DNA of 46,270 nt from an uncultured Planctomycetaceae bacterium (lineage in GTDB: Bacteria > Planctomycetota > Phycisphaerae > SM23-33), in NCBI GenBank assembly GCA_964480425.1, contig CAYZPY010000004.1:1-46270 (forward strand). Reading direction: 5' to 3'. This document shows, one piece after another, positions 1 to 46,270 of the stretch. The notes beneath the pieces were generated by a model that did no database searches, had not been told where the DNA came from, and was given only the letters and a program-made list of their open reading frames with translations. The number at the start of each line of letters is the position of its first letter. Within the stretch, counting starts at the first letter, position 1. The position numbers were made by a program, and so were the translations under genes.

Positions 1-882
1 GCCACGCTTTCGGAGGCGATGTCCAGGCACCCCAAGACATTCGACCGCCTCTATGTGAACATGGTGCGTGCGGGCGAGCTGGGCGGCGTGCTGGACGTGG
101 TGCTCCGCAGACTCGCCGAACACCTCGAGCGGTCAATGGCGCTGAGGCGAAAGGTCGTTGGGGCTTTGATATATCCCGTGGCCGTCATTGTCTTCGCGTT
201 CGCCATCGTAATGGGACTGATGACATTCGTGGTGCCCAAGTTCAACGACATATTCGCAGGCGTGGGCAGCGAGCTGCCCGGACCAACAAGGGTGCTTATG
301 GGCATAAGTGACTGGATAATCGAGGACTTCGGATGGCTGGTGATCATAGCGATACCCGTTAGTATATTCCTGACGTTCAAACTTCTGAAGGTTTCCCAGG
401 GGGGGCGGTATTTCGTGGACAATCTCAAGTTGCACATTCCCCTGTTCGGCGGTCTGGTTTCCAAGTTGTCGGTGGCAAGGTTCGCCCAGACGCTGGGCAC
501 GCTTCTTGCCGCGGGCGTTCCGATTCTCGAAGCACTGAACATAACGCGGCTCACAGCCGGTAACGAAGTCTATGCGCGGGCGCTGGCGAAGGTCCACGAC
601 GGAATACGCGAAGGCGAGAGCTTCGCCGAACCGCTAAGGAACGCCAGAATCGTGGACTCCATGGTCACCAACATGATCGACGTCGGCGAAGAGACCGGCG
701 AACTGGACAAGATGCTCGGAAGGGTGGCCGACAACTACACCGAACAGGTCGAAACCACCGTTGCTTCGATGGTCTCAATGCTCGAACCGGCGCTGGTTAT
801 CTGCCTTGGCGTGATAGTCGGCGGGATCGTGATATGCATGTTCCTGCCCATGGTGCACCTGATTAAAACTCTACAGCAATAA
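1..882 (+). CDS. pilC: Type II secretion system F family / type IV pilus platform protein PilC (5'-truncated by window edge)
   Basis: Frame open from base 1. T2SSF motifs: LYVNMVRAGELGGVLD, ALIYP, FVVPKF, GVPILEAL, MIDVGEETGELDKML, LEPALVI. Followed by pilin genes. Confidence 0.95.
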   Translation, partial: ATLSEAMSRHPKTFDRLYVNMVRAGELGGVLDVVLRRLAEHLERSMALRRKVVGALIYPVAVIVFAFAIVMGLMTFVVPKFNDIFAGVGSELPGPTRVLMGISDWIIEDFGWLVIIAIPVSIFLTFKLLKVSQGGRYFVDNLKLHIPLFGGLVSKLSVARFAQTLGTLLAAGVPILEALNITRLTAGNEVYARALAKVHDGIREGESFAEPLRNARIVDSMVTNMIDVGEETGELDKMLGRVADNYTEQVETTVASMVSMLEPALVICLGVIVGGIVICMFLPMVHLIKTLQQ

Positions 883-906
883 ACGACAAACAATGGTGAA
901 TAAATA

Positions 907-1638
907 ATGCTACGGCGCAAAATGATACATTCTCACCGGGGCGCCACGGGCGGATTCACGCTGGTGGAACTGCTGGCGGTGATGTCCATCATCCTGCTGC
1001 TGCTGGGCATGCTGATGCCCACGGTGGTCACCATCATGGAATCACGACACGTGCACAGGTGCAGTTATTACGTCTCGGCCTTGGGGAGAGGCGCCGAAAG
1101 TTACTGGACTGAAAACCGCAATTATTACCCCGGACAGTTGGATTCGAGTGTGCTGACCGGAAACGGCGGGCCGTACACCGGAAGCCAGGTAATGGCCGCC
1201 AGGATGTTCGGTTACGGTTACGACAAAATCTCCCACGATAATCCCGAGCCGTCTTCGAAATACGTTAAATACAATGCCGGCATGCTGTTCGATCCCAACG
1301 ACATGTACGCCAATTCCGGCTACGGCGGCGGCGATCGCCCCAACACACTCTCGGACGGTTTTCCGGACCCGCTTCCGATACTGTATTTCCCCTCAAGGAG
1401 GGGTAAAACGGGCCTGGGACAGTATAAACTGGCGGATAACAACGACTACCAGCACAGGAAGGACGACGACTGGCGGTACCCGTGGGGACGCAGTCAAAAC
1501 ACGTTCGAGGCCTACATCGAGAACGAAGACCACCCCGACACGAGCACCGGAATTCCTTATAACGACGGCGAGTTCCTGCTGATAGCGCCGGGAAGAAACC
1601 GGCGTTACGGCGACGATGACGACATACGAAACTGGTGA
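907..1638 (+). CDS. Prepilin-type N-terminal cleavage/methylation protein (GspG-like pseudopilin)
   Basis: GG|FTLVELL class III signal and hydrophobic helix; C-terminal LLIAPG..YGDDDDIRNW resembles the GspG end. Confidence 0.9.
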   Translation: MLRRKMIHSHRGATGGFTLVELLAVMSIILLLLGMLMPTVVTIMESRHVHRCSYYVSALGRGAESYWTENRNYYPGQLDSSVLTGNGGPYTGSQVMAARMFGYGYDKISHDNPEPSSKYVKYNAGMLFDPNDMYANSGYGGGDRPNTLSDGFPDPLPILYFPSRRGKTGLGQYKLADNNDYQHRKDDDWRYPWGRSQNTFEAYIENEDHPDTSTGIPYNDGEFLLIAPGRNRRYGDDDDIRNW

Positions 1639-1639
1639 C

Positions 1640-2305
1640 ATGAAAATGCAGATTTCGACAGCAAACAGCAATCGTGCCCGATATTCCCGGCGCCGTCGCG
1701 GCGGCGCGGAGGGCTTCACTATTATCGAGATGCTTACGGTGTTGTTCATCATCGGGCTGCTGATGAGCATACTGGTGCCGACCGTGGGAACGGTTGCGAC
1801 AGCCATTGCGCGGACCGATTCCCTGGCCACCATCCGGCAACTTGAAGACGCCATTCATCAGTATCACATGGACTTCGGCGATTATCCGCCCAGCGGCGCC
1901 CGCAACCTGACCGAGCACCTGACGTTCTACAAGGACAACGACGGGCACGTGGGATTCGGAATGCGCAAGGAAGTGAATGGTAAATTCATGGGTAAAGTTT
2001 ACGGGCCTTACGGCGCAGCCGCCACTCTCGAAACCGATGACTCGAGCAACCCGGTTTTCGTGGACGCCTTCGACAACACCATCGAATATTCCCGTTTCGA
2101 GAACAATTCGTACAGCGGCGGGGGGATACCAAACGGAGATTATGCAAAGGACGAAAACGGAAAATACTTCCGCACCGATTATATCCTCTGCACGCCAGGA
2201 CCCAATGGAAAGTGGTGGACCGAGGAAAAAAGCGACCGGGGCATCTCCACGAGCGAAGCCCAGGCCATTACCGATGACGTGACGAACTTCCTGGAGGAGG
2301 ATTAA
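1640..2305 (+). CDS. Prepilin-type protein (GspG-like)
   Basis: EG|FTIIEML; IHQYHMDFGDYP; VDAFDNTIEY; C-terminal TPGPNG..DDVTNF. ATG 1640 chosen because it lies just after the upstream stop. Confidence 0.9.
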   Translation: MKMQISTANSNRARYSRRRRGGAEGFTIIEMLTVLFIIGLLMSILVPTVGTVATAIARTDSLATIRQLEDAIHQYHMDFGDYPPSGARNLTEHLTFYKDNDGHVGFGMRKEVNGKFMGKVYGPYGAAATLETDDSSNPVFVDAFDNTIEYSRFENNSYSGGGIPNGDYAKDENGKYFRTDYILCTPGPNGKWWTEEKSDRGISTSEAQAITDDVTNFLEED

Positions 2306-2309
2306 TCCT

Positions 2310-3041
2310 ATGAGGCGAGAGACTGACAATACGCCCGGACGACCACGCCGGCGGAACGGCTTTACGCTTATCGAACTGCTGGTGGTCATCGTTATAATCG
2401 GCATTGTCGCCTCGCTGCTGTTTCCCAGCATCGCCCAGGCGATCCGCGCGGCGCGAGCAAAAGAGACGCTGGCGCGGATAGCGACCCTTTCGGCCGGGGC
2501 GGAAGGTTACAAGAACGAAAACGGTTTTTATCCCGGGCAGGGATGGGACTGGAAGGGCAGTTACAACAGGGGCAGCAGTTACGAAACCGGAAGCCAGCTG
2601 CTGACCAACGCGCTGCTGGAATGGGACTCGTTCGACAACGAGTGGGAAGAAGATTACATCGCCCCCAAGGAAGGTCTCATAGACACCGAGGGCGACTGGA
2701 CCGGCAAGCCGGACACCATACTTGACGGTTTTCCGGAACCTATGGCGATACTCTACTACCCTGCCAGGCGGCAGGCAAAAACCGTCAAGGAGGCCTACGA
2801 TTACTACGACAACGACGATTACGTCGAAACCGAACGTCTCGAGAGGCGCTACGAAAGAATACAGACGGACCCGGATTACAATAAAGGCAGTTATGAAAGC
2901 ACCATGCAAAGCGAGTTTTACGGCGACCGCTTCGCGGGTCACAAAGCTTACAAGATTCGCAACCGCGACAGGTTTTTGCTCATAGGCGCGGGCGGCGACC
3001 GGTTGTATTTCACCGGGGACGACGTAAAGAACTGGAAATGA
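2310..3041 (+). CDS. Prepilin-type protein (GspG-like), paralog of 907..1638
   Basis: NG|FTLIELLVVI; shares YPGQ, TGSQ, DGFP..P..ILY.P.R, FLLI..G..R.Y...DD..NW with 907..1638. Confidence 0.9.
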   Translation: MRRETDNTPGRPRRRNGFTLIELLVVIVIIGIVASLLFPSIAQAIRAARAKETLARIATLSAGAEGYKNENGFYPGQGWDWKGSYNRGSSYETGSQLLTNALLEWDSFDNEWEEDYIAPKEGLIDTEGDWTGKPDTILDGFPEPMAILYYPARRQAKTVKEAYDYYDNDDYVETERLERRYERIQTDPDYNKGSYESTMQSEFYGDRFAGHKAYKIRNRDRFLLIGAGGDRLYFTGDDVKNWK

Positions 3042-3044
3042 CAA

Positions 3045-3515
3045 ATGGACGAGAAACAAAAAATCCGCCGCAAACGCGCATTTACGCTGGTCGAACTGCT
3101 GGCCGTCCTTGCCATATTCAGCATACTGGTGGGGCTGGCGGTCAGTGTGGGAAGCAGCGTGCTGAACCAGGCCAAGAGGCAGGAAACCCGCGGCATCCAG
3201 AGCACCGTCATCGAGGCCGTCCATACATACTATAGGAAAAAGAAAAGTTACCCCTTGTCGCCCATCGAGTCCGGGGGCATATTAGTGGCGAAACTGCGCG
3301 AAGTCGAAGCCGCCTACGAGAAACTCATAAAACTGCCCCAGGGTATAGTGATGAATGTCTCCGATGCGCAGTCCAGCGGCATAAAGGACGCCTACGAAAG
3401 GGAGATGACGTACGAATCCCAAGGCGCGCTGGGGGGGCGAGGACCCGTGCTGATATCCGCCGGCGCCGACGACGAATGGGGGACCTCGGACGATATATAT
3501 TCCGACAATCGGTGA
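3045..3515 (+). CDS. Prepilin-type protein (GspG-like)
   Basis: RA|FTLVELL; KDAYEREMTY; LISAGADDEWGTSDDI. Confidence 0.9.
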   Translation: MDEKQKIRRKRAFTLVELLAVLAIFSILVGLAVSVGSSVLNQAKRQETRGIQSTVIEAVHTYYRKKKSYPLSPIESGGILVAKLREVEAAYEKLIKLPQGIVMNVSDAQSSGIKDAYEREMTYESQGALGGRGPVLISAGADDEWGTSDDIYSDNR

Positions 3516-3533
3516 GGAGCTGAAGTATTTGAA

Positions 3534-4295
3534 ATGTTAACTCTTAAAACGACAACAAGACACAATACCGCCTCGGGAGGCGGGGGCTTCACCCTCGTGG
3601 AGATGCTGGTGGTGCTGGGCATGATAACGCTCATAGCGGCCGTGGCGCTTCCTGGAATGACCAGTATACTCACCTCGGGCGCCGAAGAGCAGGCCTACAA
3701 CATGATATTGGCGCAACTGGCAGCCGCCAGGGCCCAGGCCGTCACCGATTACAATTACGTCGGCGTGCATTTCCAGAGGCGATACACGCCCGCCGGCGGG
3801 CACGACTCCTCTGCGGTCGGATTGAAGGATGTCGAATTCTGGTACGCGCGGGTGAAATACAACATGAGCACCGGGGTGTTCCACGGGATCGAAGGCGCCC
3901 AGCCCGACCGCCTGCCGCAGACAATGGCCGTGGGTGAAGTGATGAGCTCCAACAGTTACAGTCTGGCCGAGAGCGACTTCGACGATTTCACCTCCTTTAC
4001 GGTTGTATTTTCGCCCTCCGGGTCGGCGGTGAGACGGGTCGCCGGAGGCGGGTCCGGAAAAATCCTTTTCGAAGGGACCGACCCGCTGTTTGTCGCGACG
4101 GGCAATCCTCCTGTGCAACTGTGGGATCCCGGCGTAGCCAATGAGGGCGGCAACGGAGAGCGAGGCGCCACCGCAATGGTGTTGTTCAACTATGCGGACC
4201 TTCGCGGCGCCGAAAATTACACCACTTATTTAAACGAAAACACCCAGGTGCTGGCGGTCAACGCTCACACCGGACAACTTTTTGGAAGAGAATGA
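3534..4295 (+). CDS. Minor (pseudo)pilin, GspH/FimT-like
   Basis: GG|FTLVEML; LAAARAQAV and VVFSPSG are typical of GspH/FimT. Confidence 0.8.
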   Translation: MLTLKTTTRHNTASGGGGFTLVEMLVVLGMITLIAAVALPGMTSILTSGAEEQAYNMILAQLAAARAQAVTDYNYVGVHFQRRYTPAGGHDSSAVGLKDVEFWYARVKYNMSTGVFHGIEGAQPDRLPQTMAVGEVMSSNSYSLAESDFDDFTSFTVVFSPSGSAVRRVAGGGSGKILFEGTDPLFVATGNPPVQLWDPGVANEGGNGERGATAMVLFNYADLRGAENYTTYLNENTQVLAVNAHTGQLFGRE

Positions 4296-5122
4296 TTACG
4301 AAAACCGATAATCCGCAACGCAAAACCGCCGTCCGGCGGCGACTCGTACAACGCGGCGCCCGTGGGGCATTCACCCTCATCGAGTTGATGGTTTCAGTGT
4401 CGGTCCTGGCGGGTCTGATGCTGGGCTTCTCGATGGTGCTCACGCAAAGCCAGCGCGTGGTTACCGGCGCCCAGGGAATGATGCGCGCCAACAACAAGGC
4501 GGCAACCATCGCCGAGGTAATCCGCCAGGATTTGCGAAAAGTCTCGAAGAACGGATTTTTCTACGCCGATTCCTCGCACCTGGTTTTCACCACCGCCGGT
4601 CCTTCGCCCAGCATGATCGACGCGGGCGTCGGAAGCGGCTCGCTGGTGTCTTACGTGTGTTCCAACAACATCCTTTATCGCCAGCGATGGGTGTTGGCGT
4701 CAAGCGGCACCAGCGAGGACATATACCGAATAGGCAACAACAACGTGGACTTCGCCGATATCCAGATCAGAAGCGCGATGAACAAGATCAACAATAACAT
4801 TGCCACCGATATAGTGTCCAAGGCGAAGCTGCTGGAAACCGTGGTTGAGTTGCCTCCCGAGCCGGGAAACGTCAACGACCTGTGGCGGGTGCTGGCGACG
4901 GGGTGCAGCGTTTTCAAGATCGAATACGCCCAGTCCGCTGCAGGCGGAGGCGTTAACTGGGACAGCGGGGGCGGACTGTGGACCGTCGGAGAACAGGGGC
5001 ACTGGCCCGTTTTGGTGAAAATCAAATTCACCATACAGGATAAGGATATTGCAAAAATTTTCGGCCAGGAAGAAGGACAGGACAAGGCGGACTACGAAGT
5101 GATATGTCCGGTGGGGCATTAA
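4292..5122 (+). CDS. Minor (pseudo)pilin, GspJ/PilW-like
   Basis: GA|FTLIELMVS; IRQDLR; LVSY....ILYR; ATGA overlap with the upstream gene. Confidence 0.8.
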   Translation: MITKTDNPQRKTAVRRRLVQRGARGAFTLIELMVSVSVLAGLMLGFSMVLTQSQRVVTGAQGMMRANNKAATIAEVIRQDLRKVSKNGFFYADSSHLVFTTAGPSPSMIDAGVGSGSLVSYVCSNNILYRQRWVLASSGTSEDIYRIGNNNVDFADIQIRSAMNKINNNIATDIVSKAKLLETVVELPPEPGNVNDLWRVLATGCSVFKIEYAQSAAGGGVNWDSGGGLWTVGEQGHWPVLVKIKFTIQDKDIAKIFGQEEGQDKADYEVICPVGH

Positions 5123-5144
5123 CCGCCGGTATAAAAGGTGAAAC

Positions 5145-7598
5145 ATGTATGACCGGAAGAGACAACGTGGGTCGGCACTGCTGATGGTGATCGGTTTGTT
5201 GACCATCCTGGTGATGGTGGGGGCGACGTTCATGGTGATCGCCAGACTGAACGCGGACCAGGCCGAGATAAAGGCCTCCAGGAACCAGGCGGAAGTCGTT
5301 GCCGAGGGCGCCGTGGCGATCGTAAAACAGATATTGAAGGACGACCTGCACCTGGGCGACCATGGTCCCTACTCGGGTCTCCAGCAGGGACCCGACCAGT
5401 GGAATAAGTTCATTGATAACGCCTCCCAAGACGTGGACGATTATCTGGGCTATTACAACAGCCCCACCGACAGGAAGGCCTCGAAAGTCTTCGCCGAGCA
5501 GCCCATCGACACGCAGAACTGGATCGACACCAACGGCGACGGGACGGGCGACTCCAAGCGGTATTACGCCGGCGTGACCGACTCCATGGGACTGGAGTAT
5601 CGCGTCAGCGTGAATGTGGAAGACCTTTCAGGCAAAATCTGCGTAAACACCGCCGCCATGTACGACCTGGACCCGGGCGAAATGCCGCCGTTCACTACGC
5701 CCGTTTCGGTCGACCTGTACAAGTTTTTTCAGGACCTCAACAAGGTTCCGGCGTACGACCTGATAAACGCCCTCAGGAGCGGCAACAGCAACACCACGCC
5801 CGTTGACCTATGGCAGAACTTGGCGTCGAAACTGTTTTTCACCATGACCCCCTATAAGCCGCTTTCCGTCTCGGACGAAGCGTATCTCCGATGGCAGGGC
5901 ACCCCGGCGATAACGGAGACCGGGCGTCTCTACGACGCCCTGATATCCGTGGGCGCTTTGTCGGTGGATACAAAAAACCTGCTTACCTCCTTCAGTTGCT
6001 CCAGGTCGCTGACCCGCCGACCGGACCTGTTCCCCACACGCGTGCCGCTGTACGAAAGCACCGCCCTGGACAACGTCCAGACCCTGGACAACGTCCAGAC
6101 CAGGAACCGCCTGTACGACGAGCTTATAGCCGCCGGCGCGCCCGAAACGAAGGCATTGCATTTTATAGCCAACCTCTGGGCCGCTCTACATCCTTATGCC
6201 GATGCGTCCAACAACGCCTTCGAGTTCACCCGCGGAGGCGCCACCGCCTACGGGCTGGTGAATCAGCCGGTCATCACCGAAATATACGCACAGCACGTGC
6301 CAAAAACCGACGAGCAGGAAGACGACTGGAAGTGGTTTTGCGCCGTGGAGGTGATGAATCCCACGCCCGTGAACATAGACCTGGGCAATTACACTCTCGG
6401 CGGAGCGTCGCTCAGCGGCACGTTGAACGCGCTTGGCGGAAATAAGATGGTGTATTACAATTTCGACAGCGGCGACAATTCGGCCAACGGACCCGCCGAC
6501 TTCGGTCTCACGGCGGGGGGGAACTGGGTGCGGATACCCGGCATCAGTCTGCTGGGCGGCAACAAGGTGTCGCTGCTCCGAGCGGTGGAAGGAACGAACG
6601 TTCCGGCCGACAGCGCCACCGTTCCGGCCGACAGCGCCACCGGCGGCGAGATAAACTACAGTTACACCGAGGCCGATATATCATCGGCCGATCCAGGCGG
6701 ACCTGCGGTCGTAAAAGACGGGCGGCGCGACGACAGCATCGCCCGGGCGAGATACTCCGTAGCCAAGTACAAGAGTTTCAACACGGACGCGCTTGGTGAA
6801 GCCAACGGGCTGGGCGCCGACGACCTTTCGGACGTTTACAAGGGCTTCAGGATTAACGTAATGCACGGCCCGCCGAGGGACATCGGCGACCTGACCTTCC
6901 TGTATATCACCGGGCCTGGCCCGGGGCAGAACCTTCCCCACGCCCTTGCGACCAACTACGCCAATGACATCAACCGCGGCAGGCTGGATATCATAACAGG
7001 ACCAAATGGGGGCGACGATTCCATGTACCCCAGGGCGCCCTGGGGCGCGCTTATCGGCGAATTGTTCGAGCGGGTGCCGCCGGACCAGATTCGATACATT
7101 CTGGAAGGACGACAGTTGCCGGCGAGGATTTACGGCAGGGTAAATGTGAACACCGCCGCGGCGGAGGTGATAAAGCGACTGCCCTGGCCAACGTACGCCG
7201 ATATCGACATGGACGGGCAAAAAGACGCCGACGAGCCGTCATTGGACGTCAACGAAAGTTCGTTGCTGTCGATAATAGAATTTTTCCGCGCTGCAAAGGG
7301 AGGGTACTTCTCCACCCCAGGCGAGTTTGCGATTCCTCTGTGCGCCTACGGGGGGTCTCTGGCGGGCGACCAGTCGGGACCCAATTACCTGGAAATCCGA
7401 AATTCCATATACAAGGCGGTCAGCAACGTCATCACCGTCAACAGCGACACCTTCGCGGCTTACATTCGCGTGGACCTCTACGACGCCGAGGAAGACTCCA
7501 ACCGTTACACCTGGAATTATCTGGCGGTGATTGACAGGAGTTGCTGCTTCGAACCCGGCGACGACTCCGCAGTGATCCTCTTTACGGATATCAAGTAG
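5145..7598 (+). CDS. Large GspK/PilX-like minor pilin (817 aa)
   Basis: RG|SALLMV lacks Glu5, as in K/PilX; EDLSGKICVNTA and GRVNVNTAAAEVIKRLP (GspK-like motifs); C-terminal ITVNSDTF.AY; DxxxDG Ca-type loops. Confidence 0.8.
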   Translation: MYDRKRQRGSALLMVIGLLTILVMVGATFMVIARLNADQAEIKASRNQAEVVAEGAVAIVKQILKDDLHLGDHGPYSGLQQGPDQWNKFIDNASQDVDDYLGYYNSPTDRKASKVFAEQPIDTQNWIDTNGDGTGDSKRYYAGVTDSMGLEYRVSVNVEDLSGKICVNTAAMYDLDPGEMPPFTTPVSVDLYKFFQDLNKVPAYDLINALRSGNSNTTPVDLWQNLASKLFFTMTPYKPLSVSDEAYLRWQGTPAITETGRLYDALISVGALSVDTKNLLTSFSCSRSLTRRPDLFPTRVPLYESTALDNVQTLDNVQTRNRLYDELIAAGAPETKALHFIANLWAALHPYADASNNAFEFTRGGATAYGLVNQPVITEIYAQHVPKTDEQEDDWKWFCAVEVMNPTPVNIDLGNYTLGGASLSGTLNALGGNKMVYYNFDSGDNSANGPADFGLTAGGNWVRIPGISLLGGNKVSLLRAVEGTNVPADSATVPADSATGGEINYSYTEADISSADPGGPAVVKDGRRDDSIARARYSVAKYKSFNTDALGEANGLGADDLSDVYKGFRINVMHGPPRDIGDLTFLYITGPGPGQNLPHALATNYANDINRGRLDIITGPNGGDDSMYPRAPWGALIGELFERVPPDQIRYILEGRQLPARIYGRVNVNTAAAEVIKRLPWPTYADIDMDGQKDADEPSLDVNESSLLSIIEFFRAAKGGYFSTPGEFAIPLCAYGGSLAGDQSGPNYLEIRNSIYKAVSNVITVNSDTFAAYIRVDLYDAEEDSNRYTWNYLAVIDRSCCFEPGDDSAVILFTDIK
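6064..6101 (+). repeat. Perfect 18-bp in-frame tandem duplication (LDNVQT x2)
   Basis: CCCTGGACAACGTCCAGA at 6064-6081 and 6082-6099. Confidence 0.95.
6599..6642 (+). repeat. Perfect 21-bp in-frame tandem duplication (VPADSAT x2)
   Basis: CGTTCCGGCCGACAGCGCCAC at 6599-6619 and 6620-6640. Confidence 0.95.
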
Positions 7599-7616
7599 TT
7601 CTACACGCCGACGCAT

Positions 7617-7653
7617 AAAAAGCCGACGGATATTCATCCGTCGGCTTCGTTTG
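7617..7653. terminator. Hairpin between convergent operons (probable bidirectional terminator or REP-like palindrome)
   Basis: AAGCCGACGGAT-ATTC-ATCCGTCGGCTT, perfect 12-bp stem at 7620-7647; A-run on the left, T-rich on the right. Confidence 0.75.
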
Positions 7654-7929
7654 TAGTTTGCTGAATGCGATTATCATCGCGCGGGGCCGGGTCTTTCTGT
7701 AAAATATTCCGCATCTCCGCATGGCGCGCCTGTGTTTCGGCTGTTCGGGCTTTTAGAGCAGTTTGCAGAAATCTTGTCGCCATCTTCTGTTTGCGGCTTC
7801 GCTCGGCGGCGTCCGGCTGCATCGACAATGCTACGGCATTGCCTGCTTCGCCGTCCTTGCCGGACTCGTCCTCGGCGACGAACATGACGACAATCTTTCT
7901 GCAAACTACTCTAATTCGTCCGCGCTGCC

Positions 7930-9735
7930 TCAGATGTTTTCGTCATCGTCGCCGTTTTCCGGGCGGGTGGCTGCGGGTTTTGTTTTGGGTGCAGGCGGGG
8001 GCTTGGGGCAGGTCATATGTTTAATGTGGCCCACGAACACGCCCAGTTCGGGACCCGGCTCGGTCCTGAAGCGGATGGAATCGTTTTTAAGCCGGCCCGA
8101 AAGCATTGTCCCGTCGAACAGTTTTATTTTCACCGCGCCGGGAGTGCTCTTTTCGGGAAGGAAAGTAATTTTTGCAATATCGCAGGATTTTACCCGCACC
8201 GTCTCGTATCGTGTCTGCACCGGAAGGAACTCGTCCACTATCCGCCCGCGGAGGGTGTCTTCGTTTCTGGTTTTCAACTCGGCCAGTTCCTCCTGGTCGC
8301 CCGCCGATCCGGCGGGGTTGAGTATGAATTGCATTATCAGCTGCCTGCGGACCTCCAGTGTCGGTCCCAGGTCCAGTTTCATCGCAAACTCGCTCGGCGC
8401 CAGCAGACCCGAGAGCACCGAACCGTTGGTGAACACCGCACGGTGGAGACCGCTGTCGGGCGTGTCCAGAATGACGGCGTGCAAATCGTCGGGATTCAGC
8501 TTCAGGCGCCCGTACTCCGTGAGAAAATGCAGGTCAACGTCCTCTGGCTCGAAGAAAAGCCGCTGCCCGGACCGCAGAACGACGACCGGCTGGGTTATCT
8601 TGACCTCCTCGGGGTGCTGAGGCGATATCCTGAACGAGCATGCCAGAAGTTTGTGCGCCGGGATGGACATCTCGTTACCGCCGGTCAGGCGGATGCGCAC
8701 CGGTCCGTTCAGCAGCCTGCCGGCGGGAACCTGACCGTCGGTCAGCCCCACGTGTACGTAAGGGTCCGCCGGAGAGGGGACTCTCAATCCGATGACGTCC
8801 TTGGCCGGAAGGGTCAACTTGCCGTAGAACGTCCCAATGACGAATTCCTTATTTAGTAAGGTTCCCAGCAGTTCGTCCTCGTTTTTCAAAACCACGATGT
8901 CGTGCTGATCGTGGCGGGGCAGTTCCAGTTTGCCCAGCACGGTCCCGCCCATGTTGACGATTATCCTTCGCAACGGGGCGGGCACCCCGTGCAACTCGCG
9001 CGAGGGCTTGAAGTCCTTAAGGAATTTCTGCGATTCGCTCCATGACCGGCGCTGAGCGTGGAAGAAACACAGCGCCCGGGTTTTGCCCGGCGGGACCTTG
9101 AGGTTGAAGTAGTAGTAAATATTGTCTTGTCCGACGTTGTATTGCACGCGGGGCTTGACGTTGGCGCTGGGAGAGGCGAACACCTGGATAATGTTGGGGC
9201 GCGACGAGCCCGAGGAGTTGCTGGTGACCAACCCCCAGTCCCTGGGCGTGAGCGAATTATTGCCGCTGGTGCTGTGAACCATCTGGATCGAGCTGCCGAA
9301 GCCGGAGTAATAGCGAATGTTAAGGTTCTGGGCGTTGCCGGTTGAGTTTTCGTAAATATCTATCCACCGGCAGTATCCGGCCTTCTTGTTGACGTAAATC
9401 CGGCGCCAAATGCGCACCGAGTTGCGGTTCCAGGGTCCCAGTTCTAGTTCCGTTCCGTCCTGACTTATGCGGGCCGCGCTGTTGCTGACGTTGAAGATCG
9501 CCCCGTCGACCTGGAGAATCATCCCGCCGTCGTAGGCGTCATTGGAGCCGTTGTTGACCTTGCCGTTGTTGTATAGGTCCCACACGTACCCCGCCGAGTC
9601 GTTGTGACGCCAGGGCCAGATGTTGTATTGTTTTCCGTCGGTGATGAGGATACCATTCTGCCCTGCCGCGCAAACTCCCGCCAGCACCAAGGCCGCCGCT
9701 GTCATCGATATTATCCGCGTGGTGTTCATTATCAT
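7930..9735 (-). CDS. Exported hypothetical protein, paralog C (N-terminal DAYDGG domain + six Sm-like modules)
   Basis: Signal peptide MNTTRIISMTAAALVLAGVCAAG; homologous to the two upstream ORFs; Pro-rich acidic tail, no HEAT-like tail. Confidence 0.85.
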   Translation of the reverse strand: MIMNTTRIISMTAAALVLAGVCAAGQNGILITDGKQYNIWPWRHNDSAGYVWDLYNNGKVNNGSNDAYDGGMILQVDGAIFNVSNSAARISQDGTELELGPWNRNSVRIWRRIYVNKKAGYCRWIDIYENSTGNAQNLNIRYYSGFGSSIQMVHSTSGNNSLTPRDWGLVTSNSSGSSRPNIIQVFASPSANVKPRVQYNVGQDNIYYYFNLKVPPGKTRALCFFHAQRRSWSESQKFLKDFKPSRELHGVPAPLRRIIVNMGGTVLGKLELPRHDQHDIVVLKNEDELLGTLLNKEFVIGTFYGKLTLPAKDVIGLRVPSPADPYVHVGLTDGQVPAGRLLNGPVRIRLTGGNEMSIPAHKLLACSFRISPQHPEEVKITQPVVVLRSGQRLFFEPEDVDLHFLTEYGRLKLNPDDLHAVILDTPDSGLHRAVFTNGSVLSGLLAPSEFAMKLDLGPTLEVRRQLIMQFILNPAGSAGDQEELAELKTRNEDTLRGRIVDEFLPVQTRYETVRVKSCDIAKITFLPEKSTPGAVKIKLFDGTMLSGRLKNDSIRFRTEPGPELGVFVGHIKHMTCPKPPPAPKTKPAATRPENGDDDENI

Positions 9736-9761
9736 GTCCTGTTGTTATGTCGTTTGCCGAA

Positions 9762-11735
9762 TTACTTTATCGGTGAAAACACTCTTCCGGAACTCCCGCC
9801 TGATGGTTTCGCCTCCCCGCCCAGGCGCTCTATGACGTGTCTTATGCGCTGCTGTACTTCCGGATCGTTGGTCTTTAGATATTTCTGAAGCAGTGGGACA
9901 ATCTCCTTGCCCATTGCGACCAGTTCCTCGGTGGCGTCCTGTCGGTCCTTATAACTCTCGGCGCCCAGTTGTCCGACCAGTTTCTCTATTTTTTCCATTA
10001 CCTCCTCGGGGGGAAGGGCCTGGGGGCGGGTGATGCTCAGGCACTGGTTGGGGCAGATCGCCAGTTGCGGTCCGGGTTTGATCTCGAATCGCAACTCGTC
10101 CTGCGTCAATTGCCCCCGCAGCACCGACCCGTCCCATAGTTGGACCACGGCCCGTCCCAGGTGCGTCGTGCTGAATGTCATGGTCTTGATGCTCCGCGGG
10201 TGGAGCGTGACCTGGGAGCCGTAATCGGTCCGGATTACTATCTCTTTGTCGCCAAGCCGACCGAACAACTCGTCGCCATTGGTCATCTTCACGCCGGTCA
10301 GCGGGGGCGGCGAACCCTCCTCGGGCGAGAATTGCAGTTTGGCCACCAGGTTGCGGTTTATCCTCAGCCGCGGTCCCAGCGTTAATTTCAGGGTGATGTT
10401 TCCCGCCTCGAGCACGCCGCCCAGGCGCGAGCCGTTGAGGAACTCGGCCTTGTGGAGCCCGTGCCCGGGGTTGTCCATGTTTATGACGAACAGGTCCTCC
10501 CCGCTGAGCTCCACCGATCCGTATCTGGTCCTGAAGTTCAGTTCCACATCGGCCGGGTCAAACGCCAGGCTGTCGCCGGTCCGCAGTATGGCGAGGGGAC
10601 CGGTGAATTCGATTTCCTCCGGACGCTGTTTGGATATCTTGTAGGACCATTGTTTTATCCTGTCGAACGGTATCTCCAGCGTGCTTCCCACGGACATTTT
10701 GAGTTTGAGTTTTTGCCCCTTGATGGTTCCGCAAAGTATCTGTCCGTTCGTCATCGCCACGTGCAGACGGGCGTCGCCGGCGCCTTGGGGCAGTACCATG
10801 CCGATTACCTTTTCGGCGGGAATTTCGATGGTGTCGAAAAACGTATCGACGACGAATTTGTCGTTTAAAACCCGGCCGAATTTCATGTCGCCGGTGCTTT
10901 CGACGATCTTGTCCGCCGCGTCAGAGCGCTCCAGGTGTATGCCGCCAAGGTACGAACCGGTCGAGAAGTTTGCTATAATCCGCCGCAGCGGCGCGGGGAC
11001 CATGCGAATTTCCCTGGTGTGGTCGAAGTCCTCCAGAAATTTCTGGGCGTTCGCCATGGACCTTCTCTGTGCGTGGAACAGGCAAAGCGCCGCCGCCTTG
11101 CCGGGCTTTATTTCAAGATTGGCGTTGTAATAAACGTTGTCATTGCCCATGTTATACTGACAGCGGGGGATGAATTTCGATTTGGGAGAGGCCAGAACCT
11201 GTGCGATGTTAGGTCGGCTTCCGCCGGACATGCTGATTACCAGCCCCCAGTCTTCGGGCGTAATCCCGCTGCCGCCCGAAGAACTCCTGACCGAATTCAC
11301 CAAGGTGCCCATGTTCGAATAGTAACGGACCTGAGCCGTCTGCTTGGTGTTGGACGTGTTCTCGAAAATGTCTATCCACCGGCAGTAATTTTTTTCGATG
11401 TCTACGTAAACCCGGCGCCACACGCGGATTTGTCCGTGATTCCACGGTCCTATCTCGATTTCCGTGTTGCCCTCGTTCACCCGTGCCGTATTGCTGTTGA
11501 AATTCGCCCCGCCCAACTGGAGACGCATACCCCCGTCATAGGCGTCGCTGGTGCCGTCGTTCACCATGCCGTTGGTGTAAATGTCCCACACGTACCCGGC
11601 CGAGTCGTTGTGACGCCAGGGCCAGTTGCCCAGAGCCCGGCCCTTGGAAAGGTGGATGCCTTTGTTTCCACCAAAACACATCGAAACTGAAACAGTAAAA
11701 ACGCATAGTATCGTTATTTTCGTCGCTTGTCTCAT
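9762..11735 (-). CDS. Exported hypothetical protein, paralog B (DAYDGG domain + six Sm-like modules + HEAT-like tail)
   Basis: Signal peptide MRQATKITILCVFTVSVSMCFG; C-terminal LVGQLGAESYKDRQDATEEL..DPEVQQR helical repeat. Confidence 0.85.
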   Translation of the reverse strand: MRQATKITILCVFTVSVSMCFGGNKGIHLSKGRALGNWPWRHNDSAGYVWDIYTNGMVNDGTSDAYDGGMRLQLGGANFNSNTARVNEGNTEIEIGPWNHGQIRVWRRVYVDIEKNYCRWIDIFENTSNTKQTAQVRYYSNMGTLVNSVRSSSGGSGITPEDWGLVISMSGGSRPNIAQVLASPKSKFIPRCQYNMGNDNVYYNANLEIKPGKAAALCLFHAQRRSMANAQKFLEDFDHTREIRMVPAPLRRIIANFSTGSYLGGIHLERSDAADKIVESTGDMKFGRVLNDKFVVDTFFDTIEIPAEKVIGMVLPQGAGDARLHVAMTNGQILCGTIKGQKLKLKMSVGSTLEIPFDRIKQWSYKISKQRPEEIEFTGPLAILRTGDSLAFDPADVELNFRTRYGSVELSGEDLFVINMDNPGHGLHKAEFLNGSRLGGVLEAGNITLKLTLGPRLRINRNLVAKLQFSPEEGSPPPLTGVKMTNGDELFGRLGDKEIVIRTDYGSQVTLHPRSIKTMTFSTTHLGRAVVQLWDGSVLRGQLTQDELRFEIKPGPQLAICPNQCLSITRPQALPPEEVMEKIEKLVGQLGAESYKDRQDATEELVAMGKEIVPLLQKYLKTNDPEVQQRIRHVIERLGGEAKPSGGSSGRVFSPIK

Positions 11736-11830
11736 TGTTCTGTCTCGTGTCACGGTTGGAATTATCAGTTTATTATGAAGATTTCCTCGACGCCCTGGAT
11801 TTCCACTCCTGTATATTCTTCGACTGGCGT

Positions 11831-13843
11831 TTATTCGTCTTGGCCGAGCCGTTCCACAACGTGCCTGATTCGCTGCTGGACCTCAGGGTCGTTGCTGTTG
11901 AGATATTTTTGGAGCAGTGGGATTATCTCCCTGCCCATGGCGACCAGTTCCTCGGTGGCGTCCTGTCGGTCCTTGTAACTCTCGGCGCCGAGTTGTCCGA
12001 CCAGTTTCTCTATTTTTTCCATTACCTCCCGGGGCGGAAGGGCCTGTGGGCGGGTTATGCTCAGGCACTGGTTGGGGCAGATCGCCAGTTGCGGTCCGGG
12101 TTTGATCTCGAATTTCAGATCATCCTGCATCAATTGCCCCCGCAGCACCGACCCGTCCCACAATCTCGCCACGGCCCGTCCGAGGTGCGTCGTGCTGAAC
12201 GACATGCTTTTGATGTTCCGCGGGTGGAGGGTGACCTTCGAGTCGTAATCGGTCCGGATCGTGATTTGCTCCTCGCCCAGTCGGCCGAACAACTCGTCGC
12301 CGTTAGTGAGTTTCACGTTCGTCAAAGGCGCCGGCGAGACCGATTCGGGGGCGAATTGCAGTTTGGCCACCAGGTTGCGGTTTATCCTCATCCGCGGTCC
12401 CAGCGTTAATTTCAGGGTGATGTTTTCCGCATCGAGCATGCCGCCCAGGCGCGAGCCGTTGAGGAACTCGGCCTTGTGGAGCCCGTGTCCGGGATTGTCC
12501 ATGTTGATAAGCAGGAGGTTTTTCGGATTCAGTTGAATCGTTCCGTGGCGAGTGACGAATTTCAAATCCAGATTGGAGGTGTCGAACGCTATGAGGTCGC
12601 CGGTTCTCAATATCGCCGCCGGTCCGGCGAATTCGATTACTTCGGGCCTGTCGGCGGAAATTTTATACGACCACTGGCGGATGTTTTCCATCGGTATATC
12701 CAGCGTGCTTCCCATGGACATTTTGAGTTTGAGTTTTTGTCCCTTGATGATTCCGCACAGGATCTGCCCGTCGGTAAGCGCCACGCGGACCAGGTCCTCG
12801 GAGACGCCTTGGGGAAAGGACATGCCCAGCACCCTGGCGGCGGGGACCTCGATTGTGTCGAAAAAGGTCTCCACGACGAACTTTTCGTTGAGAACCTGGC
12901 CGAACTTGGCGTCCCCGCTGGTCTCGACGATTTTGTCGGTGTCCGCGGAGCGGTCCAGGTGCATGCCGCCAAGGTACGAACCGGTCGAGAAATTAACGAT
13001 GCGCTTCCTCGCCGCAGGCGAAAGGTCATTGAGAATCGTGTAAACTCGAAAGTCTTTTAACGTCTTGAGGTGCTCGTCCACGCTGCGCCCCTGCGACTCG
13101 AAGTAGCACAGGATTGCGGTGTCGCCGGCAGGGACCGTCAGATTCCAGCGGACGTAAATCTGGTTGTTTTGAATCTGCACGGTGGGGCGGATCTTCGAAC
13201 GCTTCCCGCAAACCACGTGCAGCAGCACCGGAACGTTGTTGCCCCCGCTGGTCTCGGTGATAAACGCCCAGTCTTTCTCGTCGAAGGTATTTTTACCCGA
13301 CGACGTTACCGTGCGCCCGATCGTGTAGTTCGTGGCCGAGTATATCTGCACCGGGACGGTTATTTCGCTTTTGGTGGGATTTTCGAAAATGTCCAGCCAC
13401 CTCGCCATGCCCCGGTCACGGTAAATTTTTACCCGCCGGTGCATCCGGAGGTTGTTGTTGCTGTAGGGGCCGATTTCGATTTCATCGCCTTTTTCGTTCA
13501 CCCAGCCGTATCCCGCGGATTGCACGTTCGAACCCCGCACCTGGCAGTAGAGCCCGCCGCTGTATGCGTAGTTGGTGCCCTGTCCCACCGAACCGTAATG
13601 CTGTATGTTCCAGCGGAAGCCCGCCCCGTCGTTCAGGGTGAAATCGAAGCCAACCTTGCGCGCCCTGTCTACGTGCACGCCGGGAATGGTCGCGCTGTCG
13701 CCCCCGGGCGGCGCGGGTGATTCCTCGGCGACCATGGCCCTTGGGGGTATAATCCGTAAATCCGCCGCTGATTTCCCGGCCCAAAGCACGCCAAACAGAA
13801 CCGTCGCCGCGCATAATCCCGCTGTGAGTTTCCGTGTTTTCAT
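11831..13843 (-). CDS. Exported hypothetical protein, paralog A (divergent N-domain + six Sm-like modules + HEAT-like tail)
   Basis: ATG 13843 with AGGAAAGG upstream; signal peptide MKTRKLTAGLCAATVLFGVLWAG; C-half nearly identical to paralog B. Confidence 0.85.
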   Translation of the reverse strand: MKTRKLTAGLCAATVLFGVLWAGKSAADLRIIPPRAMVAEESPAPPGGDSATIPGVHVDRARKVGFDFTLNDGAGFRWNIQHYGSVGQGTNYAYSGGLYCQVRGSNVQSAGYGWVNEKGDEIEIGPYSNNNLRMHRRVKIYRDRGMARWLDIFENPTKSEITVPVQIYSATNYTIGRTVTSSGKNTFDEKDWAFITETSGGNNVPVLLHVVCGKRSKIRPTVQIQNNQIYVRWNLTVPAGDTAILCYFESQGRSVDEHLKTLKDFRVYTILNDLSPAARKRIVNFSTGSYLGGMHLDRSADTDKIVETSGDAKFGQVLNEKFVVETFFDTIEVPAARVLGMSFPQGVSEDLVRVALTDGQILCGIIKGQKLKLKMSMGSTLDIPMENIRQWSYKISADRPEVIEFAGPAAILRTGDLIAFDTSNLDLKFVTRHGTIQLNPKNLLLINMDNPGHGLHKAEFLNGSRLGGMLDAENITLKLTLGPRMRINRNLVAKLQFAPESVSPAPLTNVKLTNGDELFGRLGEEQITIRTDYDSKVTLHPRNIKSMSFSTTHLGRAVARLWDGSVLRGQLMQDDLKFEIKPGPQLAICPNQCLSITRPQALPPREVMEKIEKLVGQLGAESYKDRQDATEELVAMGREIIPLLQKYLNSNDPEVQQRIRHVVERLGQDE

Positions 13844-14008
13844 TATCGGCGCCTTTCCTACCGGACGGTAATCCGTCAAGTTTATTGATATTTTAACAAA
13901 TAGACGAAATTAATCCCGGCGGGTTCCGTTTAATATAAGGAAAATTGAAGCACAATCGATTCCACCATAGCGCCGATTATATTATGATGCATCTGCCGGG
14001 AAAATACC

Positions 14009-14848
14009 ATGAGAATTCGATTATTAGCCATCGACCTGGACGGGACGCTGCTTAACTCCGCCAAGCAGGTCACAAAGACCACCGCCGAGATTCTGCGGAC
14101 CGCCCGGGAGCAGACCGGCGTGCGGATTGTGCTGGCATCGGCGCGTCCGCCGCGGAGCGTGATGCCGTTTTACGAGCTGCTGGACCTGGATACGCCGATG
14201 ATAAACTACAATGGCGCATTGGTTTACGAACCGCCCTCGGGGCACGTCATCTGGCATCGCCCCGTGGCAAAAAAAACCGCATGGCGGATAGTGCGGATAG
14301 CAAGGGAAATACACCCCGATGTGCTCGTCTCGGCGGAAATCCTCGACAAGTGGTACACCGATAAATTCGACCCGAAATTTCTCACCGAGACGGCCAAGCA
14401 CTTCAAGCCGGACATCGTGGCTCCGATCGACAGTTGGCTGACGCGATCGGTGACAAAACTGCTGCTGCTGGCGTGCGGACCGCCGCTGGTGCGGATCGCA
14501 TCGGGCATACTGGGGCAACTACCGCACCAGGTGACGATTCTCAAGACCGAGGATTACCTCCTTCAGATAATGCACAGCACGGTCTCCAAGCTCCAGGCGC
14601 TTCGGATCGTGGCGGGGGAGTTGGGCACCTCCCGCGAGCAGATAATGGCCATCGGCGACAACGTCAACGACATCGAGATGCTGCGCTGGGCCAGCGTGGG
14701 CGTGGCGATGGACAACGCGCCGGAGAAGGTCAAGGCGGCGGCTAAAATTATCGCCGACCATCACGACAACGACGGTGCGGCAAAGGCGATCAGGGACGTC
14801 ATCCTGCGCGGCGCCAGCGGCAATCCCGCCACGCGGGTGATGTGGTGA
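14009..14848 (+). CDS. Cof-type HAD-IIB family hydrolase
   Basis: LAIDLDGTLL, ASARP, INYNGA, SK, AIGDNVNDIEML, AMDNA. Confidence 0.95.
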   Translation: MRIRLLAIDLDGTLLNSAKQVTKTTAEILRTAREQTGVRIVLASARPPRSVMPFYELLDLDTPMINYNGALVYEPPSGHVIWHRPVAKKTAWRIVRIAREIHPDVLVSAEILDKWYTDKFDPKFLTETAKHFKPDIVAPIDSWLTRSVTKLLLLACGPPLVRIASGILGQLPHQVTILKTEDYLLQIMHSTVSKLQALRIVAGELGTSREQIMAIGDNVNDIEMLRWASVGVAMDNAPEKVKAAAKIIADHHDNDGAAKAIRDVILRGASGNPATRVMW

Positions 14849-14946
14849 ACAACCTGTGATTGCACATTTTGTCTCGTAGGCGTATTTTATCTGCGCTTTT
14901 CTCGGAATCCTCCGCATACGGTCCACCGGATGATGGAGCACAAACC

Positions 14947-16311
14947 ATGAGCATAAGAATTATAAATACATCACGTAAAGGCGGTCCCGCCGAAGTGGCC
15001 GAACTGCTCGAACACATCCGCGCAGGCGGGCTCGTCGCTCAAGGCGGGCCTTCGCAGGCGGAAATTCGAAATATCGTGGCCGACACCATCCGTTCCGTGG
15101 CCAAGGATGGCGACCGGCGGATAATCGCCGACACCGCCAGACTGCACGGCGTGGAACTGGTGCCGCAGCGATTCGGCGCCAGTGAGGATGAGATCAACGC
15201 GGCCTACAGCCGAGTAAGAGAGGATGGGCGGATTATGGGCGTTATCGCCCGCGCTATCGAGAATGTCCGCCGCTACCAGCAGAAGATACTGGACACACTG
15301 ATAAGCGCGATTAACCGCCCGGACCTGCTGGACGACGAGCATCGACAACTGGGTTTGTCGTTCACGCCCATCAAACGTCTGGGCGTTTACGTGCCCGGCG
15401 GGCGGGCGGTGTATCCGTCTTCGTTGATTATGACGGCCGTTCCGGCGCAGGCGGCGGGCGTGGAGGACATCGCCGTAGTCACGCCGCCGAACGCCGAGGG
15501 AGGGGTAAATCCGTTGATACTTGCCACGGCTAAGCATCTGGGGCTTAAAGAGATATACCACGTTTCGGGCGTGGCGGGCCTGGCAGCACTTGCCTGCGGC
15601 ACACAGAGCATCTTCCCGTCGGTTGACATGATTGTCGGACCGGGAAACGCCTTCATCGCCGAGACTAAGAGGCAGCTATTCGGCAGGGTGGGCATAGACA
15701 GCATCGCCGGTCCCTCGGAGGTGCTTATAATCGCGGATGAATCGGCAAGGGGCGACTGGGTCGCCGCCGACATGCTCGCCCAGGCAGAGCACGCGCCCGG
15801 CTCGGCCGTGCTCGTTACCGATTCTAACAGACTGGCCGAATGTGTGGCCGGCGAGATAGACGCACAACTGGACGGGTTGGAGCGCGCCGACGACGCGCGC
15901 AACGCCATCGAACGATACAGCGCCGTTATCGTCGTTTCCGACCTGCCCGCCGCATGCGCCATGACCAACGAGTTCGCGCCGGAGCACCTCCAGATTATCG
16001 TCGCCGGCGACGCCGAGAAGGACGTCCTGTCGCGCATACGAAACGCCGGGGCGATATTCGTCGGACAATACACGCCCGTGCCGCTGGGCGATTATTACGC
16101 CGGACCGAGCCACGTTCTGCCCACCGGCGCCACGGCCAGGTTCTCCTCGGCGCTTAGTTGCCTGGATTTCCTCAAGTCCTCCAGCGTAATTCGTTACGAC
16201 GATCGCGCCCTTGCCGACGACGCCGACGACGTGACCGAGTTCGCACGACGGGAAGGACTGACGGCACATGCTCGTGCAGTAGATATTAGAAGCCGCGAAT
16301 TACGCGAATAA
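14947..16311 (+). CDS. hisD: Histidinol dehydrogenase
   Basis: GVYVPGG, VGPGN, GIDSIAGPSE, QAEH, APEHL, GDYYAGPSHVLPT. Confidence 0.97.
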   Translation: MSIRIINTSRKGGPAEVAELLEHIRAGGLVAQGGPSQAEIRNIVADTIRSVAKDGDRRIIADTARLHGVELVPQRFGASEDEINAAYSRVREDGRIMGVIARAIENVRRYQQKILDTLISAINRPDLLDDEHRQLGLSFTPIKRLGVYVPGGRAVYPSSLIMTAVPAQAAGVEDIAVVTPPNAEGGVNPLILATAKHLGLKEIYHVSGVAGLAALACGTQSIFPSVDMIVGPGNAFIAETKRQLFGRVGIDSIAGPSEVLIIADESARGDWVAADMLAQAEHAPGSAVLVTDSNRLAECVAGEIDAQLDGLERADDARNAIERYSAVIVVSDLPAACAMTNEFAPEHLQIIVAGDAEKDVLSRIRNAGAIFVGQYTPVPLGDYYAGPSHVLPTGATARFSSALSCLDFLKSSSVIRYDDRALADDADDVTEFARREGLTAHARAVDIRSRELRE

Positions 16312-16678
16312 AGGGCGCTTGCATAGAGGTATGCAAGAAACCTGGTTGCGGCTTTTTGGAAAAGGTTTACGAGAATGCTCTTGTGCACGAATTGCGCAAA
16401 TACGGATTTGAAGTAAAACGGCAGGTTGCGTTCCAGATATTTTACGACAGGGTTTTAGTCGGAGACTTTGCAGCCGACGTTGTTGTTGACGATAAATTTA
16501 TTATTGAAATAAAAGCGACAGAGAAAAATTCTGATATTTATAAAGCACAATTGATTAATTACCTTAAAGCTTCCGGACTGACGCTCGGTTTTGTGGTGAA
16601 TTTCGGAAAGGAACAGTGCGATTTTCAACGGATTGTTTAAACAAAATAATTTTGTCGTTATTCGCGTAATTTGCGGCT
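16291..16678. mobile_element. AT-rich GxxExxY cassette bounded by 21-bp inverted repeats
   Basis: AGCCGCGAATTACGCGAATAA (16291-16311) versus TTATTCGCGTAATTTGCGGCT (16658-16678), 20/21 complementary; interior visibly AT-richer than the flanking his genes. Confidence 0.6.
16308..16640 (+). pseudogene. GxxExxY family PD-(D/E)XK nuclease-like protein, N-terminus lacking a normal start
   Basis: Frame reads IKGACIEVCKKPGCGFLEKVYENAL..ADVVVDDKFIIEIKA..AQLINYLKASG...GFVVNFG. In-frame TAG at 16287, and the first start codon (TTG 16356) lies inside the GxxExxY motif. Confidence 0.8.
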
Positions 16679-16685
16679 GATAAAA

Positions 16686-17738
16686 ATGCGATATTTCCGT
16701 AAAGAAATCCAGGATCTGGCCCCGTACGTTCCCGGCGAGCAGCTGGCGGCGGGGGCGAAAGTTATCAAACTCAACACCAATGAGAATCCGTACCCGCCGT
16801 CGCCAGCGACGGTTTGGGTTCTGCGGAATTTCGACGCCGAGGCGCTTCGGCGCTACCCCGATCCGCAGGCCGCAGCAGCACGACACACCGCCGCCGGCGT
16901 GCTCGGCGTGGAGGACCAATGGCTTCTTGCGGGAAACGGAAGCGACGAACTGCTGGCCATGATAATACTCGCCGCCGCAGGCCCGGGGCGCTGCGTCGCA
17001 TACGCCACGCCCACGTACGTGCTCTATCGCACGCTGTCGCAGATGCACGGCGCCCCGCCCGTCGAGGTCCTCTACGACGACGATTACAACCTGCCGGTGG
17101 ATGAACTCATCGCCGCCGCCGCCGACGTGACGTTCGTCTGCTCGCCTAACAGCCCATCGGGTACGATGCCCTCGCCCCAGCAGCTCGAGCGACTCGCAGA
17201 AGGCCTTTCCGGACTGCTGGTCATAGACGAGGCATATATAGACTTCGCCGACGACCAGGCAGCGGGCCTGGAACTGGCGCAGAAGCGCGATAACGTCATC
17301 GTCCTGCGGACGCTCTCGAAGGGATACTCCCTTGCGGGCCTGCGGTTCGCCCTGGCGGTGGCGAATCCCGACATCCTGGCGGATCTCGTCAAGGTCAAGG
17401 ACAGTTACAACGTGGATGCGGTCGCGTGCGCCGTGGCCGAGGCCGCCTTCAAGGATCAGGCGCACAAGAACGCCAATGCCAAAAAGGTCCGCGCCTCGCG
17501 GGAAAAGCTCACCGGCGAACTGGAGCGTCTCGGATTCAGGGTCATCCCGTCGCAGTCGAATTTCCTGCTGGCGCGCCCGTCCGACGGCGACGCCGCCCGA
17601 CTGTACGAATCGCTCAAGGCAAGGAGAATCCTGGTTCGGTATTTCATTCAGCCGCGCCTGGACGACAAGATCCGCATCACCGTAGGCACCGACGAGCAGA
17701 ACGACGCGCTTGTTGAGGCGCTCGGCAAACTATTGTGA
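16686..17738 (+). CDS. hisC: Histidinol-phosphate aminotransferase
   Basis: KLNTNENPYPPSP, GNGSDE, CSPNSPSG, DEAY, RTLSKGYSLAGLR, RITVGT. Confidence 0.97.
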   Translation: MRYFRKEIQDLAPYVPGEQLAAGAKVIKLNTNENPYPPSPATVWVLRNFDAEALRRYPDPQAAAARHTAAGVLGVEDQWLLAGNGSDELLAMIILAAAGPGRCVAYATPTYVLYRTLSQMHGAPPVEVLYDDDYNLPVDELIAAAADVTFVCSPNSPSGTMPSPQQLERLAEGLSGLLVIDEAYIDFADDQAAGLELAQKRDNVIVLRTLSKGYSLAGLRFALAVANPDILADLVKVKDSYNVDAVACAVAEAAFKDQAHKNANAKKVRASREKLTGELERLGFRVIPSQSNFLLARPSDGDAARLYESLKARRILVRYFIQPRLDDKIRITVGTDEQNDALVEALGKLL

Positions 17739-17746
17739 AGAATTAT

Positions 17747-17768
17747 CCGCGAATTACACGAATTACAC
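17747..17768 (+). repeat. 9-mer tandem array related to the GxxExxY cassette ends
   Basis: CCGCGAATTACACGAATTACAC, 8 bp after the hisC stop. Confidence 0.8.
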
Positions 17769-17772
17769 ATAT

Positions 17773-17781
17773 TGCTATAAT
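17773..17781 (+). promoter_or_regulatory. Extended -10 promoter element upstream of hisB
   Basis: TGCTATAAT (TGn-TATAAT), 35 bp before the hisB ATG. Confidence 0.55.
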
Positions 17782-17816
17782 GCTTTTGTCACCCTGTTTG
17801 CTAAGAGGCGAATGCA

Positions 17817-18410
17817 ATGAACAATCGCACGGCTGAGATAAAACGTAAAACCAAAGAAACCCAAATCGAGCTGACGCTAAACCTCGACGGAGATGGGCAA
17901 GTCAACTGCGAGACGGGCGTGGGCTTTCTTGACCACATGATCGACCACCTCGGCAAGCACAGTATGACCGACATCGAACTGAAGGCCCGGGGCGACCTGC
18001 ACGTCGATTATCACCACACCACCGAAGACGTGGCCATGTGTCTGGGCGAGGCGCTGGCCGAGACGCTGGGCGACAAGGCGGGTATCCGCCGATACGGGTG
18101 GGCCTCGGTGCCCATGGAAGACGCCCTGGCCGAGGTGGCCGTCGACCTTTCCGGAAGGGCGGCGGTGGTGTTCAACGCATCCTTCGTCGGCGGAAAGATA
18201 GGCGAGTTCGACACCCAACTCATCGAGGAGTTCCTCCGCCGCCTGGCGGTTACCTGCGGCATGAACCTCCACGTTAACGTCCCTTACGGCAGCAACGACC
18301 ACCACATCGCAGAAGCGATATTCAAGGCCTTCGCACAGGCGCTGCGCCGGGCGAAGGCGCCCGACCCGGACCGCCCCGGACAGGTGCCCTCGACAAAAGG
18401 ATCGCTTTAA
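17817..18410 (+). CDS. hisB: Imidazoleglycerol-phosphate dehydratase
   Basis: RKTKET, TGVGFLDHM, GDLHVDYHHTTED, NDHHIAEAIFKAF, PSTKGSL. Confidence 0.98.
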   Translation: MNNRTAEIKRKTKETQIELTLNLDGDGQVNCETGVGFLDHMIDHLGKHSMTDIELKARGDLHVDYHHTTEDVAMCLGEALAETLGDKAGIRRYGWASVPMEDALAEVAVDLSGRAAVVFNASFVGGKIGEFDTQLIEEFLRRLAVTCGMNLHVNVPYGSNDHHIAEAIFKAFAQALRRAKAPDPDRPGQVPSTKGSL

Positions 18411-18418
18411 AGTCACGC

Positions 18419-18458
18419 CCGCATCGTCCCCGTGATGCTTACGATAAATGCGGTTTTT
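18419..18458 (+). terminator. Possible intrinsic terminator after hisB
   Basis: CCGCAT...ATGCGG imperfect stem followed by TTTTT. Confidence 0.35.
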
Positions 18459-18482
18459 GCGCAAAATGCGCCCGACGGCGTC

Positions 18483-18511
18483 TTGCTATGGGAGGGGGAT
18501 TGTAGTATGGT
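18483..18511 (+). promoter_or_regulatory. Candidate sigma70 promoter of tkt
   Basis: TTGCTA-N17-TATGGT. Confidence 0.4.
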
Positions 18512-18574
18512 GCCTCCTTCGGGGCGTGGATTCAAAAAGTCAAAAGCCACGAAACAGATACGTTGGAGAACGCA

Positions 18575-20533
18575 ATGAGCGATTACAAAGACCTTGATCG
18601 TAAAGTTATCGAACTGGGAAAGCAGGTTGTGCGGATGTGCACCGAGGCGGGCAGCGGGCATCCATCCAGCGGGCTTTCCCTAATCCATATAACCACAGCA
18701 CTTATGTACCGGATAATGCGGTACAATCCAAAAGATCCGTGGAACAACGCCTCGGACCGCCTGGTCCTCTCGGAAGGTCACGCCGTACCGGTTATCTATG
18801 CGGCATACTGCGACCTGGGCGGAGTTGTCGGCACGCGCGAAGCGCCCTCGGAACTGCGGAGCGAAGACGTCATGTCGCTGCGCCAGGCGGACAGCGTGCT
18901 TGACGGGCATCCCCATCCGGCAGTGGGCTTCCCGTTCTTCGACGCGGCCACCGGCTCGCTGGGGCAGGGACTGTCGGTGGCGGCGGGACTGGCCGGCGGC
19001 GCCAAACTCGACGGTTCCGATAAGAAAATCTACTGCCTCGTCGGCGACGGCGAAAGCCGCGAGGGGCAAATCGCAGAAGCCCTGGACTTCATCGTGGATC
19101 ACGACCTCAAGGCCGTCCGTGCGGTCTTCAACTGCAACGGACAGGCACAGAGCGATTACGTCTCGCACCAGCAGTCGCCGGAGGTCCTGGCGGAAAAAAT
19201 CGCCGCTTACGGATGGGAGGTCAGGGTCATCGACGGGCACAACTGGGACGAGGTCTTCGAGGCGCTGACCGCCGAGGCGGGTGAAAGGCCTATTGCCGTT
19301 GTCGCAAAGACCATCAAGGGGTGGGGCGTAAGCGAATTCCAGGCAAAGAATTACCACGGAAAGGTGCTTCAGCCCGAGCATCTTACACAGGCCGTTAATG
19401 ACCTCGACGCCAAGGCCGACGAACTCGGCGTAGACCAGCCCGCCCCGGACACCGAGCAGGCGGCGCAGATTACCGCGCCGGTGCCGATTGAAAAGCCCGC
19501 CCCGCCGTCGAGGATATCGGCCGGTGAGTTCGAACAGGCCGTCACTGACGCCGGACTGGGCAGCAAGCTCGAGGCGGGCAAGCTCGCCACCCGGCGCGCC
19601 TACGGCGCCGCGCTGGCGGCAATTGGCGCCGACGAGCGGATTGTCGCCCTGGACGGCGACGTGAAAAACTCGACCTTCGCGGAATTTTTCGCGCAGAAAT
19701 ATCCGCAGCGTTATTTCGAGTCCCGCATCGCCGAGCAGAACATGGTATCGGCGGCGGCGGGATTATCCGCCGCAGGAAGGATTCCGTTCGTCTCCAGTTT
19801 CGGCAAATTCATCATGCGCGCCTACGATCAGGTCGAGATGGCCGCCATCACCGAGGCAAACATCAAGTTGTGCGGTTCGCACTGCGGCGTGTCGCTGGCG
19901 GCCGACGGACCCAGCCAGATGGCGCTTCCGGACGTGGCGTTCATGCGGGCGTTCGCACACGCCACCCGGCGCGCCGGCGCCCCGGCTATTCGCGTGTTCC
20001 TGCCGTCCGACGCCATGAGCGCGTTTAAACTTACCGAACTGATGGCCAACCTCGACGGCATCTGCTACATGCGGACGCACCGCCCGGACGTGGAAATAAT
20101 CTACGATCACAGCGAGGAATTCACGCCCGGCGGATTCAAGCACCTTATCGACGGGGAGGACGTGGTCATAGTCGCCAGCGGGTACATGGTGCACGTCGCC
20201 CGACAGGCGGTGAAAATGCTGGAAGAAAAGGCCGCCCTCTCGGCCAGTCTCATCGACGCGTACTCCCTGCCGCTGGCCACCGACGAAATCCTGCGGATCG
20301 GCGACGACTGCCGCGGGCAGATACTGGTGGTCGAAGACAACTACACCGGCGGCGTGGGCGACGAGATATCACAGGCCGCTTCCGTCAGCGACCTTGGTGT
20401 GCGGGTGGATACGCTGTACCTCCGCACCATACCGAAAAGCGCGCGCACGCCCGAAGAAACCCTGGCGATGGTCAACCTCTCTGCCGAGGACATCGCCGCC
20501 GCCGCACAGAAAATGTTTGACCAGTCCGAGTAG
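18575..20533 (+). CDS. tkt: Transketolase (single chain)
   Basis: GSGHPSS, DRLVLSEGHA, LDGHP, ATGSLGQG, GDGESREG (TPP motif), IAEQNM, ADGPSQM. Confidence 0.95.
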   Translation: MSDYKDLDRKVIELGKQVVRMCTEAGSGHPSSGLSLIHITTALMYRIMRYNPKDPWNNASDRLVLSEGHAVPVIYAAYCDLGGVVGTREAPSELRSEDVMSLRQADSVLDGHPHPAVGFPFFDAATGSLGQGLSVAAGLAGGAKLDGSDKKIYCLVGDGESREGQIAEALDFIVDHDLKAVRAVFNCNGQAQSDYVSHQQSPEVLAEKIAAYGWEVRVIDGHNWDEVFEALTAEAGERPIAVVAKTIKGWGVSEFQAKNYHGKVLQPEHLTQAVNDLDAKADELGVDQPAPDTEQAAQITAPVPIEKPAPPSRISAGEFEQAVTDAGLGSKLEAGKLATRRAYGAALAAIGADERIVALDGDVKNSTFAEFFAQKYPQRYFESRIAEQNMVSAAAGLSAAGRIPFVSSFGKFIMRAYDQVEMAAITEANIKLCGSHCGVSLAADGPSQMALPDVAFMRAFAHATRRAGAPAIRVFLPSDAMSAFKLTELMANLDGICYMRTHRPDVEIIYDHSEEFTPGGFKHLIDGEDVVIVASGYMVHVARQAVKMLEEKAALSASLIDAYSLPLATDEILRIGDDCRGQILVVEDNYTGGVGDEISQAASVSDLGVRVDTLYLRTIPKSARTPEETLAMVNLSAEDIAAAAQKMFDQSE

Positions 20534-20573
20534 CCCCCGCACGGCGCGGACAACTGTGTGGAGGGAGGAATTC

Positions 20574-21149
20574 TTGCACGGCGCGAGTTTGATACTGGCC
20601 TCGTCCAGCCCCCGGCGCAAGCGCCTGCTCGCCGAGGCGGGTATTGATTTTATCGCCGTTGATCCGCCCATATCCGAGCCGGTGAACCTTGTCGGGCGTC
20701 TTGCGCCCGCTCGCCAGGCCGAGGCGCTTGCGTATTTCAAGGCCCGCTCGGTGGCGATGGATTACCCGCGCCGGCGAGTGCTCGGGGCAGACACGCTGGT
20801 GGAGGTCGGCGGCGAAATCCTCGGCAAACCCCAAAATCGCAAACACGCACGGAAGATGCTGCACAAACTCGCGGACACGCGGCAATCTGTGATTACCGCA
20901 TTGGCCCTGGTCGGACCGGGCGAGGAGCGAATCATCTCATCCGACGTCACTTACGTCACCATGCGTCCGCTGGGCGATGAGGAGATCGAGGAATATCTCG
21001 ATTCGGGCATGTGGCGCGGAAAGGCAGGAGCGTACGGCATACAGGAAGTCAACGACAGATTCGTGGAGTCCCTCGAGGGCAGTTTCTCCAACGTAGTCGG
21101 CCTGCCCATGGAACTTCTGGAGCGGATGTTGACGGCAGCGGGCTTTTAA
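20574..21149 (+). CDS. maf: Maf family nucleotide pyrophosphatase
   Basis: LILASSSPRR, GADT, LGKP, GKAGAYGIQ, GSFSNVVGLP; TTG start after GGAGG. Confidence 0.95.
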   Translation: MHGASLILASSSPRRKRLLAEAGIDFIAVDPPISEPVNLVGRLAPARQAEALAYFKARSVAMDYPRRRVLGADTLVEVGGEILGKPQNRKHARKMLHKLADTRQSVITALALVGPGEERIISSDVTYVTMRPLGDEEIEEYLDSGMWRGKAGAYGIQEVNDRFVESLEGSFSNVVGLPMELLERMLTAAGF

Positions 21150-21302
21150 ATCAGCGAAAACCACGACATCTTCACGCGCGAACAGTCGAACGCAAAGCCC
21201 CTTCCTGACCGTCGAGGCCGACATCGTGCGCGATGCGCTGCCTCCCGGCTCGCCGGGCAGCCACAACCCGTTGCGGTCCACCAGGTGATGCGCGATTATC
21301 AT
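21150..21302 (-). pseudogene. Decayed 5' fragment of a Y1 (IS200-like/RAYT) transposase
   Basis: MIIAHHLV-DRNG-LWLPGEPGGS resembles the recalled (HH)LxWTxYGxWLPxDPRGS start of these transposases; restoring 3 deleted nt gives LVWTAYGLWLP. Confidence 0.5.
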
Positions 21303-21325
21303 GACGTATCCTGAACCGCAAGCGG

Positions 21326-21814
21326 TTATTTCTTCTTCTGCGTGCCGCGCTGCATGGCGATGATGCCCGTGCGCGCCAGTTCGCGGATGCCGTAGGGCGA
21401 CGCCAGGTCGATAAACGCCTCCAGCTTGTCCTCGGTGCCGGACATTTCGACCATGACGGAGTTCCTGGCCACGTCCACTATCCGCCCGCGGAACAGGTTC
21501 ACCAGCTGGACCGCCTCGGGCCGCTTTTCCGGCGAAACGTTGATGCGGATGAGCATAAGGTCGCGCTCCACGTAGTCCACCTCCATGAAGTCGCGGACCT
21601 TCACCACGTTGACCACCTTGCCCAACTGCTTGCGGACCTGCTCGAGGACCTTGTCGTCGCCGATGACCACGATGGTCATCCGCGAGAGGTTCGCATCCTC
21701 GGTCCTGCCGACGACCAGCGAATCTATGTTGAACCCGCGCGCGGCGAACATGCCCGCCACGTGCGCCAGGACGCCGGGCTTGTTTTCGACAAGTGCGCTT
21801 ATAACGTGTTTCAT
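21326..21814 (-). CDS. ilvN: Acetolactate synthase small subunit
   Basis: ACT domain LVENKPGVL..F..RGFNIDSL, SRMTI, ELARTG. Confidence 0.97.
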   Translation of the reverse strand: MKHVISALVENKPGVLAHVAGMFAARGFNIDSLVVGRTEDANLSRMTIVVIGDDKVLEQVRKQLGKVVNVVKVRDFMEVDYVERDLMLIRINVSPEKRPEAVQLVNLFRGRIVDVARNSVMVEMSGTEDKLEAFIDLASPYGIRELARTGIIAMQRGTQKKK

Positions 21815-21851
21815 TTTTCAGCTCCTGTTGCCGTAAGGCGCGAGCGCCTCG

Positions 21852-23576
21852 TCAGGCCAGTCTGCCCAGGTTCACCTCCGAGAGACTCTTGCCCGGGTAG
21901 ACCATGGGATAGACGTTCTCTTCCTGCTCGATCAGCGCGTGCAGCACGACCGGTCCGGAATGTTTGAGCATCTCGTTCACTGCGTCGGGTATCTGCGAGC
22001 CGCTGGAAATCTTCATGCCCTTTGCGCCGAAGCCCTCCGCCACGGTGGCGTAATCCGGGCAGGGGTGCTCAACGGCGCTGTAGCGACGACGGTAGAATAT
22101 CTCCTGCCACTGGCGGACCATTCCAAGGTAATCGTTATCCAGTATCACGAACTTAACCGGCTGGTCGTAGCGGACGGCGGTTAGCACCTCCATCATGGTC
22201 ATGGAGAAACTCCCGTCGCCGTCTATGTCGATAACGGTTTCTCCGGGATTGCCCACCTGGGCGCCGATGGCGGCGGGACAGCCGTAGCCCATCGTGCCCA
22301 GCCCGCCGGAGGTGATTATCTGGCGGGGGCGCTTGTAGCCGTAAAACTGCGCAGCCCACATCTGGTGCTGACCCACGCCCGTGGCCACGATGGCGTTGTG
22401 GTCGGTCTGTTCGCCGATCTTTTCGATTAACTCCTGGGGACGAATCCGGTCCGAGCCGCTCTTCTCGTAGACAAAGGGGTACTTCTTCTTCCACTGGCTG
22501 ATTTTTTCCAGCCACTGCCTGCGGTCTTTTTGCTCGACGAACTCTATCATCCGCCCCAGGATATCTTTTGCGTCGCCCACCACGGGTATGTCAACGTCCA
22601 CGTTCTTGGAAATCGAAGCCGGGTCTATGTCTATGTGGACGATCCTGGCGTTCGGCGCGAACGTGTTCAGGTCGCCCGTGACGCGGTCGTCGAACCTGGC
22701 GCCGACGGCTATGAGGCAGTCGCATTCCTGCACGGCGTAATTCGCCGCCGCAGAACCGTGCATCCCCAGCATCTTCAGCGCCAGCGGTTTTGACTCGTCG
22801 AACGTTCCAAGCGCCAGCAGCGTGGTGGTCACGGGTATGTTGCCTTTTTCGGCCAGTTCCGTCAGCTCCTTCGACGCGCCGGAAGTCACCACGCCCCCGC
22901 CGACGTAAAGCAAAGGCCTCTGGGAGGCGTTAACGGCGTCGGCGGCCGCCTTTATCTGACGCACGTGACCCTTGATCTGCGGTTTGTAGCCCGGAAGGTG
23001 GGGAGTCGTGTCGGGCGCCTCGTCGAGTTTGGTGGTGGTGGCGTCCACGGAAATATCCACAAGCACCGGACCGGGTCTGCCCGTCCGCGCTATGTAAAAG
23101 GCCTCCCGCACGGTCCGCCCGAGGTCCTCGGCGCGTTTGACCAAAAAGTTGTGCTTGGTGATCGGGCGCGTGATGCCGGTGACGTCTGCCTCCTGGAAGG
23201 CGTCGTTGCCGATGAGGAAACTCTTGACCTGACCGGTGAACGCCACAACCGGAGAGGAGTCCATGTACGCCGTGGCCAGGCCCGTGGTCAGGTTCGTCGC
23301 GCCCGGACCGGACGTGGCGATGCACACCCCGACCCTGCCCGTGCTGCGGGCGTAACCGTCGGCCATGTGCGCCGCGCCCTGCTCGTGGCGGGTGAGGATC
23401 AACTTTATCGGCGTCTCGTAGAGCACGTCGAATATCGGCAATACCGCTCCGCCGAGTATGCCGAACATCACCTCCACCCCTTCGTCGAGAAGCGTCTGGT
23501 GGAATATTTCCGCTCCCGTCATGCCCGCCTTCAGTTTGCCCGGGCGGGTTTGCCTGTCGTCTTTTTTGCCTGTCAT
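21852..23576 (-). CDS. ilvB: Acetolactate synthase large subunit, biosynthetic
   Basis: RHEQGAAHMADGYAR, TSGPGATN, GNDAFQE, GARFDDRVTG, GVGQHQMW, GDGSF, GMVRQWQ. Confidence 0.98.
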   Translation of the reverse strand: MTGKKDDRQTRPGKLKAGMTGAEIFHQTLLDEGVEVMFGILGGAVLPIFDVLYETPIKLILTRHEQGAAHMADGYARSTGRVGVCIATSGPGATNLTTGLATAYMDSSPVVAFTGQVKSFLIGNDAFQEADVTGITRPITKHNFLVKRAEDLGRTVREAFYIARTGRPGPVLVDISVDATTTKLDEAPDTTPHLPGYKPQIKGHVRQIKAAADAVNASQRPLLYVGGGVVTSGASKELTELAEKGNIPVTTTLLALGTFDESKPLALKMLGMHGSAAANYAVQECDCLIAVGARFDDRVTGDLNTFAPNARIVHIDIDPASISKNVDVDIPVVGDAKDILGRMIEFVEQKDRRQWLEKISQWKKKYPFVYEKSGSDRIRPQELIEKIGEQTDHNAIVATGVGQHQMWAAQFYGYKRPRQIITSGGLGTMGYGCPAAIGAQVGNPGETVIDIDGDGSFSMTMMEVLTAVRYDQPVKFVILDNDYLGMVRQWQEIFYRRRYSAVEHPCPDYATVAEGFGAKGMKISSGSQIPDAVNEMLKHSGPVVLHALIEQEENVYPMVYPGKSLSEVNLGRLA

Positions 23577-23741
23577 CGCTTGAACCTTTCCAACTCATAA
23601 ATACAAAAGAATGTTACCAAGTTGCCTTCACCGGTTGCAGTATAAACATCTCTGGCGTCGTGTCTTTTGACCAAAGGACCGCATCCGTCCTGTCCCGTGG
23701 GACAGGTGGAATCGAAGTGTCGGCCACCCCTGCGGGGTGAC

Positions 23742-23867
23742 CTATAGTACAACCACAGAGTTCGCCCCGTAAAGACCTGCCTGCCTGAGAAGCGTAGGCA
23801 GTGCGCAGAGTTTCCGCTTTTGACCTGAGCCAATGTCGAAAAGGAATGTCTGCGTCTTCGTACTCAT
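23742..23867 (-). CDS. Putative ilvB leader peptide (41 aa, ends SVVVL)
   Basis: ATG about 4 nt after the predicted TSS; terminal Val-Val-Val-Leu; stop overlaps a GC hairpin. Confidence 0.5.
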   Translation of the reverse strand: MSTKTQTFLFDIGSGQKRKLCALPTLLRQAGLYGANSVVVL

Positions 23868-23877
23868 CGTATGGGGC

Positions 23878-23906
23878 ATAATACACCCGCGCCTGCGGGG
23901 GGTCAA
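23878..23906 (-). promoter_or_regulatory. sigma70 promoter of the ilvBN leader
   Basis: TTGACC-N17-TATTAT on the minus strand. Confidence 0.7.
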
Positions 23907-24023
23907 GCCGAAAATGCGCCTGGGTGGGGCTGTCACATTTTTCAAAGCCGTATGGCGACCGGCAATGCGGCCATGCGGCCGCTCGCACTTCGCCTGCGCC
24001 TGGCGTGGTGGCGGGTCTTATGA

Positions 24024-26234
24024 CTAGGGCGCCGGCTCGACGCCGGCAAGGTTGCACAGCACGTTGGTCATCATCGCCACGGCCGAGGGCGAGGTGTATC
24101 CGCGAATGCCGTGTGAGCGGACGCCGGCCAGTGCAGCGGTGATGTCCAGACGGCTGTATATGATGACGGGACGGTCGCCTTTGAATATGGTCCTCAGTCT
24201 TAAATCGTGCCTGGCGTCGCCCAGCGTGTCGGCGAAGTCCGGGCGGTAGTCGACCCGCGATATGGGGCGAGGCCCTTTGTAAACCATCGAGGTGGCCAAC
24301 GGCACGTCTTTTCCGTCGCGCACCAGCGGAAAAATCTGCTCCCGGAACGATTCGGCGAACTGCCGCGAGCCCCCTGCGGCGTCGAGTATCAGCGTCCCGC
24401 CGGCGTCGAGATATTGCTTCAAGGTCTGGGCCTGTGCGTCGGAGAGGGTGAACTTGCCCGTTCCCGTCATCGCCGCCAACGGATGCGTGTCGGGGTCGAG
24501 GTCGGTTACGTCGAGCGGGTCTGATACTCGCAGTGCGACGTTATGCCGTCCGGCCAGGATCATCTTTAGGCGTTCCCACGCCATCGGTTCGGGGTCGTGG
24601 TTGCCGCCATGGCGGACCCTGGCCAGGTTAATCACGGCGCGGGGTTCAAATTTATCGGGCATCTTCAGCCCCCGCCAGGGGCTCGTTCTGGCGGTCCACC
24701 TTCCCTTGTCGGTGGCCAGCATGTAGGCGTTGGCCAGCAGCTCGAAGGTCGCCCTGCGCAGGCGGCTGGGTCCCAGTTGAAGCGCCAGCGACAGTTCCCT
24801 TGGCGAGTGGACCACGAGCGTGCGGACGCCGTTGGAAATTCCCATCAGCCCGCCGATGTCTTTTGGTCTGAACGTCAGTGAGTATACCGGCGAGCGGGGT
24901 CCCAGGGTCGACGGCTCGTATTCGGGCAGCATTTTTTTATAGACCTTGGTGACGTCGATCGTGAAGTCGGAATTGTTGCACGCCGCCTCCGAAACGATCA
25001 TCCCGCCCTGGAGCACGAAGCGGCGGAGTTTTTTAATCTGCGCGGCGTCGGGCTCCCATGGTCCCGCGCCGGATATGTATAGAATCGGCGACTGGCGCCA
25101 GTCGGATATTGGCGCGTCGGCGTCGACTATCTGCCAGCCGAGGTCGCGCTCGAATGTCTCGGACAGAAACGCGGTGAGTCTGGCGGCGTCCCTGGGACGG
25201 GTGTTCCACCTTCCGGAGTATCGCAACTTGTTGATAACGACCGGGCGACCGCCCCTGGCCAGGAACAGCACCGCAAGCGCCGTTGGCGCTGTGCGGTCGC
25301 CGTGCGACCAGCTTCCGTCGCTGTTCTGGCGGTCCGTCAGGTGGGCTGAGCCCTGTGCGTACCAGTCGTTCCCGCCGAAGCGTTTCATGCCGCCGGCGCG
25401 GCCGACGCGCTGGAGGCAGAACAACCAGTAATAGTAATAAGTGATTCCCTTGCGGGGATTTGCGCCGGCGTCGAAGTTGTCCTCCAGCCATTTTATCCCG
25501 TCGGATATGGGCTTGTATCGCCCCGATTCGGTGCACCTGACGAACCTGTCGGCGTGAAGGATTTCGAAACATTCATACAAAGTGGCCACGCCCGCGGCGG
25601 TCATGGAGCCGTACGTGCTGATGCGGGGAATCCACGACACGCGTCGATAACCCCACCCGCCATCCACCGCCTGCTGTGCGAGCCAGTGCTTCTGGACGTG
25701 TTTCCAGTATGCCGGGGGCACCTCGACGCCGCTGTCCATCGCCGCCGCCACCGCCATTGCCGCCATCTGGGAGTTGGAATTGTCGTAGACCTCCAGTTCG
25801 CCGCCTGCCGCCGGGGTGTAGGAGTATCGGCCGTTCTTGTCGGCGGCGTTTATCAGCCAGCGGGTGTCTTGGCGAATGACGCCTTTAAGCTCGTCCCGAC
25901 CCGAGGCCGCAAACGCGCACGTCCGCATCGACACGGCGTAGGTCCCCCCGAGCTTTGCGGCCGACAGCCAGTTCGTCGCGCGGCGGACCGCAGGGTCTTC
26001 GTCGTCCATGCCGGCGGTGAGCATGGCGTAGAGGCAAAGGCCCGTCTTGCCTCCGAATCGCGGATTGTCCGGCGGGTATTCGCCGATACACTTGCCGTTT
26101 TCGTCTATCTGCGAGGCCAGGTACGCCGCGGCCTTTTTCACGACACGTTCGATGTCCGCGTTCCCGGCGGCGGCGGCGGGAAACGACATACACGACCAAG
26201 CGATAAATACTGATGCCAGAGATACTTTCCGCAT
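24024..26234 (-). CDS. DUF4159 domain-containing protein with N-terminal prenyltransferase/squalene-oxidase-like repeats
   Basis: Signal peptide; QW-like repeats (QQAVDGGWGY, QNSDGSW), DNSNSQ, SMTAAG; two units of the PILYISG..GGMI / LAAMTG..GGTLI..A.GG type. Confidence 0.8.
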   Translation of the reverse strand: MRKVSLASVFIAWSCMSFPAAAAGNADIERVVKKAAAYLASQIDENGKCIGEYPPDNPRFGGKTGLCLYAMLTAGMDDEDPAVRRATNWLSAAKLGGTYAVSMRTCAFAASGRDELKGVIRQDTRWLINAADKNGRYSYTPAAGGELEVYDNSNSQMAAMAVAAAMDSGVEVPPAYWKHVQKHWLAQQAVDGGWGYRRVSWIPRISTYGSMTAAGVATLYECFEILHADRFVRCTESGRYKPISDGIKWLEDNFDAGANPRKGITYYYYWLFCLQRVGRAGGMKRFGGNDWYAQGSAHLTDRQNSDGSWSHGDRTAPTALAVLFLARGGRPVVINKLRYSGRWNTRPRDAARLTAFLSETFERDLGWQIVDADAPISDWRQSPILYISGAGPWEPDAAQIKKLRRFVLQGGMIVSEAACNNSDFTIDVTKVYKKMLPEYEPSTLGPRSPVYSLTFRPKDIGGLMGISNGVRTLVVHSPRELSLALQLGPSRLRRATFELLANAYMLATDKGRWTARTSPWRGLKMPDKFEPRAVINLARVRHGGNHDPEPMAWERLKMILAGRHNVALRVSDPLDVTDLDPDTHPLAAMTGTGKFTLSDAQAQTLKQYLDAGGTLILDAAGGSRQFAESFREQIFPLVRDGKDVPLATSMVYKGPRPISRVDYRPDFADTLGDARHDLRLRTIFKGDRPVIIYSRLDITAALAGVRSHGIRGYTSPSAVAMMTNVLCNLAGVEPAP

Positions 26235-26248
26235 GTTCGAATTTTCGA

Positions 26249-27367
26249 TTACTTGCCCTTCCAGAGCATAAGCACGCGTGGAGCAAGGAACTTCTCAACC
26301 GAGTCTATGTCAAGCGATTCCAGCGCGCCGGACACGCCGGGAAATCCGAGCTGTTTGAGTAGCGGCTTTCGCGGCACGAAATGCACAACGTGGGGATTGG
26401 TCAGCTTGGCAAGTTCGGCCGCGGACTGCGTTGCGTCGTTGAGATATCCTATGTTATCGACCAGCCCCAGCTCCATTGCGCGGTCGGCCAGAAACGCCTT
26501 TCCGTTGAATGGCTCGGTCTGGCTGACCGTGCGTGGTTCGCCCTCGTCGCCGGTTATTGTGATTTCGACTTTCTGTGGATTGAGGCGCTGCCCCCGCCCC
26601 TGCTCGACGGCCTGTTCGAAACGCTGATACATGCTGTCGAGCATGTCCCTCACGTTGTTGCGGATTCTCTCGGACGGCTGTTCCCAGTAGTTTTCCGTCG
26701 CCTTCCAGTACCTGCTGGAAGAGGACCGGATGGTCACCATTTCCACGCCGTACTTTTTCATGGCTTCATCCAGCACCGGCCAGACCGCAATTACCCCGAT
26801 GCTGCCGGTAATCGTGTTGGGCTCGGCGTAGATTTTATCACCCGGCGCAGAGACGTAGTAGCCGCCGCTGGCGGCCATGCCACCCATCGAAACAACAACC
26901 ACTTTTCCGTGATCCTCGCGCAGCCGCCTGACCATGTCGTATATCTGGTCCGACTCAGATGCGCCCCCACCGGGCGAATCGACCCGCAGGACCACCGCCC
27001 TGACGTCCGGATTGGTGGCGACGTTCCTGTAAAACGCCGAAAAATCCGACACCGCCTTGCCGTCGATAATGCCATTAACATCATATACTGCAATGGTTTG
27101 CGGCTCCTGGCCCTTTTTAATCACAACCCGCCTGAAATGGTCCATGCCCGTAATTGCCAGCAAAGTGCCCATCCACAGGTTCAGCACCACCGAGAACACC
27201 AAGATCAGGACCAGCACGCCGATAAGCAGGCGCTTCGCCCAGGAAAATCTTCTGGGCTGATTTTGGGCCGGCGGCATCGCTGCAGGGACCGGATAAGGCC
27301 CGGCAGGAGGCGTCGGACCGGTGTCGGATTGATTTTGGCCGTGATTGGAAGAATTCTGCTCAGTCAT
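26249..27367 (-). CDS. sppA: Signal peptide peptidase SppA (S49)
   Basis: VVLRVDSPGG, SMGGMAASGGYY, TITGSIGV, GLVDNIG; N-terminal TM. Confidence 0.93.
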   Translation of the reverse strand: MTEQNSSNHGQNQSDTGPTPPAGPYPVPAAMPPAQNQPRRFSWAKRLLIGVLVLILVFSVVLNLWMGTLLAITGMDHFRRVVIKKGQEPQTIAVYDVNGIIDGKAVSDFSAFYRNVATNPDVRAVVLRVDSPGGGASESDQIYDMVRRLREDHGKVVVVSMGGMAASGGYYVSAPGDKIYAEPNTITGSIGVIAVWPVLDEAMKKYGVEMVTIRSSSSRYWKATENYWEQPSERIRNNVRDMLDSMYQRFEQAVEQGRGQRLNPQKVEITITGDEGEPRTVSQTEPFNGKAFLADRAMELGLVDNIGYLNDATQSAAELAKLTNPHVVHFVPRKPLLKQLGFPGVSGALESLDIDSVEKFLAPRVLMLWKGK

Positions 27368-27677
27368 TTTTCGGTCTCCTTATATTTTCTCACCCACATC
27401 GGGCGGTTTGGACGCTCCGCGACAAAACCCGCCTGCCAACCAGTCTATTATATTTGGAGTGATTTGTCTTGTCTTTTGAGTACGAATGTATTTCGCCGTT
27501 CATTTCTTAAATAGTAGTTATATTAGACTATATTACGCCGATTTACCTGTTTTAATTCCATGTGCGGATTTTCGCCCGGCGCCGGATGAAAAAAAACTTG
27601 CCAACAGGCGATAAATGATTGTAAGTATTATATATTATTGATGTTATATAAAAGATTTTTAATTATGGCTTATTTAT

Positions 27678-27706
27678 TTGACTCAGTCCGGCTGGGCGGG
27701 TACAGT
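27678..27706 (+). promoter_or_regulatory. sigma70 promoter
   Basis: TTGACT-N17-TACAGT with AT-rich upstream region. Confidence 0.7.
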
Positions 27707-27712
27707 AATAAT

Positions 27713-27814
27713 TACAGGGAGCAGAGCTCCCCGCAAACTGCATTGATTTCAAACGGCTATTAAACTAGCCGTGGCAGCCTCCGGCCGGCGTTATGCGTCG
27801 GTCGGAGGTTTTAT
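27713..27814 (+). ncRNA. Candidate small structured RNA / regulatory leader with intrinsic terminator
   Basis: Hairpins GGGAGC-AGA-GCTCCC, ACGGCTA-TTAAAC-TAGCCGT and CCTCCGGCCGGCG-TTATG-CGTCGGTCGGAGG followed by TTTTAT, directly downstream of the promoter. Confidence 0.5.
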
Positions 27815-27974
27815 ATTGAATGCAGGTTTGAATGTGCGGTTATTGCGCGCCCGAGACAATACTGCGCATTTGTCGTCCGGGCGCGGGATGCAACTTCAGG
27901 GTCTAGTGAAATAAATGTAACCCTGCGCGGCGTGTTGAAACAATCCCGCCCGGCGGATATCTTTCCAAAACGGC

Positions 27975-28733
27975 ATGAACAGGAACAATAAGATGGTCGG
28001 CCCAGTTGACGGAATACTTTTCGACCTTGGCAACACTCTGGTGGACTTCGCGCCCGTCAGCACGCGGGTGCTTTACGAATCAGGCGCGCGTAATTCTTAC
28101 GATTACCTCAAAGAAATCGGCGTGGAAATACCGTCTTTCGCCGGTTACCGCAGGCGGCAAATATGGAGAATCCGCTGGCACTACATCAAAAGCCGCGCCA
28201 CCGCGCGAGAATTCAACTCACTGGAAGTGATACGCAGTCTGGCCGACGATATGGATCATCATTTCACACCCGAAGACATAATGGAGTTGGCCTGGCTGTG
28301 GTACAAACCGCTGCGTGAATCCGCCACGGTCGAAAAGGGTCTGGCGGGCGTGCTGGAACGCCTGCGCGACGCCGGTTTGAAACTGGGCATAGTTTCCAAC
28401 ACGTTCGTTCCGGGAAGGATCCTGGACCGCCACCTTGACCAGGAGGGCCTGCTGGAGTTCTTCCCCGTGCGGGTGTATTCCTGCGACGTGCGGTTCCGCA
28501 AACCGGACCGCAGAATATTCAAAATCGCGCTGCGCCGGGCGGACCTCCAGGCCCGCAGGACCGTCTTTGTGGGCGATTCGCCCCGGGCCGACGTTATCGG
28601 CGCCAATCGCGTGGGCATGATATCGGTTCTCAAAGACACCCCGGGCCTGTCGGGACTGCTGCCGGTACGGGCGGACCATCGCATAAGAAAACTGGCCGAA
28701 CTGGAGGACGTAGTCCGGCAATATCAAAGTTAA
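27975..28733 (+). CDS. HAD-IA family hydrolase
   Basis: LFDLGNTL, GIVSN, RKPD..IF, FVGDSPRADVIGA..VGM. Confidence 0.93.
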   Translation: MNRNNKMVGPVDGILFDLGNTLVDFAPVSTRVLYESGARNSYDYLKEIGVEIPSFAGYRRRQIWRIRWHYIKSRATAREFNSLEVIRSLADDMDHHFTPEDIMELAWLWYKPLRESATVEKGLAGVLERLRDAGLKLGIVSNTFVPGRILDRHLDQEGLLEFFPVRVYSCDVRFRKPDRRIFKIALRRADLQARRTVFVGDSPRADVIGANRVGMISVLKDTPGLSGLLPVRADHRIRKLAELEDVVRQYQS

Positions 28734-28790
28734 ATAAACCCGCCCGGCAATGCATCAGCAGGGGTCAAGGGGATACACACGAAAGCGCGG

Positions 28791-28952
28791 GTGTCCCGAT
28801 TCGGAAGTCGGGCGGCCTGGTTGCTGCAGAACTTTGGCAGCACGTATGACGCGGGCTCGGCGGGTCGGGACGGACAGGTGCCGGAACCGGCCTTTGCTGC
28901 GTTATTGGCATTATCAGGATTGATTCTCCTTCGCCGTCGTCGTGTTGCCTGA
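28791..28952 (+). pseudogene. Orphan PEP-CTERM sorting-signal fragment (or 53-aa mini-protein)
   Basis: Translates WLLQNFGSTYDAGSAGRDGQVPEPAFAALLALSGLILLRRRRVA*: VPEP + TM helix + Arg cluster; below the ORF-track cutoff. Confidence 0.7.
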
Positions 28953-28989
28953 AGTTTGAATCCTGATGTCTGAAGTTGGAGGTCTGGGT
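28948..28989. repeat. Degenerate 7-mer array (6 units)
   Basis: CCTGAAG TTTGAAT CCTGATG TCTGAAG TTGGAGG TCTGGGT, between convergent stops. Confidence 0.65.
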
Positions 28990-28999
28990 TTTCTACGGA

Positions 29000-30268
29000 T
29001 TATTCGTGCCGGAGGGCTTCGATGGGGTCGAGCGCGGCGGCGCGAAGGGCGGGATACAGCCCGCTGACAACGCCGACGATAATGGCCATGACGAACGGAA
29101 GCGCCAGCATGCCCGGGGAAATGACGGCCTGGAGTTTCAGCAGCGGCTCGACGATTCTCGGTCCGGCGAGCCCGGCGGCCACGCCAATGATTCCCCCTGC
29201 CATGGTCAGCGTGACGGACTCGACGAGGAACTGGATGACGATGTCGCGTTTTTTGGCGCCCAGTGCGCGTCGGATTCCGATCTCGCGCGTCCGCTCGGTG
29301 ACGCCGGCCAGCATTATGTTCATTATCCCTATTCCCCCCACCACCAGCGACACCGATGCGATGACGAAGAACGCGATGTTCCACAGTCGCGACTGCTCCT
29401 GCTGCTGCGTAATAAGTTCCATCGGTACCTTGATGTCGTAATCGTCGTTATCGTGATACCTCGGCAGCAGGTGGCGCAGTATTGAGGCGGCGTTCATGAC
29501 GGCGCGGCGGTCGGCCATCTTGAGAATAATTTGGCTGACCTCGACCTTTTCGATCATGAAGGTTCCTGCGGATCTCATGACCGTCATGTCGCCGAACCGT
29601 TCGCGGTCGGCCGAGAGAGGCACGATGACGGTGTTTTCGCTGAGGTTTTTGGACAGCGTGGTCGGCAGGCGCTCAAGGACGCCCACCACGGTGAACGGCT
29701 CGTTGTTCAGGCGGATTATCCGCCCCAGCGGGTCGCGGTATCCGAACAGGCGGTCCGAGAGTGAGCGGAGGATAACGCAGTGCGCCTTTCGGCGGATCAT
29801 GTCCGCCGAGGTGATGAACCGCCCGGCGTCGAGGCGCATCTGAACGATTCGCCCGTAACTCGGTTCGGTGCCCAGGACGTCGGCCTCGAACTTCTTGCCC
29901 ATGGCGTAGAGGTGTTTTTGGGTCTTGTGCGCTACGACGCACATTTGAATTTTTGGAATGTTGCTTTTTATGATATTCACGTCTCGCCTGGTGAGCCCGA
30001 AGACAAGGGCCTGGAATCCTAGTCCGCTGCTGGCGGAGCCCTGGTCGGCCGGGGGCTTGATCGAGTCGATGATGATGTTGTCGCTGCCCATCTCGCGCAG
30101 TGCCGCCTGCGAACGCCGCGAGGCGCCTTCGTTTATAGCCAGCATCACGATTACCGACCACACGCCGAAGATTATGCCCAGCATGGTAAGCGCCGAGCGA
30201 ACCTTGTGCACCGCAAGCGAGTGCAGGGCGAGCTGAACGATGTCTTTTGCCTTGTTAATCGCTTTCAT
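29000..30268 (-). CDS. ABC transporter permease, MacB-like (FtsX domain)
   Basis: RSALTMLGIIFGV, VGGIGIMNIML..VTERTREIGIRRALGA, LYPA.RAA.LDPIEALRHE; ATG 30268 preferred. Confidence 0.95.
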   Translation of the reverse strand: MKAINKAKDIVQLALHSLAVHKVRSALTMLGIIFGVWSVIVMLAINEGASRRSQAALREMGSDNIIIDSIKPPADQGSASSGLGFQALVFGLTRRDVNIIKSNIPKIQMCVVAHKTQKHLYAMGKKFEADVLGTEPSYGRIVQMRLDAGRFITSADMIRRKAHCVILRSLSDRLFGYRDPLGRIIRLNNEPFTVVGVLERLPTTLSKNLSENTVIVPLSADRERFGDMTVMRSAGTFMIEKVEVSQIILKMADRRAVMNAASILRHLLPRYHDNDDYDIKVPMELITQQQEQSRLWNIAFFVIASVSLVVGGIGIMNIMLAGVTERTREIGIRRALGAKKRDIVIQFLVESVTLTMAGGIIGVAAGLAGPRIVEPLLKLQAVISPGMLALPFVMAIIVGVVSGLYPALRAAALDPIEALRHE

Positions 30269-30968
30269 TTGTGCTGCGTTTTGGTGTGGTTGCCACGTCC
30301 GATTCGATAAGCCCGTCGCCAATGGCCACCATCCGCTCGGCGTGTGCGGCGATGTGGTCTTCGTGTGTGACGGCAACGATGGTGCATCCCCGTCGGTTGA
30401 GGTCGTCGAAGATGGACATTATCTCCTGCCCGGTCCGCGAGTCGAGGTTTCCGGTGGGTTCGTCGGCGAGGATGACCAGCGGGTCGTTCGCCAGGGCCCG
30501 CGCGATGGCGATCCGCTGCCTCTGCCCGCCGGACAACTCGGTGGGGCGGTGGTCCAGGCGATGCTCCAGGCCGACCCTTGCGGCCAGTTCTGCGCTTATG
30601 CGGTGGCGGTCTGCACGGGACGTGCCTTGGTACACCAGCGGGACCTCGATGTTCTGGGCGACGGTCATCCACGGGATGAGGTTGAACGACTGGAAGACGA
30701 ATCCGATCCGCAGGTTGCGGATCTGGGACAGTTCGTTGTCCGACATGTGCGAGACGTCCTGCCCGCCGAGGAAGTACCGCCCGCTGGTGGGCTTGTCCAG
30801 GCAACCGAGTATGTTCAGCATGGTGCTCTTGCCCGAGCCGCTGGGACCGGTGATGGCGATGTATTGACCGGCGCGGACGGTCAGTTCGATGCCCCTCAGG
30901 GCGGGCACGCCCGGACCTATGGGGTAAATTTTCCACACGTCTGACAGTTGGATGATAGGGTGGTCCAT
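30255..30968 (-). CDS. ABC transporter ATP-binding protein, MacB/LolD-like
   Basis: GPSGSGKST, GFVFQSFNL, LSGGQRQR, ADEPTGNLD, VTHE. Confidence 0.97.
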   Translation of the reverse strand: MDHPIIQLSDVWKIYPIGPGVPALRGIELTVRAGQYIAITGPSGSGKSTMLNILGCLDKPTSGRYFLGGQDVSHMSDNELSQIRNLRIGFVFQSFNLIPWMTVAQNIEVPLVYQGTSRADRHRISAELAARVGLEHRLDHRPTELSGGQRQRIAIARALANDPLVILADEPTGNLDSRTGQEIMSIFDDLNRRGCTIVAVTHEDHIAAHAERMVAIGDGLIESDVATTPKRSTNESD

Positions 30969-30972
30969 GGGA

Positions 30973-32637
30973 TTATCGGGGCGTTCTGCGGTTTGGCGAG
31001 GGGCCTGTGCGTGATGGTTTTTGCGGTGGGGCGGGTCTTTTCGTTTCCGGTGGCTGTTTTTCGGCAGTGACCATGTCCGGCGCTTGCGGCGCCGATTCGG
31101 GGGGGACCAGCAGAACCTTGTCGCCGGCGGACAGTCCGCTTTTAATCTGCACGCGCCGGTCGTTCGACCTTCCGATCGTGACGGGAATTTTTTCGGCCTG
31201 TCCGTCGTCGAGTTTCCAGCAGTAGGTTTTGTCCTGTTCGGTGAAGACGGCCGCCACCGGCACGGTAAGGACGTTTTTCAGGCGGGTCAGTATCAGTTCC
31301 ACCTCGACGGTCATTCCGGGCTTGATGCCTTCGGGCAGCTGGTCGGTGGCCACTTCGACCTTAAAGGTGTTTGCGCCGGTGTCGCCGAAGCGGTTCTGGG
31401 TTTCGGGAATGGGCGCGACCCACTTGACATATCCGTTAAGCGGTTTATCGCGGTTCACGTCGAGGCGGATGATCGCAGGTGTGGCGTTTTGTCCCGTCGG
31501 CGAGGCGCGGATCTGGTTGACGACGGCCTCGAAAACCTTGGTCTCCACGTGAAGCGTCGTCATGTCGGGGATGATCATCAACTGCTGGCGGGGGCGGATT
31601 TCCTGTCCGACTTCGACCTCCACGTCGCTGGGGCGCCATCGGCTTCCGCCGGTGTCGTAGACGACAAGTCCATCTTTTTCGGCCTCGATGGTCAGTTGCT
31701 CGCGGTCCTGGTAGAGTTCTTTGAGTTTGTTCTCGTTTCTTTCGAGGCGTTGTTTTTTGTTTCGCACTTCCGCTTCGTCCAGGGAGAGTTGGGTTTCTGC
31801 CTCGAGTTTCGCCCTCTGGAGGTCGAGTTGGGCTTCCTCGACGGCGGCGCCGAGACGCCGCAGTTGCCGCGGGTGGTCGTACTTGACGAGCATTTTTTTG
31901 TTTGCGACGGCCTTTTCCAGCGCAAGCTCCAGGCGCTGCACTTCCAGCCGGTCGGCCTCGATCTCGTTGCTGGAGTACGGGCTGTTCAGTTCGGGGTCCT
32001 TGTTGACGCGCTCCTTGAATTCGAGTTTTTCCTGGGCGAGTTTGAGTTTCTGTCGTGCGAGTTGTATTTCGCTTTCGGCGTCGTTTTTCTCAATTTCCCA
32101 CTGCCCGCCGGTGTCCTTGTATTGGCTGAGGTCTTCCTTGGCCTCCAGGAGGGCGTTTTGTGCCTGGGTGACCTTGTTGGCCATCTCCTTTTTCTTGAGT
32201 TCGTAACTTTCGGCTGCCTGCTTGTAACTCAACCGGGCGGTTTCCACGTCGAGTTCCTCTTCTTCGATTTCATCCAGCAGGGCCTTGCATTCGAATTCGA
32301 TAATTTCCTCGCCTTGAGACACGAGCGTTCCGTTTTCCACGACGGACTTTATTATGACGGGCCATTCCAGTTCGTTTGCGATGACGGTTCGCTTCTCGGC
32401 GGCGATTTTGCCCGATTCGGTGACGGAGACGACCAGTTCTCCCCGCCTGACGCGCGCCACTTTGTGTTCGTCGCCGGGATTGTCCGACCCGGCGTGGGTG
32501 ACCGCCAGATATATTCCTATGCACCCGCCGGTCGTTATCAGCATGCCCAGCGCCAGCGCGGCGGCCTTGCGACGTTGTCCCGCCGCCGGGCCTCTACGGG
32601 CCGGGGGAGATTGTTTCGCTTTCTCCGAGTTCGACAT
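30973..32637 (-). CDS. Efflux periplasmic adaptor (MacA-like) with long coiled coil
   Basis: TM anchor, VRRGEL..SVTESG, long coiled coil, GIKPGMTV, VLTVPVAAV, SGLSAGDKV; start uncertain. Confidence 0.9.
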   Translation of the reverse strand: MSNSEKAKQSPPARRGPAAGQRRKAAALALGMLITTGGCIGIYLAVTHAGSDNPGDEHKVARVRRGELVVSVTESGKIAAEKRTVIANELEWPVIIKSVVENGTLVSQGEEIIEFECKALLDEIEEEELDVETARLSYKQAAESYELKKKEMANKVTQAQNALLEAKEDLSQYKDTGGQWEIEKNDAESEIQLARQKLKLAQEKLEFKERVNKDPELNSPYSSNEIEADRLEVQRLELALEKAVANKKMLVKYDHPRQLRRLGAAVEEAQLDLQRAKLEAETQLSLDEAEVRNKKQRLERNENKLKELYQDREQLTIEAEKDGLVVYDTGGSRWRPSDVEVEVGQEIRPRQQLMIIPDMTTLHVETKVFEAVVNQIRASPTGQNATPAIIRLDVNRDKPLNGYVKWVAPIPETQNRFGDTGANTFKVEVATDQLPEGIKPGMTVEVELILTRLKNVLTVPVAAVFTEQDKTYCWKLDDGQAEKIPVTIGRSNDRRVQIKSGLSAGDKVLLVPPESAPQAPDMVTAEKQPPETKRPAPPQKPSRTGPSPNRRTPR

Positions 32638-34354
32638 AGGAATATTGCTCCCGGATCCGGTCGAATCTGAATGGTTGATTTCGCTCACGTATATTTCCTT
32701 TGGGGTCAACCTCTATCATACCAATATCGGCCAGAAACTCCAAACGCGTGGTGGTGTATTGTATCAGGGCGCTGGTGAGACCGTTCTGTGCGTCGCGCAG
32801 GGCCTCTTCTGCCTCGAGCACGTCTCGCGCCGAGGCCTCGCCTTCTTTCTGCTGGAGCGAGGCGAGTTTGCGCCGCCGAAGGGCTATCGTCACGGATCGC
32901 TTCTGCAACTGGTATGTCCTTTGCGACTCCAGCAGCGAGCGGTACGCCTGGCGGACGTTCAGGCGGATATTGTCCTCCGCCTCGGCGAGGTCGCGCCTGG
33001 CCTTGCCGAAGGCGATGATTGCGTTTCGATAATCGTCGCGGTTGTCGGTCTGGTCGATTTCGTAGTTGAACTCGACCACGGCCGAGCGGGTGTGTTTGTG
33101 CCCCTGTAGCCGCCAGAATTTCTGCGGCTCGGTGGACGGCACGCCGGCGGCCAGCGTAACGTCGAGTTGGGGGTTGAACTTGTCGGCCGCTATCTCCACG
33201 TCCTTTGCGGCGTCGCGGACGTTCGCCCGGGCGGTCAGCAGGCTCGGGCGCGACGACAGCGCCGCGGCGACAGCGTCGTCCTCGCTTATGGGCATCTCCT
33301 GCGGTCCGGCGCGGGTGAGGGCCTCCAGTGCGGCGGGATAATCCGGCTCCAGCGGCGTGGTCACCGGCAGGCCCAGCGTTATCTTGAAACTGTCAAGCTG
33401 GTTGCGGTATCTGCGCTTGTTGGCCTCGAATCGCACCTGCGCGTTGAGCAGGTTCTGCTCGGCCTGGTCGCCCTGGATGCGAGACACCTGCCCGCCCTCG
33501 ACCAGCACCCTGGTAAGGGCAAGGGTTTCCCTGAGGCGCTCGATGTTCATTCGTTCGTTTTCCAGCTGGTCGCGCTGGGAGAGCACCGAGTAGTAGTCCG
33601 TGACGATGTCGGCCGCGAACCTCTGGCGGAACCTGGCGTAATCGTACACTGCGAAGATGAAGTCGCGCTTCAGGCGGTACTGGTCTTCGTATGCGAATCC
33701 GCGCCAGGCGCCCTGCAGCAGCGGCTGGGTGAGATTGGCCTCCAGCAGCGAGCCGACGGGCGTGCTGTCGGACCCGAGGAAGTCTGTTGCGAAATCCAGC
33801 GTGGCGCCCAGCGTGAGAATTCCCCCGTGTATGAATCTCTGTACGATGGAGGGATTCGCCTGCGCGTCTGCGGTCTTTGCCGTTGCGTCGGTGGCGCCCT
33901 CGGCGCCTCCCCGCGCCGAACGCGTCCATTCACCCCCCCCGGACACCTGCCCGTCCACGAAACTCCAGTTCCACGTCCGCGAGGCGTTTGCAAGGGCAAG
34001 GGAGGCCGAATAGAGCGTCTCCTTGCGGGTCTGGAAGTCGCGCGAGTTGGTAAACGCAATCTCCAGCGCCTTGTCCAGCGTAAGGATCGCCGGTTGCGTG
34101 GAGGCCGGTTTGGTCTCCCCGCCTGATGTGTCGTATTGCCCGGGCGAGTAATCGACCCCGAAGGGGCGCACCTTGCCCATGGCGGTCGCCTGTCCGCGCC
34201 GGATGGTGTTGTAGGCCGTGCGGTCCGCCTGGGCTGCGTACTGTTCGGGCGTGCAGGCGGCGCCCGTCACCAGCGCCGCCAGCAAAAGCCCCGCGCCCAG
34301 GAACGATACGCATCGGTTGAATGCTTTCGATGGGTGTGTTTTCGGCATTTCCAT
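32594..34354 (-). CDS. TolC-family outer membrane factor (lipoprotein)
   Basis: Lipobox-like VTGAAC; LTLDKALEIA, LTQPLLQG, RDVLEAEEAL; ATG 34354 with AAGGA RBS. Confidence 0.88.
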   Translation of the reverse strand: MEMPKTHPSKAFNRCVSFLGAGLLLAALVTGAACTPEQYAAQADRTAYNTIRRGQATAMGKVRPFGVDYSPGQYDTSGGETKPASTQPAILTLDKALEIAFTNSRDFQTRKETLYSASLALANASRTWNWSFVDGQVSGGGEWTRSARGGAEGATDATAKTADAQANPSIVQRFIHGGILTLGATLDFATDFLGSDSTPVGSLLEANLTQPLLQGAWRGFAYEDQYRLKRDFIFAVYDYARFRQRFAADIVTDYYSVLSQRDQLENERMNIERLRETLALTRVLVEGGQVSRIQGDQAEQNLLNAQVRFEANKRRYRNQLDSFKITLGLPVTTPLEPDYPAALEALTRAGPQEMPISEDDAVAAALSSRPSLLTARANVRDAAKDVEIAADKFNPQLDVTLAAGVPSTEPQKFWRLQGHKHTRSAVVEFNYEIDQTDNRDDYRNAIIAFGKARRDLAEAEDNIRLNVRQAYRSLLESQRTYQLQKRSVTIALRRRKLASLQQKEGEASARDVLEAEEALRDAQNGLTSALIQYTTTRLEFLADIGMIEVDPKGNIRERNQPFRFDRIREQYSYVELGESETISPGP

Positions 34355-34444
34355 TTTTGTCGTCCTTGTGTAAGCCGGTTTTCGAGTGTTTTTGTAATCC
34401 AAGACTTTAACACGCGGGATGTTGTATGGGGGCGTGTTTGTATA

Positions 34445-34461
34445 AACACTTCCGAAGTGTT
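34445..34461. promoter_or_regulatory. Palindrome in divergent promoter region (candidate operator)
   Basis: AACACTT-CCG-AAGTGTT. Confidence 0.45.
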
Positions 34462-34534
34462 AATATTGCTTTTAATGCCGATGTCGGTCAACCTGTTTCG
34501 GGCTTTGCGCGGCACAATTATAAGGAGTCCTTCC

Positions 34535-35455
34535 ATGACAGTGTGCATTTCATCGAGAGTTTTCAGGGCGGCGGTGGCATCGGCTGTCGTGTTGTTGGCG
34601 ATCATCGGGTGCAAGTCCTCCACGAAGGAGGATTCGGGTAGCGTATCGGCCAAGCACGTAAGGACCGTCAAGGGTTTCGACGTGCTCGAGAGCGTCCTGG
34701 CGGCGCCGGACGGAAAAACGGTTTACGTATCGAACGTTCAGGACACCGGGCGCGGGCCATGGGCCTCCGACGGCGAGGCGTTCATCTCACGGCTGAAACC
34801 GGACGGTAAAATCGTCGCCCTCAAGTGGCTTAAGAGCGAGCCCGACGCCGTGATGAACTCGCCCAAGGGCATGTGCATGCTGGAGGACGTGTTATACGTG
34901 GCCGACATGACAAGGGTGCTGCGGATAGGCGTGGTCGAGGACGGAAGCCCGCAGTGGCGAAAGCCCATTGACGTTGACGGCGCCAGGATGCTCAACGACA
35001 CCGCCACCGACGGCCGGGCGGTGTACGTCTCGGACACCGGGACAGGGAAAGTTCACCGAATAGACCCCGAATCCGGTAGGCAGACACTCGTCAAGGCGCC
35101 CGTCGGGGTCAACGGGATAACCTTCCACGGCGGAAAGATGTACGGCGTCAGTTGGCCGAAGCACGACGTCTACGAACTCGACGCGACGGGCAAGAAGGGG
35201 CCAGAGGCGTTCGGTTTGGGGGAGCACTTCGAGTCGCTGGACGGAATCGAGGTTATGTCCGACGGGACGTTCGTCGTAGCGGACTTCTCCGGCGGGAAGG
35301 TATGCGCGATATCCCCGGACAAGACAACCGTCACCACGCTTATCGATGACCTCACGACCCCGGCCGACATAGGACTGGACCGCAGGAACAACGTCCTCTA
35401 CGTCCCGATGTTCAAGGATAAGGAAGTCGGCGTATATAAACTAAAGAAGAACTGA
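34535..35455 (+). CDS. SMP-30/gluconolactonase/LRE-like beta-propeller lipoprotein
   Basis: AAGGAG RBS; lipobox LAIIGC; ESV..YVSN, NSPKGM, LND, NGI, LDGI, PADIG. Confidence 0.8.
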   Translation: MTVCISSRVFRAAVASAVVLLAIIGCKSSTKEDSGSVSAKHVRTVKGFDVLESVLAAPDGKTVYVSNVQDTGRGPWASDGEAFISRLKPDGKIVALKWLKSEPDAVMNSPKGMCMLEDVLYVADMTRVLRIGVVEDGSPQWRKPIDVDGARMLNDTATDGRAVYVSDTGTGKVHRIDPESGRQTLVKAPVGVNGITFHGGKMYGVSWPKHDVYELDATGKKGPEAFGLGEHFESLDGIEVMSDGTFVVADFSGGKVCAISPDKTTVTTLIDDLTTPADIGLDRRNNVLYVPMFKDKEVGVYKLKKN

Positions 35456-35596
35456 AGAGGCCAACACGGTGGGGCGTCTTTACTATAACCTCATTAATTA
35501 ACTCCGCAAACGTGACACCGTATAGTATAACATCATTTATATTAATGGCTTAGCAATAATTTGGCGATTTTCCCCAAAATATATTTAAAATCCATG

Positions 35597-35617
35597 AATT
35601 AAACATATAATTTAATT
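35597..35617. promoter_or_regulatory. Candidate TetR operator
   Basis: AATTAAA-CATATAA-TTTAATT inverted repeat just upstream of the TetR gene. Confidence 0.5.
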
Positions 35618-35638
35618 GTTTATTTGAAAGGTGCGGAC

Positions 35639-36358
35639 ATGCCATCGGATCAAAGCACTGGAACCAAGGAACGGTTATTGGAATCGGCGGCGGCGGTCTT
35701 CGCCGAGAAGGGCTACGGCGAGGCCACCATCGCGGAGATATGCCGGCGGGCGGATGCGAACATTTCGGCGGTTAACTACTACTTCCGCAGCAAGGAGAAA
35801 TTATACGTCGAGGCCTGGCGTAATACGTTCGAGCAGGGCGTGCGCAAGTACCCTCCGGACGGGGGCGTCGGCGACGACTTCCCGCCCGAGCATCGGCTGA
35901 GGGCGAGGATATCGGCCCTGATTAAAAGAATACTCGACCCGGGAACCAAGGAATTCGAGATCATGCGTCACGAACTGTCGAATCCCACCGGGTTGCTGCT
36001 GGAGGCACACAAAGAAAGCATCGAGCCGCTGCGCCGGCGGATGCACGACCTGCTCAAGGAGATGCTCGGTTCCCGCGCTACCGAGGGGCAGGTGGGGCTT
36101 TGCATGCTGACGGTGATGAGTCCGATTTTCTACACGCTCCACCGTCTCAAACACCCCGGACGAATGATGGGCGATAAGGCAAGGGCGCTGGACGACCGAC
36201 TCGAGATAACGAACATGGGGCCCTTTATCGAACACACCATGCGGTTCGTGCTGGCGGGAATAAACGAGATGAAAAAGGGCATAGAGTCAGGCGACTGGCC
36301 CGACATGGAGTTCGAGGATGACTTTGTGCAAAGACTGCACAAGCGCGACCTGGAATAA
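35639..36358 (+). CDS. TetR/AcrR family regulator (CecR/DUF1956-like)
   Basis: TKERLLESA..VFAEKGY..ATIAEIC..A.ANISAVNYYFRSKEKLY; heads the efflux operon. Confidence 0.92.
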   Translation: MPSDQSTGTKERLLESAAAVFAEKGYGEATIAEICRRADANISAVNYYFRSKEKLYVEAWRNTFEQGVRKYPPDGGVGDDFPPEHRLRARISALIKRILDPGTKEFEIMRHELSNPTGLLLEAHKESIEPLRRRMHDLLKEMLGSRATEGQVGLCMLTVMSPIFYTLHRLKHPGRMMGDKARALDDRLEITNMGPFIEHTMRFVLAGINEMKKGIESGDWPDMEFEDDFVQRLHKRDLE

Positions 36359-37823
36359 TATTCGCCGGGCGCCGGCGGTGTTTTGCCTGTGCGCGCTGGT
36401 GGCAGGGTGCGGCGCGCGATTTGAGAGTCCTTCCGCGCCGGTTGAGGTTCCCGAAAAGTTCTCCGCCGGCGGGACCGCCACGGCGCCAAAGCGGTGGTGG
36501 ACCGCGCTGGGCGACGAGAACCTCGACAAACTGATGGACGAGGCGTTGTGTGGCAACCTCACGCTGCGCGCCGCGTGGGATCGCCTCCGCCAGGCGCAGG
36601 CGCAGTTGCAGAAAAGCGCAGCGCCGCTGTTGCCGTCCGTCACCGGCGACGCCGCCGCCTCGCGCACGGTCAGCCGGACTGAAATGTTGGGCAAGACCTA
36701 CGAGACGGAATTTTCGCTGGGTCTGTCGGCCTCATACGAGGTGGACCTGTGGGGGCGGGTGCGCTCTACTTACGACGCCACGGAACTCGACGCCCGCGCC
36801 AGCGAGCAGGACGTACTTGCGGCAGCGCTCACCCTCAGCGGACAGGTTGCCGCGACCTGGTACCGCATTGTCGAACTCCGCGGGCAACTCGACCTGCTGG
36901 ACGAGCAGATACGCACCAACAGCGAGTTTCTCGACGTTATAACGGTTAAGTTCCGCCAGGGACAGGTGCTGGCGGCGGACGTGCTGCAGCAGCGCGAGGT
37001 TCTCCAGGAGAGACGGGGGCAGCGGCAGGTCGTGTTTTCGCAGCTGGCCGTGGCCTGCAACGCCCTTGCTGTGCTGCTGGGCAGGGCGCCCGGTGGTTAC
37101 CGGACACCGGAGGGAAAAATGTTGCCGAAGTTGCCCGAACTACCGTCCACGGGCGTGCCGGCGCGTTGGGTTAGCGCCCGCCCCGACGTGCGAGCGGCGC
37201 AGTTGAGGGTAATGGCGGCGGACAGGCGCACCGCCGCCGCGATTGCCGAGCAGTTTCCAAAACTGACGCTCACGGCCGGGGCGGATGCCTCCGATGAGCG
37301 TATTCGGGACCTGTTCGACAATTGGCTGGCGTCCATGGCGGCGGGTCTGACCGCGCCGGTCTTCGACGCCGGTCTGCGAGAGGCCGAGGTCCGACGTTCG
37401 CGTGCGGCGGCGGCGGAAATTCTGCACAACTACGGGCAGACCGTCCTGGAGGCCGTCGCGGAAGTGGAAAACGCCCTTGCCGGGGAAGAACACCAGCGTC
37501 AATACGTGGAGAGTCTGCGCAAGCAATTGGACCTGTCGGCAAAATCGCTGGAGCAGATCAGGCGGAACTACATCAAGGGGGCCGAGGAATTTACGCGTTA
37601 CCTCACCTCGCGCCTGTTGCACCAGCAGTTGGCAAGTAGTTATCTCCGGGCGCGCCGCGAACTGCTCGACAGGCGGATAGACCTCTACCGCGCGCTGGGT
37701 CGCGGGTGGGGATTATCCCCGCCGCCCGAGCCCCCGCGCCGCGTGAGAGGGCCGATAGAGAAACTCCTGCCCCGGCGGAAAGGTAACAATGACTCACCGG
37801 AGTCCGAAGAAAATGAAGACTAG
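36318..37823 (+). CDS. RND efflux outer membrane lipoprotein (NodT/OprM family)
   Basis: Lipobox LVAGC; WW..LGD..L..L; SYEVDLWGR; RPDVRAA; LYRALGRGW. Confidence 0.93.
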   Translation: MTLCKDCTSATWNNIRRAPAVFCLCALVAGCGARFESPSAPVEVPEKFSAGGTATAPKRWWTALGDENLDKLMDEALCGNLTLRAAWDRLRQAQAQLQKSAAPLLPSVTGDAAASRTVSRTEMLGKTYETEFSLGLSASYEVDLWGRVRSTYDATELDARASEQDVLAAALTLSGQVAATWYRIVELRGQLDLLDEQIRTNSEFLDVITVKFRQGQVLAADVLQQREVLQERRGQRQVVFSQLAVACNALAVLLGRAPGGYRTPEGKMLPKLPELPSTGVPARWVSARPDVRAAQLRVMAADRRTAAAIAEQFPKLTLTAGADASDERIRDLFDNWLASMAAGLTAPVFDAGLREAEVRRSRAAAAEILHNYGQTVLEAVAEVENALAGEEHQRQYVESLRKQLDLSAKSLEQIRRNYIKGAEEFTRYLTSRLLHQQLASSYLRARRELLDRRIDLYRALGRGWGLSPPPEPPRRVRGPIEKLLPRRKGNNDSPESEENED

Positions 37824-39204
37824 CGCCGGCAATAACAACAAGGCGCCCTTGTGCGCGTCGACCCGAAGCGGGCGAATTACAGGCGGAATTATTGCTTGTA
37901 TAATCGCCCTGGTGGTGCTGTGCGGCGGGACAGGCCTGGGCGTTTACTGGATGCTCCACAAACCCAGGGCGCAGCGTCGCCCGGCCAGGAGCGGCGCGCT
38001 GCTTGTGGAGGTCAGGCCCGTCAGCAGGACCGCACACCAGGTGGTGGTTCACGCCATGGGCACTGTCACCGCGGCGAGTAATATAAGCATCGCCCCCCGC
38101 GTGGGCGGACAGGTGACCGACGTGAGCGAAAAGTTCGAGCCCGGCGGACTGTTCGGCGCCGGCGAGCAGATGTTCCAGATAGACCGCGAGGATTACGAGA
38201 TAGCCGTCCAAAGGGCCCGCTTGGCGCTGGAGCAGAGCGAACTCGTCGCCCGACAGCGCAAAAACGACATATCGCTGCGGAAAGCCGAACTGGCCAAGAC
38301 CAGGGAGGCGCTGAAGGTCGAGCTGGGCAGGTGCGCCGTGGCCCGGCGGGAGTACGAACTGCTCGGCGAGGAGATAAGCCGGGAAGACCGCGAACTGGTC
38401 CTGCGCAAACCGCAACTGGCAAGCGCCCGCGCGGCGGTGGAGGCGGCAGAGGCGGCGGTCGCCTCGTCCCAGGCGGCGGCAGATGCAGCCGACAGCGCGG
38501 TCGAGGATGCAAAAAATACACTCCGCGAGGTCAAACTGGACCTGTTCCGCACAACAGTCAAAGCGCCGTTCAACGGCACGGTGATAAAAAGCAGTATCGA
38601 TCCCGGCTCGCAGGTGGCGACCGGACAGGGCGTGGCGAGGTTCGTAGGAACGGATGAATTTTGGGTTGAAGTGCTGGTTCCCGTTGACCAGTTGCCGTGG
38701 ATCGAAATACCCGCCCGCGACGGGAAGGCCTCGAAGGTCCGCATCTATCACGAGGCGTACTGGGGTCATGATAAGTTCAGGACGGGTAAGGTATTACGGC
38801 TGATCAGGCAACTGGAGCCCCAGGGTAGAATGGCCCGGTTGCTGGTGTCGGTGGAAGATCCGTTAGGCCTGTCCGAGCCCCAAAACGGCGAGATGGCGAT
38901 GATACTCGACGCCTATGTGGACGTCGCCATCGAGGGCAGACGGATTCATGACGTGGTCGTGGTGGACCGTGACAATATCCACGACGGCGAGAAGGTCTGG
39001 GTCGCCGGCGCGGACGATAAACTGCAAATTCGCAAAGTCAAAATCGCCTGGGCCGGCCGCGACGTGGTTTACGTTTCGCGCGGGCTTGACGACGGCGACC
39101 GCCTCATAACCAGCGACCTTGCCTCTCCGGTGGAAGGCCAGTTGCTTCGCGTGTCCGGCGGCGAAGACGGCAAACCCCAAGCCCCGCGGGAGCCCCGACG
39201 GTGA
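37789..39204 (+). CDS. RND efflux membrane fusion protein
   Basis: TM anchor, IAPRVGGQV, TTVKAPFNG, GLDDGD.LI. Confidence 0.92.
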   Translation: MTHRSPKKMKTSAGNNNKAPLCASTRSGRITGGIIACIIALVVLCGGTGLGVYWMLHKPRAQRRPARSGALLVEVRPVSRTAHQVVVHAMGTVTAASNISIAPRVGGQVTDVSEKFEPGGLFGAGEQMFQIDREDYEIAVQRARLALEQSELVARQRKNDISLRKAELAKTREALKVELGRCAVARREYELLGEEISREDRELVLRKPQLASARAAVEAAEAAVASSQAAADAADSAVEDAKNTLREVKLDLFRTTVKAPFNGTVIKSSIDPGSQVATGQGVARFVGTDEFWVEVLVPVDQLPWIEIPARDGKASKVRIYHEAYWGHDKFRTGKVLRLIRQLEPQGRMARLLVSVEDPLGLSEPQNGEMAMILDAYVDVAIEGRRIHDVVVVDRDNIHDGEKVWVAGADDKLQIRKVKIAWAGRDVVYVSRGLDDGDRLITSDLASPVEGQLLRVSGGEDGKPQAPREPRR

Positions 39205-42200
39205 ACGACGAATCCCAATCCACCCCCAAAAAGGGACCCATCGCGTGGATGGCGGGCAATTCTGTGGCCGCCAATCTCGTCATGGTGGTGTTCATCGCCG
39301 GCGGATTCATCGCCATGCTGAATATCAAGCAGGAGTTCTTTCCGGACCTGACGCTTGAGCAGGTCGAGGTGCGTGTGGTTTATCCCGGCGCCAGTCCCGA
39401 CGAGGTCGAGGATGGCATACTTCAGTCCATCGAAGAGGCGGTCAGCGACCTGGAGGGCGTTGACGAGATAACATCAACCGCGCGCGAGGGAGGCGGAACG
39501 GTCATAGTCGAAGCGATTCTGGGAACCGACATAAACCGCCTGACGCAGGAAGTTCAGGCCGAGGTTGACAGAATCCGGACCTTTCCCGAAAGCGCCGAGG
39601 AGCCGGAAGTCCGCGCCGTGGCGCGCAAGCGCGGCGTGCTGGAAGTGGCGATTTACGGCGACGTGAGCGAAAGCGCGCTTCGTCGCACGGCGGAGAAACT
39701 GCGGGACGAACTTCTCCAGCACACGGACATAACCAGCGCGGAACTGGAGGGCGTGCGGACGCCGCAGATTAACATTGAAATCCCGCAGGAGAACCTGCGG
39801 CGTTATGGCCTGAGTCTGGAGGAGGTTGCCCGACGGGTCAGCAATGCCGCCCTGGACGTGCCGGGCGGGGGTCTAAAGACGCCGGGCGGGGAGATACTCG
39901 TTCGCGTCAAGGAGCGCCGCGACTGGGGAAGGCAGTTCGCCCGCCTGCCCGTGGTGAATGCGTCGGACGGTACGGAGGTTCCCCTGGACAGGATCGCCGA
40001 GGTGACCGACGGCTTCGAGGATGTGGACCGCCACGCCTTATACAACGGCAAGCGCGCGGCGATGATCGAGGTTTACCGCGTGGGCGACCAGACCCCCACC
40101 CGGGTCGCCGATGCCGTACGCGAGGTATTGGCCGAATATAAGCCGATACTCCCCCCGGGCGTGGACACTGCCATACGGCGCGACCGCTCGGAGTTTTACG
40201 CACAGCGAGTCGAACTGCTCATGCGCAACCTGTCCATCGGTCTGGTGCTGGTCCTGATAATACTGGGGCTGTTTTTGGAGATCCGCCTGGCGTTTTGGGT
40301 GATGCTGGGGATACCGATTTCGTTCCTCGGCTCGTTCCTGTTTCTTCCGTCGCTGGGCGTTTCGGTGAACATGATATCGCTGTTCGCCTACATAATCGCG
40401 GTGGGCATCGTGGTGGACGACGCCATCGTGGTGGGCGAAAATGTCTATCACTACCGTCAGGAGGGCATGGGATTTTTGAAGGCGGCGATTCGCGGGGCGC
40501 GCGAAGTGGCCTCGCCCGTGACTTTCAGCATCCTGACCAACATAGCCGCATTTATGCCCCTGGCGCTGATACCCGGAACGACCGGCAAGATTTTCAGGAT
40601 GATACCTCTGGTTGTGATAACGGTTTTTCTGATATCGCTGGTCGAGAGTCTGTTCGTGCTTCCAGCGCACCTTAGTCACGCGGGCAAGCGTGTCCGGAGG
40701 CGAGGCGTGTTCGCCTGGATTCACGGAAGGCAACAGGCGTTCAGTCGCGGTTTCCGGCGGTTTGTGCAGGATGTTTACGGCCCGTTCCTCTGGAGGGTGC
40801 TGAGTCACCGCTACGTGACGCTGGCGGTAGCGGCGGGGATACTGGTGATGATGCTGGGATACGCCGGAAGCGGGCGAATGGGCTTCGCCATGTTTCCGGT
40901 GGTGGAATCGGACTTGGCCTATGGGCAATTGGTCCTGCCTTACGGCGCGCCGGTCGCCCACACCGACGCTGTCGTAAAACGGATGGTTGACAGTGCCCGC
41001 AAGGTTGCGGTGGAGTGCGGGCATCCGGAACTGGTGGAGGGCATTTTCGCCGACGTCGGCAGGGAGGGCAGCCATACCGCCCGGGTAATGGTTTACCTTG
41101 CCGACCCGGATATTCGCGAGAAGATAATGAGCACGGGCGAATTCACCCGCCGCTGGCGGCGCGAGGTGGGCGAGGTCGCCGGTGTGGAGTACATTAAATT
41201 CACTGCGGATTTCGGCGGTCCTGGCAGCAGGGGGTCGCCGGTGAACGTCGAACTGAGCCATCGCGAAATCGGCGTGCTGGAGGAGGTCAGCGGCGAGGTG
41301 GCCGCCGAACTGGAAACCTACCCGCTGGTCAGGGACGTCGACGACGGATTCCAGCCGGGCAAACCGCAACTGGACTTCAAGGTGCTGCCCGAGGGCAAGA
41401 GTCTGGGCCTGACCGCCCGCGAGATCAGCAGGCAGGTCCGCAACTCCTTTTACGGGGCCGAGGCCATCCGCCAGCAGCGCGGGCGGGACGAGATAAAGAT
41501 CATGGTTCGCCTTCCCGGGCATCAGCGTGATTCCGAGTACAACATCGAGAATCTGCTGGTGCGCACGCCCGCCGGCACATTCGTACCGCTGCGTGAGGTT
41601 GCGCGGCGCGACCGGGGGCGTGCGTACACCGTCATCAACCGCAGGCAGGGTCGGCGCATCGTTCAGGTGACCGCCGTGGTAACTCCCCGCTCGAAGGCGG
41701 GCGAGGTGCTCGCCGACGTCAAGAGTTCCATCCTTCCGAAGGTTATGAATAAATATCCTGGCCTGAGTTACAGTTTCGAGGGTCACCAGGCCGACATACG
41801 CGAAAGTCTCGGGTCGCTGCAGGTCGGATTCATCCTGGCAATGATGGTGATTTACGCGATGCTGGCGATTCCTTTCCGGAGTTACGTCCAGCCGCTGATT
41901 ATTATGGTGAGCATACCGTTCGGCGTCATAGGCGCCATAATCGGCCACCTTATAATGGGTTACGACCTTTCGTTGCCGAGCATGTTCGGCATAGTGGCGT
42001 TGTCGGGTGTGGTGGTGAATGATTCGCTGGTTCTTATAGACTTCGCCAACCGTCGTCGTCGGGATGTCGGCATGGCGCCGCGCGAGGCGATACACGAGGC
42101 GGCCATTCAAAGGTTCCGCCCGATATTGTTGACCACGCTGACGACGTTCGGCGGGCTGGCGCCGATGATCTTCGAGACCTCCAGGCAGGCGCGGTTCCTG

Positions 42201-42359
42201 ATACCAATGGCGCTGTCGCTTGGTTTCGGGCTGCTGTTCGCCACGCTCATCACGCTGGGTCTGGTTCCGTCGTTGTACATGATAATCGAGGATGCGCGGC
42301 GCGCCGCCGGGACCGTGATGAAATGGATTCGCCGACCCGCAGGTCCGTTAACCGATTAA
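39201..42359 (+). CDS. RND efflux permease (AcrB/AcrD/AcrF family)
   Basis: YPGASP.EVE, GIVVDDAIVVGEN, GVVVNDSLVL, RFRPILLTTLTT; 1052 aa. Confidence 0.97.
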   Translation: MNDESQSTPKKGPIAWMAGNSVAANLVMVVFIAGGFIAMLNIKQEFFPDLTLEQVEVRVVYPGASPDEVEDGILQSIEEAVSDLEGVDEITSTAREGGGTVIVEAILGTDINRLTQEVQAEVDRIRTFPESAEEPEVRAVARKRGVLEVAIYGDVSESALRRTAEKLRDELLQHTDITSAELEGVRTPQINIEIPQENLRRYGLSLEEVARRVSNAALDVPGGGLKTPGGEILVRVKERRDWGRQFARLPVVNASDGTEVPLDRIAEVTDGFEDVDRHALYNGKRAAMIEVYRVGDQTPTRVADAVREVLAEYKPILPPGVDTAIRRDRSEFYAQRVELLMRNLSIGLVLVLIILGLFLEIRLAFWVMLGIPISFLGSFLFLPSLGVSVNMISLFAYIIAVGIVVDDAIVVGENVYHYRQEGMGFLKAAIRGAREVASPVTFSILTNIAAFMPLALIPGTTGKIFRMIPLVVITVFLISLVESLFVLPAHLSHAGKRVRRRGVFAWIHGRQQAFSRGFRRFVQDVYGPFLWRVLSHRYVTLAVAAGILVMMLGYAGSGRMGFAMFPVVESDLAYGQLVLPYGAPVAHTDAVVKRMVDSARKVAVECGHPELVEGIFADVGREGSHTARVMVYLADPDIREKIMSTGEFTRRWRREVGEVAGVEYIKFTADFGGPGSRGSPVNVELSHREIGVLEEVSGEVAAELETYPLVRDVDDGFQPGKPQLDFKVLPEGKSLGLTAREISRQVRNSFYGAEAIRQQRGRDEIKIMVRLPGHQRDSEYNIENLLVRTPAGTFVPLREVARRDRGRAYTVINRRQGRRIVQVTAVVTPRSKAGEVLADVKSSILPKVMNKYPGLSYSFEGHQADIRESLGSLQVGFILAMMVIYAMLAIPFRSYVQPLIIMVSIPFGVIGAIIGHLIMGYDLSLPSMFGIVALSGVVVNDSLVLIDFANRRRRDVGMAPREAIHEAAIQRFRPILLTTLTTFGGLAPMIFETSRQARFLIPMALSLGFGLLFATLITLGLVPSLYMIIEDARRAAGTVMKWIRRPAGPLTD

Positions 42360-42370
42360 GCAATTAACAG
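42347..42370. repeat. Degenerate 8-mer array (3 units) overlapping the RND stop
   Basis: GTTAACCG ATTAAGCA ATTAACAG. Confidence 0.55.
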
Positions 42371-42435
42371 TTGGGGTGGTATTATGGTATATATTCAGGA
42401 AGTTGAGTTGTTTTTACATGGAAGGAGAAACGACA

Positions 42436-43605
42436 TTGTGGGATAAATCCGAGCGACTAAAAGCGTTGCCGCCTTACTTATTTCTGGAGATAGACAAGGC
42501 CAAGCGTGACGCGCTTGCCATGGGTCGAGACGTTATCAACCTGGGGGTTGGCGACCCGGACCGCCCCACGTTCGATTTCATTATCAAGCGGCTGAAAAAG
42601 GCCGCCGACGAACCGTCCAACCACCGCTACCCGTTCGACGAGGGCGTGCCCCAGTTTCGCCAGGCGGCGGCGAATTTTATGAAGTCCCGCTACGGCGTGG
42701 ATGCGGACCCCGTGGGGGAGGTCATCACCACCATCGGCTCCAAGGACGGCATAGCCCACCTTCCACTTGCCGTGGTGGACCCCGGGCAGGTAGTGCTGGT
42801 TCCTCGCCCGGGATACCCGGTCTATAACTCCGCCTCGATATTCGCCGGCGCCAGGACGAATTATCTCCCGCTGAGCGAGCAGAACGGCTGGCTGGTCGAT
42901 TTGGAGTCGATCCCGCAGGAAGTCGCCCGACAGGCGCGCCTGATATACGTGAACTACCCCAACAATCCGACGGCGTCCACCGCCTCTGACCAGTGGTGCG
43001 CCGAGCTGGTGTCATGGGCGAAGGAAAACGAGGTTATCGTCGCCTCCGACGCCGCCTACAACGAGGTCTATTTCGACGACGACAACCGCCCGCCGAGCAT
43101 ATTGCAGGCGCCCGGAGGCAAGGACGTGTCCGTGGAGTTCCACTCGTTGTCCAAGACGTTCAACATGACCGGTTGGCGCCTTGGCTTCGCGGTGGGCAAC
43201 GCCGATATAATCGCCGCTCTGGCGCAGGTAAAGGGCAACGTGGACTCCGGGCAGTTCAACGCCATCCAGTGGGCCGGGGCCGAAGCGCTGGAGAACTACG
43301 ACAGCGACGAGGTCGTCGAACAGCGCGAGATTTATCATCGCCGGCGCGATATTTTATGCGATGGACTTCAGCAGGGCGGATATCGCGTCTCCAGGCCCGC
43401 GGCGACGTTCTACGTCTGGGGGGCGTGCCCCGACGGGGTGGACTCGATGACCTTCGCCAGGCGCTGCCTTGACGAGGCCGACGTGGTCCTCATACCGGGC
43501 GCGGGCTTCGGTGAACCGGCCGAGGGATATTTCCGTGCGTCCCTGACCGTTCCCGAAAAGCGCCTCACAGAGGCGGTCGAACGCCTGGGCAAAATAAAAT
43601 GGTGA
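42436..43605 (+). CDS. dapL: LL-diaminopimelate aminotransferase
   Basis: LPPYLF, LGVGDPD, GSKDGI, NYPNNPT, D.AY, SLSKTFNMTGWR, VDSGQF; TTG start after GAAGGAG. Confidence 0.85.
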   Translation: MWDKSERLKALPPYLFLEIDKAKRDALAMGRDVINLGVGDPDRPTFDFIIKRLKKAADEPSNHRYPFDEGVPQFRQAAANFMKSRYGVDADPVGEVITTIGSKDGIAHLPLAVVDPGQVVLVPRPGYPVYNSASIFAGARTNYLPLSEQNGWLVDLESIPQEVARQARLIYVNYPNNPTASTASDQWCAELVSWAKENEVIVASDAAYNEVYFDDDNRPPSILQAPGGKDVSVEFHSLSKTFNMTGWRLGFAVGNADIIAALAQVKGNVDSGQFNAIQWAGAEALENYDSDEVVEQREIYHRRRDILCDGLQQGGYRVSRPAATFYVWGACPDGVDSMTFARRCLDEADVVLIPGAGFGEPAEGYFRASLTVPEKRLTEAVERLGKIKW

Positions 43606-43657
43606 GTCAGTGAATCGGTGAAAAGGTGAACCGGTCAACCGATTAATCGATCAACTG
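43602..43657. repeat. Degenerate 8-mer array (7 units) starting at the dapL stop
   Basis: GTGAGTCA GTGAATCG GTGAAAAG GTGAACCG GTCAACCG ATTAATCG ATCAACTG. Confidence 0.8.
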
Positions 43658-43665
43658 ATACTGAC

Positions 43666-44148
43666 ATGGACCCCAAGACGGCATACATCGCGATGGGCAG
43701 CAACGTCGGCGACAAGGCCAGGACGCTCCTGGAGGCCGCCAAAATGCTCGACGAGACCCGAGGGGTGGACGTTATTGCGATATCTCCGATGCTGCTTACC
43801 GAGCCGGTCGGCGGTCCCCCGGACCAGGACAGGTACCTCAACGCGGCGGTCAAAGTCCGCACCACTCTGGACCCGTGGGAGCTTCTGGAGGTTCTTGGCG
43901 ATATCGAGTCGCGACTGGGTCGCGATCGCAGCAGTGAGCAGCGGTGGGGTCCGCGGACGTGCGACCTTGACATACTCATCATGGACGACGTGGTGGTGAA
44001 CTCCCGTGAGTTGACCATACCGCACCCGCATATGCACGAGCGGCTGTTCGTGCTGCGCCCGCTGGCGAAGATAGGCGCCCATGTCGTGCATCCCACGCTC
44101 AACAAGACGGTGGCGCAGATGCTTGATGAACTGGAGGGCGGGCGGTGA
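43666..44148 (+). CDS. folK: 2-amino-4-hydroxy-6-hydroxymethyldihydropteridine diphosphokinase
   Basis: AYIAMGSN, Q..YLNAA, RWGPRTCDLDIL, LTIPHP.MHER.FVL.PL. Confidence 0.97.
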   Translation: MDPKTAYIAMGSNVGDKARTLLEAAKMLDETRGVDVIAISPMLLTEPVGGPPDQDRYLNAAVKVRTTLDPWELLEVLGDIESRLGRDRSSEQRWGPRTCDLDILIMDDVVVNSRELTIPHPHMHERLFVLRPLAKIGAHVVHPTLNKTVAQMLDELEGGR

Positions 44149-44768
44149 GCGCCTCGCTGGTGAGCATAATAGGCCCCCCGGCAGTGGGTAAAACGACCCT
44201 GGCGGAGTTTTTGTGTGAGGATTTGCCGGCGGAGATTATCCGCGAGGATTACGCGGGCAATCCGTTCCTGGTGGATTCTTACGTGGGTCAGCAGCGATGG
44301 TGTCTTCCGGCGCAGTTGTATTTTCTGCTTGGGCGCGTGAGCCAGTTGTCGGCGTCGAGTTGGCCCCCAGGCGGGCTGTTCGTCAGCGATTACGGCTATT
44401 GTCAGGACCGCATCTACGCCCGGGAGCGCCTGGCGAGGGCGGATTTTTCCGCTTACTGCGCCGTTGCCGACCGTTTCGACGGGCTGGTTCACGCCCCGGA
44501 CGTGATTATTCACCTCGACGCTCCCGAGGAACTGCTGCTTGAAAGGATAGCGGCGCGTGGCAGGGACTTCGAGCAGGTCATGGACGCCGGCTTTTTGGGC
44601 CGGATGAGGGCCCGGTACGCCCGATACGCGAGCGGATGCAACTGTCCCGTGGTGGCGGCGGACTGCGGTTCGGTCGATTTTCGCAGCCGCGAGCGACGGG
44701 AGGATTTGGTCGCCCGCGTCCGCCGGCGGCTTGGCGAAATTAAAACATCCGCGAACACCGAAGCGTAA
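44145..44768 (+). CDS. Deoxynucleoside kinase family protein
   Basis: GPPAVGKTT, NPFL..Y, QLYFL..R, VSDY, PD.IIHL, RI..RGR.FE. Confidence 0.88.
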   Translation: MSASLVSIIGPPAVGKTTLAEFLCEDLPAEIIREDYAGNPFLVDSYVGQQRWCLPAQLYFLLGRVSQLSASSWPPGGLFVSDYGYCQDRIYARERLARADFSAYCAVADRFDGLVHAPDVIIHLDAPEELLLERIAARGRDFEQVMDAGFLGRMRARYARYASGCNCPVVAADCGSVDFRSRERREDLVARVRRRLGEIKTSANTEA

Positions 44769-44775
44769 GAACGAT

Positions 44776-45636
44776 ATGAACGTAACGCGGACCATCGAGC
44801 AGACCCGCCGACAGGTGGCGTCGCTGCGCGGCGCCGGAAGCGTGGGGCTGGTGCCCACGATGGGCGCCCTGCACGCCGGTCACCTGTCGCTGATAGACGC
44901 CGCCCGCGGCGAATGCGGGGCGGTGGTGGTGAGTATATTCGTGAATCCGACCCAGTTCGCCCCGGGCGAGGATCTGCACGACTATCCGCGAACGCCGGAT
45001 GAAGATTTGGCCGCCTGCGAGTCGCACGGCGTGGACGTGGTGTTCGCCCCGACGGTGGCGGAAATGTACCCGTCCGAGCCGCTTACGGAAGTGAACGTAA
45101 AAGACCTGGACCGGCGCCTGTGCGGCGCCAGCCGGGAAGGACACTTCACCGGCGTGTGCACAGTGGTGACCAAACTGTTTAACATAATTCGTCCGGACGC
45201 GGCGTATTTCGGCGCCAAGGACTACCAGCAGTCGGTGATTGTCCGCCGGATGGTCGAGGACTTGAACTTTCCCGTGAAGATAATAGTCTGCCCCACCGTC
45301 CACGAAGACGACGGGCTTGCGGTGTCCAGTCGGAATACCTACCTCACCGCCGACCAGCGGAAGGAGGCGTCGGCGCTGTATCGGTCGCTGCGAGAGGCGC
45401 GCGAAATGATAGAGCGGCGACATCCTCCCGCGGCCGATGTTGTCGAGACCATCCGACAGCGCCTTGCATCCGACGCACCCAGCGGCGAGATTGATTATGT
45501 CAGCATCGTTGACCCCCACACCCTGCGGGAAGTAGAAAACACCAGCGGTCCCGTCGTGGCGGCCCTGGCGGTAAAGTTTGGCAAGGCCAGATTAATTGAT
45601 AATATGACAATAGATTCACACCCAACGAGCGAATGA
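44776..45636 (+). CDS. panC: Pantoate--beta-alanine ligase
   Basis: VPTMGALHAGH, SIFVNPTQF, REGHFTGV, FGAKDYQQ, DGLAVSSRN, RLIDN. Confidence 0.98.
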   Translation: MNVTRTIEQTRRQVASLRGAGSVGLVPTMGALHAGHLSLIDAARGECGAVVVSIFVNPTQFAPGEDLHDYPRTPDEDLAACESHGVDVVFAPTVAEMYPSEPLTEVNVKDLDRRLCGASREGHFTGVCTVVTKLFNIIRPDAAYFGAKDYQQSVIVRRMVEDLNFPVKIIVCPTVHEDDGLAVSSRNTYLTADQRKEASALYRSLREAREMIERRHPPAADVVETIRQRLASDAPSGEIDYVSIVDPHTLREVENTSGPVVAALAVKFGKARLIDNMTIDSHPTSE

Positions 45637-45664
45637 ATTACCCGCGTAAACATATAGTGACGCC

Positions 45665-46021
45665 ATGCTGCTGAAATTATTACGAGCAAAAATACACCGC
45701 GCCACGATAACGGCGGCGGAGGTGGACTACGTCGGTTCGATAACCATAGACCGCGACCTTCTGGACGCCTCGGGAATCCTTCCCGGTGAGTTCGTGCTTG
45801 TTGCGGACCTGGCCGACGGGGCGAGGTTCGAGACCTACGTCATCGAGGGCGCCCGCGGAAGCGGGACGATATGCATCAACGGCGCTGCCGCCAGACTCGT
45901 CAACGTCGGCGACCTGTGCATAATCATGGCCTACGGGTACGCAACGCCCGACGAGGCCAAGCAGATTTCGGCGAAAGTCGTGCTGGTGGACAGGGATAAC
46001 CGGATAGAAAGGATGCTTTAA
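45665..46021 (+). CDS. panD: Aspartate 1-decarboxylase
   Basis: KIHRATIT, YVG|SITID cleavage site, RFETY, INGAAAR. Confidence 0.98.
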   Translation: MLLKLLRAKIHRATITAAEVDYVGSITIDRDLLDASGILPGEFVLVADLADGARFETYVIEGARGSGTICINGAAARLVNVGDLCIIMAYGYATPDEAKQISAKVVLVDRDNRIERML

Positions 46022-46064
46022 GCGGGCGCAGCAGCGGCCCGGTTTACAGCACAATGTGAGGCGG

Positions 46065-46270
46065 ATGCTGGATTATATCGTCGATTTCGGAACAGTGGAG
46101 ATATTCGGCAAGGAATTTGCGCTGCGTATATACGGCTACGGATTCATGCTGGTGCTGGGCTTTCTGGGTGGGATATATCTTGCCCGGTGGCGAGCCAAGC
46201 GCGCCGGCGAAGACCCCGAGCACATCACGCGCTGCGGAATACTGGCGCTGGTGGGCGGGGTGGTCGGCGC
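46065..46270 (+). CDS. lgt: Prolipoprotein diacylglyceryl transferase (5' part, runs off window)
   Basis: Manual translation MLDYIVDFG..LRIYGYGFMLVLGFLGG..ARWRAKR.GEDP...GGVVGA, the Lgt N-terminal pattern. Confidence 0.85.
   Translation, partial: MLDYIVDFGTVEIFGKEFALRIYGYGFMLVLGFLGGIYLARWRAKRAGEDPEHITRCGILALVGGVVG

Follow-up and report, generated by a model that had tools for sequence, protein, structure and literature searches.

A probable decaying GxxExxY cassette framed by mirror-image repeat arrays at the hisD-hisC junction of a planctomycete contig

The window analysed here, a 46,270-nt stretch of contig CAYZPY010000004.1 from an uncultured Planctomycetaceae bacterium, carries an AT-rich insert between the histidine biosynthesis genes hisD and hisC. 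We put a probability of roughly 55% on the reading that this insert, at 16286-16683, is a decaying GxxExxY cassette, that is, a small insertion module whose mirror-image arrays are putative DNA sites for the encoded protein and of which the copy in the window is inactive. The repeat-framed architecture is family-wide and crosses phyla, and this framing suggests a type of small insertion element that has not been described before. No account of GxxExxY cassettes framed by repeats turned up in a literature search that had subscription journals and supplements outside its range.

Structure of the insert between hisD and hisC

The repeat search returned a 26-nt inverted repeat with 88% complementarity and a spacing of 346 nt, the 21-nt core of which is complementary between the arms at 20 of 21 positions (Table 1). 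The initial annotation had described an AT-rich insert bounded by an inverted repeat built of 9-mers, and its coordinates and 20/21 match hold. The GC content is 0.34-0.44 inside the element compared with 0.62-0.68 outside. A 16-nt motif, CGCGAATTACRCGAAT, occurs three times in the window at no more than two mismatches (0.11 expected; 0 of 100 shuffles reached three), and this shuffle test combined with the 26-nt inverted repeat ruled out a chance repeat.

The left arm holds the final seven codons of hisD and its stop (reading SRELRE-stop, TAA at 16309-16311), which shows that the hisD tail in the window is repeat-derived. On the other side, 7 nt separate the end of the right-arm core from the hisC ATG at 16686, and the window hisC can be aligned from residue 1 to hisC of relatives. 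That the left repeat encodes the last hisD codons with the stop and that the right repeat ends 7 nt before hisC was therefore described correctly from the outset. The single array downstream of hisC is kept at the equivalent place in a genome of the same genus (G001). In public reads the stretch is present in four DNA contig runs from one study, and no RNA run is listed; one contig covers 16163-16761 unchanged, and no joint skipping the cassette was seen at a depth of 3-5, which is blind to rare excision and to expression.

Table 1. Coordinates of the cassette, its neighbours in the window and arrays elsewhere in the assembly.
Feature	Position	Strand	Evidence and remarks
hisD (histidinol dehydrogenase)	14860..16311	+	PF00815, E 1e-133; ORF list
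Left arm	16286..16311	+	Two 9-nt units, core CGCGAAT, behind outer end AGCC; repeat search; ends shared by orthologous cassettes
GxxExxY / PD-(D/E)XK frame	16290..16640	+	116 codons and TAA; without canonical start; PF13366, TIGR04256
GxxExxY motif GFLEKVY	16350..16370	+	Translation; G21, E24 and Y27 invariant in 29 sequences
Putative catalytic D...ExK (D63, E73, K75; D...EIK)	16476..16514	+	Columns invariant in 29-sequence alignment
Right arm	16658..16683	+	21-nt core to 16678; repeat search; pairs with left arm in RNA fold
hisC (histidinol-phosphate aminotransferase)	16686..17738	+	PF00155, E 1e-54
Single array, same unit family (CGCGAATTA-CACGAATTA-CAC)	17746..17768	+	Between hisC stop and hisB; partner arm absent
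ORF-less inverted array	C18:4829-4873		CGAATTAC-type units, 30-50-nt loop
ORF-less inverted array	C59:2122-2189		CGAATTAC-type units, 30-50-nt loop
ORF-less inverted array	C69:4599-4657		CGAATTAC-type units, 30-50-nt loop
ORF-less inverted array	C75:3564-3632		CGAATTAC-type units, 30-50-nt loop
ORF-less inverted array	C182:315-391		CGAATTAC-type units, 30-50-nt loop
Single arrays	C107; window 17746		CGAATTAC-type units

The GxxExxY reading frame of the window copy

Profile searches identified the GxxExxY frame as the sole family-matching frame of the insert, in agreement with the initial claim that no transposase lies inside the repeats. The frame matches PF13366 (PDDEXK_3; E 1e-33, 116.6 bits against a cut-off of 22, profile positions 5-116 of 117) and TIGR04256 (GxxExxY protein; E 4e-36, 123.9 bits against a cut-off of 35, profile positions 4-116 of 116), and these full-profile matches secure its assignment as a GxxExxY protein with a D...EIK motif. 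It had been placed inside the repeats, and the frame does lie between the arms with the exception of its beginning: the left arm is not outside the gene and overlaps the start of the profile-aligned stretch.

The window copy retains all 11 residues that are invariant in an alignment of 29 sequences, and two nearly invariant residues, each kept in at least 90% of these sequences, are altered (H15 to C and L18 to P). No ATG, GTG or TTG is present from the in-frame TAG (16287) to the motif, the first TTG being the L of GFLEKVY, and in this form the gene is not intact. Relative to the orthologue in G023, about 95 nt are absent, start codon and about 20 codons included; these N-terminal codons are present in all four orthologues, and the intact starts in orthologous cassettes show what the window copy has lost. 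The initial suspicion of an internally deleted copy without an in-frame start was thus well founded. We conclude that the frame at 16290-16640 is probably a pseudogene, most likely inactive, and that it would be better annotated as such.

Continued expression of this copy, from a near-cognate start (ATT at 16299 or ATA at 16308) or by ribosome slippage or reinitiation at the end of hisD, would fit with the 116-codon frame being open in AT-rich DNA, with its intact invariant residues and with the position of the hisD stop within the first codons of the GxxExxY frame. We nevertheless consider it very improbable given the lack of ATG, GTG or TTG ahead of the motif, the lost N-terminal codons, the altered H15 and L18, the loss of the whole cassette in G001 and a base absent at 16559 in one low-depth contig of run X4. 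Frameshifting or reinitiation from hisD, originally suggested as the expression route, found no support.

The AF2 model of the protein has a minimal fold of PD-(D/E)XK type (pLDDT 94.7). A Foldseek search with this model matched 4ic1 (E 2.5e-4, TM 0.53-0.62) as well as 2eo0, 2wiw and 1gef (TM approximately 0.5), and the nearest counterparts of the modelled fold appear to be Cas4, lambda-exonuclease-like nucleases and Hjc resolvases. A PDB sequence search with the GxxExxY protein gave 0 matches at E up to 1, and a homodimer prediction for the 116-aa protein scored 0.00 against a mark of 0.42.

Repeat framing and siting of cassettes across the family

The idea that short-unit inverted arrays flank GxxExxY genes in general was confirmed at 24 of 27 loci of relatives and, across a wide range of phyla, at 65 of 75 loci, the arrays at these loci beating every shuffle; the cross-phylum loci were collected with a single protein as query. 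The unit that they share is a 7-nt core, C-R-C-N-R-A-K, spaced at 8-10 nt, which in the window reads CGCGAAT with a period of 9 nt. In the core logo the A at position 6, a position that was no anchor, is present in 96% of 388 units. Among 77 loci the unit period is 10 nt in 44, 9 nt in 20 and 8 nt in 8, and its full spread of 7 to 11 nt is awkward for helical phasing on duplex DNA.

The same kind of framing was found around a second protein family. Loci of the four-helix-bundle protein (23S-IVS protein, PF05635) have arrays at 23 of 28, with AGGNNNN as the 7-nt unit, and in relatives PF05635 genes occur in repeat-framed cassettes that sometimes lie within the same his operon. Array type tracks cargo, CRCNRAK units going with GxxExxY genes and AGGNNNN units with four-helix-bundle genes, a correlation that is no proof of recognition since protein clade and array type share descent.

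Cassettes usually sit sense-oriented in operon junctions. Their outer end abuts or overlaps the stop codon of the upstream gene, and between their other end and the next start codon there are a few to about 30 nt. The neighbours on both sides are co-oriented with the GxxExxY gene at 22 of 26 loci. At 77 of 87 loci a long ORF upstream has its stop inside the left arm or no more than 60 nt ahead of it, and at 44 of 87 this stop lies no more than 12 nt from the first base of the left arm. The window's own row (L003) is wrong in the stop-distance tally and in the mismatch tally given below, owing to a spurious GC-rich pair, and contributes 17 of the 2947 positions in the mismatch tally. In four relatives the hisD stop is a TAG immediately before CCGCGAA, and the TAG of the upstream gene overlaps the cassette end at both kinds of site (hisD-hisC and TatD-like), so that the end of the element does seem to supply the stop codon, as first proposed.

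DNA sites or RNA stem

In the RNA fold of 16276-16695 the arms pair in both the predicted MFE and centroid structures (MFE -119.1 kcal/mol, z -3.55, 0 of 100 shuffles as good), in keeping with the initial remark that the unit could fold back as RNA. This pairing raises the alternative of an IVS-like RNA element, in which a stem in the hisD-hisC transcript would loop the insert out or permit its excision by RNase III, the operon would still work and the nuclease would be a passenger. The sense orientation within operons, the way in which cassette ends hug stop and start codons and the presence of PF05635 genes, a family named after the 23S IVS, in the same architecture all agree with such an element, for which Coxiella offers a parallel: there RNase III excises the IVS, and both the ORF and its start region undergo decay (PMC4990558).

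We regard the RNA element as unlikely on account of the mismatches between arms, among which G·U-type changes are not in excess of A·C-type changes on the sense strand (85 compared with 82, p 0.88; most mismatches are A/G at R positions), indicating that it is the core sequence that is kept and not the ability of the transcribed strand to pair. Different phyla and protein clades share the conserved 7-nt core, something that a stem alone does not need, and the units of a single arm, which have no pairing with one another, have changed in concert, for example from CGCGAAT to CGCGAAC (G017, G022 and G004). Searched against Rfam, 15800-18300 also gave no match at E up to 1. On these sequence comparisons we favour the view that the arms are putative binding sites for a protein on DNA and not an RNA stem.

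Distribution, decay and spread of cassettes

Orthologues of the hisD-hisC cassette with the same ends were found in 4 of 24 relatives in which both gene ends were seen. Six genomes carry the cassette subtype with AGCCGCGAA...TTCGCGGCT ends, five of them at hisD-hisC and one behind a TatD-like gene, and the six CGCGAA-ended cassettes form one clade of the GxxExxY tree (support 100/99). In G004 a cassette with the same ends sits behind a TatD-like gene and the genome's own his junction is empty. The corresponding junction of the sister genome G001 reads AGCCGCGAC-TGA-TAAA-ATG, a near-palindrome of the stem base; G001 has deleted the cassette, and a 10-nt palindromic footprint remains. Empty hisD-hisC sites had been anticipated in relatives, and G001 provides a junction without the cassette that carries the footprint and is not a clean empty site.

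Neither a target-site duplication nor an exact element border could be defined in the comparisons of filled with empty sites (G001, C69 and L051). G000 has the hairpin at C69 and G001 does not, with a spacer too diverged for placing the ends, and cassette L051 of G001 was rejected as one half of a filled/empty pair, the same junction in G000 (C34:3272-3836) holding unrelated remnants. In a quick hisD tree 18 of 27 forks are open, and for this reason one old insertion followed by losses is not separable from repeated insertion at hisD-hisC. Homing to hisD-hisC across phyla was discarded, as the G023 locus itself is the sole one of 80 wide loci at this junction. Many cassette copies are decayed or ORF-less, surviving as ORF-less hairpins, single arms and footprints, and the 2.48-Mb assembly contains only about seven arrays of the cassette-type unit (Table 1). 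When the genome was scanned for period-9 repeats of any kind, coding repeats overwhelmed the output.

Of 41 related genomes 29 have a match; copy number per genome ranges from 0 to 6, the loci differ, and whole cassettes are found at unrelated loci. The best within-genome pair, in G015, is 79% identical; the two paralogues lie at unrelated loci and their homology is confined to the cassette, the flanks outside being unrelated. Their identity is 0.88, 0.96 and 0.44 at the three codon positions, 50/60 in the left arm and 77/93 in the leader, and arms and leader are thus conserved far above synonymous sites. No cassette pair with at least 90% nucleotide identity exists among the 55 loci of relatives, so movement must be rare or ancient; we conclude that cassette mobility is old and rare.

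GxxExxY proteins are under strong purifying selection (dN/dS 0.05-0.11 in the 4 of 12 pairs with computable dS), and the GC content of the gene tracks that of the host (r 0.87), which a long-resident, possibly host-useful gene fits as well as an element. Both observations would suit an ordinary, vertically inherited small nuclease, acting for example in repair or defence, with the arrays as operators or terminators and no mobility. So would the his-junction copy in five genera, whose protein identities of 58-68% are near the 64-68% of hisD, the absence of near-identical copies and the low number of plasmid records with a relative (8 of 72,556). Such a resident host gene is quite improbable in our judgement, in view of the patchy presence at differing loci, the cassette behind the TatD-like gene of G004 beside an empty his junction, the G015 copies that are homologous within the cassette alone, the many decayed or ORF-less copies and a gene GC that is always about 0.10 below the flanks; a PADLOC scan gave only weak similarity to Cas4b (E 0.006).

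Mobilisation by the nuclease itself, as the initial annotation envisaged, is an inference. No result shows the nuclease to be the mover of the unit. There are no pairs at 90% identity or above, copy numbers are low, and the gene looks long resident in GC and dN/dS; moreover, four-helix-bundle genes, which are not nucleases, share the architecture, so a nuclease is dispensable for this lifestyle.

Proposed mechanism and significance

In the insertion module that we favour, the gene of a PD-(D/E)XK nuclease of about 130-150 aa stands between two mirror-image short-unit arrays, which may be DNA binding sites for the encoded protein arranged like multi-site transposon ends. The protein might use these arrays for rare movement or maintenance of the unit, its gene would be expressed by read-through transcription from the host operon, and the stop codon in the element's end would render insertion at gene ends harmless. 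A broader and more tentative proposal, possible though in our view doubtful, is that GxxExxY and four-helix-bundle cassettes are both undescribed minimal mobile or self-maintaining elements, in which a small protein would recognise its own 7-nt-core arrays at both ends, a PD-(D/E)XK nuclease would cut there and move the unit to operon stop codons without a classical transposase, and the 23S rRNA IVS would be a special case.

In Planctomycetota, Acidobacteriota, Bacteroidota and further phyla, few small proteins without a known role are as common as GxxExxY proteins and four-helix-bundle proteins of the 23S-IVS type, and how rRNA intervening sequences arose and spread has long lacked an explanation. 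The architecture common to the two families, with inverted arrays specific to each family, a sense orientation and ends placed on stop and start codons of operon genes, offers a concrete, testable handle in the pairing of each protein with its own repeat. Should the proteins act on their own arrays, they would form a new class of enzyme for the maintenance or movement of DNA units, and the proposal would account for many odd hairpins in operon spacers as well as for the N-terminal repeat peptides that gene callers produce by reading through arrays.

Comparison with known systems

In REP/REPIN-RAYT systems an enzyme gene lies between inverted copies of a short repeat, the RAYT being an HUH/Y1 (IS200/IS605-like) transposase, and ORF-less hairpin doublets are scattered intergenically in long, largely vertical residence. 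The GxxExxY gene is likewise flanked by inverted short repeats, and ORF-less inverted doublets occur elsewhere in the assembly. The two differ in that the flanked gene here belongs to PF13366, with a PD-(D/E)XK fold in place of a Y1 transposase, that the assembly has its few arrays and not hundreds, and that the arms are tandem units and not single palindromes.

The ends of Tn7 and Mu contain several transposase-binding sites, and MITEs are ORF-less derivatives. GxxExxY cassettes resemble these in having several short direct repeats per end, ends that are inverted relative to each other, and ORF-less derivatives. Unlike Tn7 and Mu, they have no DDE, serine, tyrosine or HUH enzyme, no target-site duplication was found, and the 55 loci showed no recent multi-copy bursts. 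In contrast to insertion sequences, the element has no transposase between its repeats, and none of the relatives contains near-identical copies of a cassette. With small PD-(D/E)XK nucleases such as Cas4, the Hjc Holliday-junction resolvases and lambda-exonuclease-like enzymes, the GxxExxY protein shares the modelled fold and the E...D...ExK residues; it differs from them in its negligible sequence similarity, in having no Fe-S cluster domain and in the GxxExxY helix motif, which is specific to its family.

The 23S IVS with an S23p/PF05635 ORF, known from Coxiella and Leptospira, is similar in being an insert of 400-700 nt with one small ORF and inverted repeats that pair in RNA. The IVS and the cassette are also both tolerated in a transcribed unit, both undergo decay of the ORF and its start, and both have a patchy distribution (PMC4990558). 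The bounding inverted repeats of the window element form a stem in the predicted fold, as those of an IVS do. In contrast to the 23S IVS, the window element lies at an mRNA operon junction, hisD-hisC, and not in a 23S rRNA gene, its cargo is a PD-(D/E)XK nuclease, and the cassette arms consist of repeated units with a conserved 7-nt core and are free of an RNA-type mismatch bias.

The hisD-hisC cassette and its reading frame

Read directly, the sequence between hisD and hisC matched the initial annotation, which had described a GxxExxY gene inside inverted repeats, and that observation is confirmed. A repeat search found a single long inverted pair, with arms of 26 nt that are 88% complementary and lie 346 nt apart; the 21-mers originally quoted differ between the arms at one position. 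The arm is composed of AGC followed by two 9-nt units, CGCGAATTA and CGCGAATAA, and a 16-nt motif, allowing up to 2 mismatches, occurs three times in the window against 0.11 expected, a count reached in none of 100 shuffles. GC content is 0.34-0.44 inside the element and 0.62-0.68 outside.

The protein frame aligned with PF13366 (E 1e-33, profile positions 5-116 of 117) and TIGR04256 (123.9 bits against a cut-off of 35, positions 4-116 of 116), the first codons of the aligned stretch being overlapped by the left arm (KPRITRIKGACIEV...). An AlphaFold2 model was confident (pLDDT 94.7), with an alpha-alpha-beta3-alpha-beta2 order, and its nearest Foldseek neighbours (TM about 0.5-0.6) were Cas4 (4ic1, E 2.5e-4), lambda-exonuclease-like enzymes and Hjc resolvases; with a limit of E 1, a PDB sequence search gave no match. 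The window copy retains all 11 invariant residues of a 29-member family alignment and carries C and P at the nearly invariant H15 and L18. The reported lack of an in-frame start held: from the in-frame TAG (16287) up to the GxxExxY motif the sequence has no ATG, GTG or TTG. All four intact his-junction copies from relatives begin with a start codon and are some 20 codons longer at the N-terminal end, and relative to the copy in the related genome G023 about 95 nt are absent between the left arm and the IKGAC codons, which bears out the suspected internal deletion. The window locus is a broken and probably inactive copy. Separately, the base at window position 16559 is absent from the sole covering contig (depth 3.27) of a public DNA run (X4); the loss would shift the frame of the remnant further and could reflect either variation in the population or an error in assembly.

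Features of the window and of its assembly (G000)
Feature	Location	Strand	Description
Left arm	window 16286-16311		inverted pair
Right arm	window 16658-16683		inverted pair
hisD (PF00815)	stop TAA 16309-16311		crosses left arm
GxxExxY protein frame	window 16290-16640		PF13366 and TIGR04256
hisC (PF00155)	start ATG 16686		
Single array ATCCGCGAATTACACGAATTACAC	window 17746-17768, within spacer 17739-17816		hisC-hisB spacer, directly 3' of hisC stop; kept in the sister genome G001
Second GxxExxY gene (L002)	G000:C40:5790-5960	minus	N-terminal ~40 codons joined out of frame to C-terminal LINFN part
Decayed PF05635 gene	G000:C144:4169-4474	minus	operon spacer, own inverted short-unit arrays
Decayed PF05635 gene	G000:C23:6799-6957	plus	operon spacer, own inverted short-unit arrays

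The junction in related genomes

We took hisD ends from 29 relatives, in 24 of which the hisC start was also visible. Four of these junctions (G017, G023, G022 and G008) hold a GxxExxY gene 58-68% identical to that of the window, one (G002) a four-helix-bundle gene (PF05635, 129 bits) between inverted GGAGTAGTAGTTAGG arrays, and nine a spacer of 76-399 nt with hairpins, while the gap is at most 48 nt in the remaining ten. At all four GxxExxY junctions the hisD TAG is followed immediately by CCGCGAA, TTA or CGG, and CGCGAA, and an inverted arm with the end TTCGCGGC lies 7-21 nt upstream of the hisC ATG. The nine hairpin spacers include ORF-less inverted arrays, of CACGAAT units in G009 and CACAGAG units in G015. 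In the sister genome G001, of the same genus, the junction reads AGCCGCGAC-TGA-TAAA-ATG, a near-palindrome of the stem base in which the left arm's outer 8 nt survive; we read it as a putative deletion footprint. With the window copy deleted and only this footprint in G001, the cassette is in decay in the genus. The history of the junction may be one old insertion followed by losses, or repeated insertion; a hisD tree did not separate the two.

The 905-nt spacer of G017 (locus L006) also carries ORF-less, CGCGAAC-armed hairpins in tandem on both sides of its GxxExxY gene; the duplicated hairpins share an identical 19-nt linker each time, and the stretch includes a run of N. Spacers of L025 (G003), L011, L017, L018 and L030 contain GC-rich hairpins of unrelated kinds, including one ~60-nt inverted repeat in a 399-nt spacer.

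Inverted arrays frame GxxExxY genes across phyla

TIGR04256 matches were found in 29 of 41 related genomes, at 0-6 copies each. Each locus was scored by the best ungapped inverted repeat between the 300 nt upstream and the 250 nt downstream of the gene. The initial annotation had proposed looking for inverted arrays beside other GxxExxY genes, and 24 of the 27 loci of relatives with sufficient flank exceeded all 30 shuffles (exceptions: L038, L040 and L054). A wider search with the G023 protein as seed and one genome per species gave 80 loci in Planctomycetota, Acidobacteriota, several proteobacterial classes, Chloroflexota, Bacteroidota and others; among the 75 with enough flank, 65 exceeded all 20 shuffles and 58 scored at least 15. 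When the upstream flank was paired with the downstream flank of another locus, 13 of 75 still scored at least 15, because the core recurs between loci. This core, C-R-C-N-R-A-K, is repeated in tandem units (CGCGAAT in the window; elsewhere CACAGAT, CGCAGAT, CACAGAG, CACAAAG, CGCCGAT and CACGAAT); in 388 units anchored on positions 1-3 only, its position 6 is A in 96%. The unit period among 77 loci is 10 nt in 44, 9 in 20, 8 in 8, 7 in 2 and other in 3, a variability that speaks against simple phasing of the units on duplex DNA.

A selected RNA stem should tolerate G·U-compatible mismatches and not A·C ones. Aligning the arms of 87 loci, we found 2670 Watson-Crick pairs at 2947 positions, and sense-strand mismatches comprised 85 G·U-compatible and 82 A·C cases (p 0.88), mostly A/G at degenerate R positions. 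The lack of G·U bias and the cross-phylum core favour arms that would be recognised as sequence in either orientation, like transposon ends. The window arms do pair in an RNA fold (z -3.55), as the proposed fold-back implied, and the arms may have an RNA role.

Cassettes sit at gene ends

The context counts leave out L062 (a fragment), L063 (flank too short), the repeat-less L038, L040 and L054, and wide loci scoring <14 or failing to exceed the shuffles. Both neighbours, called by GC3, are co-directional with the GxxExxY gene at 22 of 26 loci. An upstream plus-strand ORF (80 aa or longer, or 50 aa or longer if its frame reaches the locus edge) stops inside the left arm or within 60 nt before it at 77 of 87 loci, and at 44 of 87 the stop ends no more than 12 nt from the first base of the arm; the distance from the end of the right arm to the start of a co-oriented ORF is usually 2-30 nt. 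The suggestion that the element end supplies the stop codon found a second instance in G004, where a his-type cassette behind a TatD-like gene has identical AGCCGCGAAC...GTTCGCGGCT ends and the upstream TAG overlaps the end as at the his junction; from these sequences the stop codon seems either to travel with the element or to be its target. At L144 (G015:C43, about 126700-127250) the cassette follows, by a few bases, a sequence that we take by eye for a tRNA gene 3' end, rather than a protein stop codon.

Selection and mobility

G015 contains two cassettes at unrelated loci, one of them straight after a probable tRNA gene; their homology covers the cassette and arms and ends outside. Their identities by codon position are 0.88, 0.96 and 0.44, and those of the left arm (outer part included), the leader and the right arm are 50/60, 77/93 and 42/60, so that the non-coding parts are conserved well above synonymous sites. 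dN/dS was 0.05-0.11 in the 4 of 12 pairs for which dS was computable. Among the 55 loci of relatives all pairs stayed below 90% nucleotide identity, and relatives are rare on plasmids (8 of 72,556 records). Taken with the G015 copies, these comparisons indicate that movement is real but old or rare. Gene GC tracks flank GC (r 0.87; mean 0.10 lower), with the window copy at the extreme (0.41 against 0.62). In a tree all six CGCGAA-ended cassettes form one clade (support 100/99).

Small modules and a second cargo family

The only other GxxExxY trace in the window's assembly is the internally deleted copy L002, framed by a different inverted unit pair of CACAGAAAA / CTCAGAGA type. ORF-less inverted arrays built of CGAATTAC-type units, with loops of 30-50 nt, occur on contigs C18, C59, C69, C75 and C182, and single arrays on C107 and at window 17746-17768. 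G001 lacks the C69 and C18 hairpins, has that of C75 in degenerate form and conserves the single array that follows hisC. At G000:C34:3272-3836, a junction of two genes, about 560 nt of unrelated remnants, one frame of which we presume by eye to resemble a zinc-finger antitoxin, stand in place of an intact GxxExxY cassette (L051) in G001. In this lineage operon spacers seem to serve as a dumping ground where small modules collect.

Four-helix-bundle (PF05635) genes were present in 37 of 41 relatives, and 23 of 28 loci tested had flanking inverted arrays with a 7-nt period, AGGNNNN (AGGGACT, TAGGCAA, AGGCTGG, AGGTCGT). By coordinates such a cassette lies immediately 3' of hisC in G016, G007, G022 and G009; of the two decayed genes in the window's assembly, one has two stops and one is truncated. 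Since the units differ between the two families, array type follows cargo family, from which we infer that each protein would recognise its own arrays. PF05635 cassettes share this lifestyle, which shows that it does not require a nuclease.

Comparison with known systems

In full-text literature, supplements and subscription journals aside, we found no repeat-framed GxxExxY cassettes, including in work on IVS/four-helix-bundle and S23p/PF05635. Texts mentioning GxxExxY (e.g. PMC8934634) gave nothing on its function, and PDDEXK_3 appeared in one table row (PMC3424549). The element class of the window cassette looks undescribed, and is directly testable.

Functionally, these cassettes are analogous to REPIN-RAYT systems and to multi-site transposon ends. 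Among described elements, the intervening sequence (IVS) of 23S rRNA with its S23p ORF comes closest: it is bounded by inverted repeats and excised by RNase III, and its ORF decays (PMC4990558).
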